Notes under the pieces: generated by a model | The model's database searches: none | The model's input: only the letters and a program-made list of their open reading frames with translations | What the model was told of the DNA's origin: nothing | Assembly: GCF_006345805.1 (NCBI RefSeq) | Contig: NC_043006.1 | Span: 92,628,001-92,692,000, forward strand | Source: Octopus sinensis | Lineage: Eukaryota | DNA: 64,000 bases | Direction of reading: 5' to 3' | Made by a program: the position numbers and the translations under genes | Shown here: piece after piece, positions 1-64,000 of the stretch | Layout of the letters: each line of letters starts with the position of its first letter | Position numbering within the stretch: the first letter of the stretch is position 1

Positions 1-904
1 GATAGCTCCATCATCCGTCAGTCGCTCAGAAACAGAAGTAAAACATCGTCAGAGCTCTGTGCAGACTTCAACAAGACTAGTACTCCACAAATATCAACCA
101 GAACTGTTAGAAGAAGGGTTATAGAGTACGGTCTGAAAGGCTGTAAAGCTAGGAAGAAGCCCTGGGTTTCTGAAGCGAATATGGAAAAACGTCTTCAGTG
201 AGTCACAAACTACTCAAAGTAGACCAGTGAGCAATGGTCAAAAGTCATATGATCTTATGAAAGTAAATATGAGCTAAGATACTACATGTATTCAATCAAC
301 ATATAAACTTAATGTAACTGGCTTGTTACCCAAAGTATTTAAAAAATATCCAGCAAAAAGCTAATACTATTTTTCATGTTTTTACTCAGGTTTTCGGTAT
401 ATCTGGTGCAACTTTCGTGCGTCGCAGAGTTGGGAAACATTTAAGGCTGGATGTCTGGTGCCAACCGTAAAACATGGTGGTGGTTCTATCATAGTGTGGG
501 TTGCATGTTTGCCACAGGACCTGAAGAAATGTTTTTATGTCAGGGATGGATGAATCCGGCTACTTACGTTTCAATGTTATCGGATGTTTTAGAGCCATCA
601 ATTGCTAAATTGCATCCAAGAGTGTCGAAAAACAGTGTTATCCTTCAACAGGACAACGTTCCATGTCATACAGCAAAGAATACTCATCAATGGTTTGAGA
701 CACAGAGTACTGTTCCCATGGACTGGCCAGCTCAAAGTCTCGATCTAAATTCGATCGAACTCCTATGGGGAAATTGAACGTAAATGATAGTCAGCCAGAT
801 ATTAAGATTAATGTATATTGCGAAATATAACATAATCTATCATTTGCACGAGTTTAATTAACATTGAGATTGCAGAACCCCAATACTACTACCTTTGGCC
901 AAGG

Positions 905-907
<3 letters not shown>
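1..907 (+). mobile_element. Decayed Tc1-family (DD34E) DNA transposon; left end lies outside the window
   Basis: Frame 1 reads ISTRTVRRRVIEYGLKGCKARKKP...QWSKVI*SYESKYE, and later VPTVKHGGGSIIVW and QQDNVPCH...DWPAQSLDLNSIELLW, with 34 residues between D and E. The right end ...ttggccaaggctg is followed by TA, then (TA)n; its reverse complement CAGCCTTGGCCAAA resembles a Tc1 TIR. Stops and frameshifts are present. Confidence 0.92.
274..389 (+). other. Putative 116-bp spliceosomal intron in the Tc1 transposase (donor mutated)
   Basis: It interrupts ...ESKYE|VFGISGATFVRRRVG in phase 0. It starts CTAAGA (GTAAGA with G>C), has a branch-like CTAAT at about 361, and ends with the pyrimidine tract ttttcatgtttttactCAG. 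Confidence 0.75.
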
Positions 908-940
<33 letters not shown>

Positions 941-2744
941 GGTGGAGCGTGCGTATGTGCATGTCAGGCGTTAATAAATATACATGAACGATGAATCGTC
1001 GGCCACCTCTGTTCAACAATCGAAATGAGACTGATGAGAAATACGTTTTAATTTAATTAATCGATGCTATATAAGAGCATTATTATGCGGTATACATGAC
1101 AGGAAAACAATTGCTAAATTAATGTCTTACAAACGTATAAGTGTTTAGGTTTAAAAACAGAGAAGAGGCGATTTCGTTGAGTCATGAGTTGTACCGTATT
1201 TTTAACGACCCAGAAAGTGTCAATGACAGCTTGACATTAGCAGAATTTAAACCTTGCTGGGAAAAGACGAAACAAAATAACAGATACTGTTTAGTTTAGT
1301 TTCCGCCAGTACTGTTAATGTCGAACCAATACCTTGATAAATTCATGTATTGATAATGAAGTAATAGACTTATATGTATTTCTGTTCCCCAAACGAATTG
1401 GCTTCCCTTTAGATGTAGTGTATCTGTTTCCTTTCATACAGATGATTGTATACTTGTGTCTACATATAACTTCTGATGTATCTGAAATAAATAACTAATG
1501 ACTTGAGATTTTCGGTTAGAATATCCCAAGCTTTCTTAACTATATTCAAATTATTTTGTTTTGCTCTTGTTTCCCGTTGTTAGCGCAATCTATTTTCATT
1601 TTACTTTCGCATTCCTTTTATGAAAAATTATTCATAGTATATACCAGTCTTTTACTATTTTACTGTCAACTTTATTATGATTTCTCGAAGTCTGTAACAG
1701 TTCAATTTAAATAAGACAGAGATTGAATAGTTGTATTACCATATTCCATACAATGGCGTATTGGAAATATTGGCAGTTTTTTTTTTCTCTCATAGAAATC
1801 AAAACATTTCTATCCGCATCCAACAAATACTATTGTGTCTTCGCTTGATTTATTGCCCAGTCTATTAACCACCACCATTCCAGCCTTGTCTGAATAATGC
1901 ACAAACTAAACCGTTCCCGCTTCTTGATGTGTTTCTATTATTTTGTTGTATTTATCAATGTCTAAGACAGATAATGGCAAAGGATACACAGTTCGGTCGA
2001 TTATTCTTGCTTCACAATCTCAATTCATTTATTATATATTGTAGAGTAGTTTGGCCAGCGCTCGTGCTATCGAAACTCAGCGAATGATTCGTATGCGTAT
2101 ACAAAACAAAAATGCACATATGTCTGTCAATCTCTATTGTCCTCTGCACATACACACGCAGACACACACACACACACCACACACACACACACACAAACAC
2201 ATGTGTGTATGATTTTCTCTGTAAACATAAATGCATATAGACATGCGTTTGTGTCTGTAAAACTATATTTCTCAATGTGAACTAAGTATTATACTGTACA
2301 TGTTCGTAAACTCATCTTTGGATTAAACACAACAAATAGAACATAAGACATTAGCATCAACATACGTAAGTATCTATTCTGGAAGAATGTTTTTTCCCCA
2401 ACACATTCCCACTTCTTAACCTAGTACACAAACTGTATTTATAATGTATGTTATAATATCCCAACCTATTCTGATGTGATTTCCAGTTTCAATGAAACCT
2501 GCATTATATAACTGACATCAGGTATTTTATCCATGTTTAAAAAAATATGCAGAAAAAAAGACGCACTCTCTCTCTGCTGGAATCCTTTGAAGGTAGCTTG
2601 CCAGATGCCTTCCTTATAATGGGAACACGTGGGGTTTTGACACTTACAGAAGTCACTCAGGAAGCTACAGATGCATAGTTCAAACACTGTCATTGGTTTG
2701 TCCATTTCAAAGTAAAGGCTATGTATGTATGGATGTATGTATGT

Positions 2745-2995
2745 CTCTCCTAGTTTTATTATTATAAATCTGCCACTGGGGACGGACCCGGTTTCCAACA
2801 AAGACACAAGGCTCCATCTTATGGATGTAGTTAACACAGACAGATTCACATTTGGAACTTGAGAAAAGTCTGGCATATTTTTACTGTTCCACTTAGAGAT
2901 TTGACTTGTACAAATCAGTCGGTCAATTTCACTTTCTGAAAATCGCAGTTTATCCAGGTTTTCCTTTCAGCATTAACTAACAAAACGTAGTATTC
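2745..2995 (-). mobile_element. 3' end of an RLE-type (R4/Dong-like) non-LTR retrotransposon, copy 3
   Basis: The minus strand reads KENLDKLRFSESEIDRLI..QVKSLSGTVKICQTFLKFQM*, followed by a 3' UTR and (CATA)n. Confidence 0.8.
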
Positions 2996-3034
2996 CATGT
3001 ATGCATGTATGTATGCATGCACGTATGTATGTAA

Positions 3035-3200
3035 GTTCTGTTTTGCTTTAATTATTCAAATCATTCATCTCAGGAAGGAGCTGAGATGGAGATAAAAACA
3101 ATGCCACAATTTAAACTTGAGGAAAGTATTGCATACTTTTACTGTTGCACTTACAAATTGCTTCTAATTCTAATTATTTGAAGTATTCTTTTAGTTTACA
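3035..3200 (-). mobile_element. 3' end of an RLE-type non-LTR retrotransposon, copy 2
   Basis: The minus strand reads FVSATVKVCNTFLKFKL, followed by a short UTR and a (CATA)n-like tract at about 2996-3033. Confidence 0.7.
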
Positions 3201-3239
3201 ACAAAGATACAAGGATCTAGAGTTGAAATATACATAGAA

Positions 3240-3780
3240 TTATGTCATATGTTGAACTTTAGAAAGGTTTCGCACATTTTTTACTGTTCCACTTACGATT
3301 AATTGTATTTGTGATTGTATAGTACGTAAATGTATTCTTTTTATGTCTGAGAACCTTAGCTTTTCCAGATTACCACTTAGGCATTTACTTACAAAACCAA
3401 CTGCACCAATTCTTATTAGTATAAATGTGAATTTATAATCTGGATATAGGAGCTGAAGGTTTCAAAACAGCTGTCCGCAGTTATCTTCTGCCTCTCTTAT
3501 ATTCGAAGTGATATTCACATCAGCCGGATAGATGGCCTATATGATCTTACATACTTTTTATTGCCTGTCCCAAATCTGGTTTCTTATGTGTGCCCTTGAA
3601 AGACACTTTGATGGGAATGTTCCGCCCAGTATTCCTGGCATGGATGTTTCTTTATGTATTCAAAAGTAAGGGGGAAATATAATTTCAGATGGTAACGTAT
3701 ATTTATTTAACATCACGTTGTTTTGAGATATTGTACCTGAAGACATATTCGAGGAGCTCTGCTTTTATATATGTCTCTAC
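3240..3780 (-). mobile_element. 3' end of an RLE-type non-LTR retrotransposon, copy 1 (restriction-like endonuclease remnant)
   Basis: The frameshifted minus strand gives HKKPDL..YPADVNITSNIREAEDNCGQL..NLQLLYPDYKFTFILIRIGAVGFVSKCLSGNLEKLRFSD..IVSGTVK..CETFLKFNI*, a PD-(D/E)xK RLE C-terminus. Confidence 0.8.
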
Positions 3781-3784
3781 GCAC

Positions 3785-3890
3785 GTATGTATGTATGTAT
3801 GTATGTATGTATGTATGTATGTATGATGTATGTATGTATGTATGTATGTATGTATGCATGCATGCATGTATGTATGTATGTATGTATGTA
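3785..3890. repeat. (TATG)n microsatellite
   Basis: Directly visible tandem tetranucleotide with a few CATG variants. Confidence 0.97.
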
Positions 3891-3898
3891 AATATGTA

Positions 3899-4751
3899 CC
3901 TAGAGGAGGTACAATAGTAAACGGAAACGTTTTCTGTAGGCTTCCGCCGCTACACGTCACTTGATGTAACCATCAGGCGTCAGCATTCCGACTGGCATCA
4001 TCGCGGGAAGTCCTACTGCCACGTGGTGTCTCATTGTTTTGCAGTGCTTCTCCGCTATCGTCGATTTTTTTATGATGGCTCAAACGAAGGAACTGCATGT
4101 TTCCGAGAAATTCTGCTTTCTGCTAGAGACATCGTCGGCCGAAACAATTGTCAGACTTCAGAGTTTACAAGGACCTTGTGCTATGAGCAAAACACAAGTT
4201 TACGAGTGATTTTTAACGCTTTAGGAATGGTCAATTGTCGCTTGAAGACCAACCTCGTTCAGGACGATCGTCGACCTCTTGAATGAATGAAAGCATCATG
4301 AGTTGATCTTAGAGGACACATCACCGAACAATTGACGAATTTGTTGATATGACCAAAGAAGTTTGAGTGAGGAATTGCGAAGGAAAAGAGTTGCAGCAAA
4401 ATCTGTGCCTTGATTGCTCACGGAAGATCAAATGCAGTCCCGACTGAATGCGTGTCGTGACCTGAAAGAACAGTTGGAAATTGATCTGGACTTCTTTTTG
4501 ATGGTCATCACTAGTGACGAAAGCCAGTGCTACGGAATTTTCAGACGTAGAAGCGAAGAAAAACAACGGAGGCGTTAAAAGGCATCACTTCTCAAGGGTT
4601 CCAGGGCTGTTTCGAACAGTAACAAAGAAAAGCATCTGGACCGATCCAATGCCTCAAATAGAGAAGACATTGAAGACGATAAAAGTGGAAACTTTTAAAA
4701 CTAAGTGAATAAAATATTGCAAAATTCCCGTTTCTTTTGGGTACCCCCTCG
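3899..4751 (+). mobile_element. Internally deleted mariner element
   Basis: The right TIR is ...aattcccgtttcttttgggtaccccctcg followed by TA, with a degenerate left match at about 3899. Translation gives KFCFLL..AMSKTQVYE..LEDQPRSGRSS..KRVAAKSVP*LLTEDQ..VITSDESQCYG fused directly to C-terminal remnants (EALKGITSQGFQGCFEQ). Confidence 0.88.
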
Positions 4752-7700
4752 TATGTACATCAGTATTGTTCAGATATATGTATGTCATTATTGTTCAGAT
4801 GTATTTATGTATATATGTATGTATTGTTCAGCAAAGAAAAGCCCATGCTGAATATATTCAAACGTATTTAACTCTGGTTTCATTTTGCCAATTCTGGAGA
4901 AGGGAATACATTTTTCCGATTACAGTTAGACCCTAACTGTCCGTATTAGACAGTCGAGAAAAATTATTTCGGTTAAATAGCTTTACGTCTAACAGACCAA
5001 CTAACAAAGAAATGAAGATATACTGAACACAATTCCTTTAATAAATGGGATTTACTGTATATAGTTTTGTCATTTTTAAACGTATTAAGTGGATAGAATG
5101 CCACTTAAAAATAGCAAACAAGGAACCCGCTCAACGTGTGGTAGTTTCGGTAAACAAAACAAGTTCTTCGTTTCAGTGTCTGTAACACAAGTTCCATAAA
5201 ACGTTTACATTTCCGCTTTTAATCATTGCAAACGAAAAACAATTATAGCCACAGTGTTATTCTCGAGTACGAGTTCTATCATGTAGAGCCCAGCAAGTAT
5301 TTACTGAGCCTCGAATTTCGTGAAATTGTTGTTGATATACTGACGTTTGACCATTCTCGAAATTTTTAAAGCGTGTATAAATATCTATATACATATTTAT
5401 ATACATGACGTGAGCATGTTTGTGTGTAAAAATCATACTCTACTTAAAACTGTGTCTCACTATTACTTCAAGTCTGAAGTGTTTTTTTGACAGGTCAGCA
5501 GGCGAGATCAGCTGTCATGATAATTGGTTGTATATGTCTGTGGCAAATACGGAGACGGCTTTCATGATCTTTTCTTGTGTGTGACTTATCACGTATCATA
5601 AGCCCTATGAATGTGTATTAACGAGTTCATCTCACTGTAACGCTACCTGTTGCTTTTATCTCTATCGTAATCGTTGAAGCACTCTGGTTTTAAAGTTATT
5701 TAGAATCAAGCTCTTCGAAGCAAAACACCAGCAAGTATTAATCTAGATTCAAGAAAGCTGCCATCTCGTACATAAGGTCTTTGCCGTAACTCAAGAATGT
5801 ACAAACCCCATTATTTTGCTTTACTTTTATAGTTTATAGACAAAAATATATTTTTAAATAGGGTAGAAAAAATTATTTCCGAGTTCCGTTTAATAGAAAC
5901 TGCTGTATGTAAACGTGTATCGATTTCGTGGAAATACCAATGAGTTTAAATAATAGCAATAAGAGACTGTGTACGTTAAGACTCGATATGTTTGCAATAT
6001 AATCTTATATAAAATTGTGAAAAAAATATTCTCTCAAGATACAGAAATATTGTAAACTTAATCAGCAATCTTGGGCAAGATATTCTAAATTCTTCGCCAT
6101 CCGTAAATGACAAGAATTACTTACACTAATATCACTGAAAATGTGTAATTATTTCAAACAGTCGTTTTATTTCTTGAATATATAGTTGTTTTAAATGTTC
6201 ATAGACGATTATATAGGCAAATTATATAGGCAATTTATTTCATTAGAAATTATTTACTATTTTAAACATAGTTTTGCATTTAGTAATGACGATTTAATTA
6301 CTATTTTCATACAATGCATAAGTAACAGCATATTACGTACAAGGATGTTAGTTTAGTATATATAACGAAGAGTAAGCTAGATTTCGGATTTAGGATATGT
6401 ACCTTTCATGTGGGACTTAAATTCTATTTAGAAAGTGTATATTTTTACCTTTAATATACAAATGTTCGTCGGTGTAATGTGTGCTAAGAGATTCGATTAA
6501 AATATTAAATCTGTCAATAGTGTGAAGTACCAAAACTAGTAGACTGAACTATGCAGTTATTTCGGTCACGAGAGTAGAAAGCTATTGAGGAAATAGTTTT
6601 TCCTATTACCATACATTTCCAATTACAAATATAAAAGGTAACCTATCAGATATTATTATTCAGATAATATCGCAAATTAATGCGAATATATTACATATCC
6701 CAACTTGTAAAAACGTTTCAGTAGTTAAAATAAAACAATTCCATAGACAATATATAGAATATCATATACTCTTCAAAGACGAGGTTTACATATAACTATA
6801 ATCATGTTTTTAGAACAAAGTTACGTTTTCTCTAAGGAGAAGAGATAGTGTCAAAACTAATTTTTTTAATGGCAATAAAGTCATTAACAGCAGAGTTTTC
6901 AAAAGAAAATATTTCTAAATCAGAACAATAATGCGAATTTTTAATAACAAAATATTTTCTCTCCGGTAGTATATTCAATTGAGCATAAGGCAATGTCAGC
7001 ACAATTTAGTGCAAAATGTGTGAATATTTGTAATGATTTCCCATTATATGATTTAGTACTGGACTCGTAAATTCATATTTAGAGATGAAACAATTTAAAA
7101 TATATCTAGATATTGATTTTGTTATTATCAGTAATATTGCTTAAGTCTGGTACAGCACTGTCTGAACAAATCTATATTCAAAGCTATCCACATATGACAA
7201 TCTCGCCTTTTTCCTATGCACAACGATTTCAAGAACACATTATGTTAAATTAAACACGGATGCAAATTGAGGGAGTTTTTGCTTTTTTTTTCATGGCATG
7301 CCAAATTAACACGTAAACTCTAATTGATGAGTTAATTGAGAAAAGTGTACCAAGTCGTGAAACAAAATACCTCATAATTTGGAAGTTTGTATTTGATTAA
7401 ATTATCTTCTCGATGGATTTGTTCTGGGAACGTTAATGGATGTAACTAAATGCCAGAAGAGATTTCTCTTGACGCTCTGTTTCTGAAACTCCACTTGTCT
7501 TTTAAACATATAAATAAGAATTTGAAAGAAGGTTCTGAAGTCTCAAATTCGAGAGCTGACATAGAATATTATATTCGAAACTTGTACTGAGCTGGTACTT
7601 TTATCGAGAACCGAAATTGAATGAGTTCATTTTATCTCAGAAGTCAGCCGCAAGATAAAGACACATAACTAAATTTCGAAAAGGATTCTGTTTGGTGTGT

Positions 7701-8199
7701 AAAGTTTGTGGAAATCCTCCCTTTATTTCAACATATAATAAATTAAAAATACTTTTAATGGTATAAAAAATCCTGCCAAGTGAAATAGCGAACTTTAGTG
7801 TTTTATACGTCTATATCTTTAAACTTGCTAACAAGTCCCATTTAGCAATAGCAAGATCATATGTCAAGACAATATAGAAGCCTGTGATGTTTCACCGAAA
7901 GACGGCATGAAACGTCCTACTCACATTTTGATCAAGGGTTCGGTTCTCAGATGTAAGCATTATTATTTTAATTGGGGAAACCGATAACTGGACACGTAGG
8001 GACGATAGTTCTGATTTAGGTTTACAAACATACAGCTGCATTCTGTTCTGTGACTATCAAAACATTCGCGTCGTGGTCGAAAATGTGATGAAATCTTCCT
8101 TCATTCTATAGGCACAAGGCCTGAAATTTGAAGGGTTAAGCATTTTGCCACCAGCATGCTAACGATTCTGCTCGCTCACCGCCTAAAAGGGATGCAATG

Positions 8200-8395
8200 T
8201 TGGTTTCAAATTTTGGCACAAGATCAGTAATTTCGGAAGAGGGGGAATGAGTCGATTACATCGATCTTAGGAATTAACTGATACTTATTTTATCGATTCC
8301 GAATGGATGAAAGGCAAAGACGTCCTCGGTGGAACGCAAAGACGGACGAAATGCTGCGAAGCAATTTCCCTGGTGCGTTAAAATTTCCACCGCCA
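8200..8395 (-). mobile_element. tRNA-derived SINE family B (Deu/Nin-like core), degenerate
   Basis: Matches the other copies, with core ...atcgattccgaatggatgaaaggcaaag... Confidence 0.75.
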
Positions 8396-8715
8396 GGAGG
8401 TCTTAATGTAATGAAATTTTAACCGCTTTAAAATGCCAATACCTTATTTGAGTAGAGTAGCATAATGTAACAATGATATTACTTCGCCTGTAACGAAAGT
8501 TAGTATACATTTACCAAACCAGAACCACATCCGTTTCTGACAGCCCTGAATAATAAGATACGCTATTAATTAGTTCTAATTTCCATTATCTTGTATCTCT
8601 TATTGTTACTGTTATCTTTCTGTATTTCTGAGAGTTACCTCAAATATATGGAATATTGAGATTACCAGGTTAATATATAACTGTGCCTTTTAAAATTTTC
8701 CAGTATTCTCATCTC

Positions 8716-9165
8716 TAAGGCAGAGAGCTTGCAGAACCAACAGCATGCTGAATAAAAGGCTTTGGGGCATTTCGTCTGTCTTTACGGTCTGAGTTCAGAT
8801 TTCACCGGGGTCAACATTGACTTTAATCTTTTAGGGGTCGATAAAATAAGTACCAGTTGAACACTGGGGTTGATGTAATCGACTTACCCCCTTCACCTAA
8901 GTTGCTGGCTGTGAGCCAAAGTTTGAACCCAAAATTTCCATTCCCTTAGGAAGCGAGCTGGCAGAAACATCAGTGCATAGAACAGGGCTAAGCGGTGCTT
9001 TTTTCGAAAATTTACGTTCTAAGTTCGATTTACGCAGAGACCGATTTTGCCATGCATTCCTTCTTTCGGGGTCGGTAAAACAAGTATTTCTTCAGTAATG
9101 AAGTTGAATATAATCGATTAATTCCCTCCCCATATTTCTGGTTTTGAGTCAAAATTTGAAGTCGT
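8716..9165 (+). mobile_element. Two head-to-tail degenerate SINE family B copies (about 8716-8930 and 8950-9165)
   Basis: Heads aaggcagagagcttgcagaa and aggaagcgagctggcagaaac, followed by ggggtcgataaaataagtaccag-like cores. Confidence 0.8.
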
Positions 9166-9224
9166 TTTCCTCAGTCCCTTACACCTTATGTGCATCTGTG
9201 CGCGCGCGCGTGTGTATGTAACTG

Positions 9225-9510
9225 GCTCTTCGGCGGTGGCGACGAAGCGTGCTTTATTTGATCAGATCAGCGAAGCAACCTACTGGTGAAATTAACGTGC
9301 AAGTCGCTGAGTACCCCACAGACATATGTACACTTAACGTAATTCTCAAGGAGATTCAGCGTGGTACAGGAGGTGACAAGGTTGGCCCATTGGATTATAG
9401 GTATAATCCATTTTGCCTGGTGAGTTAACTGGAGCAACCGGAATTAGACTTTCTCAAGAAGACAATGCACCACAACCGAATGCACTGACCCCTAACCACG
9501 ACCCTTCGCT
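9225..9510 (-). mobile_element. Degenerate tRNA-headed SINE with a CORE-like domain
   Basis: The reverse complement shows a gtggttagggg head and a ttgctccagttaactca central block resembling CORE-type SINEs. Confidence 0.5.
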
Positions 9511-9519
9511 ACACTCATA

Positions 9520-9625
9520 GACTGTCAAATCACAACGAGGACCTCAGACAGATAAAGTACTTCATGCAATATGCGTGCAGTTCCAAGTAAAGCCATTTTA
9601 CTATTAATATTATCGGAAATGCTAA
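9520..9625 (-). mobile_element. Extreme 3' fragment of an R4/Dong-like retrotransposon
   Basis: The minus strand reads KMALLGTARILHEVL, homologous to KIVLMGTAHILRKIL at the end of the 28-30.6 kb element. Confidence 0.65.
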
Positions 9626-10355
9626 TGCATTTGCGAAATTTCACTTGCTTGGAATTTCTGATACGAATTTCTGACCTATTTCTTTCAAAGCGACGATACA
9701 TTCGGTCGTAATACCGGACCTTCGGCAAATTGTGGAAAAAAATGTATAATTCCTGTATGAATGTGTTCTCAAATTAGCCTCTTTCTCTCTGTCTGTTTCT
9801 CTCTCTCTCTCTCACTCGCGCGCGCTATATATATGTGTATGTGTGTGAGTTTACGTGTATGTGTGTCTGTGTGCGAGTGCATGTGTTGCGGATCCTTTGG
9901 AAAAATAATTTTCTTAACACATATAGTAGAGAAAATGTAAAGCAATTTCATCTCTTGGGGGACAAAACAAACAAGAAACCTATATATTTATCGTATTTCT
10001 GTATCTCTCTCACATGCTACAGATGATGGAAGAGGCAGCGAAAGCGGTGTTTTCTGGTTGATTGAAAAAATCAATTATCAAACTTTGAACACCTGTAACA
10101 TTTTTCGTAAATTTTTTTTCTGGAATAAATGAATAACAAATTAAGATTCACCGTCACAAATTACGTCTAAATGATACATTAAAACATTATTTTAAAGATT
10201 TCAACGTACAGGCAGAGAAGTAGCTGTATGGTAAGTAGCTTGCTTACCCGCGACATAGTTCCGGATTCAGTCCCACTGCGTGGCACCTTGGGCAAGTGTC
10301 TTCTACTATAGCCTCGGGCCAACCAAAGCCTTGTGAATGGATTTGGTGACGTCGC

Positions 10356-10385
<30 letters not shown>

Positions 10386-10387
<2 letters not shown>

Positions 10388-11142
10388 TCAAATTATTACA
10401 TTATATATATATATATATATATATTCAAATTATTACATTATATAAAAGGGCTTAGTAAAACAAAGCCTTTTACTAAGCCCTTTTATATAATGTAATAATT
10501 TGAATTCGCCTTAAATGGTCCCTTTGCATACTGAATACTTGGTGAAATTGATTATTAATTAATTTTACCCTCAATTGTTGAAATTATAATTCATCTCTCT
10601 CTATATAATGCCTCGGATTTTACCGAAAAAAGCATAGTGTTTACTGATTTTAACCCACGCTGGTGGAAAGGGGAGAGCAGAAATTCTTCGCTTGCATTTT
10701 TGAGTTTGTTGGCACTGTTAGTTTCGAGCAGATCTTCAGAAGCGATAAGAAGCCGAAAGGGTATGCTCCCACTTTCAGTGTTTTCAAATCCAAACCAGGG
10801 AGTTCTGAGCTGATGATAGAAATGTCGAGTTTGACTAATCTTGAAACGTACGTTCTCAAATAACCTTTGCATTTGATTTTTTAATGTCTCTGCCCCCATA
10901 CTTTCGTGAGTTGAATTGAGCAAACACTATATGAGAGAGGTTTTCTTTAAGTATTAGAAATAGTTTTAAAAAAGTTTTTTTAGCTGCTATTTCTAATGAG
11001 TTCAGTATGCGGCAAAGTAATTTATTTTACTAAGCCCTTTTATATAATGTAATAATTTGAATTCGCCTTAAATGGTCCCTTTGCATACTGAATACTTGGT
11101 GAAATTGATTAATTAATTAATTTTACCCTCAATTGTTGAAAT

Positions 11143-11146
<4 letters not shown>
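10386..11146 (+). mobile_element. Non-coding Penelope-like/retrozyme-like element with direct repeats and an inverted 5' end
   Basis: About 121-bp direct repeats at 10468-10588 and 11025-11146; a 38-bp inverted copy at 10423-10460; an internal hammerhead motif; TA tracts on both flanks. Confidence 0.8.
10806..10858 (+). ncRNA. Type I hammerhead ribozyme motif (intact core)
   Basis: TGAG-CTGATGA-[tAGAaatGTCGagttTGACtaaTCTt]-GAAA-CGTACG-TT-CTCA. Stem I is TGAG/CTCA and stem III is palindromic. Predicted cleavage is after GUU at 10854. The base of stem II is weak (U-U). Confidence 0.75.
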
Positions 11147-11198
<52 letters not shown>

Positions 11199-12284
11199 CG
11201 TGCATGTTTGTGTGTCTGTGTTTGTTCCCCCAACATCACTTGACAACCGATGCTGGTGTGTTTACGTCCCCATAACTTAGTGGTTCGGCAAAAGAAATCG
11301 ATAGAATAAGTACTAGGCTTACAAAGAATAAGTCCTGGGGTGGATTTGTTCAACGAAAGGCGCTGCTCCAGCATGGACTCAGTCAAATAACTGAAATTAG
11401 TAAAAGAATAAAAGTGTACACTGACTCAAACCACAAAGTACCTCCGCCTTCTTCGAGCCTGTGCATTTAAGATACACTTAGTTTCTGCTTCGTACGTAAT
11501 ATCAGTAGGTTCCTCTGTATCAATATTCATATTATACATATTGATAAAGTTTATCCAATGTGTCTCATTCATCTTCTCAGTTCTCGTATTGGTTGCTAAC
11601 TTGTGTAATACAATGTATAAATTCATTCATACAGAAACAAACCAACGCGAATACATATGTATATATCTATATATACATATTTATAAGAACAATGATATAT
11701 AACACTTTGCATGTGTATACGTGTCTATACATGACCATGTTGGAGGCGTCTGCTTAAATTTTATCTTTGTCACTTCACTTTTCAGTGAAGCAGCTGTTTG
11801 AGAATAAGCCATTCTCTATGAATAATGAATGATATGTCACATTCGATAATACATATAATGTAATTTTCACTTCCGCGCCCAGCGTTATACATTACTGATA
11901 CCATGCAGTATGTTTCGACTACGTCAAAGAAACGATTGTGAGAAATGGTGTGGATGACATCGTGTATAACATGAGAGAACCATTTATTTTATAGCAAGTG
12001 CAACAACTGTTTTAACAATTGTTTGTATCTTGCAACTTTCAGTAAGCTTGATAGATGATGATTGTAATCAAACGAAAATTAGTAAGTAAATGAAAGAATG
12101 AATACAATTGGTAACTTGTATATTTCTGTGTTGAATGCCATTTAAAGAAACTTTATAATTTTATAGCAAATATCTAGAAGATTAATGACTGTTTTTATTT
12201 TATTAACTCATCGAAAACCAACTATCATATTTATGACAATCCTGGCATAAATATTCTATCGGCGAAAGGGACCGATAGATTATG

Positions 12285-12525
12285 TACACCGCTAAGAAGG
12301 GAGGGACAAAAACTAAGACGTGAGGTAGAAGGGGCTAAAAAAAGCGGGAAAGCATTAGGTTTAGCTGCAGTACCGATTGAGCTGATCAAGTGTAAAGGAA
12401 AGAGAGTTACAATACGCCAAAATCTCTGCTGTAAGATATGGAGAGAAGGGGAATTGCCGTCAGATCGGTGCATAGCAGAATATGTATCCATTCAGAAAGC
12501 GAGGGATCTCCTCTGTGAGAATGTA
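12285..12525 (+). mobile_element. RTE-like LINE reverse transcriptase fragment
   Basis: Reads LRREVEGAKKSGKALGLAAVPIELIKCKGKRV..LCCKIWREGELPSDRCIAEYVSIQKARDL.CEN, the non-LTR RT subdomain 0-1 pattern. Confidence 0.7.
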
Positions 12526-12814
12526 AAGAATGGCGACGTATTTTTAGATTTCGGTTTAGACGTGTGAGATTTTTAAGTGTCAGAATCTTTAGATCTAAAT
12601 TTGTTGGACTTTGATGACGTTGGGGCAATTGAGATTGAGGAGGGAGAAAGACGGAGTTGTTGAGGTTGGTCTCTTGTAGTAGTACTAGTGGTAATAGTAG
12701 TATAGTTGTCGTTGAGTTTAAAAGAGTTGAAATAGTGGTGTTGAGTGAAGGCGAAAGGAGTGGTCGAATTTGGTTACAGACAGAGGTAGATAGGAGTGGG
12801 AGGATTACTGGGAG

Positions 12815-12860
<46 letters not shown>
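12815..12860. repeat. (AGT)n microsatellite
   Basis: Directly visible. Confidence 0.97.
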
Positions 12861-13189
12861 AAGTTATAAGATCGTATCAGTAGTGACGACGTCGCCGAAC
12901 ACCATGTTGGTGAATCTATGGCGTTATGGTGGCTTAGAGGATTTAGTTGCTGTGTTCGCAGTTGTGGCTGCTGTTGTGGTAGTTGGTATTGTTGTTGTTA
13001 TTGTTGTTGTTTTCGCTGCTCTTGCTCATCTTCGACTGTGGTTGGTGGAAAGATGTGTGCGAGTTTATCCGTGTGGTTAATTATGGTAAGATACGAAGGA
13101 GTATTTTGCTTTAGTTTAAGCAGTACTGATGCTTCACATGCATCCCAGCATGCACTGAGGATATCGTAAAATTCAAACCAGTTTGGGTG

Positions 13190-13740
13190 TTGTCACTTAT
13201 CACGGTAATAGTTCCAGTGAAAGCGAATGGTTTGGAGGTGGTGGTGTTTCTTGTTTCTGCTCACAAGAAACAAATTGGCAATGACCGTAGCATGACCGGA
13301 GTCGCACAAAGGTTCCTTGGTCGTGACTCTAACAGTTTCATGAGTGGTGGTAAAGAGAAGGGTCAAAGTGTTGCTACCTCTTGTGGGGTGGGGATCAGTT
13401 TGAATCCAGCAATATATCAGGGGAAATCGTCTGCACATTGCGGTGAACTAAAAGTTTCCCAACAAAATTCAGGGTAGTTGAAGTCACCAGCAATGAAAGC
13501 ATAAGTGGCTGCTTTCCTAGATGCAGCCTTGGGGATGTCTAAAAGATGTGTCTTCAGGGTAATTTGGTGGGTGATAGACAACTCCAAGTAACAATGTTGA
13601 CATTCTTCCGTGTATTTCGCAAAGGAATATCTCTCCATTTGATTGATTCAAATTATCGCAAGGAATTGCTGAAAAGCTTGATCCAATGTCGACCAACGCG
13701 TCTCCCCCATGACGATTAGCAAGACCTTGTAAATTTGCAT
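13190..13740 (-). mobile_element. Decayed apurinic-like endonuclease of a CR1/Jockey-group LINE
   Basis: Minus-strand motifs NRHGGDAL, IAGDFNYPEFCW, PTRGSNTLTLLFTT and DSGHATV (an SDH variant). Confidence 0.8.
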
Positions 13741-14343
13741 TTATGTCTTCATAGAACTATTTTGTAGTTACAAATACTCGTCGACAGAGCATTGCAAACT
13801 TTCCTGATGTACTTGTTGCTCAAATATATTCATATACATCCCTGGATAAACAGACACACACACACACGCGCGCGCACAGAGGCATATATCGTCAGTAGTT
13901 CATGTGTCCGTAAAAGAAGTACACTCTAAATAGCATTAGAGCAGTAATATATTTTTAGGAAATCAAAGTTTATGGTTGGGGAGAGGGTGACCATTGGTTT
14001 TGCACCTATAAGGCGTTTAGTAGTGTAGGCGACTCGTTAGATCGACGAGTCTAACGTGTCGGGTATACTACTGAGCGCTTTATACTTACGAAATCAAAGG
14101 TCACTCTATGACCGGTCATAACCTTTAACTTCCTAATATACACACATACATATACATGCACACATACATGCACACACCCATATACATATGTTTTTGGCAT
14201 GTGATACAATGATAGGTTCGCGAAACTTTGTCATATGAAGCTAACTGTTGTTAAATATATTGAGTACTACATCTTTCCATTGTTCAGTCATTAGAATAAC
14301 ACATAATAACATATGTCAGCGTGTCTATTATGTACGTGTGTAC

Positions 14344-14384
<41 letters not shown>

Positions 14385-14385
<1 letters not shown>

Positions 14386-14510
14386 CTCCCTGCTTATTTC
14401 TGTTGAAGAGCGTAGGCACGAAACGTAAAAGACTGTCACTTCCCGAGCGTTAAGCTAATACATCTGTTTGTTGTTTACACACCCGTCTTCGTCTTTTGTT
14501 TCTTTACACA
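14385..14510 (+). mobile_element. Penelope-type pLTR fragment with a variant hammerhead
   Basis: ttt-CTGTTGA-AGAGCgtagGCAC-GAAA-CG-TA-aaa, located after (TA)n. The same family occurs inverted at 54290-54455. Confidence 0.6.
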
Positions 14511-14730
14511 TCGTTTTGCCACCCCGCTCACTAGGTAAGCAGGCTGACATTACCCATGTTCGGAAGAGTTGTCTGTCTAAGAGCTCCCCATTTAGAACTG
14601 AGTGTAACGACGAAATTTGGAACGAAGTGTTCTACTCATTCCACCACTCGGGCCAGCAATGGAACACACGATCTAGCGATGGTGAGTGCAACCCTATGAC
14701 CACTAGGCCACACGCTTTCACACACACAGA

Positions 14731-14782
<52 letters not shown>

Positions 14783-17720
14783 ATGTATGTATTGAACATG
14801 AAAATCTATTTAATCTATTCACATGACATACGATGCTTTTAGAATTTGATTTTTACAATATTATTTTGCTTTATGTCTGCTTTGTTGACGATGGATGAGT
14901 TGTATATATTTAGCGTGTACAATGAGAAGCAACGGCGAACTATTTCTACTTCAAACTAGACAGCGTATCAAAAGATAAAAAAGAACTAATCTCTGGGATA
15001 TTTGAAACGTCACTGCATGAATAATAAGCGAATTGATCATTAGCAATTTTGATCACCTATGTAACGAAAATGAAACTGCTATCGATTTATTCTCTCGAAT
15101 GACCACAGCTATTGAGCTTAAAACTCTTTATCTAATAGTCACTCAAGGACATTCAGCTAAAATATCATTATAGCAATGAAATTGCCACTTATCAGATTGG
15201 AAATATGAAAGCAATTGTAAGCTATGCTGGAGTCAGTTGATAAATGATTTAAGAATTCCGTCACAATATAAGCCTAGATCTAACAATCTTCATTGATAAA
15301 TTATCTTTTAACATTCATAGGGTATGAAAATACTCATAGAATAACTGCAGAGGTCTCCGAACCATCATATTAAATGAATCATTGTTAGTGTGCGAAATGT
15401 AAGTCAACTTTCACTCTTCTACAATCGAGTCGACTTAAAAGTTCATTCTTTTTATGTGGCATATGTTACTTGTGGGATTGCTCGTTGATTTATTATCAGT
15501 ACTTTTCAACAAACCTTTACATATACATCCCTTGTGTTACACTTTGATCTGGGTAGAAAGACAGACATATAAATCTAGTAGTGGGCACCGACTGTCATTA
15601 ATGACCGTCGACATCATTGTTTGTGGCCAAACAGCCCGAAGCATGAATGACAGTCAGTGCCAAACACCCTATACCTGTGGTGGCAAGAATCAATATTCTT
15701 TGTTCGCAGTGGATTCACCTCTCTTCCGTTACATCCATCAGTTTTCTTTCTCCTGATTGATTTCCCCTCCTTGGCCAGGCTGCTTCCCTATCAGAAATGG
15801 TCACATATGACATCTTCCCCCTGGGCCAGATACTGCGGTTAATATTATTGAACGAACAACCGCAGTCGCAGTGGCCAACCTTGATAACAATACCATGATT
15901 AAAGCCAGTTTAGGAATAACAGATACGATATATTTATATCTCGGAAGATTTGTTCTTATGCGTCCCTGAGCGTGAGTTTTTATGTATAAAATGTACTTAG
16001 AAATGTTGCTTTATTAAAAGGTAACTCTTGACCACTGCGCACTGGTTCCCTTATTGTCAACTGAGGGTTTTCGAAGGATAAAATCTTACATGTACACACA
16101 TCGACTTTTAAGGTCCATCCTAAAGTAATCTGCTTGCATGGAACTTGGTTACTAATTGTGTACGTGCGTATGAATGCCACATGGATTTCTGATTGAGACT
16201 TCCTGCGTATTTCTTCCTTTGTATGATTTCCTTAGTTCAAATCTCCACTTATCATGTTCATTGTTGCATTCGTATGTAGTGACGTAAATTCAATAGCTTT
16301 ATCCAGTTATGTTTAATATCTTATTCCGTTGGACTTCACGAAGATCTCCATATTAACGATCTTTCATAGATATTCTCATAACTCTTTATTCCTCCCAATA
16401 AATTCTCCCTAATTTGTGTTGGCAATCATCAAAATATTGTTCCAAGATATTTTCTACATGCTGCAAATCCTTTCAAAAGCAGAATGACGTGAGCTGATTG
16501 TTGCTCCTATTTGATTTAAGTAATTTATCTTAAAAACAACAAAGAAACCATTTAAAACAAAAAGGGACGCATATTTTACCTTCTTGAAATTTGAATGCGT
16601 AAAACAAAAACGAAACTTTCTTTCAGAAAATGTTTAATTTGCTTGAAATGCATTAATGAAAAGCCGTGTGCGGTGTATAGGCACAGGTGTCGATGTGTCG
16701 TTAAGAACCTCGTGATTTGTAACCACGTGGTTTCGGTTTCACACCCAATGAGCGAAAACTTGGGCAAGTCTCCTCATCTCCCGATCGATGAATGACTTGT
16801 GAGTGAATTTGGTGGATGAGTAAAAGACCATCAGAACTTCCCTGTACAAAAAGACAAACTTGACCTCCGCGTTGTTTAAATACAGACAACAATATCAGTT
16901 ATATGGCTTGTTCGGTTAGACATTGATGATCTAAATCTTTTCATACTAACAAGCAACCTTTCTTAAATATAGGGAATGCTAAGATCGAAGCAAGGCTTCA
17001 ATCCATATCAGCCCCCAGTAAATTACTGGCAAGTCATTAGCTACCACGGAAGACGGGAAATCAATGTTGTTACCTGTAAACTTTCTCTGAAAATCTGTAC
17101 TAACCTGACATCGACTGGTTTCTGTATTTTGTCATTTTTAATTATATAAATATATATTTTTTACTTGTTTCTGTCACTTGACTGCAGCCATACTGGAGCA
17201 TCGCCTGTTATACATGCCCAATGAATCATTTTGTGGATGGGATCTCTCGTTCATTTCGCCCCCACTAATTAAATATAAATTATTTTATCACCCCAGAAAC
17301 AAACAGTGAAACTCAGTAGCATATTCAGACAAACCTGAAAGTACGTACCATATACTCTAAGGCAGGCATTTTATCCGGCATTTTCTTCCCAGTTTTGCAA
17401 GTACTGAGGCTGATTAATATTCACGTAATTTTAGGTTTATTAAATACAGGTTCACTTGAATTTATCCATCAACAATGATAAATATTTAATATGTTGGTAA
17501 TATTTATGTTCATAAATACTTAAAGATTTACATTGAAAATGAAGATTCAAAAAATTTACGTCGCACAAAACCAGGAGTAGGCAGACCTGCTGGTATACAT
17601 ACATACATACCTAGCTACTTACTTACCTACTTACCTATCAACCTACTTACCTACTTACCTACTTTCCTACATACGTAACTGTGTATAAACACACATACAA
17701 AAGTTAAAAGGCCGTACATA

Positions 17721-17780
<60 letters not shown>

Positions 17781-17802
17781 ATATATATTCATAAATGTAT
17801 CT

Positions 17803-18185
17803 CTTCTACTCTAGGAACAAGGCCCGACACTTCTGGGGAGGGGGCCTGTCGATTAGATCGATCCCAGTACGCAAATGGTACTTAATTTATTGACCCAGAA
17901 AGGAAAAGTTGACTTCGACGGAATTTGAACTGAGAACGTAAAGACAGATGAAATACCTATTTCTTTACTGCCCACAAGGGGCTACACACAGAGGAGACAA
18001 ACAAGGACAGACAGACGGATTAAGTCGTTTATATCGACCCCAGTGCGTATCTGGTACTTATCAACCCCGAAAGGATGAAAGGCAAAGTCGACCTCGGCGG
18101 AATTTGAACTCAGAACGTAACAGCAGACGAAATACGGCTACGCATTTCGCCCGGCGTGCTAACGTTTCTGCCAGCTCGCCGCCTT
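17803..18185 (-). mobile_element. Dimeric SINE family B
   Basis: Two successive core blocks (..ggaatttgaactgagaacgtaa.. and ..ggaatttgaactcagaacgtaa..). The head aaggcggcgagctggcagaaacg begins at 18185. Confidence 0.9.
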
Positions 18186-19086
18186 ACCGTCATAAATATA
18201 TCTTATCTATCTATATGTATATTCCATGTAAATGAATATGTGTGTGTGTTTAATTCACAATATATAGATTCAAGCAATGCACGTGAATGTATTTTACAAA
18301 CGATTCGAATGTACAGAACGCTCCAAGAGAAAACCATAAGAAGTGTATCAATTGATAAATGAGAGAAATATAAAATTGATTTAACCATTGGAAATATTTC
18401 ACAAATTAAAACATGCAAAGATAATTTATTTTGTTTTATTTTATAATAATTAATTAATTACTTACATGTCTGCTTTAGTATAAACGATCTTTTAAATTAA
18501 TGCAGATATTAAACTAGCACATCGATTAAGGTGGGGAAAAACCTGCGTTAAATGATAATCTCTCGACGAAACGTTTCAGGAACCCAAAGGCAATATTTAA
18601 AATGACCTTAGTATCTTTATTAATTCATTGTATTACAAGCTAGTAAATATTGACCGTGAACCAGTAAAATTAAAAGTCAGGGAAGCAATAACGATATAGT
18701 TCGTATGTGTTCCCTTCTGATTCTGAAATTAGGAATTATACGACTGTTCAAAACTTCTACAATTCCAGAGGAAATTGGTTTTCATGTCAGTAGTTTGGTA
18801 TTATTTCTTGTTCAAGGATGAAAATCATGTTTTTTGTTTCGATATACAAAGAAAGTTTCCGCAAATGTCACCTGTTTGTGTTCTGTATGAGGTGACGCGT
18901 TGGGAATAATTTGTTTCAATTGTATTTTCACTAACATTGTATGATTGTCGTGCTTATCACAGCTTTGATGTAATTTTCGTGATACCAGTTTAGGCAACTG
19001 CTTAATATTAAACTGTTACTGTTGGGAGGAAAATTGCTCAAAATATTACGTTACAATGCTTCTTTTTATGTGGATAGATATTTTAA

Positions 19087-19621
19087 AACGCTATTATTTT
19101 GGAGTAAAATTGTTTGCCAACATAACATGGCAGGCCTAGTTTAGGACGACAGTTGCTGTAATTTAACCCCAGGAGACATCGTCTCCAGTTGGCTATACGA
19201 CACGATCTGTGTCCTTATATTTTCGAACAAGGGAATGTAGCACCCACACCCAGCTCAAAACAATATCTGTGTATCACGATTTCCGGGCTATTTCCCTTAA
19301 TCAGCACAGAATCATTAGAAAATTATTATTTTTAAATCTCACAACGAGAAATATTCAGCAAAAGTATTTTGGAGTAAAGATTGTTTGCCAACAAAACATG
19401 ACAGTCCTGGTTTAGGATGAATGTTGCTGTAATTTAGCCCGAGGAGACATCGTCTCCAGCTAGGTATTCGACACGATCTGTGTCCTTTTTCGACCAATTA
19501 ATCTAGCACCCTCACCCAGCTCAAAATATGTTATGTTGGCAAACAATTTCTACTCCAAATACTGTTGCTGAATATCTTTCGTTGTGAAACTTAAAAGTAG
19601 TAATTTTCTAACGCTATTATT
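19087..19621 (-). mobile_element. Non-coding 270-bp-unit partial-tandem element with hammerhead motif, inverted end and 12-bp flanking duplication
   Basis: Direct repeat 19095-19260 and 19365-19527 (offset 270); inverted repeat about 19315-19399 versus 19529-19611; AACGCTATTATT at 19087-19098 and 19610-19621. Confidence 0.82.
19266..19310 (-). ncRNA. Type I hammerhead motif with one core substitution
   Basis: TCTGTG-CTGATTA-AGGGaaatagCCCG-GAAA-TCGTGA-TA-CACAGA. Stem I is 6 bp and stem III is near-palindromic; the core carries G8>U. Confidence 0.7.
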
Positions 19622-21474
19622 CTGTCTTACCGAATTATGTTCCGTTATTTTGAATCGAAATTAACTTGTATTTATGCACATATCGAATAGGTAGTGTTTG
19701 TTTTCAGTTGAGAAATATATTCATCTAAGACTATTTGGGATGGTATCGAATAATCTTCACCCCTCGAAAGAGTTGATGTTGCATGCAAATCAGATGCAGT
19801 CATGTTTATGTTGTATGTTTCTTGATACCGATCAAATTGTACACTTTTAATTAACCCCAAACACAGCTATAAGTCGTGTAGATCTACGATACACAATCGA
19901 AATATTCATTATCCGTAGATTTGATTTGAATGATATTGTCTTTTTAAGAGTCACCCCGTGGAAAATGTTTTGATACCTAACCTGCATGAAGGATTTTCTA
20001 AGTAAATATGAATATCGAATTGTTACAATGTTTGAACGCATTGTTTTTCAACCTGCTCAAAACACTTGATACGTCATCGAAAATTTCTTTGAACTCTTCA
20101 AAAGAACTCAAATATTATCCTGTCACATTTATCATCATTCGTATTACATAAAACAGTGAATCCATCGACGCTATGCATAGCTATTTTATCAAACCTAAAT
20201 CATATTTAAATATTTCGAGAATACATGAATGCACCATTTCACAGACCTGACCCTTGTATTCACGCTGACATAGTATATATTTTAACAAGATTCACCATAA
20301 GTCAGAAACAATGTTGTTGTATTTTGATATGATTTCAAGAGATGGTAGTTAACTTCCACTGGACTTTATTCACATTGATTCATTACATAAAGGCAATGCG
20401 TTAATTACATTGACGACCAGCATTTGCCTGGCGCATATTTATCTCGACCCTAGACAAATGAAAAATAAAGTTGATCACGACACGATTTTCTCTAGTGATA
20501 CTCCAAAAATAATTGACCATAATTAAAATCCTACGAGTCGTTGTTCCGATATTCCAAAGAATCGCCCATGCATAAAGAATGCAACGGCATGAAATAGGGT
20601 GAATCTGAGATTGGTCTTCCACGTGTTCTGCAACTAATTTCATACGGCATGATTTATTATATTAATTTTTCCTACAAAACATATCTTGGATGAATTTAAT
20701 GTTTAAATCAGAAAATATCTAATGATATGCAAAACTGTATTTGGGTGTCTATGTATGTCTGTGAAATCTTACGTGTATATGTATGTTCAGCAGTGTGTAG
20801 TCGAATATTATCTATTCTAGGATATTCAATGAAATTCTTGTTTCCTGATAGCTTTTATACCTATGTTGTTAAACTAATTTAACAGACGACTGTTCTCTTG
20901 AATAACAGCATGGCGACTTTTTTTTTAATGAACTAATTTCTGTAGAATATTTAAAACTGATATTTCTTGCGAGATGTAATATGTTTTCATTATGACCGGC
21001 GAATTCAATCTTAGCATATTTTCCTAATTAGCGTTTAATTATACTATGCGATGAAACAGATAAAAAAAAACTACGTTAGTAATTCAGTACAATAGCTGAG
21101 CAATATTTCTAAAAACATAAAAATATGCATTCAAATAACTATTTATGGGTCTCTACTTAGGTTTATTCATAATTGCAGTTGAGGGTTAAAGTCTCACAGA
21201 TGTTTAATGATCAGAAAAAAGAAAAAACATTTACACATGTATACGTGGTTGTCTATTGTATTAAATACCTTTCACGTCCATATTTCTAGCGATACAATAC
21301 AGCACTTAATTGTATAAGAATGTCTTTTAGCTTCCATTGAATAATGGATAGGTAGGACTTTACCAAGTTTTACTTTCCCAATCACGGATTCTTCATCGAA
21401 AATAATCAATTTTTTAGGCAAGACGAATCGTTGTGCAATTGTTCGATATGATGATTGATTTAAATTGCACATAC

Positions 21475-21505
<31 letters not shown>

Positions 21506-21699
21506 CACGCGTAGGTACATGCATACAACTCACGCACGCACTCGTCCACACAGACATACATACACACATATACACACAACATACCTTCCCCCCGTAAAAT
21601 AAAATATATATGTATCGATTTTACTGATTTTATTACATGTGTGTGAATACGAGTATATTATGTTTCTATGTGTATATTTGTTGATATATATCATATTGG

Positions 21700-21906
21700 T
21701 TTCATATTTTGGCACGTGGCCTGCAATTACGGGTAAGGGGAAGTAGCTTTCATCGACCGCAGTACTCGACTGGTATATATTTATCCACCCGAAAAGAAGG
21801 AAAGACAAAGTCCATCCTGACAGAATTTGAACTCGGAACGTAAAGACGATCGAAATGCTGCTAAGCATTTCTCCCAGCGGGCTAACGATTCTCCCAGTCC
21901 GCCACC
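21700..21906 (-). mobile_element. SINE family B, degenerate
   Basis: Contains ...cagaatttgaactcggaacgtaaagacg..gaaatgctgctaagcattt.. Confidence 0.8.
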
Positions 21907-23169
21907 CTTTTTGATGTATAATATTTAAGACATTTTCATCGAAAATGCAGTGTTTTTCGCTCTTTGTTTGGTTCGCTGGATTACAGTAAGAGACCAAGTT
22001 GCATTATCACCCTAATGACTGTACGAATTGTAAGTTCTTTGACAAGGATAATTCGTTTAAAGTTTTCGACTGTCTTCGGGATAAACATTTTTCAACAGAA
22101 TTGCATATCCCAATAGATATTTAGCTTGCAAATGACTTCCTCTCAGTTTAAAGATATCATCTCTCTGACAGCTACCAGAAGCAGTTATAAGCGTGTTAGA
22201 ATGATCGCTAAATCAGAAACATCACTATAGTGACACACACACACACATAGGCACATCGATAAACGTCTCTTAGAATGCCTGGATTGTTGAAGCAACCAAC
22301 AGAAAGATGATAAATTATTTTTGGAATTCCTGACTCTCTTTATACTTATGATATGCAAGATTATGGAGTGGAAAATATGATCTCTGCTCATGCAGTCTAT
22401 TATGGAACTTTGCCCCAGTGGGACAATATATTATTTGCGAAACATTACGTAAGTTCAGTCGAGATATACATTATCCTCTGAGATCGAAATAATTTTCTGG
22501 CGGTTTGACCTTCCATTCCTGTTGAAGGGAAATTGCATTCATTAAAAAATTGTAGGTCACCTAAAGAGCGAACAACAGTCGCTTTATCATCCATTTGCAC
22601 AATATTACTCATGCTTGAGGAAGTTATCTGTATATATGTGCAATACATAGATACATATTTATTCATATCTACATATATGCACCACACACAAAGACACAGA
22701 CACAAACACATTATATATGTGGGTGTGGATGTATGTATATGTAAACTGGATAAGGTCTCCATGTCATGGATTCTACTTTTATCTATGCCATAAACAGTCT
22801 AACCTCATGTAATTATTTAAACATTTCATCAATAATTATTGCCATTTTTCACATGTTAGTTTAAAGATGGTAACCAAAAGTTAAAAAGTTAATTGGTATT
22901 ATATTCGCAAACCCATCAGGAAAAATAGGAAGATATTTTTGATTTTTAACTATCATTTATAACTTTTGTTTACTTCAGCTTTCTGAACGAGAGAAAACAT
23001 TCAGTTAAATATCGGTCTCGTCTGTAGCATTATATATCTATATAAGGTGCTATACGGGTATATCTACGCACGCATATATGCACATGTAAACATAGCGAGT
23101 TAGGTATATACATACATATGCATGTGTGCGTGGTGTGTGTGTGTGTTTGTTTGTGTGTGCATATATATT

Positions 23170-23317
23170 TGGCTGTGTGGTAAGACGTTTGTTTCTCAGC
23201 CACATGGTTCCGGGTTCAGTCCCACAGCGTGATACTTTGGGCAAGTGATATACCCTTGGAACGGCGAAAGCCTTGTGAGTGGATTTGGCAAACGGAAACT
23301 GAAAGAAATCCGTCATG

Positions 23318-23320
<3 letters not shown>
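23170..23320 (+). mobile_element. SINE family A head (tail absent)
   Basis: ggctgtgtggtaag..ccacatggttccgggttcagtcccacagcgtg..ggaaactgaaagaa, then (TA)n. Confidence 0.85.
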
Positions 23321-23396
<76 letters not shown>

Positions 23397-23399
<3 letters not shown>

Positions 23400-24432
23400 C
23401 AAACATGAACAAGAAAGTAAAAAACAGCAACACGAGGACGTGGAATACATACAGTGTTATTGGACGCTCAGGAAAGGAAAGAAAAGAAAGAGGATTTCAC
23501 ATTTCGAGCGGAGTTCTTCATCAGAAATATAGAAAAGTCCAAAGAAAGGAAGATGGAGGAAGAAAATCACCAACGAAACACACGGTCACATGACCGGAAG
23601 AGAATGGGTGAAGAAAAAGTTCTTTCAAAGACAGGAAAGTGCAAGAGAAGAAGGTATGTGTGTATGTGTGGGTATGTGCGTGCGCGCGGGTCGGTGGTTA
23701 TGTAGCTGTGCATTCCTGTGCGTGTGTATGTGTGTGTATGTACGCCTGTGTGCATGTGTGCGTGCGCATGTGTGTGTGTATGCGTGTGGGCGTGTATATG
23801 TGCATGTATGTGTGTTGTATGTGTGTGGGCGGTATATGTGCGTTCATGTGTGTGCACGGGTGCGTGTGTTTTTTCGTGTGTGGATGTGTACATATTTGTG
23901 TGTATATGTGCGTGTATATAGAAATAAAAATTATAAACTATAAAAAATAAGGTCGAAAGGGAGTAAAGAAGAAGTTAATGTAATATAAAATGGCGCAATT
24001 AGAAACAAAAATTGAAATAAAGTGGCTATGTTGCAGTCAATAGAAGGAGGGGTTGTCTTTAGTCAGAAGGGGATAGTTTTTCGTAGATTAAAAATGTACC
24101 ACTGTTCCAGGCGGAGTCGCGTGTGTGTGGATCCGTGGTGCAAAGCGAGGCCAAAGAGGGAGATGTTAGAGGGGGAATGGTTGGCCAAGCGGAAGTGACC
24201 AGCAACGGGGATATTCGAACGTAGCCGAACTTCTCTTAGATGTTCGTTGAACCGGTCGGCCAGTCGGCGGCCAGTCTAACCTAAATATAGTTTACGACAG
24301 TGGTTGATATCTACTACAGTATATAAGTCTAGAAGAGGTGCAAGAAAAGGAATTTGTTATGCGAAGAGTGTGCGTATTGGCTCCAGTGAGAGAAGTAGTG
24401 TTGGTGATGAAGGGGCAGGTGTGGCAGCGGGA
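23397..24432 (-). mobile_element. 5'-truncated Penelope-like (Neptune-type) retroelement: GIY-YIG remnant plus pLTR with a degenerate hammerhead
   Basis: A GIY-YIG remnant (24037-24432) is followed on the minus strand by a 3' repeat containing ATTT-CTGATGA-AGAACtccGCTC-GAAA-TG-TG-AAAT (23494-23528). TA tracts flank both ends. Confidence 0.85.
24037..24432 (-). pseudogene. GIY-YIG endonuclease remnant of a Penelope-like element
   Basis: Reads RCHTCPFITNTT..FSCTSSRLIYC / HCRKLYLG*TGRRLADRFNEHLREVR..PVAGHF..HTRLRLEQWYIFNL. It has a Cys-rich linker, LIY and YLG motifs, a frameshift and stops. Confidence 0.88.
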
Positions 24433-24470
24433 TATATATAAATACGCAGGCAATATGTATATATATATAC

Positions 24471-24763
24471 GTGGAGGCGCAATGGCCCAGTGGTTAGGGC
24501 AGCGGACTCGCGGTTTCGATTCCTAGACCGGGCGTTGTGAGTGTTTATTGAGCGAAAACACCTAAAAAGCTCCACGAGACTCTGGCAGGGGGTGGTGATC
24601 CCTGATGTACTCTTTCACAACACTTTCTCTCACTCTTTCTTCTGTTGGCCTGCTCGCTTAGCCAGCGGGGTGGCGTCATTCGAAGGCTAAAACAATGCGA
24701 ATGCATTGTGACCAGCGATGTGTAACAACATCTGATGGTCTGGTCGGTCACGTGATCACGTGA
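24471..24763 (+). mobile_element. tRNA-derived SINE family C
   Basis: A-box tggcccagtggttagg and B-box-like gtttcgattcc. It lacks 14 bp between CGCGGTT repeats relative to the 25387 copy. ATACGCAGGCAA is duplicated at 24442-24453 and 24777-24788. Confidence 0.88.
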
Positions 24764-24945
24764 TATATATATATACATACGCAGGCAAAATAGAAAACAT
24801 CAATATAATATAAGACTTATTGAATTACTAATTCTCACGATAGGATACAAGGGAATAAATATTCACAAGTTACAACACTGAGTCCAGTGGAAAGTTTGAA
24901 ATTATAACATTAAAACGACATACTTAAAATACGAAGATAATGTTC

Positions 24946-25031
24946 CATCGACGGGTCGTTTCGGAGACGTGTCAGATAATATGACATAAATTTCATATTT
25001 TAATGAAACAGACACTTCCCTCATCAGGATG
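24946..25031 (-). ncRNA. Type I hammerhead ribozyme motif (intact core, long stem II)
   Basis: CATC-CTGATGA-GGGAAGTGTC..(AT-rich loop)..GACACGTCTCC-GAAA-CG-acc-CG-TC-GATG. All core positions are canonical and the cleavage triplet is GUC. Confidence 0.82.
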
Positions 25032-25214
25032 CTTCACAACACGAAAGACACAATGATAGCAACATATATTTTTTTCTGAAATTGGCTAGAATATAACGAA
25101 GTAAGTTGTCCTTCGATTCTAGCCTGTTTTGGGGGTATTGTTAAAGTTAACAACCTCTATATGAAATTGTATAATATATATATATATATAAAACATATAT
25201 ATTTACACACACAC

Positions 25215-25335
<121 letters not shown>

Positions 25336-25386
25336 TCTCTCTATATATATGTGTGTGTGTGTCTGTGTGTGAGTGTATATGTGTGT

Positions 25387-25690
25387 GTGGAGGTGCAATG
25401 GCCCAGTGGTTAGGGCAGCGGACTCGCGGTTATAGGATCGCGGTTTCGATTCCCAGACCGGGCGTTGTGAGAGTTTATTGAGCTAAAAAACCTAAAGCTC
25501 CACGAGGCTCCGGCAATGGGTGGGGGCGGTCCCTGCTGTACTCTTTCGCCACAGCTTTCTCTCACTCTTTTTTCTGTTGGCCTGCTCGCTTAGCCAGCGG
25601 GGTGGCGTCATTTGAAGGCTAAAACAATGCGAAGCGCATTAGGACCAGCGATGTGGAGCAACATCTGATAGCTTGGTCGGTCACGGTGAT
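25387..25690 (+). mobile_element. tRNA-derived SINE family C, second copy
   Basis: Co-linear with 24471-24763. Confidence 0.88.
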
Positions 25691-25764
<74 letters not shown>

Positions 25765-27814
25765 TACATGTATATGCATTATGTAAAATAGTTGTGATCC
25801 AGTAAAAATGTTACTTTTTAATATATGAGTTCGGTAGATCTTTTTCAATTTATTTGCAAATATGAAAACGGAAACACTAAACTATGCTTTCTCATAACAG
25901 ATGCTTTCGTATAATTGTTTCAATGAAAATATATTAGTATATGTTTACAGAGTTTGAGAAGCATACAAAGAAAAGGTTTGGGGTAGGGTGACAGATTTTC
26001 GTATAAGAACAGATTTAGTGAATTAATTTTAGTGTATTGTACGGATAAAATAAATTTTGTATAAGAAACACCATATTTAACTAACCAGAATTCAGCTTTC
26101 ACTCTTATTCAGCGGAGCGAAGTTTTATATAATTCTTCCATTATGTGTAAAGGTCAACCAAATATATAAGAATTTTGCTTGGCGTTGCCAATACAAGAGG
26201 TATACTATTTGGCTTATGTATGTTCTTTTCGCTTTAATAAAGGTATATGTTGGTTAATATTTCCACAAAATAATATTTCTAGAGGAATAATTATTAAGTA
26301 CAATATCAAGAGAAAACATAAAGTAACGGATTTGGTTTTTATAAAAGGATTTTCTATTCCTAGAAAGCATTCACCCAGTCTTTGTGATGAGACAATTATA
26401 GCTATTATTGACGCCGGTGTCATCTCTCTTCTTCTTATCAATATATGTCCAGTGGAGGTAAATCTATCTCAAGTTTGCAGTTTTGCTCCAGTTCAAAATA
26501 TATATTAAGAGTATGAGCGGGGGCGCACACACCAACGTTCATACGTGTAAATTTATACACATAGAATTGTGTTATACGTGTGTGTTATACGTGTGTGTAT
26601 ATTTCACACACACACACACATATATTCTACTGAACATAAACACGTGATGACGTCAATAATTCCATACAGCGCACCACTCACTCATAAATGTCGTCACCAG
26701 TGTCTCTATTTTGTTGCCATTACTTATTTACGTTTTCCTTCAGAGGCTTCTCCTAGGTAGGTTGTAAAGAATTATTTTTCGTTGTGAAAAATTCACTGCT
26801 TTTTCTAAGTACTAATATATAGGTGCTGCTTAGAAGGATTCTTTTGAGACAGCTTTATTTATTTCCATCTATCTTTCAAAATAATCTTTGCCTGTTGTAC
26901 GCTGGTGAAAAATTCGAAATATTTCGCCGTTCCATCTGTAAGTAAGCGTATATGGCTTGAGGTGGTAAGCGGAGTAAAATATGTGAAGGAAATGGTAAAA
27001 GTACTGCCTTTTGTCTGAGATCACAAAAACTAACAGCAGCAGCAGCAGCAGTAGAAGTGGTAGCAGTAGCAACAGCATCAACAGTACTAACATTTGGGGT
27101 GGGGATTTTAGCACATACGTGCATTGAAAGGACCGGATTTTAACAATGCGCTAAGCTCACGTTTTTAAAAATGTTTCTCTCGATTTTGGAAGTCATCATC
27201 ATGGCTGCTTGTGTTACATGTCTCATCATTTTATTGATTTTTAGTATAACAGTTCAATAACGTGTTCTTGACGTTTCCGTGGCCAATTTTCAACTCGTGC
27301 TTTCGTTTCGGAAATTATATTTATTCACTAATAAGTAAAATAACATTAAATTGATAGCTATTTACCTCATTCATAGGTTACTTACTTACTATGCACTTCT
27401 CTTCTATGTCTGACTCTCTGCTCATATGATTAGAACAACGTACTCACGTAGCTGTGTTGGCCTCTCTCTCCCCTCTTTTTCTTTCTCTCTCTACCTCTCT
27501 GCCTGTCTCTCTTTGTTTTTATAAACATAAAGTGTGACAATTCGCCACTTAAAATCTTTCAATGTCATCTATTTTATTTCTCCTTTCATGTGACGAAAAC
27601 ATTTTCATCAATTCCTGTATTCCTCTTTGTCTTTCTGCTACAAATTTTAGCATTGTTGTTGAAGGTGAACTTACAATGGGAAATAACTAACTGAAATTAA
27701 ATTGTCTTCGACTATTATGATTATGATATTGATTTAAATCTTCTTTTTAAATTGGGGATTGCATTTTCTAATAGTACTGCTTTTATTTGACGATATCAAA
27801 ATATACTGTACTTT

Positions 27815-27960
27815 ACAAAGAACAAAAAGTGGAATGGTGACACATTGTTCTCTGGACCGGAAGGTTCTTAAGATCCAGGAGATCATTCTACGCGCTATAT
27901 CGACTTTATTGTTGAAGTGAGCACTCAAGTTGAGATTGTTATCAACAATTACACCAAGGT
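27815..27960 (-). mobile_element. CR1/L2-like LINE RT C-terminal part (downstream half of the split element)
   Basis: Reads LGVIVDNNLNLSAHFNNKVDIARRMISWILRTFRSRE and continues the fragment at 30665-31420. Confidence 0.85.
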
Positions 27961-27990
27961 ATTATTATTATTATAATTATTATTATTATT

Positions 27991-30632
27991 CTATGTTTGA
28001 CTTTTGCTTTATGTCTGTACAAGTTGGCTCCAAGCCTCACCCAGAAACCTCAAGAGACAACAGGTTGGAAGTTCTGTGCCATATATTTGGGTTTTTTTTT
28101 TTTGGTGTTGTACTAGTGAATGTCTAATACATAAAAGAAATAAATGAATAAAAATAAATAAATTAAAAAAAAATAAGAATAAAAAAAATGTTTGTTTTAA
28201 ACCTTGGGATTACATAAACAGTATTTTGCGTAGGATATGAGCAGTTCCCATGAGCACTATCTTTTGAATTTCTGCCATTTTTGGGTTTCCTGGTATCTGA
28301 GTTAGATAGCAATCAGTCCCTTTCGCTATCATTCCCAGGGCACCTATGACAACAGGTATTGTTTTAGTCTTCAGCTTCCACATTTTGCTGATTTATATTT
28401 CAAGATCTTTATATTTGCTCAGTTTTTGGTAGGTCTTGACAGATACGTTTATATCGATTGGGACAGTAATATCAATGAGGAGGCATGTTCTTTGTCTGAA
28501 GTCTTTCAATATGATGTCTGGTCTATTTGCATGTATCTTTCTGTCAGTTTGAATGTTGAAGTTCTAGAGGAGTGAGATGTGGTCATTTTCAAGCACTGGA
28601 GGTGGATTGTGTTCCCACCAGTTTTTTTCATGGGGCAAATCCAGGTCTTTGCAAATTACCCAGTGAATATATTGTGCAGCTCTATCATGCCTATTGAGGT
28701 ACTCTGCAGGCGCTAGAAGACTGCATTTGGAGACAACATGATCAATGGTTTTATTTTGTTGTCGGCATACACGACATGTTGGGCTACTGCCGTTCTTTAA
28801 TATGTTGGCCTGGTAGTTTCTTGTTGGTAGGCATTGATCTTGAGCTGCTATGATAAACCCTTCTGTTTCAGATTTTAAGCCAGAGGCCATTAGCCATTGA
28901 TGGGTCAGGGCTTTGTCGATATCTGCGTTATTCGCTCTCTTTGGGTATTTGCCATAGAGATATTTTTCTTGCCATTTATTATTCAGAATATCTAAGGCCG
29001 CAGTTTTGGCACGGGTTTTCATGCGCCTAGCTTTTTCTGTGCTTGTTTCTTGTATGTCAATCTCTATTTCCGAAATTGGTTGTATTCGGAATTCACTTAG
29101 ATATTCCTTTGCCTGTTTTGTGACTGAGTATGATGCTTTCTTGTTTTCATGTTTTGAGACAAGTTTTAACATTCAGTCCTCAGAGTTTTTCAGGTAGGTG
29201 TCTAGGCCAATTGTAGCAATCTTCATTATTATTGCCAGTTGCAAAAGACCACGGCCTCCCTCTTTTCTTGGCAGATAGAGTCGTTCTGTATCTGCCTTAG
29301 GGTGGTGCATTCTATACATTGTCAACAGTTTCCTTATTTTTCTGTCGAGCTGACATATTTCAGTAATTGACCAGTTAACGATATTGAAACTGTAAGTCAC
29401 GACTGGTATGGCTAATGCATTCTTCGCTTCGATTCTGTTTCTTGCATTCAGCTCTGTCTTGAGTATTGCTCTCACTCTTCGACAGCATTCTCTCCTGATC
29501 CTTTCCTTCATCTCTGAATGCCTGATTCCGTTCCCTTCAATTACCCCTAGGTACTTGTAGCTCTCCGCTGGGTCTAGTTCTTTTATGACATTCTGCTGGT
29601 CAAGGTTAACGTTAGATGTTTCTGTCATTTTTCCTTTGATAAAGGTAGCTTTTGCACATTTATCGAGGCCGAATTGCATTCTGATGTGGTCACTGAATTG
29701 TTTGACTATCGCTAGTAAGCCCTTGAGTTGTTGGTCATTTTTTGCAAAAAGCTTTAAATCATCCATGTAAATGAGATGATTTATATTTTTATCAAACACC
29801 AGTATTTAGGGATTCATTGTCACTGTTCAGAGTTAGTGTGATTCTCCATGATCTCATACTTACAGTCAAGAAGTTTCGCAGAGTAGGTGCTATCTTATAC
29901 ATTTCCAGGCATTTCCTAATCCAGCTATCTGGTAGGCTATCAAAAGCCTTTTTATAGTCTATCCAGGCTATTGATAAGATTTGTGTCGTTTGTGACAATC
30001 TTCTAAGATCATCTTATTGATGAGTAGTTGGTCTTTACAGCCGTAGGATCCACGTTTACATCCTTTCTGTTCATTAGGGAATATGCTGCTGTCTGTTAAA
30101 AGACTATAGGTATATTCCGTCAGGACAGATGTTAGTGTTCTGTACATAGTTGTTAAGCAGGTTATGGGTCTATAGTTTTTTGGTTCATTTGTTTCTTCAC
30201 TTTTTGGAAGCAGGAATGTTAACCCATTAACTAGCCAAGGAGGCATCCTACTAGGGTGTTGCAAAACATCATTGTACAGTTCTGTTAGCAGTTCATGGCT
30301 CTCTGGGAAGGCATTCAGCCAGAAGTTAGGAATTTTATCCTTTCCTGGAGACTTCCATTTGCTTGACCTCGTGAGAGCAGATCTTATATCTTCTACCTTG
30401 ACACCCTCCCACTTTTGCTCTTCTAAGGGGTCCAGTTCTGTAGATATTCTGTCAATCCAGGGGGCCTTTTCGTTGTGTGTTTTTTCTTCTGCCCAGATTT
30501 TATTCCAAAATCCCTGCACTTCTTCTTTTGATGGTACAGACCGCTTTTTCCTATCTTCCCGTAAAAATTCTTGGTGTTATTTTTGAACATGTTGTTGTCC
30601 TTGAAAAATCTAACACGCTTTTCATACCTCGC
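27991..30632 (-). mobile_element. 5'-truncated Dong/R4-like non-LTR retrotransposon in (TAA)n
   Basis: RT motifs (NYRPITCL, WIDYKKAFDS, HLIYMDDLKLFA, YKYLG), a CCHC knuckle CRVCRQQNKTIDHVVSKC, and an RLE (RPDIILKD..LIDITVP..KYKDL) ending at a stop near 28210. TAA tracts lie at 27960-27990 and 30633-30655. Frameshifts and deletions are present. Confidence 0.95.
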
Positions 30633-30664
30633 TATTATTATTATTATTATTATTAGTATTGTAA

Positions 30665-31420
30665 GATATTATTATTAGATGCTGTGAGTGGTTCCCCTGA
30701 AGGAAGAGAGTATGGCTGTTTTAATATAGACTTTCTTCCAAAATGCATCAGCCCAAATTTTCCCTTGTTTAGTTGCATTTTGTTTTTGTCTGCCCATTGA
30801 CTCACAGCTTATAGATCAGACTGGAGTTAAGTTCGGTCATCTTCTTCATTGATGATTTTCTGGAGTATAGAATCATCAGCAAATATTTTCACTTTGCGGT
30901 GATTTACGACGCTGAAAAGTTCGTTTATGTAAATTATAAAGAGGATCGGGCCAAGAAGTTTTCCACGGATTCCAACATTTACCATTTTGAGAGAAAGATA
31001 TTATGGTCAACCCTGTCGAATGCTTTACTGAAGTCAAGATATATGACATCAGAGTTCGAACTCATTCCCAAAGCTTTAAGTATATCTTCAGTGTGGTGTA
31101 AGAGCTGTGTTAGACAGTCCCTGCCACAGCGAAAGCCATGCTAATTTGCATTTAGGAGTTAGTAGGTCTCGAGAAAGTCAGCAATCCTTGATCTTACCAC
31201 TCTTTGAAACACTTTAATAATGTGGGAGGTGAATGAGATTGGGCGATAGTTCAGTGCGAGGGATCTGTTTCCCTGTTTGAAAACCGGGATGACAGACTCG
31301 GATAGAAGCTGTTTCGGTATATAATCTGAGTCTAAAGAATTTCTCCAGAGGTTGGTCAGAGGGACAGCAAGTTGGTGTCTACATTCCTTCAGGAGACTAG
31401 TGAGGAACCTACCAGAGCTT
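30665..31420 (-). mobile_element. CR1/L2-like LINE RT (upstream half of the split element)
   Basis: Reads VIPVFKQGNRSLALNYRPISFTS, HGFRCGRDCLTQLL, DVIYLDFSKAFDRVDH, LGPILFIIYIN and KIFADD, ending LTASNN at the Dong junction. Confidence 0.9.
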
Positions 31421-31968
31421 ACAGCAGAATAGTATTTAATCTCAATACTGCTGCTATGATGTTTGAGACATTTTATCTGACATTCTAAGGATTTTGTCCT
31501 TCCAAATTTTGCTATATTTTTTAAATGATGTAAATGTAAATCACGTTTCGACTCCAATCCAAAATTTGTTTTTGTTTTGTTTAGACTGAGAAGAACGCAT
31601 CGTGAGGGATATTATTTGTGTTCCTCTGTTTCGTGGTGATTTCTAATTTGTTGTCTTCGTGTTGGTAAGGCGGACAAATCCCAAACTGATCACAACAGAC
31701 TTGCAATTTATTAATTATTTTCCATATATAATATAATGAACACGTTGTATATAGTTCTTAGGCGCACTACAACTAAAAAATGAAGAAAGAAAAGAAATCT
31801 GCTATGCAAGTGTTTTGATCTGAGATCGTGTGATGAACAAAAGACATACGGCTGCCATTAATAAAATACAAAATCTGTTTAACTTTACTAAAACATTTAC
31901 GTGTAATATGGTATCAAAATTTTTGTCGCTCGAATCTGTGGCCAGTCCACTGACAAAGAAATTGTTAT

Positions 31969-32145
31969 GCAGGAGTGGCTGTGTGGTAAGTAGCTTGCTT
32001 ACCAGCCACATGGCTCCGAGTCCAGTCCCACTGCTTGGCACCTTGGGCAAGTATCTTCTACTATAGCTTCGGGCCGACCAAAGCCTTGTGAGAGGATTTA
32101 GTAGACGGAAACTGAAAGAATCCCGCTGTCCATACACACGCATAC

Positions 32146-32208
<63 letters not shown>

Positions 32209-32410
32209 TGTGTGTCTGTGTTTGTCCACCCCACCATCGCTTGACAACTGATGTTAGTGTGTTTACGTCTCTGTGACTTAGCGGTTTGGCAAAAAACACC
32301 GATACAATAAGTACTAGGCTTACAAAGAATAAGCCCTGGGGTTGATATGTTCGACTAAAGGCGGTGCTCCAGCATGGCTGCAGTAAAATAACTGAAACTA
32401 ATAAAAGAAT
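31969..32410 (+). mobile_element. SINE family A, full length
   Basis: tRNA-like head, central (CA)n(TA)n, conserved tail and A-rich end. Confidence 0.93.
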
Positions 32411-32523
32411 GACAATTTTAGATGACATCGCCATATAGGGATTTCATTCCTGTATAAACTAAATTAAGAAATATTGATAGAACATTATGTTATTCGTTAA
32501 ATACTGAATACCTTTCACAGTTG

Positions 32524-32563
<40 letters not shown>

Positions 32564-33226
32564 GTATATATATATATATATCTTGCAATGATTTTTTCGC
32601 TATTACTCTTGTTTTGTTAGTGCCGGTCAGTCGTTCTAGTTGGGTGATCATAGTTGATAGCAATCACTTTCGTTATCTCGCAGTCTTTTATGCTTTCCTT
32701 CTTCTTCTCTTCCTTCTCTTTTCTTTTGGCCCAATTTTCGAAGAATACAACGCGGGTCAGAGGACTGCAGGTTTCAGGGAGTAAGTGTCCGGGTAGAGAA
32801 AAATTTGAATAGTAGTAGTTGGAGGAGGAGGAGGTGCAGAAGCAGCAGTAATAGTGGTGGTCGTAGTAGTAGCAGTAGTTGCTATTGCTGTAACAGTTGT
32901 CGTGCAAATGCAGAGTATTTGTCTCTATTTTGTGTTGCTTTTCTTTGAGTCCATACGTAGACGTATGTAGATGTTTCCACAAAATAAAGGCATAAAATTT
33001 CGGGTTACGTTCCGAGGACTGATAGTAAAATTATAAGACAATGGTTAGCAATACAAAAATGGCATGTAATAAATTTTGTCATTTTCCTGTTATAAAACAA
33101 ACGGAACATATAGAATTTTGCAACACCGTCGCTTGTAGTAACTTTGTACTAAAAGGTTGAATGAGAACTATTTGGATAGTTTTGTATATAAAACCTTGAG
33201 ATATGCGAGATACGAAATATACATAA

Positions 33227-33289
<63 letters not shown>

Positions 33290-36200
33290 AATAATCGATA
33301 GAAATATTATTACGATGGGGATCTGGCCATATATTAGTAGCGGATAAATGAATAACGGCCAGAATGAATGTGCCATTAGTTTAAGCTTTAGCAATTTGAA
33401 CAAAAGAAGCTGATTTATTTACAGTAATAGAAAACTTTGTTGACTCACACACGAAAATATCACTATGGCCGTCAATGACTATAAAACATTTTCACTGTTT
33501 TTAATTTCTATCAATACAAAAGATATAGAAACATACGACTGAATTGCAATAATAAACTTCTATTATGTTGGGTAAAGAGCAATGGCGCTAACAAAGCAGA
33601 AAAGATCAGTTATATCTGCTAGATTTAATTAATCAATTATCTGTCCTATAATAATTTCCATGAGTTAAATTAAAAGCTGTCTATGTGTACTAATGAGAAA
33701 ATGGTTAGAAATTTTATTTTAACGAGTTCTCTCCAACCACCCCCAAAAGCAAGCTCATCAGTATCGGAAATGTGGAATTCGCTAAAGAAATTAAACGGGT
33801 GAGGAATACACATTTGTGTGTGATTAAACATATATCCGTCTGAAGTGGAAATGGTTTGCAATATAGCTTTCTGTTTCAATTTGTTTGTCTTAAAAAATAT
33901 TCAAATTGCAAACTTAAAACTTAGTTAAATTTCGAAAAAAAAAAAACAATTAATTATGATAAAATTCTTGCTGAACTATTCCTTTAAAATCTTACTCAAA
34001 ATTTGGAATGAATGAAGCACAGCACCTAAAACTTTGTTTTGTTAGGAGGACAATACTCAAGCCGAAGAATGGGAGTGAATGCTTGTAACATAATTGAGAT
34101 GTCAAACTGGGCCAAGGTATAAGAATACGATAAGGGTACTTAAACATCCCTTCAGATCCCACAAAACTTTAGTTTACAGAATCGCACCAACAACGCTTTG
34201 TTGGGCCGACAATAAGATACATTGGCACTGGGTGGTATTCTCCCTTCTACCATGTTTTATTTGCCGACCACACACATCACTAGTCCCCACGATTGTCAGT
34301 TATAGAATTTAGTTAAATTCGAAGGATTGACTTGTATAGTTACAACTGTGATGTTGTTGATAAAATCTTTATGCAGCTGAAGATTGCTCATTTTAAATTG
34401 ATGTACTGTTTGCATTGTTCAATTAAATGGAGTCGCATGAAACGATCGTACTGCATTACCTCTGGATATCCTTGTTGCTTATTTTGATTATATATATATA
34501 TATATTTATATGTGTGTCTGTTCTATACTTTTGTAGAATACAAATTTATTACTCTTAAAGCAGAATAAGCCTTCGTTGAATGGCTGTCCTACAATGGCTT
34601 AGCTGGCCGAAACTTCGAAGTTACTATGAACAACTTTTTGTTTAAGAAATACGCGCACACACACACATTCACGCAGGCGCACACACACACACCCACACAT
34701 AAAGATAGAAATATATATAGATATACAATGCTTACACGAATAGAGACGCAAACACACATGTATATATGTATCTTAATGCATCCTTTGGTCTCCCTATGAA
34801 CCACACTCACAACTACTCCCACAATGCCTCCTTAAAGTCTTCAATTCCTTTTTAAGTTCCATATGTCACGTGAACATCTCTCGCAGTAATATATAGTTAT
34901 AGATTCAGTAAAAAATTTCAGGCAATATCGAAAGCAATAAAATATATTGGGCCAGAAACTTATTTCCAGTATTTCAACAGAGAACCGTTAACTTTATTTC
35001 CCATAGCAAATCAATACTTATCAGTATTCAATTCCATCAAGTTTTTCACAAGGTTTTAATTTTTTCCCCTTTACAAATTTATATAATTTATTTTACTATC
35101 TTCTGTTGAATATATATCTATATCAATTTTGTGGCTTTCAGCATGATTCCGTACACGTTCAACTGTTAGTATACCCGTATATCCACTGAATCTGTAAAAC
35201 ATAACTGAAATATATGAAATCAAGGTACAAAAATATAAATAGAGATTAGTAAAAAACGAAAACAATCGATAAGAGGAAAATACATATAATGATTTTTGCT
35301 ACCGTGTAATCTGCTATAAAATAAAATATACTACTTGCAATATCTGTAAAGATTGGTTTTTAACCTCACTATCAAGGAATAACTATTAGTAAAGCGTTTG
35401 ATTATATAATTTTATGTTGAATAATATATCGGTATGATATAATGCGAGAGAAATATGATTCACTGATGTGTTTTTTTGTTATATATATAACTATATTCAT
35501 CAATGTCAAATATAAAGTTCAACATACCAGGAGAGAATTCATGGATATTTTATGCGGCTGATAAGCGACTTAGCATGTTGTGTTGCTTCTCTCTATTTAG
35601 AACTAAGATTAAAATAGTTATTGATTCCATAAAGATAATCATAAGATTATGAAGGATTGACGCAAGGATCTGGATTTTTGCTGAAAGTAATTTTTCTTGC
35701 TGGTGGTTGAAACTTTTGAGTGCATTAACGTTGTTTTTGATTTGGTTATACTTCAAATCAAGTTATGAGTGTATATTTATCTTTTGTTAAGAATGCGTGA
35801 TTGAGCCATACGTACAAGTGTGCGTGTGTCATGTGTACAAAAGAACTTGTGCGTTTATTTTCACCTCAGGAAATGAGGAAGCCTGAAGCCTTTTTGAAAT
35901 CACTTTACCTTAATTTGTTCAAAGTAACCAGTTATATATATATATATATGTATATAACACATATATATACATGTATATATAAATATGTATATAATAAATT
36001 GAACCGTGTAATTAGGTCCAGTTCCAACAAAAAGAGTACTCCATCTGGCGAGAGTAAAGATATTGTTTCATACGATCACGCCACATGCATAAACTAAGCT
36101 GACCGTCTGGTGGTGACGCTTATATTTTTTCTCCTTTGATCGTGTCACTTTATATTTATATTAAGGTTTATCACTAATTTATATTTCATATCCATACATT

Positions 36201-36676
36201 TTATATTTTTATTTATTTTTATCTATTTATTCATTATATTTTTCATATTTTTTCATATATTTTATAACTTTTTGCATATTTCATATTTGTACATACCCTT
36301 ATAAATTTTTTTATATAATTTCTTATATTCTTATATTTCTTAATTTATTTTTGTTACTTTTATTATAATTAATATTATATTGCACGATTATATTCTTATA
36401 AAACTTCCATCCACATTACTTACATCATTCACTTGATTTTACTTTTCCGCTTCTTATTCACCGCCCCTTTATATTAGGAGTTCGCTATACTGGTATCTTC
36501 CACACGATCCGTTTGGCTGTTCCCATTTTTTATATTCAGTTGTTTATTAAAGCTGCTTAGTTCGGTAGAATTGTGATGTTGGAATATTAAACATCAGGAA
36601 ACCTCAACGAAAATGCGAAGATAGGACTTTCAGTCGTGCCGTTCAGAATTCCCAATTGTGTGTGTTAATGTGTAAT

Positions 36677-36893
36677 GAAATACCTATTTCTTTACTACCC
36701 ACAAGGGGCTACACACAGAGGGGACAAACAAGAACAGACAAACGGATTAAATCGATTATATCGACCCCGGTGCGTAACTGGTACTTATTTAATCGACCCC
36801 GAAAGGATGAAAGGCAGCGGAATTTGAACTCAGAACGTAGCGGCAGACGAAATTTCGCCCGGCGTTCTAACGTTTCTGCCAGCTCGCCGCCTT
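36677..36893 (-). mobile_element. SINE family B
   Basis: Matches the 5' monomer of 17803-18185. Confidence 0.9.
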
Positions 36894-37871
36894 AGCACAA
36901 TGTAGTTCAGAGCTAAAGAAAGAAAATCGCCTTAGGAGAGATAATGAAAATGTCATACACAGTCTTTTGCCTATACTGTGGTTTATCGATTGTGTGCTCA
37001 CGTCCCACTCTGAAATGAAATTAGTATTACTAGTCTGGAGTAAATAACTAATTTCCGAACTGCAAACGCGTATTTGCGTTTCCCTAGATTAGGAAGTATA
37101 TGTATATTTAGTAATATTCCTATGTCAGGTTCAGTCTATGCTTTACGAGGTTTTATATTAAATGTCACTCTGAAAGAATACTTTGTTCTGCAGTTTTTCA
37201 ATTTAATCAATGCTTCGTATTTAGTATGCCATTAGCAATGCATGACTGGAATATGACTTTCAACATTATTACCATAAGGTAATAGACTGATGTAGAAAAT
37301 ATATGCATAATATTGCTTCTTTCTATATTCATATTTGTGATAGATGCTATAATTGCATGTCTCAACAAAGTGTAAACCAAATGTCTGTTTATCTAGAAGT
37401 TTAATTTAATAAATTATTCACTAAAAGTGTGTAATCAATATTCAAACCTACAAGAGCGATAAATAGCGATTTAGCAATTAACGAGGTTATAACATATCTG
37501 AAAAAGAAAATTTCCCATGATTAAACTACTCTTTGACTGCAAAGTTGTATCTCTTCATTAAACAGAATACTAAATATCGTGTTTACAGCTATATAGAAAT
37601 ATATATTTTCTGTCAATTATGAATGTAAGCACAGCATAGGTTAACTTTTAACTTTGTTCTAAAAGATGTTTCTGATAGAATTTTGATCCGTCAATTCTGA
37701 TATGAAGGGAATAAATATGTACTGTCACTAGAAAATAATTATGCTCACAATTTTCCCTAAAATTACGGCATCATCAGCTAATAACAATAACCACACACAC
37801 ACACGCACACATTCACATATAATCATGACCCAAGCTGAGAATTCACTGTAAAACATAAGAATCAAATAACG

Positions 37872-37931
<60 letters not shown>

Positions 37932-37937
<6 letters not shown>

Positions 37938-39039
37938 GGTATGTAGAAAAATACAACATGGACAAGAACGTATAACTCATAGAAGACGATACAATAAACA
38001 TGGACAGGACATTCGAACCCCTCAGTCTTCAGTCAAGAACCGGATCATCGTAGTAATTTCGGCTGATTAATCTTGAGATTACTAGATCACGGCCAGCCCT
38101 CCAAGAAAAACTAAGCTGGAAGCGTAGATTTCCTGGAAGAAGGATCGAATGCATACGAACACCAGGACAGCAAAAGGGACAGATATAGAAAAAACAAAAA
38201 ACAATAATGGAATACAGAAACATGAAATACAGAAGCATTAACGGTGAGAACAACAAGTGTCTTACGACTGATAACAAGCAAACAAATTTTTTTCTCTGGC
38301 GCATTGGAAAAAGCCTTTATAGCGGCGGACGAAGAACAACGATGTTAACACGACGAGGGTCAGGAGCTGAAAGGCAGATTTCGGCCAACAGTCACGTGAC
38401 AGAGAAGAGAGAGAGAGAAAAGGGGGACAAAACGCAACAAAGAGAGAGAAGAGAGAGAAAGAAGGAATCAGAGAGGAGAAGGGATGGGTGTCGAAGAATG
38501 ACCTGTGAGTGCAGAGCGAGACAAAGAAATAGGAGGGTAGTGGAAGACTAGACCAAAGGATCAGAGGAAAGAGAAGATGAATAGAGCGAAAGTAAAAATG
38601 AGAGAGAGAGAGAGACAAACAGAGAGTCGTACCAATTATTAAGAATATGTGTTCACATTAATGATAAAGGGGGTACGGGGCGCCTGGAATATATGTTAAG
38701 GTATGTAGAAAAATACAACATGGACAAGAACGTATAACTCATAGAAGACGATACAATAAACATGGACAGGACATTCGAACCCCTCAGTCTTCAGTCAAGA
38801 ACCGGATCATCGTAGTAATTTCGGCTGATTAATCTTGAGATTACTAGATCACGGCCAGCCCTCCAAGAAAAACTAAGCTGGAAGCGTAGATTTCCTGGAA
38901 GAAGGATCGAATGCATACGAACACCAGGACAGCAAAAGGGACAGATATAGAAAAAACAAAAAACAATAATGGAATACAGAAACATGAAATACAGAAGCAT
39001 TAACGGTGAGTACAACAAGTGTCTTACGACTGATAACAA
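37932..39039 (-). mobile_element. Non-coding element with 344-bp near-identical direct repeats (PLE-like partial tandem or TRIM-like)
   Basis: 37934-38277 and 38696-39039 differ by one visible substitution. The spacer is 418 bp and purine-rich, and (TA)n flanks both sides. The strand is inferred from homology to 41800-42525. Confidence 0.85.
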
Positions 39040-39266
39040 TATATATATATATCTATCTAGCTAGCTAGCTATCTATCTATATATATATATACCTATATGT
39101 CTATCTATCTCTATCTATTTATCTGTGTGCGTGTGTGTCTATCTAAGTATTTGTCTGTTTGTGTCTGTCTATCTCATTATGTACGTAAATGTTTCCAATC
39201 GTACACCCATTGGATATTTAAGTTATTGCTTCCCCGTCTTTAACAAGTCATCATTATGTGAACGTC

Positions 39267-39303
<37 letters not shown>

Positions 39304-40606
39304 ATGTGTGGTCATTTTGGTGATGTACTACCAAAATATTTCTGGAATCCTCTGTAATTAGGTTATTTAGAAGTATTTCAGGTGTTGTAACGGGGATGGG
39401 GATAATCTCATTAAGTGAGGAAGCTCGGTGAGCATATGTAAGCCTTTGCTTATTTAAAGCTATTGTTTCTCCTTCGTGAAATGTCTCTTTCCATATCGTA
39501 GCATTCGACTGTTATATCTTTATAAATTTATGAAGTGTCTAATGTAATTTCGCCAGACATTGCTTTATAATCCAAGATTAAATAACTACGTGTTATTCTA
39601 GAGGAAGAATACATGAATTGAATCAATAATTGTCACTATTGAGGAACCGATTCGTTTCTGTATGTGGTAGTGCAGTGTCAGAAGAGCGTGATATGTGAAA
39701 TTGGCGCATATCATTTCTTAAGTTTTTGCGACAATCATTCAGGATAGAATGGAACATAAAATAGAAAACAAAATATCTCGAAATTGTTTAATTCCTACAA
39801 ACCTGTAAGCTATATACTGTTCTACCGTTTGCCATTATATTTAAAAATTAAGAGGGAGAAAGAGAGATGGAGAGAGAGAGAGAGAGAGAGAGACTAGAAA
39901 AGACGGAGGGAAATTGTAAGTGAGAAAGGAAATGGGTGATAGGTGATCTATTTTGTAATATTGAAAATCATTAAAATTTTTCGTATTTCAACTATTCGAA
40001 AATTCACGTGTATATATTCATATGTGCGTGTGCTTGTTTGGTCACATAAATATACACACATACATTCGTGCATCTGTATATAGATACACACACACACACA
40101 CAAAGACAGAGAAAAAGAGAGAAATGGACTGATAGAGATAGATATATGTCATGTAACACAATCATTTTCATTTATTACGCATAAATATCTATATAAATAC
40201 CGATATACAATTTTATTTCGCTTCAATTGATTATATAGCCATAAATATCTCGCTATCTAATTCTGTGTATCACTGTATGTGTGAAAATGCCTACAGATAT
40301 ATGCGCCTGCGTGAACGCTCATGGTTGTGTCTAGTAGAATAGAAATAATGACGTAATTCTTTAAATGTTGATAATAAAGAACTTCTATGGCTATATATCT
40401 AATGGAATATTCAGTCACATGACATGCAATCTTCCCGTCTACAGCCGGTATATTATCTATTGCTGTCGGTATCCATTTTGGCTTATCATTTGTTAAACTA
40501 TAACGCATGATAATGGAAACAGCGAAAACGATCATTTCGCTTATATCCACATATATAGACATATACGTACATACATGCATATATACATATATACATAAAT
40601 ACATAT

Positions 40607-40665
<59 letters not shown>

Positions 40666-40996
40666 TTATATATATATATGCATGCAAAGGCATATATTTA
40701 TGTAGATATGTGTGCGTGTGTGCATGCATGTGTGTGTGTATGTATAGAGATACATGTGTGAGTGTATGAGATTTATGCGAAAATCCATAGGAATTGTTAC
40801 CATATTATATATTTCTATCAAAATGACAATTCAGATTCGAATATTCGCATTGTGCTGGAGTTAGTTTTGATAAAAATACGATAAAATCAACGCAAGTTCA
40901 TACGATCTAAATCTAGATTATATCATGAAAGTGTTGCAGTCTTCAGCACACACAAACGCATACATTTATACACACAGTACATACACACACTACATA

Positions 40997-41042
<46 letters not shown>

Positions 41043-41420
41043 TAGATAGATAGATACATACATACATACATACATACATACATACACACACGTATACATA
41101 CAAAGATGTGTTCGCGTGTGCATGTGCATGAACAATTCGTTTAATTATATGAAGTGGCATTACAGTTCTATATATATGTTTCGGAGTCAGCTTAGACAAT
41201 GCGTTTCAAATATGGCACTGGAAGTATTATATCTCGCTTTCCATAATTTCGAGGAAACGTTCTTCCGCTATCATATTTAAGTTTGATTTGATCAAATCAC
41301 CACACTTATAGAACCATCCCACTTTTTAATGGCTTTAATGCAGCCTCCCCCTCCCCCTCCTCACAATATTATTGCTCTATTATTGCTCTCCTCTGAATCG
41401 CTGTGATGCAGAGACTCACC

Positions 41421-41493
<73 letters not shown>

Positions 41494-41535
41494 ACGTATG
41501 TATATATGTATGCATTTGTATACGTATATCTAATA

Positions 41536-42539
41536 TCTTTTATTTGTTTCAGTCTTCAGACTGCGGCCATACTGGGGTAACGTCTTAAAAAAGAAATTTT
41601 AGTCAAGCGAATCGCCCCAGCGCTTTTGTAAGCCTGGTACTTAATCTATCGGTCTCTTTCGCCGAACTGCTACGTTTCTAGGACGTAAATGTACCAACAC
41701 TGGTTACTTTGTGTAGATGAGAGAGACACACAGACACGAAAACACACACACACACAAACACACACAGAAATATACATACTCATACATACAAACACCCCCC
41801 TAATACTTTCTTTCCTCTTTTCCTCTTTTCCTTCTCTCCCCCTCTCACATTTCTGGGCTTTCTCTTTCATTAATCTCCCTACTTTTCCTCCTCGTTTATC
41901 TCCCTTGTACATTTCTCTCTGTCCTTTTGATTTCCTCTTTCTCTTTCTTCCCTTAATTCTTCAATCCCTCTGCCCCCTCCCTATCTCCCTTCGCTCCACG
42001 TGATCGATGTTCTGCATGGTCTGTCTTTCTTGGCTCGACTGCCGTCAGCGAATCATCTCTTATATTCCCTGTCTCACCACTTTCATCTTTTACGATCATC
42101 TCCTTTGTTCCTGCCTCAAGGCTTTCACTCTAAACACGCCAGCTCAACTTGATTCGTCTTTATAGGTCGAAAGACACTTGTTATTTTCTCGTTTGCATTT
42201 GTAGTTGTGTAACACTGTCTCTGTTTGTTTTTGTCTCTATAGCCGTACACAAATGCTTGCTTTCTCCCCCAACATTTAACGCTCTTAGCTTAGATTTTTG
42301 GAGTCAGCCACATTTAAACAGTCTCAAGTGTAACGGGCTGAAACTGTAAGGATGATCTGGAAACCTCACTGATGAGAGAAGGCTGCGTATGACCCGTCGT
42401 TGTTTTTCAGTCCATCGTTTTTCTTAGTTGTTTTTCTGTCCATTTTTGTATGGTCAATCTGTCCGGATGTTTTATTGTCGTCTGTTGCCTTTTTTGTCCC
42501 AGATTTAGGATTTGTATCTCTATCTATATATTATACACA

Positions 42540-42631
<92 letters not shown>

Positions 42632-42890
42632 CATACATACGTATATATATATATCATACATAAATACACATATATATATATACACGCACACATTCACACA
42701 TATTTATACACGAACTTCTTTCAATAAATACTAAATAAAACTTTCAATAAAAATTAAATAAACTCACAAGGCATTGGCCGTCCCGTGACTATAGGAGGGG
42801 ACAGTTACCCACGGTGTCATGCAGTGGAACTGAACACGGAATCCTGTGATTTGGAAGCAAACTTCATACTACAGATTCACAACAGGCCTA
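41536..42890 (-). mobile_element. SINE family A (degenerate) split by an insertion in its central microsatellite
   Basis: Tail at about 41536-41765 and head at about 42762-42890, both on the minus strand. Confidence 0.75.
41800..42525 (+). mobile_element. Non-coding element related to the 37.9-39.0 kb element
   Basis: Shares cacgtga, gtcg(a/t)aagacacttgtt, acgct..agcttag, ctcaag, GAAA..gatgatc.gg and CTGA(T/A)GA blocks in the same order as the minus strand of 37934-38695. Confidence 0.7.
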
Positions 42891-42947
42891 TATGTGTATA
42901 TATCAAAAACATATTTATGTATGTATTTATGCCTGTATTATTCTTTA

Positions 42948-44076
42948 TTCATTTCTACTTTTGGCACAAGGTCCGAAATTTTGGGGGATGGGGCCAGTCT
43001 ATTATACGAACCCAGTACGCAACTGGTACTTGATTTATCGAGCTGAAAGGATGAAAGCAAAGTCGACCTCGGCGGAATTTGAACTCAGAACGTAAAGATA
43101 TACGAAATACCTATTTCTTTACTACCCACAAGTGGCTAAACACAGAGAGGACAGACAAGGACAGTCAAACGGAGTAAGTCAATTATATCGACCCTAGTGC
43201 GTAACTGGTACTTATTTAATCGAACCCGAAAGGATGAAAGCAAAGTCGACCTCGGCGGAATTTGAACTCAGAACGTAAAGATATACGAAATACCTATTTC
43301 TTTACTACCCACAAGTGGCTAAACACAGAGAGGACAGACAAAGACAGTCAAACGGAGTAAGTCAATTATATCGACCCTAGTGCGTAACTGGTACTTATTT
43401 AATCGAACCCGAAAGGATGAAAGCAAAGTCGACCTCGGCGGAATTTGAACTCAGAACGTAAAGATATACGAAATACCTATTTTTTTACTACCCACAAGTG
43501 GCTAAACACAGAGAGGACAGACAAAGACAGTCAAACGGAGTAAGTCAATTATATCGACCCTAGTGCGTAACTGGTACTTATTTAATCGAACCCGAAAGGA
43601 TGAAAGCAAATTCGACCTCGGCGGAATTTGAACTCAGAACGTAAAGATATACGAAATACCTATTTCTTTACTACCCACAAGTGGCTAAACACAGAGAGGA
43701 CAGACAAGGACAGTCAAACGGAGTAAGTCAATTATATCGACCCTAGTGCGTAACTGGTACTTATTTAATCGAACCCGAAAGGATGAAAGCAAAGTCGACC
43801 TCGGCGGAATTTGAACTCAGAACGTAAAGATATACGAAATACTTATTTCTTTACTACCCACAAGTGGCTAAACACAGAGAGGACAGACAAGGACAGTCAA
43901 ACGGAGTAAGTCAATTATATCGACCCTAGTGCGTAACTGGTACTTATTTAATCGAACCCGAAAGGATGAAAGGCAAAGTCGAGCTAGGCGGAATTTGAAC
44001 TCAGAACGTAACGGCAGACGAAATACAGCTACGCATTTCGCCCGGCGTGCTAACGTTTTTTCCAGCTCGACGCCTT
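42948..44076 (-). mobile_element. SINE family B with internal tandem amplification
   Basis: A normal head at 44076 and a normal tail at 42948 enclose the 183-bp array. Confidence 0.92.
43045..43959. repeat. Tandem array of 5 x 183 bp
   Basis: GAAAGGATGAAAG recurs at 43045, 43228, 43411, 43594, 43777 and 43960. Confidence 0.97.
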
Positions 44077-44954
44077 TGTATTATTCTTTATTAACGTACT
44101 TATCTGTACGTGTGTATTTCTGTGTATGCATCACAGATTGCCATTGTCGTTTCCAATGCAGCTGAGCATGGTTAGTGTGTCCGATGCATTGTTAGTGTCC
44201 AACTGCTTATTGACACTTGTTGCCTCTTGCTTGACCTGATCTCGAAACAGGAACCACGAGTGGAAATGATTTTATTATTGTTACTCATTCAAGTAGGACT
44301 TCTTCGACGCTTTCCCGTCCGGCCATGCGGATGTAACATGGTATTTTAACATGAGATGAATTTGCCATCGAATCCCTGAGAAATACAGACATGAAGTTGT
44401 ATTGTGTTGATATTGCTGTATTAAATATTTTAATGGAGTGACTGAAGGGCGTTATTAAATGTTTTAAAAATATTAAAATACTATCTCTCTCTCTCTCTCT
44501 ATTACTCTCTCTTTCTTCCGTTGCAGAAATATATCAACAAACATGAAAGAACTTATTTATTCCCAGGGAGAATTAGAAGCATAGAAGCAAGATTGGTGAA
44601 GTGGGCTCTCGCATCCCAATCCACTGCATTCGTTTTCATTTGGTCCGGTCTCAGATACAACAGACTTGATTATGTCACATTCAATATATGAGATATGAAT
44701 TTACCTCTAACCTTCCACTAAGTGACATTTGATGGTTGCCATTTTGCAGGGATCTATAACTCTATTTGTAAATAAGCGAGAGTCAGATTTATACCGAAAC
44801 TATTTCATTATCTCTCACTCAACCAAATATCGGCTGATAAAAATTTATTTCTTGCATGTTCGTAAACCTTTGCTCCTCTCCCACGATGATAATTTTGCAT
44901 CCTTTAATAGTATACCTCTTTCAAATGAGTGGTCGTGTTTTAGGAATACTCGGT

Positions 44955-45152
44955 AATCTTACTACTGCTGGTGCCATGGATTAAAGACCCATCAGACACT
45001 GTGAAGTGGTTGAAATAAAGAAGAGCATGAAACAGCATAAACCATGCTCAGCAAACGTCTGAGCTCGGTTCAGCGTTCTAGCTGGTCGGTGTCTGACCAA
45101 CCACTCACCATACGCCAACATGGAATATGGACGTTAAATGATGATGATGATG
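44955..45152 (+). mobile_element. SINE 3' part with an RTE-like tail
   Basis: Ends ..gccaacatggaatatggacgttaaa(tga)n, resembling RTE-mobilised SINE tails. Confidence 0.6.
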
Positions 45153-46109
45153 AAGAGCGGGGAGTCTCCACCTAAAACGTATTGCTTATACTGAAACAGT
45201 ATCTACTTAACGGCTACCATTCTGGGCTCATAATTACGTTTATTTGCTGCTTGCCCTTCTAAGCCCCTTATGTAATTTACAAGTTTTTCTCCAGCTGCTG
45301 GCAAGAGATTTCTTTAAGTTACCCGTGTTTAGGATCTCTCTAATATTTAAGTCTACGACTAGAATGTTCCTATATGGCATTATATCCGTCTCAGATCATA
45401 GGAATGTTTGTCACTACATATTTCCGACTGTACCGCTGCAGCTGCCCCCCAAATTCCGCAATATACACATTAAGAAATCTACAAACTGACAATTCTCTAA
45501 GAATGCTCAACCATACGCAGAGTGAATATCATTAGGCAATGGCATATTTTATAATTCGAATCACGAATGTTTTATTTTACACAATTTGTGATTTAAAGTG
45601 AAATAATTAAATTGGGTATTTGATGCAATGTTAAGATAATATTGTCGAATTTAACAATGTATTAATTTGCTTTGTATCAAAAGCGATCTTCAAAGCTGAA
45701 GCTATTTGCGAATAATGACTCTTACGTTGGAATTAATATAAGACATAAGCTATCGGAAAAGCATTGATGATCACGACCTTCAAAAAGTAATGCTCATTTT
45801 ATATATGTATGTGTGTGTATATATATACACATACATACACACACACATATACATATACACGCATACACATACACACATATATATATATGCATACACACAT
45901 ATACATACACACACACATATATATATATATACGGGAGAGAGGGGGAGATATATATATATATATTCAATCTATTTCACAAACTGTATGTGCGGCTGTGTAT
46001 TGAGTGTTGAATTATATATATATGTATATACATATGTGTGTGTGTGTATAAATATGTACATATTTATATATACATATATATATAAACATATGGTCATACA
46101 TCTATATAT

Positions 46110-46335
46110 ATAGTAAATCCCCCAAAAGAAGATGAACAAACATAAAAAAAGGTACAACGCGAGGACGTGGTACATGTAAAGCATTAGTAGACGCTCAAGG
46201 AAGGAAAGAAAACTGGTTTAACGTTTCAAGCAAAGCACTTATTTAGAAACAGAGGAAGATCAATAGAAAATGAAGACGGAGGGAAAAATCACTAACGTTT
46301 CACATGTGGTTACATTTTGAAATGACCGGAAGGAA
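46110..46335 (-). mobile_element. Solo pLTR of the Neptune-type family, hammerhead decayed
   Basis: Aligns with 23397-23640 (atgaacaa..aacgcgaggacgtgg..gacgctca.ggaaggaaag..ggtttaacgtttc). Confidence 0.75.
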
Positions 46336-46341
46336 TATATT

Positions 46342-46382
<41 letters not shown>

Positions 46383-47824
46383 GATTTTTAACTGTGTAAG
46401 AAGAGAGATTTAGCATGTATTCACATAATTTTAAAGTTCCGTAGCAAAAGGTTTTAATTCTGTAGTGTAATATTCTGTCACTATTTCTGAAAACCAGACT
46501 TTTGAAAACTTTATTCACCTGATGTATTATTCTATACAAAATCACAAAAATTCGTGAGTTTATATAAACTCACACACAAGTATGAATTTGTATAAGTATA
46601 TACATAACTACATGTATACATACATACGTATATATGTATGTGTTTGTGTATGTGCGCATGCGTCTGTGTGTGTATTCATATTTTCTGCGTGCTTTACAAA
46701 GTTTCTTTACAGGTATCGGCTAGCATATGCTATCTTGTATATATATATATATATAATTCAATACAGATATATGTGTGCGCCTTGCATAGTCTTTGCTGTA
46801 CTCATAAGAAACGTTTTATTATAAAAGAATGATGCAAACAAGTTTTGGAATACAGGCATTTTATCAGATAATTATTTGATTGCGGCGTTCTTGTGAAAGA
46901 TCTACATTCCATAAATTGGTCAAGGCACTCTTGAATTACTATATTTAAGTGAGTTCTTTATTCTGTTCATTTCTTATTCTCGTGATTGTCCCCTTGCGAT
47001 ATATTCCAATTATTTTCAAATGCACAAAATAACTGAAGATTACCTATTTTCTGCGACAATGAATTTATTCAATTGGAAATTTTAAAATTCTTGGAATAAG
47101 CAATTCCTTCTGCTTTCTCTGAGATTGTGTTGAAAAAAAAAAGCTTTGTCAGTATTTGCGCAACAGATCCGGTGCCATTCTTAGATTCATGCGTCAAACA
47201 ATCTTTAAACTGTAATATTTATTTACTTTATTCAAGTATGCTAGTACTACATATATGTTTGATATTCATCATGTACATTTTAATATCCTAGCATTGCCAT
47301 TAATTCAATCCCGTATGTGTACGATGAATAGATTTATTCGTACAAATCGACGCCAGTACATAGTTTCTCAAGTCTGCTACTTTATCGCTCACTTTTGCCG
47401 AACTACTTAGTTAGGCGGGTGAAAAGTGCAGACACAAGGATACATGTACATAAATATATGCATACCCAACGGTCTTCCACACGTTTCCGCCAACCAAATT
47501 CACTCAAAATCATTGGTTGGCCCAGAGCTATAGTAGAATACACTTTACCAAGGTGTCATGCTGTGTAGCTGAGCCTGAATCCATGCGGTTGTAAAGCGAG
47601 CTTATTAACCACAAAACCATCAATTCATTTTTTTAATGGTTTTTATTCATAAAATTTTGGTTCCGCTTCTTTTTACGTGTATTGTTGTCAGTTTGCAGAA
47701 CGTTTTCCCTTCAAATCATTTTAAGCATCCGTTATGTCCAGTTGCTTAAATTCAAAGGCTTTGAAGAGTTTCTCCAGACACAAAAATGTTTATGCGTGTT
47801 TGGATTGCAATTACTTGTCATATA

Positions 47825-48624
47825 CGAGGTCTGACAATAAGTGTCCGGACTCTTGCTACAGTAACGAAGCTAAAGAACGCATGCTTCGAAATAACGTGCG
47901 TAACGTATGATCGGGGCAATGACCGTGACAGAGAAGGTTGTCATGGTGATACCTGTTCAGAGCTCTACGCAAAGTTGCGGAAAGTTCATGTAGAGGAGTG
48001 TATGGGCCACACACAAGTGTACTAGTGGTTCAGATGATTCCAATGTGGCCGAAAAAATGTCGATATTGACGAACATTCTAGGAGACCCGAAACAAGCAGA
48101 ACTGAGAACAACATCGCAGATGTGCGTGCATCCGTGAGCGGAAATCGTAGAATTACAATCCGTGAGTTATCAGAGGATGTGCAGATTAGTTACGATTCAG
48201 TTGAGTCCATTATCACTGAAGATTTGGGTATGAGAGGGTGTCTGCCAAGTTTGAGCCAAAACTTCTTTCACCCGACCAAAAAGACATTCGGGTTTCAGTT
48301 GCACAAAATATCCTTGATTGTGTCGAGAACTATAAAACAATTTTCAAATCTTTGTATAGGCCTTTGAGCAGGCATCGTTAAGCTTTTGGCAAGAATTGAC
48401 GCAGATTCTGTCCTTAGCTTCATCTGGACTGGACAATGTGTCGAACACACGCTACACACGTTATTTCCAAGTACTGCTATAAACAGAGGAAGTGAGCTAG
48501 AACGTTAAAACTTTGTGCGCATGCACTGCAGAGTTCAAGGTCAATCTATGCCAAACAGCGTCTCTCTGCGTGCTTTAGCTTTCTCACTATGGCAACAGTC
48601 CAGATACTTATTGATTAGACTATG
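47825..48624 (+). mobile_element. Non-autonomous mariner derivative
   Basis: TA flanks both ends, with imperfect TIRs of about 56 bp (cgaggtctgacaataagtgtccggact..gctaaagaacgc). An HTH remnant reads MGHTQVY*WFR..RPETSRTENNIADVR..NRRITIRELSEDVQISYDSVESIITEDLGM..SAKFEPKLL. No DDD domain is present. Confidence 0.88.
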
Positions 48625-49005
48625 TATTTTCCAAAAATTACGTTTTGCTGTTCTCTAGAATTCCTCGTTTCTTACTCTGATTAAGCTTCAATTCACACAT
48701 TAATTATTGCTTTGTTTTATCAAAATATTTCATGTGTATTAAAAATTAATACTTAAATAGGATTAGATTCGTAAAAATATTATTTTCAAAGTACAAAATA
48801 CATATAAACAATGTAAACTTTTCACACACATGAAAATATAATGGAAGTTTAGATAACGGGAGAAGTAAGAATATTCAAGCAAGTAAAAAAAAACAAAAAG
48901 CAGTAAGTATATAACTCGGTATGTGGAAATGTCAGGCCGAAAATTAAGATGAGCGTTCCGTCCTTATAACTCACTGTTACTCTCCCTCTCGCCAATCTCT
49001 CTCCC

Positions 49006-49043
<38 letters not shown>

Positions 49044-49311
49044 ATCCGATCTATTTCTCTTATACTTTTGTTCACATCCTATTTCTATATTGAAATATAT
49101 CTTGATAATTACAATTCTGACAGTTTCCAATTGATAATTTTCAGTCGACATATCGACTTTCAACTACCATTATGTAAAGAAGACTGCCAAATTCACTTTA
49201 TCAGCATATTAGGTTTCTACAGGTAGCATGTATGCTCATATATATGCATACATACGTACATACATATATATATATATATATTATATATATATATATATAT
49301 ATAATATATAT

Positions 49312-49366
<55 letters not shown>

Positions 49367-49739
49367 ACACACACATATATGTGTGTGTGGAAATATATAT
49401 ATATATATACATATAGGTATGTATACACACACATATGTATGTGTGTATATATATACAGAGGTAGAGAGAGAGAGAGGGTGGAGAGAGACAGACAGATAGA
49501 TAAAGTGTGAGAAAGTATAGATTTATTATTCTTATACAGGAATGCTGTTGATAGTGACTTCGACATTTCGGCCAAACCCACATACAAATTCATAAAATTC
49601 CTATTTGTACAAAGGAAAACTGAAAGATCCCTGTCCTTGACTTTTTATCTTTTAATATTGAATTTTATTATAGTTTTGTTCTCATTCGTTTACCCTAATA
49701 TATACACCTTCTATACCAGCCCCACTGCAGCATATCTAG

Positions 49740-50270
49740 AACAGGATTTGAAACAATTTTATCAACAAACACCAAACGAAAACTACTTCCACAAAATAGG
49801 AAGGTTAAAATCCCCTACATACTAATCATCAACTCACAAGAGAAACAACGTCCTATACTAACAAAGCCATAAACTAATAACCCCGACCTTAAACATCGGA
49901 CTTTGTACTTTCATCTTTGCAAATCCAATGACACCAAAACCAACAAAAATACTATCATACCTTGTACTTACCTACCAAAAGAGATTCATCCCCAGGCTTG
50001 TTTGCAAAATTCTACATGCATAAATATATTCCAAATAAGATAACGCTAAATTTAATCAATTAAAATTTTCACAAAACACCTTTCAATAACAATCATCTGC
50101 AAAAAGCTCATACAAACCAAATCACCCCCCCCACACACACACACTCAAGGAAGATTTTTAACTCAACAGAGATGAATAAAGACAAGGCTGTCATGTATCG
50201 CAATCCGGTGAAGGCGCGACTGGCCGGAACTTCGAAATCAATGTCAACAGCATTCTTGTATAAGAATAAC
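49740..50270 (+). mobile_element. Highly decayed Penelope-like 3' end
   Basis: A TIIP..YLPK..MHKYIP-like C-terminal remnant, then a decayed hammerhead CCGGTGA-AGGC..GCC-GGAA-CTTCGAAA-TC at about 50201-50243. Related pieces lie at about 34560-34630 and 54690-54800. Confidence 0.45.
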
Positions 50271-50379
50271 ACACACACACATATATATATAAGGATAAAA
50301 ATCACCTCAATGATTTTTATCAAGTAGTCAGCGCGCTATAAAAAATTATGGGTAATTAATACATTACATTAACAATAAT

Positions 50380-50431
50380 GTACATATGTATACAATTATA
50401 TCTTGGGAGATATAATTGTATACATATGTAC
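50380..50431. repeat. Perfect 24-bp inverted repeat with a 4-nt loop
   Basis: GTACATATGTATACAATTATATCT-tggg-AGATATAATTGTATACATATGTAC. Confidence 0.97.
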
Positions 50432-50567
50432 CCCTCTCCACCGTGCTTGAAGTGCCGATATCTTCAAAAAAATAACTACTAAGAACTCCAGCTAAAATGT
50501 ACACAGGACATTTTAATTTTCTTTCACTATCCCCCTTTGTGTGTATGTGTATATATGTATATATATA

Positions 50568-50601
<34 letters not shown>

Positions 50602-50743
50602 TGGTAAAAATGCTAAGATAACAAAAGAAAGAAAGAAAGAGACCTCAATATTATGTAAATAGAGGAATTTATCTGTAAATGTAATATGTGACAATTATTC
50701 GGTAGCCAAGATAAAGCGGAAATCCACACCACCATCTCTACAG

Positions 50744-50818
<75 letters not shown>

Positions 50819-51278
50819 GCATAGTAAATGTTTATAGAATGCTACAAGACACGATGTAATGCTGTGGATCTGATATAAATCCTCTTCGTACACTTCTTGC
50901 CGCATAAACACAAAATGCATTGGAACTAGACTGCCGTTTATGATTTTATTGAGGCTTGTCAATATCCGGCACTCTTTTGCCTCCTGTTTAAACAACATTC
51001 CTGCTTAGATATTTGGAAACCAGTCACTGCACCGACAATGATCTTGCTCTGATATATACATACTGTGATGTTATCATAACTTGTCTATCAATCGATTTTA
51101 TCTCAAAAAATTCCAGTATTATTTATTCTAACGGTATGGATATATTTTGTATGACGCAGATTTGAAATTTTATTTAATGCTGTTTCGGTAACCTATATCA
51201 TGTTTTCGTACAACACGGCAAGCTTCCTCAATCTGAATAAATTGTTTATTGTATTTACCTCTGTCTCTCTTTCTCTAC

Positions 51279-51410
<132 letters not shown>

Positions 51411-51589
51411 TGTGGTAATTTTGTCTGGGGTAATGTTGCATGCGTGAAAATCGAACCGGTGAGTGTGTTAATAAGGCATTAAAACAGAATGACTCTCCCC
51501 GGACACAATAAAGAATCTTGCAAAGCAAATACAAAAACGAAATATATGTGGAATTAATAAAACCAGCTGTTTTGCAACGTTATACCGTA

Positions 51590-51965
51590 AAGGAAAATTA
51601 GTCGTCAACTAAACTTGACTAAGGGTGTGAATAATGCCTATATCGCTAGAAATAGGAGCGAAAATACTCCATTGTTGATGCAAGGTACATAACGTATACT
51701 TAAACAGGGGTTGCAATCGGCCAAAATACCGAACCGAGAATTCCTTAGACTGACCAGCCAGTTCCGGCCTTACTGAAGATAGCTACGGAAAGAGCCGAAA
51801 CTGGCCGGTCAGTCTAAGGAATTCTCGGTTCGGTGGTCGGAACGATTGCAGTCCATATCTGAGTATATTTTATGTGCTTTGAAATATTTTAGCTCCTATT
51901 TCTACCAATGTAGTTGATATTCACACCCTTAGTCAAGTTTAGTTGGTGACTATAATTTTCCTTAC
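51590..51965. mobile_element. About 375-bp palindrome centred on a hammerhead motif (inverted pLTR pair)
   Basis: Inner arms 51728-51768 and 51794-51834 match 39/41, while outer arms are more diverged. The centre reads CTGAAGA-TAGCTacggaaagAGCC-GAAA-CTGGCCGG-TC-AGTC. Confidence 0.85.
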
Positions 51966-51969
51966 AGTA

Positions 51970-52017
<48 letters not shown>

Positions 52018-52965
52018 AGCATACATACACACAAACCACGAAATACTCAGCACACAAATCATATTTCAGTAACAGAGGTGGTGATATCTTTACGTAGCTT
52101 TTTTAATTCTATTTCTTTTATTTCTGCTTCCTTGTGTTGTCGCTACTTTCGCCTCCATCTTCATGATTCCATGACATTTCCATGACATTTCAGGTCCTCC
52201 TCTATGGAAATAACGTTGCCACTTCATATTATTATTCTTGGAGACTCAGTAAATTTCATGCATGCTGTCTTTACTTCTGTTGAAATTTCAGTTAAAAATA
52301 TACTGAGATTAAAATTATTGTTGTCTTAAAACTTCAGTCGATGTATCTGGAGCGCTATTACCAACAATATTGTTCAACTTTTGTAAATGGTTTTAGTCAC
52401 AAGTAAGTTTGAAACAAGGGGAGCACACTTATCAAACCCCGACAATATCTCGTCTATATTAGTAAGTACATTACCGAGTGAATGATTATTTGAAATCGCT
52501 TACACTTCATTTCGCTGCTATTTCTAGCAGAGCGAGCAACCGTTAAGAGGTTCTCTCGTTCAGTCGATCAATTAATCCGTTACCTACATTACCTACATTT
52601 GTTACCTACATTCAAATGCATAAAAATGAACTGTTATATATATATATATAAAGCATAAGACTCTACAATGTATTGATATGCTTATTTATTAATTTTTGTA
52701 TATATGTATTATCATTCTTTTGAACCCTTCCTTAATTTAAAATTGTTTTCCCCTTCCAAATCTTGAAAATTTGCCTTGCCATAAAAGCCGGTTTGATTTA
52801 TTATTTTTTTCTTTTTTAATTTTACATACACTCATTTTTATTAACATTTACTTTCAATTTAGCCTTCTGCCTTATTATAATTTTGCCTCTCGTATCATTT
52901 CTCCAACTGCGGTTAATACAACGCCACCAATTATTGACTATATATATATATATATATATATGGAG

Positions 52966-53009
<44 letters not shown>

Positions 53010-53711
53010 TATATATATAGTTAGCTCCAAATGCACATACAAAAGGAAACCATGTGTATCTTGTTAATACTATCTGAAGATTTTATATCAGTTTTAGTGC
53101 AGCAATCTTTTAAAGATATATATTTCGAATAACTTTTCGTGTATATTCTATATTATATTCCTAATCAATACTTCTGTACGTCTAATGTGTGTGGAGCAGG
53201 ACCAAAGGGCACATGAAAACATCAGTCTAAATTAACACAAGTTTGGTGAAGAAACCAGACTTCGAAGGGGATTTTAAATTTCTATTACAGTAGCAACATT
53301 TTCCAGACTTGAACAAGAACACCTTATGGAAATCTTCACAGCTTAGATAATGAAACTGCCAAAGAGAAGATGAATGGGAAGCACGATAATGTAATTATAC
53401 TTTTGAAAAAGAGTTGTTTAATCTCAACCGTTCACGGTCCTCTGCAGGAGGATTTACAGTCTGCTACCTCCAGGAAGATGAAATCTCATTTCGTCTGTAT
53501 TCGCTAATTATGAAATTAAATAAAATTCACTTCAAACTTTTAATATTTGTTTTGCGAAAATTTATAGTAAGTCATTTTCATGAACTTCCTACCGAATATG
53601 TTACTATGGAAATATTCAAGTATTTCGATCTTTAGATTTAAGTGCAAATATATTTGAGAGGGAATATGGAAACAAAAGACTAACGTGTGGATATCTGTAT
53701 ATACGTCTGCG

Positions 53712-53796
<85 letters not shown>

Positions 53797-54184
53797 GCTT
53801 CTCTCCCTCTCTCTCTGTCTGTCTGCCTGTCTGTCCGTTCGTCTTTATATATATATATATCATACATGTCATTCCAATTTTGGGCTTATTAACCACACTA
53901 CGAAGAAATCATTATTGAGGTGAAATGTAAATTAACCTACGTTAACGACAAAGCATAGGTTAGTCAGGGCATGCGAGATGGCAACACCTAGTAGCTGTTG
54001 AAAAGGCACATTGCTATACATCGAGATATACTTTGGCAAACTGCTATTCTCATACGCAGCTTCGTGACTTTCACTCAACGAAAAGAACTTACAATGGCAA
54101 CGCGGAAAGCTTGATCACTTTAATAGTCAGTGGACTACTTCCAACGCGATGGAAAGGTCACTTCATATATGTATACGCGTATAC

Positions 54185-54223
<39 letters not shown>

Positions 54224-54235
54224 GTGTGTGTGTGT

Positions 54236-54278
<43 letters not shown>

Positions 54279-54289
54279 AGTAAGAATTT

Positions 54290-54455
54290 ACAAAAGAGAA
54301 AATAAAAGACGAAAACGGGTATGTAAACCCGTCATTTACTTTTCGAGCCTACGCTCTTCAACAGAAAGGAACGCAGAAATAAGCAGAGAGAGAAAATCAA
54401 AAAGGTTTAGTGGCTAGCGATCTATCATAGCCAATACCGGACAGAGGTGGTCTAT
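54290..54455 (-). mobile_element. pLTR fragment of the 14385 family
   Basis: The reverse complement reads cttt-CTGTTGA-AGAGCgtagGCTC-GAAA-AG-TA-aatg. Confidence 0.65.
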
Positions 54456-54479
54456 GATACACTTATTAACATTCCTCAA

Positions 54480-54665
54480 TGCAGCGAGCTGGCAGAGTGA
54501 CATTTTGTCCGTTTTTGTTCTCAGCTCAAATTCCGCCGAGGTCGACTTGGCATTTCATTCGTTCGGGGTCAATGAAATAAGTACCAGTTACACACTGGTG
54601 TTGATATAATCGACGTGCCCCTCCCCCAAGATTTCACACCCTCTGCTTTTAGTACAAAGGATTAT
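54480..54665 (+). mobile_element. SINE family B, internally deleted
   Basis: gcgagctggcaga..caaattccgccgaggtcgact..cggggtc..aataagtaccagtt. Confidence 0.8.
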
Positions 54666-57002
54666 TGAAATTGCTCAAATTTAAATATATGTGAAAATCC
54701 TATCTCCCTGTCACAGGATTTTCTGCTCCCGCATGTATCTGTGTGTATACACATTCAATCAATTAAAATTTTTCAAAAAACACCTTTCTATAACAACCAA
54801 CCATGTTGGTGCAAGTAATTGATTTAGTGTGTGTATACGAAAATATAACTATGTCCACATATGTTTATTAGTACATACGGCATATTTTGTGCTGTAGGAA
54901 TACATCGCACCAAAAACTCTCTGGAACACTATATATATTTACAAGTGGGTCCTTGTGCCCATACAAAACACGCGCTAATAATATTTCCTTTCTCTGATTG
55001 TAAGTAATCAACTGATTAACCATTTGGTCAGGTAACTACCTCCCTGCTTGATCAAGCCTTTGGCCAATCGGCGAGTCTTTCCAGAGTCCTTTTTGTCACC
55101 ATTCGCGGTATTCGCTACCCCAGCCGTTAGCGGTTGAAATAAATTCTTACGAAATAACTTCAGCATTTAAAGGATTTAACAAAGAACTCCAGAGAAATTC
55201 GATATGAGAACTATTCAACTAAATTATTCATCCCCAGTATATTCATATGTTAAATGGCCATAATATGCGAATTATTAAACAAACGGTTGATAAACTAACT
55301 TATATCTTCAAGCCGGCTGATTGCGCTTCACGCTTCTTCATACCTATTTTACATAAAATCATTATTTGCATATGAAAATAATTTTACAAGAACCATTTAA
55401 ATGATATGATGTAAATACATAAAACCGATTAAGTATGAAATATATTCAAAATGGAGAAATTTAAAAACAGAATTGCTAATGATCATACGGATAATATTGT
55501 GAAGAGTTAGATATTATTTTAAGCTTGAAGGTTCGTAAGCTGCCAATTTTAGTTAGTTAATGTCTGACTATAACCGTAGGATGGGTCTTGTCAGGCGTTC
55601 GCATAGGCGCAGCCAGAACTGTAACCAAATGGCTTCTGGCTCATTGTCAATGTGCGGCATATTGGGCGAATACATCTGCTATAGCTCCGGCCCAACCACC
55701 TTGTGAATAGATGTGGTGGAGAAGCTATATGTGTTTCTGTGTGTGCGTACGTGTGTATGTGTGTGTGTGTTTGTGCGCGCGTGCGTGTGTATGTGCGTGT
55801 GTGTTTGTGCGCGCACGTGTCTCTCCGACGGTTTGTTCGTATCCTTCCTCTTAACGTTAGCAGTTCGACAAGGGAAAGTGTGGAGTAAGTACTAGACTTG
55901 AAGAAATAAGATATGGGATCGATGTGTGCATCTAAAATATCCAAAATGTCAGACAGTGGCATCGAATCTGGTACCTCCTGGTTATGTAGCAGACTTCATG
56001 ATCACGTAGCCATACCCGACCAACATTATGCGTGTGTATGTATGTACACATACATACATGTATATATATGCTTGTATGCAATGTATGTGTATATTTAAAT
56101 GTGTTTGTGTATGAATGTGTTTGGCGAAGTGAGAGACTTGAAAGACAGAGAAATATATGTGCGAGTGTTCGATATAACTCTAGATTGAAAGACTTACCTT
56201 TATCTACTTCAAAACCCGATGCTCTGTGAAAATACTAGCTTTCATCTCTTTGCTGACACCCTACAAAGAATATAGCATAACCAGCAATCAAACAACTATT
56301 TCCGATTTACCAAATGGATATGTGTTTGATTGCATCTATAACTGTGTGTGCTTCAGATTTCGTTTCCTTCATGCTCAATTATATAAAAGCATACGATTCC
56401 CGTTTGGTTATGACGACAAGGAACCATTCAATCGTTCAACAGAATTACTTATTAATCATAAGAAACGTAGATGACGATACCACCGGCACATATTTGTACC
56501 CATAATTCCATGTTGAAGCATTATCTAGGCGGCACTCAATATATGTAACTGCACTGTACATTCAAGGTGACTGTCGGCATATTTACGTCTACCAGATTTC
56601 GTTGGCGCTCCTTGTGCTGACACTAAGCTCCATTTCCCCAAGTGCCACTCTTCAACACGAAGCAAATTTCTTAATCGTTTGGTGCTGCCAATGCATATAT
56701 CTTCATATAAATAAACTACGATTATATGACAACGCTTACTGTATCAGTCATGGCATTCTGTATGAACGCATTGTGCACAGGAAAGTGCGCGTAACAAGGG
56801 ATGGCTACTAACGTCATCTATTTTCGTTAGTGCTTCAAGGTGTTTATGACAAACCCTATTTAATGTCCATGTAATACAAACTGGCAATTGCATTTTGACA
56901 CATCATTGCAGCTAACTGAACAATATACTCATTGCATGATCTGTATCCGTTTGATTAGATTATTCAATTACACCTCCTCCACGACCACCACACACACATA
57001 CT

Positions 57003-57070
<68 letters not shown>

Positions 57071-57121
57071 ATATATATATAATATATATATATATATATA
57101 ATATATATATATATATATTAT

Positions 57122-57172
<51 letters not shown>

Positions 57173-58085
57173 TATATATATGCATGTATCTAATGCTATA
57201 CATTTCCAAATAGTGCGTGTTCCAAAGTGTTGTGTTTTGAGAATAGATATAATAAAAATGTAGCCGAAGAAATACAATCCTGCACCATTTCGGTAGTTAT
57301 TTTTATTGATGTAGCCTTCTGTATGTTGAGTTCCATAACCATTACTTCTCGTAGAAAGATCAATATTTAATCTATACGCCTTGATGGAGATTGTGAAAGT
57401 AGTAAAATCTCGATCTATATGGTACTTTTGTGTGCAGATCTTTCCTAACATATACCGAGTTCAAATCCTAAAGAGGTCGATATTGTTTTCATCTCTTCCA
57501 GGATCGATAAATTTCACGCCTATAATATATTGGGTTCGATTGAATCGCCTGTATCTCTTCCGTACATATATTGGCCTCCGCCCAGTCAAAAGGAATCAAT
57601 ATGGCATCACTTTATAAATTCCATAATAAATGTGGTATATCGAGATCGAGATTGTCCAAACAGACGTCTTGTAACATGAATATTTGATATATGAAATATA
57701 TTGCAACTGAATGTAGTGCAGTATTTGGCAACGTTTTTACAGCTGTCATTTATGTCAACAAATTATTATACAGAATTACCAACTGGCAAGTGAAAATAGA
57801 TAACACTAAGCATTTACTCAAGTATTAACATGCAAATATAAACACGGCACCAGAAATATCAGCGCATGATGGCCAGAATGTTTGGTGATCAAATAAAGTT
57901 TCCATTTCAATATGGAAAATATTTGAAACTTTACTGAATCTCTTACTTTAAAACCAAGAGATACAAATAACCTTTGATGAAAGCTCTATGAATTTAAATG
58001 CCTAGTATGATCATATATATATAAATAATGTATATATATTTATAAGTGAAGTGTGTGTATTTGTGTATATGTGAATATATGTGTG

Positions 58086-58158
<73 letters not shown>

Positions 58159-58204
58159 TATATAATATTATATATATATAATATAATATATATATATATA
58201 TATA

Positions 58205-58279
<75 letters not shown>

Positions 58280-58336
58280 TGTATATATATTTATAAGTGA
58301 AGTGTGTGTATTTGTGTATATGTGAATATATGTGTG

Positions 58337-58380
<44 letters not shown>

Positions 58381-59179
58381 CGCATGAACGTTTGTGCATG
58401 TGTGTGATTGTAATAAACGCTATATTCGTTCAGAGTAACGCATCAATTCGTGCTTGTTTCTAGTGAATAGAGAATGTATATTTCATTCGTTGTTAAATGG
58501 AATATTTACATAATATATTATATAACTATGCTATATCAATTTTAGATGAAATCAGCTGTGTAGAAACTCGATTTAATATCCGACTCTATGTACGGAGGCT
58601 GGCTGGCATTATTACATCCATACTCCCTAATTATGATACTACTATTACGACTACTGCAACCAGAATCATCATAAAAGTCAAAGATATGAATTTGAAATAG
58701 GAATGTTTTACTTGCTGCTGTCTCTGATTAAATTATATATCGGATACTTTATTTACTTTAAACATGTCCAAACATCCAACAGAAAATGACATTAATGGTT
58801 TTGCATAAAACCTGTTACTTAGTTTTAAAATATTTAAATATTTCTTTCATCAAATGCATTCCAATTCCATTAACGCTGACGACCAATTGCCATTTACCTC
58901 TCTGTCAATATGATGCATTCTTTTGATGTCCACTGTAAACAAGAAAGGACTTTGGCAGCAGCTGTGAAGATATAAGTGAAGGTTTATATTAGAATTGAAT
59001 TTGTTCTCGTCTAAATTTGTTTGCAGTGTTTCAGTTAGGTACGAACTTTGCAACTTTCATATACAGATCAAACAGACACACACAAGCAAAAGTTGTAAAC
59101 TATATCGGAAATAGAATAGTTCAGTAGATGCACGTGTCCGTATGTGCGTATATATCTGCACAAACACACACACACACAC

Positions 59180-59250
59180 ATATGTAAATATATATATATA
59201 TATATGCGTGTTTGTGTATACATGTATATACACACATCTACATGTATATA

Positions 59251-59332
<82 letters not shown>

Positions 59333-59497
59333 TATACGTATATATGAATATGTGTATCAGTGTATGTTTTATATGCATACATCTTTATATATATAAATAT
59401 GTATATATTGTATGTATATACATTTATATAAATATGTATATATATATATATGTATGTATACACATCTATATAAATATGTGTACATATATGTATATAC

Positions 59498-59539
<42 letters not shown>

Positions 59540-59697
59540 ATATATATATGTATATAGATATATATAATATGTATATATATATGTATATACATATATAGAA
59601 ATATATATATATGTATGTATATATATGTGTGTATATATATGTGTATATATGTGTATATATATGTGTATACGTATGTACATATATATATATATGTATG

Positions 59698-59734
<37 letters not shown>

Positions 59735-59830
59735 TGTATATATATATGTATGTATATATATGTATATATATATGGGTATATATATATGTATATATATATA
59801 TGTGTATATATATGTGTATATATATATACA
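59180..59830. repeat. Long degenerate (TA)n/(TG)n low-complexity tract
   Basis: Directly visible; it generates many spurious YI-rich ORFs. Confidence 0.95.
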
Positions 59831-60011
59831 TAGCGCAAACCAAGCACTGATGTTAACGTACGTTTGTTTTAGGCATAAACCCTTTATGCTATTGGCAGAT
59901 CATCAGATTCTCAGGTGTATCATTCCAGATTTGTGATTTAGAACTTAAAGAGAGGTAAAATGTCAGATTGTATGGAATGCAAACTGACTTAAATCCGTAA
60001 TGTTTATAAGA

Positions 60012-60227
60012 ATCTTTTCTACTCTAGGCTCCAGGCCCCAAATTTGGGGGGAGGGAGCCACTCGATTAGATCGACCCCAGTACGCAAATGGTACTTAATT
60101 TATCGACCCCGGAAAGATGAATGGTGGAGTCGACCTCGGCGGAATTTGAACTCAGAACGTAAAGAGAGACGAAATACCACTAAGTATTTCGCCTGGCGTG
60201 CTAACGTTTCTGCCAGCTCGCCGCCTT
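60012..60227 (-). mobile_element. SINE family B, monomeric full length
   Basis: Runs from head aaggcggcgagctggcagaaacg to tail ..ctagagtagaaaagat. Confidence 0.92.
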
Positions 60228-60303
60228 ATTATGAATATAAGAAAGCCAAAGTCCTGTTGAAAACGGTGGGAGTAAAGGCAAAATATTGAAATAAAGAAGC
60301 GAT

Positions 60304-61308
60304 AGGCGTAGGAGTGGCTGTGTGGTAAGTAGCTTGCTTACCAACCACATGGTTCCAGGTTCAGTTCCACTGCTTGGCAGGCACCTTGCACTAGTGTCTT
60401 CTACTATAACCTCGGGCCAACCAAAGCCTCGTGAATGGATTTGGGAGACGGAAACTGAATGAAGCCCGTCGTATATCCCGTCGTTCACCCGCGACGAGAC
60501 TTCTGCTGCTGTCTTTCTGGCCTGGCCCTCTCAAGGTAATGGACGGCAATTCTTTTTGCTCCGCTCGTCGTTCATAAAAAATTCCGCGTTCGCAATACTT
60601 TTTTCGTTCGGCGTTAACAGCCCTTCGTATCTTGTTTTTCCTTGTCCTGTCTTTTACTGTTTATAATTTGTACTGTCGTTACTGTCTTGTTTTTGTTACC
60701 ATTTTTTACACCTCTGCGAAAAGATCGCAGAATTTTAATTGATTTGCTTTTCGCAGGAAGGAAAGTTTCTTGTCGAAGATACGTCTCGCTTTTATCCTTC
60801 GAAACGTAGAGTAGATGAAACCATAGCGACTGAAGAAGGGGTTTTTTCTTTGTGTTAATTGTCCTGTACTCTATTTTTTTTGTTGTTTTAAAAAAATGTC
60901 CAGTTCCTTTGGTTTGTGTCTATGTCTTCGTTTCTGATTGTGTTCGACGTCCTTTTGGTGTCCTGTAATCATATATGCGTGTATATGTACATGTAGAGGT
61001 AGGTACGTACATATATGTTTATATATATGCATATGTTTTATTTTATTTATTAATATATATATATTTGTGTGTGTGTATGTTTGCGTGTTTGTGTTTGTCC
61101 TCACCCCCCCCCCAACATCACTTGGCAACCGATGCTGGTGCGTTTAAGTCCCCGTAACTAGCGGTTCGGCAAAAAGAGACCGATAGAATAAGTACCAGGC
61201 TTACAAAAAATAAGTCTTCGGGTCTATTTGCTCGACTAAAGGCGGTGCTCCAGCATGGCCACGGTCAAATGACTGAAACAACTAAAAGAGTAAAAGGGAG
61301 TAAAGAGT
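60304..61308 (+). mobile_element. SINE family A split by an insertion in its central microsatellite
   Basis: Head 60304-60476 and tail about 61060-61308 match 31969-32410. Confidence 0.92.
60477..60970 (+). mobile_element. Non-coding T-rich insertion, PLE-pLTR-like
   Basis: It interrupts the SINE at gtcgtatat, contains ccttc-GAAA-CG-TA and gaCTGAAGAagggg, and its T-rich tail runs into TA/TG repeats. Confidence 0.65.
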
Positions 61309-63136
61309 ATAGAAAAGCCGCAGTAACTATTTTCTATGTGTAGAAATATTAGAGTGGGAGGAAATGAATACCGCTTACATTCCCTCAGGCATAGACAACT
61401 ACACGCGCGCGCAACTCACACACGCGTGCATACACACGCAGAAACATATTTGTACACACATATATCGTCTGTGTACTTTTGTGCGTGCGCGCACGCGCGT
61501 GTGTGCATGTGTAGGACCACTACACGCAGTGATGGATCCTAAGCATAGGAAGCTCTCCTACTTGAAGGTGAGCAATATCAGGTCATGTTTTAAGTCATGT
61601 TTCAAGTCAGATAAAATGCGGTTATATGACAACGCTTACTGGATATCAAAGTATTTTGCATACTTTTGTTATTCTGTACAATTTCTGATAAGTGTCTTAA
61701 TTAGATAAAGTTTTTAAGGAAATATCCTAAATTCAACCAAACTGATAAAATAAATCTGCGGCTGTCCAATAAAATGGCTTCTGGACCAGGATTCGATTTC
61801 TTTTACGAAATTTTCTATGGGGAAAAGATCGTTAACGTCCAACATTAACAAGTAAACTTCCCTTCAGATGAAAGAATTAATTAATGAAAATACAAAAACA
61901 TAGTCAGAAATTTCTTCAAAGTATCCAGGAATTTAGAATTGAGAATCCTTACCATTAACTAAAAGACAGCCTTCACGTGTTCCTTTTAAAATCAAATATT
62001 AATGATTCATTAAACTAGATTCCAAGAATAACCGGGTCAGTCAGTTTCTCTTGGGTCACCGTGTTCTACAACAAGTCTTTGATGAAATTTACTCCGTTGA
62101 AAGGCCTACATTTCAGTTGGATGCAACTGGAACTTACAATGTACAGGATGCTTCCAGTGCTATATACATTTGGAAAGAATGTACTTTAGCTTGTACATAC
62201 TTATGGAATTTTTAATTTGACATAACCGAATATCTCCATGGAAAATTTGGTGCATTTATTGTCTCAAGGTGCCTCGTTTATTCTTGCATTCTTCCTATGT
62301 GATCGTTTGGTTATTTGTCCAATAATCTTGCGCATGGATAGTTGCGCTCATGTTCTATCAGGCTTCGATATTGCAACACAGCTCCAAAGCGATCCATTAA
62401 TTGTGTTTGTAGAGTGGAACCGCTTTGACTCTTCGGCAACGACTATAGAAATATTTTTCTGCCTTTCGATTATCAAAGATTTTGAAGTAAATTTATATCT
62501 TTTCAACAGTACCCAAGTTGTTCAAAAACAGAAATCCTGCTCCTGTTCGACGCATCATATTTATGGGAGAAAGGCATTTAGGGTTCAGCAAATATATGAA
62601 CAGAAGAAGAACAACAACAAACAAATAAAACCAAGCACAATACTCATCTATAGGTTGAAGGCGATATCCGACTTTGCTGACAACCAATCGATCTGGAATC
62701 GATCAGCTTGCCAATAAATACACGTGTATCATTATTATAAGATTTTATATTCTGTTAAATTTCGTGTGTATTTTGTATGTGTATTTGTGTTTATATGTAT
62801 GTGTGCTTATTTGTATCATATGTGTGTTTGTGTGTGTGTGTATGCGTGCGTATGTTTGTACTTGTGTAATGTGAGTGTGACTGAAAGACTAAGACGTTCG
62901 TTGCCCAAATCACGAGTTCCTAGGTTCGAACCCACTGCGTGGCATCATGTATCAATGTTTCACGTCTACATATTTGTGCGTGTTTGTGTACATACACGCA
63001 CATACACACACACACACACACACACATAAGCACACAAACAGACTCACACACACACAGGTACACACGCATATATGCGTCTGTGTACATATACGTATATTTA
63101 GACAACTGCGTACATATATATGTGTATATATATATA

Positions 63137-63340
63137 CTTTTATTCTTGTACTTGTTTCAATCATTTGACTGCGGCCATGCTGGAGCACCGCCTTTAGTCG
63201 AGCAAATTGACTCCAGGACTTATTCTTTGGTTTGTAAGCCTAGTACTTATTCTATCACACTCTTATGCCAAATCGCTAAGTTATGAAGGCGTAAGCATCG
63301 GTTGTCAAGTAATGTTGGGGGGGACAAACACACACACAAA

Positions 63341-63408
<68 letters not shown>

Positions 63409-63576
63409 CATATATACGGCGGGATTCTTTCAGTTTCCGTCTACCAAATCTACTCGCAAGGCTTTGATCAGCCAGAGGCTATAGCAGAAGACACTTCCCC
63501 AAGGTGCCACGCTGTGGGACGAACCCAGAACCATGTGGTTGGTAAGCAAGCTACTTATCACACAACCACTCCTGCG

Positions 63577-63579
<3 letters not shown>
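63137..63579 (-). mobile_element. SINE family A, full length
   Basis: The reverse complement matches 31969-32410. Confidence 0.93.
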
Positions 63580-63650
<71 letters not shown>

Positions 63651-64000
63651 GTACGCGGTTGTTTAATTTTATATATATGAAGACATACATGTGTATGTGC
63701 ATAACCGCATGTGTCTTCATATTACACTATGAAATAATGCGTGGATTATTATGGATTATTTACAGACGAATAAAATACGAATGCACAACTGCGAATAGAG
63801 TCTCAAAAACGGTAAAATGTTCCTTTCTTTCAATTTAAAATTTAATAATTTTCATTATATTGAGTCAATATCAACATCATAGTCTTTTTATGTTTTTCTT
63901 AAAAACCAAAACCGCATTTTATTGAATGTAACGTAAATATTTTATTCTTTGTTGGAAGTGTGGTATTTTATTTCATTATTTGTGTATTAGCACATAGATT

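What the first reader, a model, noticed from the sequence alone, without database searches (positions are those of the whole stretch)
10386..11146. 557-nt-unit element with direct repeats, a fold-back 5' end and an intact-core hammerhead
Seen: the order is a short inverted piece (10386-10407), a 38-bp inverted arm (10423-10460), a repeat (10468-10588), a unique region with the hammerhead, and the repeat again (11025-11146). The repeats are almost identical, implying a young insertion, and there is no credible ORF. A second, decayed hammerhead-like motif lies on the opposite strand at about 10712-10743 (CTGAAGA..GCTC-GAAA-CTaacAG-TG). Established: partial tandem plus an inverted 5' segment is the integration signature of Penelope-like elements. 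Inference: reverse transcription of a roughly 557-nt circular or tandem RNA past one full turn; motifs on both strands would be viroid-like if real.
Basis: partly seen in the sequence, partly recalled or inferred. Interest (0 to 1): 0.72.

Follow-up and report, generated by a model that had tools for sequence, protein, structure and literature searches.

The report
Penelope-borne hammerhead retrozyme, long tail
This is one young copy of a 557-base non-coding repeat, present in thousands of units in this animal genome, that carries a predicted self-cutting RNA motif and is likely pasted into TA repeats by the enzyme of a Penelope-type jumping gene; it is a new member of a known kind, and the second, opposite-strand ribozyme that would have made it viroid-like is not real.

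Summary
The layout is as described. The 557-nt unit is a high-copy family: 5,844 exact matches of a 23-mer, in tandem arrays up to about 9 units inside (TA)n. 5' ends vary, but 3' ends sit at two fixed points about 95 nt apart. Inverted insertions pair one of each: 29 of 30 and 48 of 50 typed pairs in a second set. This is the Penelope-like (PLE) tail footprint, but 2-3 times longer than the printed 30-40 bp. The sense hammerhead is a type I, palindromic-stem-III motif kept in three related families; cleavage is untested. The antisense motif is not conserved (complete in 9 of 64 units), so the viroid-like reading fails. Verdict: a non-LTR retrozyme, i.e. a non-autonomous PLE. No coding partner was found in 80 GIY-YIG loci. 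A core-mutant subfamily is as mobile, and a pile-up of 5' ends at the cut site did not replicate. The scan's unchecked notes report the same kind on other DNA, including this genome.

The parts
10206..10350 (+). Left half of the host short interspersed repeat (SINE-like) into whose internal microsatellite the element inserted
   Evidence: matches 6 other places in the window at 75-87%; left and right halves lie about 100 bp apart in the copy at 31971-32410
10365..10438 (+). Exact 37-bp tandem duplication of the left junction ((TA)11 plus 15 nt of the arm); contains the 'short inverted piece' 10386-10407
   Evidence: (family D1, 100%)
10423..10460 (-). Short inverted arm, unit positions 1-38; its outer 3' end (10423) is of the short-end class (unit 22-39)
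   Evidence: L070
10461..10467 (+). 7-nt linker between the two arms' 5' ends; 10461-10469 is identical to 10324-10332 in the flanking repeat, possibly a templated repair insertion
   Evidence: other junctions show 0-9 nt overlap or short inserts
10468..11146 (+). Long arm, 1.22 turns of the unit; 3' end at the long-end site (unit 122)
10468..11024 (+). One full 557-nt unit (consensus 558 nt), non-coding
10806..10858 (+). Type I hammerhead motif: stem I 10806-09/10855-58, core 10810-16, stem II 10818-20/10839-41 and 10824-26/10833-35, GAAA 10843-46, palindromic stem III 10846-53, predicted cut after 10854; U-U at 10.1-11.1
   Evidence: sequence; conservation; 14 pairs 99.4% kept in 11 subfamily sequences
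10722..10739 (-). Antisense hammerhead-like letters; not conserved, treated as chance
10952..11146 (+). Structured terminal domain: hairpin, long-range helix enclosing the short-end site (about 11046-11063), second hairpin, then the long-end site (11146); likely the signal read by the helper reverse transcriptase
   Evidence: fold z -7.0; 4 of 31 pairs compensated across families A, B, C; 73% match in family D
11052..11146 (+). About 95-nt 'tail': present on the long arm only
   Evidence: 3' ends at unit 27 and 122 are the two modes
11143..11192 (+). Right (TA)n/(TG)n target tract
11206..11410 (+). Right half of the host short repeat

Best explanation
This is a young insertion of a non-coding, hammerhead-bearing 557-nt repeat family that has thousands of units in tandem and back-to-back arrays inside (TA)n, and it is likely copied in trans by the reverse transcriptase-endonuclease of a Penelope-like element. 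Shown: copy number, (TA)n targets, two fixed 3' ends about 95 nt apart, one of each per inverted insertion, variable 5' ends, a conserved structured terminal domain and a conserved sense hammerhead. Inferred: the helper (probably a Neptune-type protein, acting as a dimer) binds the terminal domain of a longer-than-unit RNA and nicks both strands of a (TA)n tract. Each DNA end primes at one of two internal AU-rich start sites, and each runs a variable distance, often over one turn. Host repair joins the two cDNA ends. Here one end ran 38 nt and the other 679 nt. The hammerhead would cut only as a dimer in tandem transcripts and is likely not needed for insertion.
For: Copy number and arrays. 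End rule: 29 of 30 inverted insertions in a position-ordered set of 43 loci (one pair is a duplicate); 48 of 50 typed pairs among 57 inverted junctions in 91 further loci, p=2e-12 against independent choice. Printed PLE signature (partial tandem, inverted 5'-truncated copy, one-sided tail, (TA)n bias): PMC8557442 passages. Two internal RT start sites, both strands cut, predicted dimer, HHR not needed in vitro: PMC11167929 parts 1-2. The genome holds RT + GIY-YIG elements with open frames of 775-883 aa that end in (TA)n with their own tails. Hammerhead: core changes fall at the free position 7 (three states) and loops; families B, C, D keep it on the same strand. 111 of 142 arms cross the cut site.
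Against: No coding element sharing the unit's sequence was found in 80 GIY-YIG loci (only 150 of 5,029 and 150 of 8,019 candidates were scored), nor upstream of copies of families B, C, D. The sampled coding families have shorter tails (about 25-60 nt, read by eye). The hammerhead lacks G10.1-C11.1, is missed by Rfam and is not the favoured monomer fold. A subfamily with U4 changed to C has at least 929 units against at least 618 for its intact sister. The excess of 5' ends at the cut site (9 vs 3.0) did not replicate (1 vs 2.8 in 144 arms).
Confidence: 0.86

Rival explanations
1. The unit is the pseudo-LTR of a coding Penelope-like element, and these are its truncated ends rather than an independent non-coding family.
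For: The architecture is identical to that of coding PLEs. The search for coding loci was partial.
Against: Arms read unit after unit for up to about 9 turns with no ORF between. No PLE protein match lies directly upstream of and in line with any unit in the loci tested.
Confidence: 0.08
2. The template is a ribozyme-cut, ligated monomer circle copied by rolling-circle reverse transcription (classic retrozyme model). This is a variant of the best explanation, not an alternative helper.
For: Animal retrozymes give circular RNAs (PMC7229834 passages). Most arrays have only singleton differences between units. In L035 three variants recur with a period of four units, which fits a circular tetramer or a later duplication.
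Against: L068 has four unit-specific variants shared in register by both arms; overall 6 of 10 cross-arm variants are in register against 3.0 expected, in 3 of 6 insertions. A core-mutant subfamily spreads as well and its arrays are no different in length (p=0.41).
Confidence: 0.3
3. A viroid-like or RNA-replicating circle with ribozymes on both strands was integrated here.
For: Core-like letters are present on the minus strand.
Against: The antisense core is complete in 9 of 64 units while mean column divergence is 0.14, broken in 21 of 86 close copies and lost in family C. It has no stem I and a G at the cut position. The predicted circular fold is branched, 63% paired.
Confidence: 0.02
4. 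It is an LTR-type mini-element (TRIM or plant-type LTR retrozyme) with 121-bp terminal repeats.
For: This locus alone has two 121-bp direct repeats.
Against: Across loci the 5' boundary is variable and the 'repeat' is just the overlap of a 1.22-turn copy; arrays and inversions are the rule. The hammerhead is type I and lies outside the repeats.
Confidence: 0.01

Closest known systems
Metazoan non-LTR retrozymes (Cervera and de la Pena 2020, PMC7229834, passages; Li, Clavereau and Pollet, bioRxiv 10.64898/2026.07.22.740005, parts 1-3 of 5)
   Same: Non-coding tandem units, low GC, one type I hammerhead per unit, dispersed monomers to multimers, proposed to be non-autonomous PLE derivatives. The length is inside the 51-972 bp range of the preprint.
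   Different: Longer than the 170-400 nt RNAs of the 2020 paper. Here the PLE insertion footprint (inverted arms, fixed two-site tail, (TA)n target) is read directly from the copies. No homologous coding pLTR was found. Circular RNA and cleavage are untested.
EN+ Penelope-like elements, Neptune-type insertion units (Craig et al. 2021, PMC8557442, passages)
   Same: Partial tandems, inverted 5'-truncated copy, tail on one end, microsatellite target, hammerhead upstream of the 3' end.
   Different: No ORF. The tail is about 95 nt (about 105 in family D) against the printed 30-40 bp.
Poseidon PAc from Anolis (Frangieh et al. 2024, PMC11167929, parts 1-2 of 4)
   Same: Two internal start sites defining a tail, both target strands primed, hammerhead dispensable for insertion.
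   Different: In vitro the two strands showed no difference in start site, whereas here the two ends of an insertion almost always use different sites. The start sites here are AU-rich and resemble the (TA)n target; PAc starts in an AC-rich stem-loop without target homology.
Minimal PLE hammerheads (Cervera and de la Pena 2014, PMC4209133, parts 1-2 of 4)
   Same: Type I, short stem I (4 bp), long irregular stem II, palindromic stem III implying a dimer.
   Different: G10.1-C11.1 is absent in this family (U-U, A-A or A-U by subfamily); it is present in related families B and D.

Membership tests
Non-LTR retrozyme | Tandem non-coding units, at least two consecutive | tested here: met
   arrays up to about 9 units; this locus has 1.22 units
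Non-LTR retrozyme | Type I hammerhead in each unit | tested here: met
   one subfamily carries U4C
Non-LTR retrozyme | Hammerhead MFE below -5 kcal/mol (preprint's filter) | tested here: inconclusive
   10800-10862 folds at -8.9 kcal/mol but into a different structure, z +0.4
Non-LTR retrozyme | No protein coding | tested here: met
Non-LTR retrozyme | Self-cleavage of the RNA | not testable with these tools
   the indirect genomic test did not replicate
Non-LTR retrozyme | Expressed as linear and circular monomer RNA | not testable with these tools
   only contigs of runs not on record as RNA
EN+ PLE insertion unit | 5' truncation, partial tandem, inverted 5' copy | tested here: met
EN+ PLE insertion unit | Tail at one end | tested here: met
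   present in 29 of 30 and 48 of 50; about 95 nt rather than 30-40
EN+ PLE insertion unit | Microsatellite or AT-rich target | tested here: met
   (TA)n at the fixed 3' ends in most of the 40 loci printed (read by eye; exceptions include L038)
Autonomous PLE | RT + GIY-YIG ORF in cis | tested here: not met
Derivative of a known coding PLE | Homology to a coding element's pLTR | tested here: inconclusive
   none in 80 GIY-YIG loci, a small part of the candidates
Viroid-like circular RNA | Conserved ribozymes in both polarities | tested here: not met
LTR retrozyme / TRIM | Fixed LTR boundaries, type III hammerhead in the LTR | tested here: not met
   the hammerhead is type I and outside the repeats
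LTR retrozyme / TRIM | PBS and PPT | not tested
   not searched

The most novel reading that the evidence does not exclude
An old clade of at least four non-coding hammerhead families (about 545-600-nt units) has kept a compensated RNA fold that holds two start sites about 95 nt apart. It recruits a Penelope-like dimer with which it shares no sequence, and each subunit is fixed to one start site on the same multimeric RNA. The genome would then record an asymmetric two-enzyme priming step that the in vitro work did not see.
Probability: 0.35. Interest if true: 0.6.

Novelty: new member of a known kind. Interest (0 to 1): 0.36.

Why it matters
It adds footprint-level evidence that animal retrozymes are moved by Penelope-like enzymes, a link so far argued mainly from co-occurrence and pLTR homology (bioRxiv 10.64898/2026.07.22.740005). 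It also offers a clean substrate for the open question of how PLE tandem/inverted insertions form: a 200-nt structured RNA with two well-separated start sites, thousands of young insertions, and a natural ribozyme-mutant subfamily. The kind itself is known and the viroid-like claim does not hold, so interest is moderate.

Tried and rejected
1) Antisense hammerhead: rejected. 2) 5' ends piling up just after the cut site as a sign of in vivo cleavage: 9 vs 3.0 expected in 142 arms, p=0.004, but a hairpin window was stronger, 12 vs 3.4. In 144 new arms it was 1 vs 2.8. A wider window chosen afterwards gave 5 vs 1.9 for the window's subfamily only (p=0.04). Not supported. 3) 'Dead ribozyme gives longer arrays': U4C subfamily 2.22 vs intact sister 1.96 hammerheads per arm, p=0.41, from the first 100 listed matches of each. 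It differs from the window's subfamily (1.53, p=0.017), but that is not the sister control. Rejected. 4) Coding partner: not found in 80 GIY-YIG loci; hits there were separate insertions in neighbouring (TA)n. Families B, C, D led only to more non-coding units. 5) Expression: no RNA holder listed; 19 runs, 14 flagged RNA by guess, all contigs. Laying 8 of them showed the unit and its ends but cannot show strand, ends or level, and gave no usable empty-site allele. 6) Rfam: only hairpin-driven miRNA matches below threshold. 7) A DNA search with 10855-10960 returned only 3 places because common words are skipped. 8) One search used a misregistered structure and is disregarded; one search replaces it. 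9) Literature: searches found no description of this family. Repeat libraries (Repbase, Dfam) could not be searched, and the preprint's supplements were not seen, so the family may already be catalogued. 10) Look-up of the unit by sequence in the scan's notes found nothing.

Full report
Observation. The coordinates are right. Reading left to right: (TA)11, a 22-bp inverted stub, (TA)n, a perfect 38-bp inverted arm (10423-10460), a 7-nt linker, then 679 nt that are 1.22 turns of a 557-nt unit, then (TA)n(TG)n. The stub is part of an exact 37-bp duplication of the left junction. The whole insertion sits in the internal microsatellite of a common short repeat whose two halves are about 100 bp apart in another copy in the window. 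The host is a 2.7-Gb animal genome; my guess that it is an octopus is recalled and comes from no call.

Family. A search of the own genome gave 1,219 candidates; the 40 scored hold full units at 97-100% identity. A 23-mer near the 3' end has 5,844 exact matches, reversed control 0. Hammerhead-specific 20-mers give at least 1,442 units for the window's subfamily, 618 for one sister and 929 for another. Among 86 full units the mean distance to consensus is 5.1 substitutions; the window copy has 1 substitution and 1 indel. Three related non-coding families exist: C (567 nt, 79% identical), B (about 575 nt) and D (600 nt).

Insertion footprint. 5' ends are scattered, while 3' ends have two modes, unit position about 27 (22-39) and 122, nearly always running into (TA)n. 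In a position-ordered set of 43 loci, 30 are inverted two-arm insertions and 29 pair one short with one long end; one of these duplicates another. In 91 further loci chosen by hammerhead patterns, 57 inverted junctions were found. Seven had a cut or untypable end; 48 of the other 50 pair short with long, and 2 pair long with long. Single-arm insertions use either end (21 short, 16 long). Arm-to-arm junctions show 0-9 nt overlap or short inserts, as expected from host end joining (established knowledge). The window copy follows the rule: short end 38, long end 122. Craig et al. (PMC8557442, passages) describe this layout and a 30-40 bp one-sided tail for PLEs. Frangieh et al. (PMC11167929, parts 1-2) show that the tail is the distance between two internal RT start sites. 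Here it is about 95 nt.

Cis signal. The 200 nt around the two ends fold far better than shuffles (z -7.0). Both ends lie in unpaired AU-rich stretches just 3' of hairpins. Across 16 sequences of families A, B and C, 4 of 31 consensus pairs are compensated, and this region is what family D shares most. I infer that it is the element bound by the helper enzyme.

Hammerhead. The sense motif is type I with a 4-bp stem I and a palindromic stem III, the dimer-type architecture described for PLE hammerheads (PMC4209133, parts 1-2). In 64 units of the position-ordered set, 8 core positions are invariant, one differs once, the free position 7 has three states, and U4 is C in 24 units of one subfamily. 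Fourteen stem pairs are kept in 99.4% of cells over 11 sequences, with one compensated pair; 11 of 500 shuffles reach this, which is weak for related sequences. Families B and D have their own hammerheads with G10.1-C11.1 on the same strand. Against: this family has U-U at 10.1-11.1 and a GUU triplet, Rfam misses it, and the monomer does not fold into it preferentially. That U4C inactivates the core is recalled knowledge, not tested. That subfamily is at least as abundant as its intact sister and its arrays are not longer. An apparent excess of 5' ends just after the cut site failed to replicate, and 111 of 142 arms read through the site. So the ribozyme looks selected over long times but dispensable for insertion, as in the in vitro work.

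Antisense motif. It is complete in 9 of 64 units, broken in 21 of 86 close copies and lost in family C. It has G at the cut position and no stem I, and core-only matches are common by chance. The viroid-like reading is rejected.

Template. Of 23 insertions with both arms over 750 nt, most show only singleton differences between units. In a wider set, 10 variants in 6 insertions are shared across arms, 6 of them in register from the 3' ends against 3.0 expected; four come from L068. L068 suggests both arms copied one mixed multimeric RNA. L035 has three variants repeating every four units. This is one clear case and not a rule; circle versus linear multimer stays open.

Helper. The genome holds several RT + GIY-YIG families with a CxxxxCxxC linker (Neptune-type by the description in PMC8557442), some with open frames of 775-883 aa, which end in (TA)n and have their own hammerhead-like motifs and tails. 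None of 80 loci shares sequence with the unit. The sample is small against thousands of candidates, so the helper is unidentified.

Comparison and verdict. It works like an EN+ PLE insertion without the ORF, and it meets the testable features of a non-LTR retrozyme (PMC7229834 passages; bioRxiv 10.64898/2026.07.22.740005 parts 1-3; its supplements were not seen). Searches found no paper on this family, but repeat libraries could not be checked. The scan's own unchecked notes describe similar two-armed retrozymes in this and other genomes; I saw them after my own end analysis. New member of a known kind, interest 0.36. The long tail, the one-of-each end rule and the natural core mutant are the useful parts.

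Noticed in passing
L212, L219, L223, L230, L234, L237, L247, L248, L373-L399: A subfamily of about 545 nt with U4 changed to C in every hammerhead core has at least 929 units, more than its intact sister.
   Followed up: yes
L283:900-1500 (family D); L107, L116, L122 (family B); L159 (family C): Three older related non-coding families share the terminal fold and long tail, each with a different type I hammerhead.
   Followed up: partly
window about 10656-10675 and family D unit 247-266: A 20-nt stretch downstream of the long end is 95% identical between families A and D and similar in C, although the surroundings have diverged; possibly a promoter element.
   Followed up: no
L077, L078, L087, L093, L099 3' ends; L133-L138: Coding Neptune-type families carry hammerhead-like motifs with the U3-A8 core variant.
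   Followed up: no
L249-L261: Another coding PLE family has a tail of about 60 nt, so tail length varies among families in this genome.
   Followed up: no
L035:1884-7047: Three variants recur with a period of four units in a 9-unit arm: a circular tetramer template or a later duplication.
   Followed up: partly
L086, L093, L064, L254, L255, L278: These non-coding elements sit in the (TA)n tracts next to coding PLE copies; in L086 one arm starts exactly at the predicted cut site.
   Followed up: partly
unit positions 472-494: 5' truncation points cluster at the base of the strong terminal hairpin, 12 vs 3.4 expected in the best 12-nt window, chosen after scanning.
   Followed up: no
window 10206-10350 and 11206-11410; also 31971-32410, 60304-61292, 63141-63582: A common two-part short repeat with an internal microsatellite serves as the landing site.
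   Followed up: no
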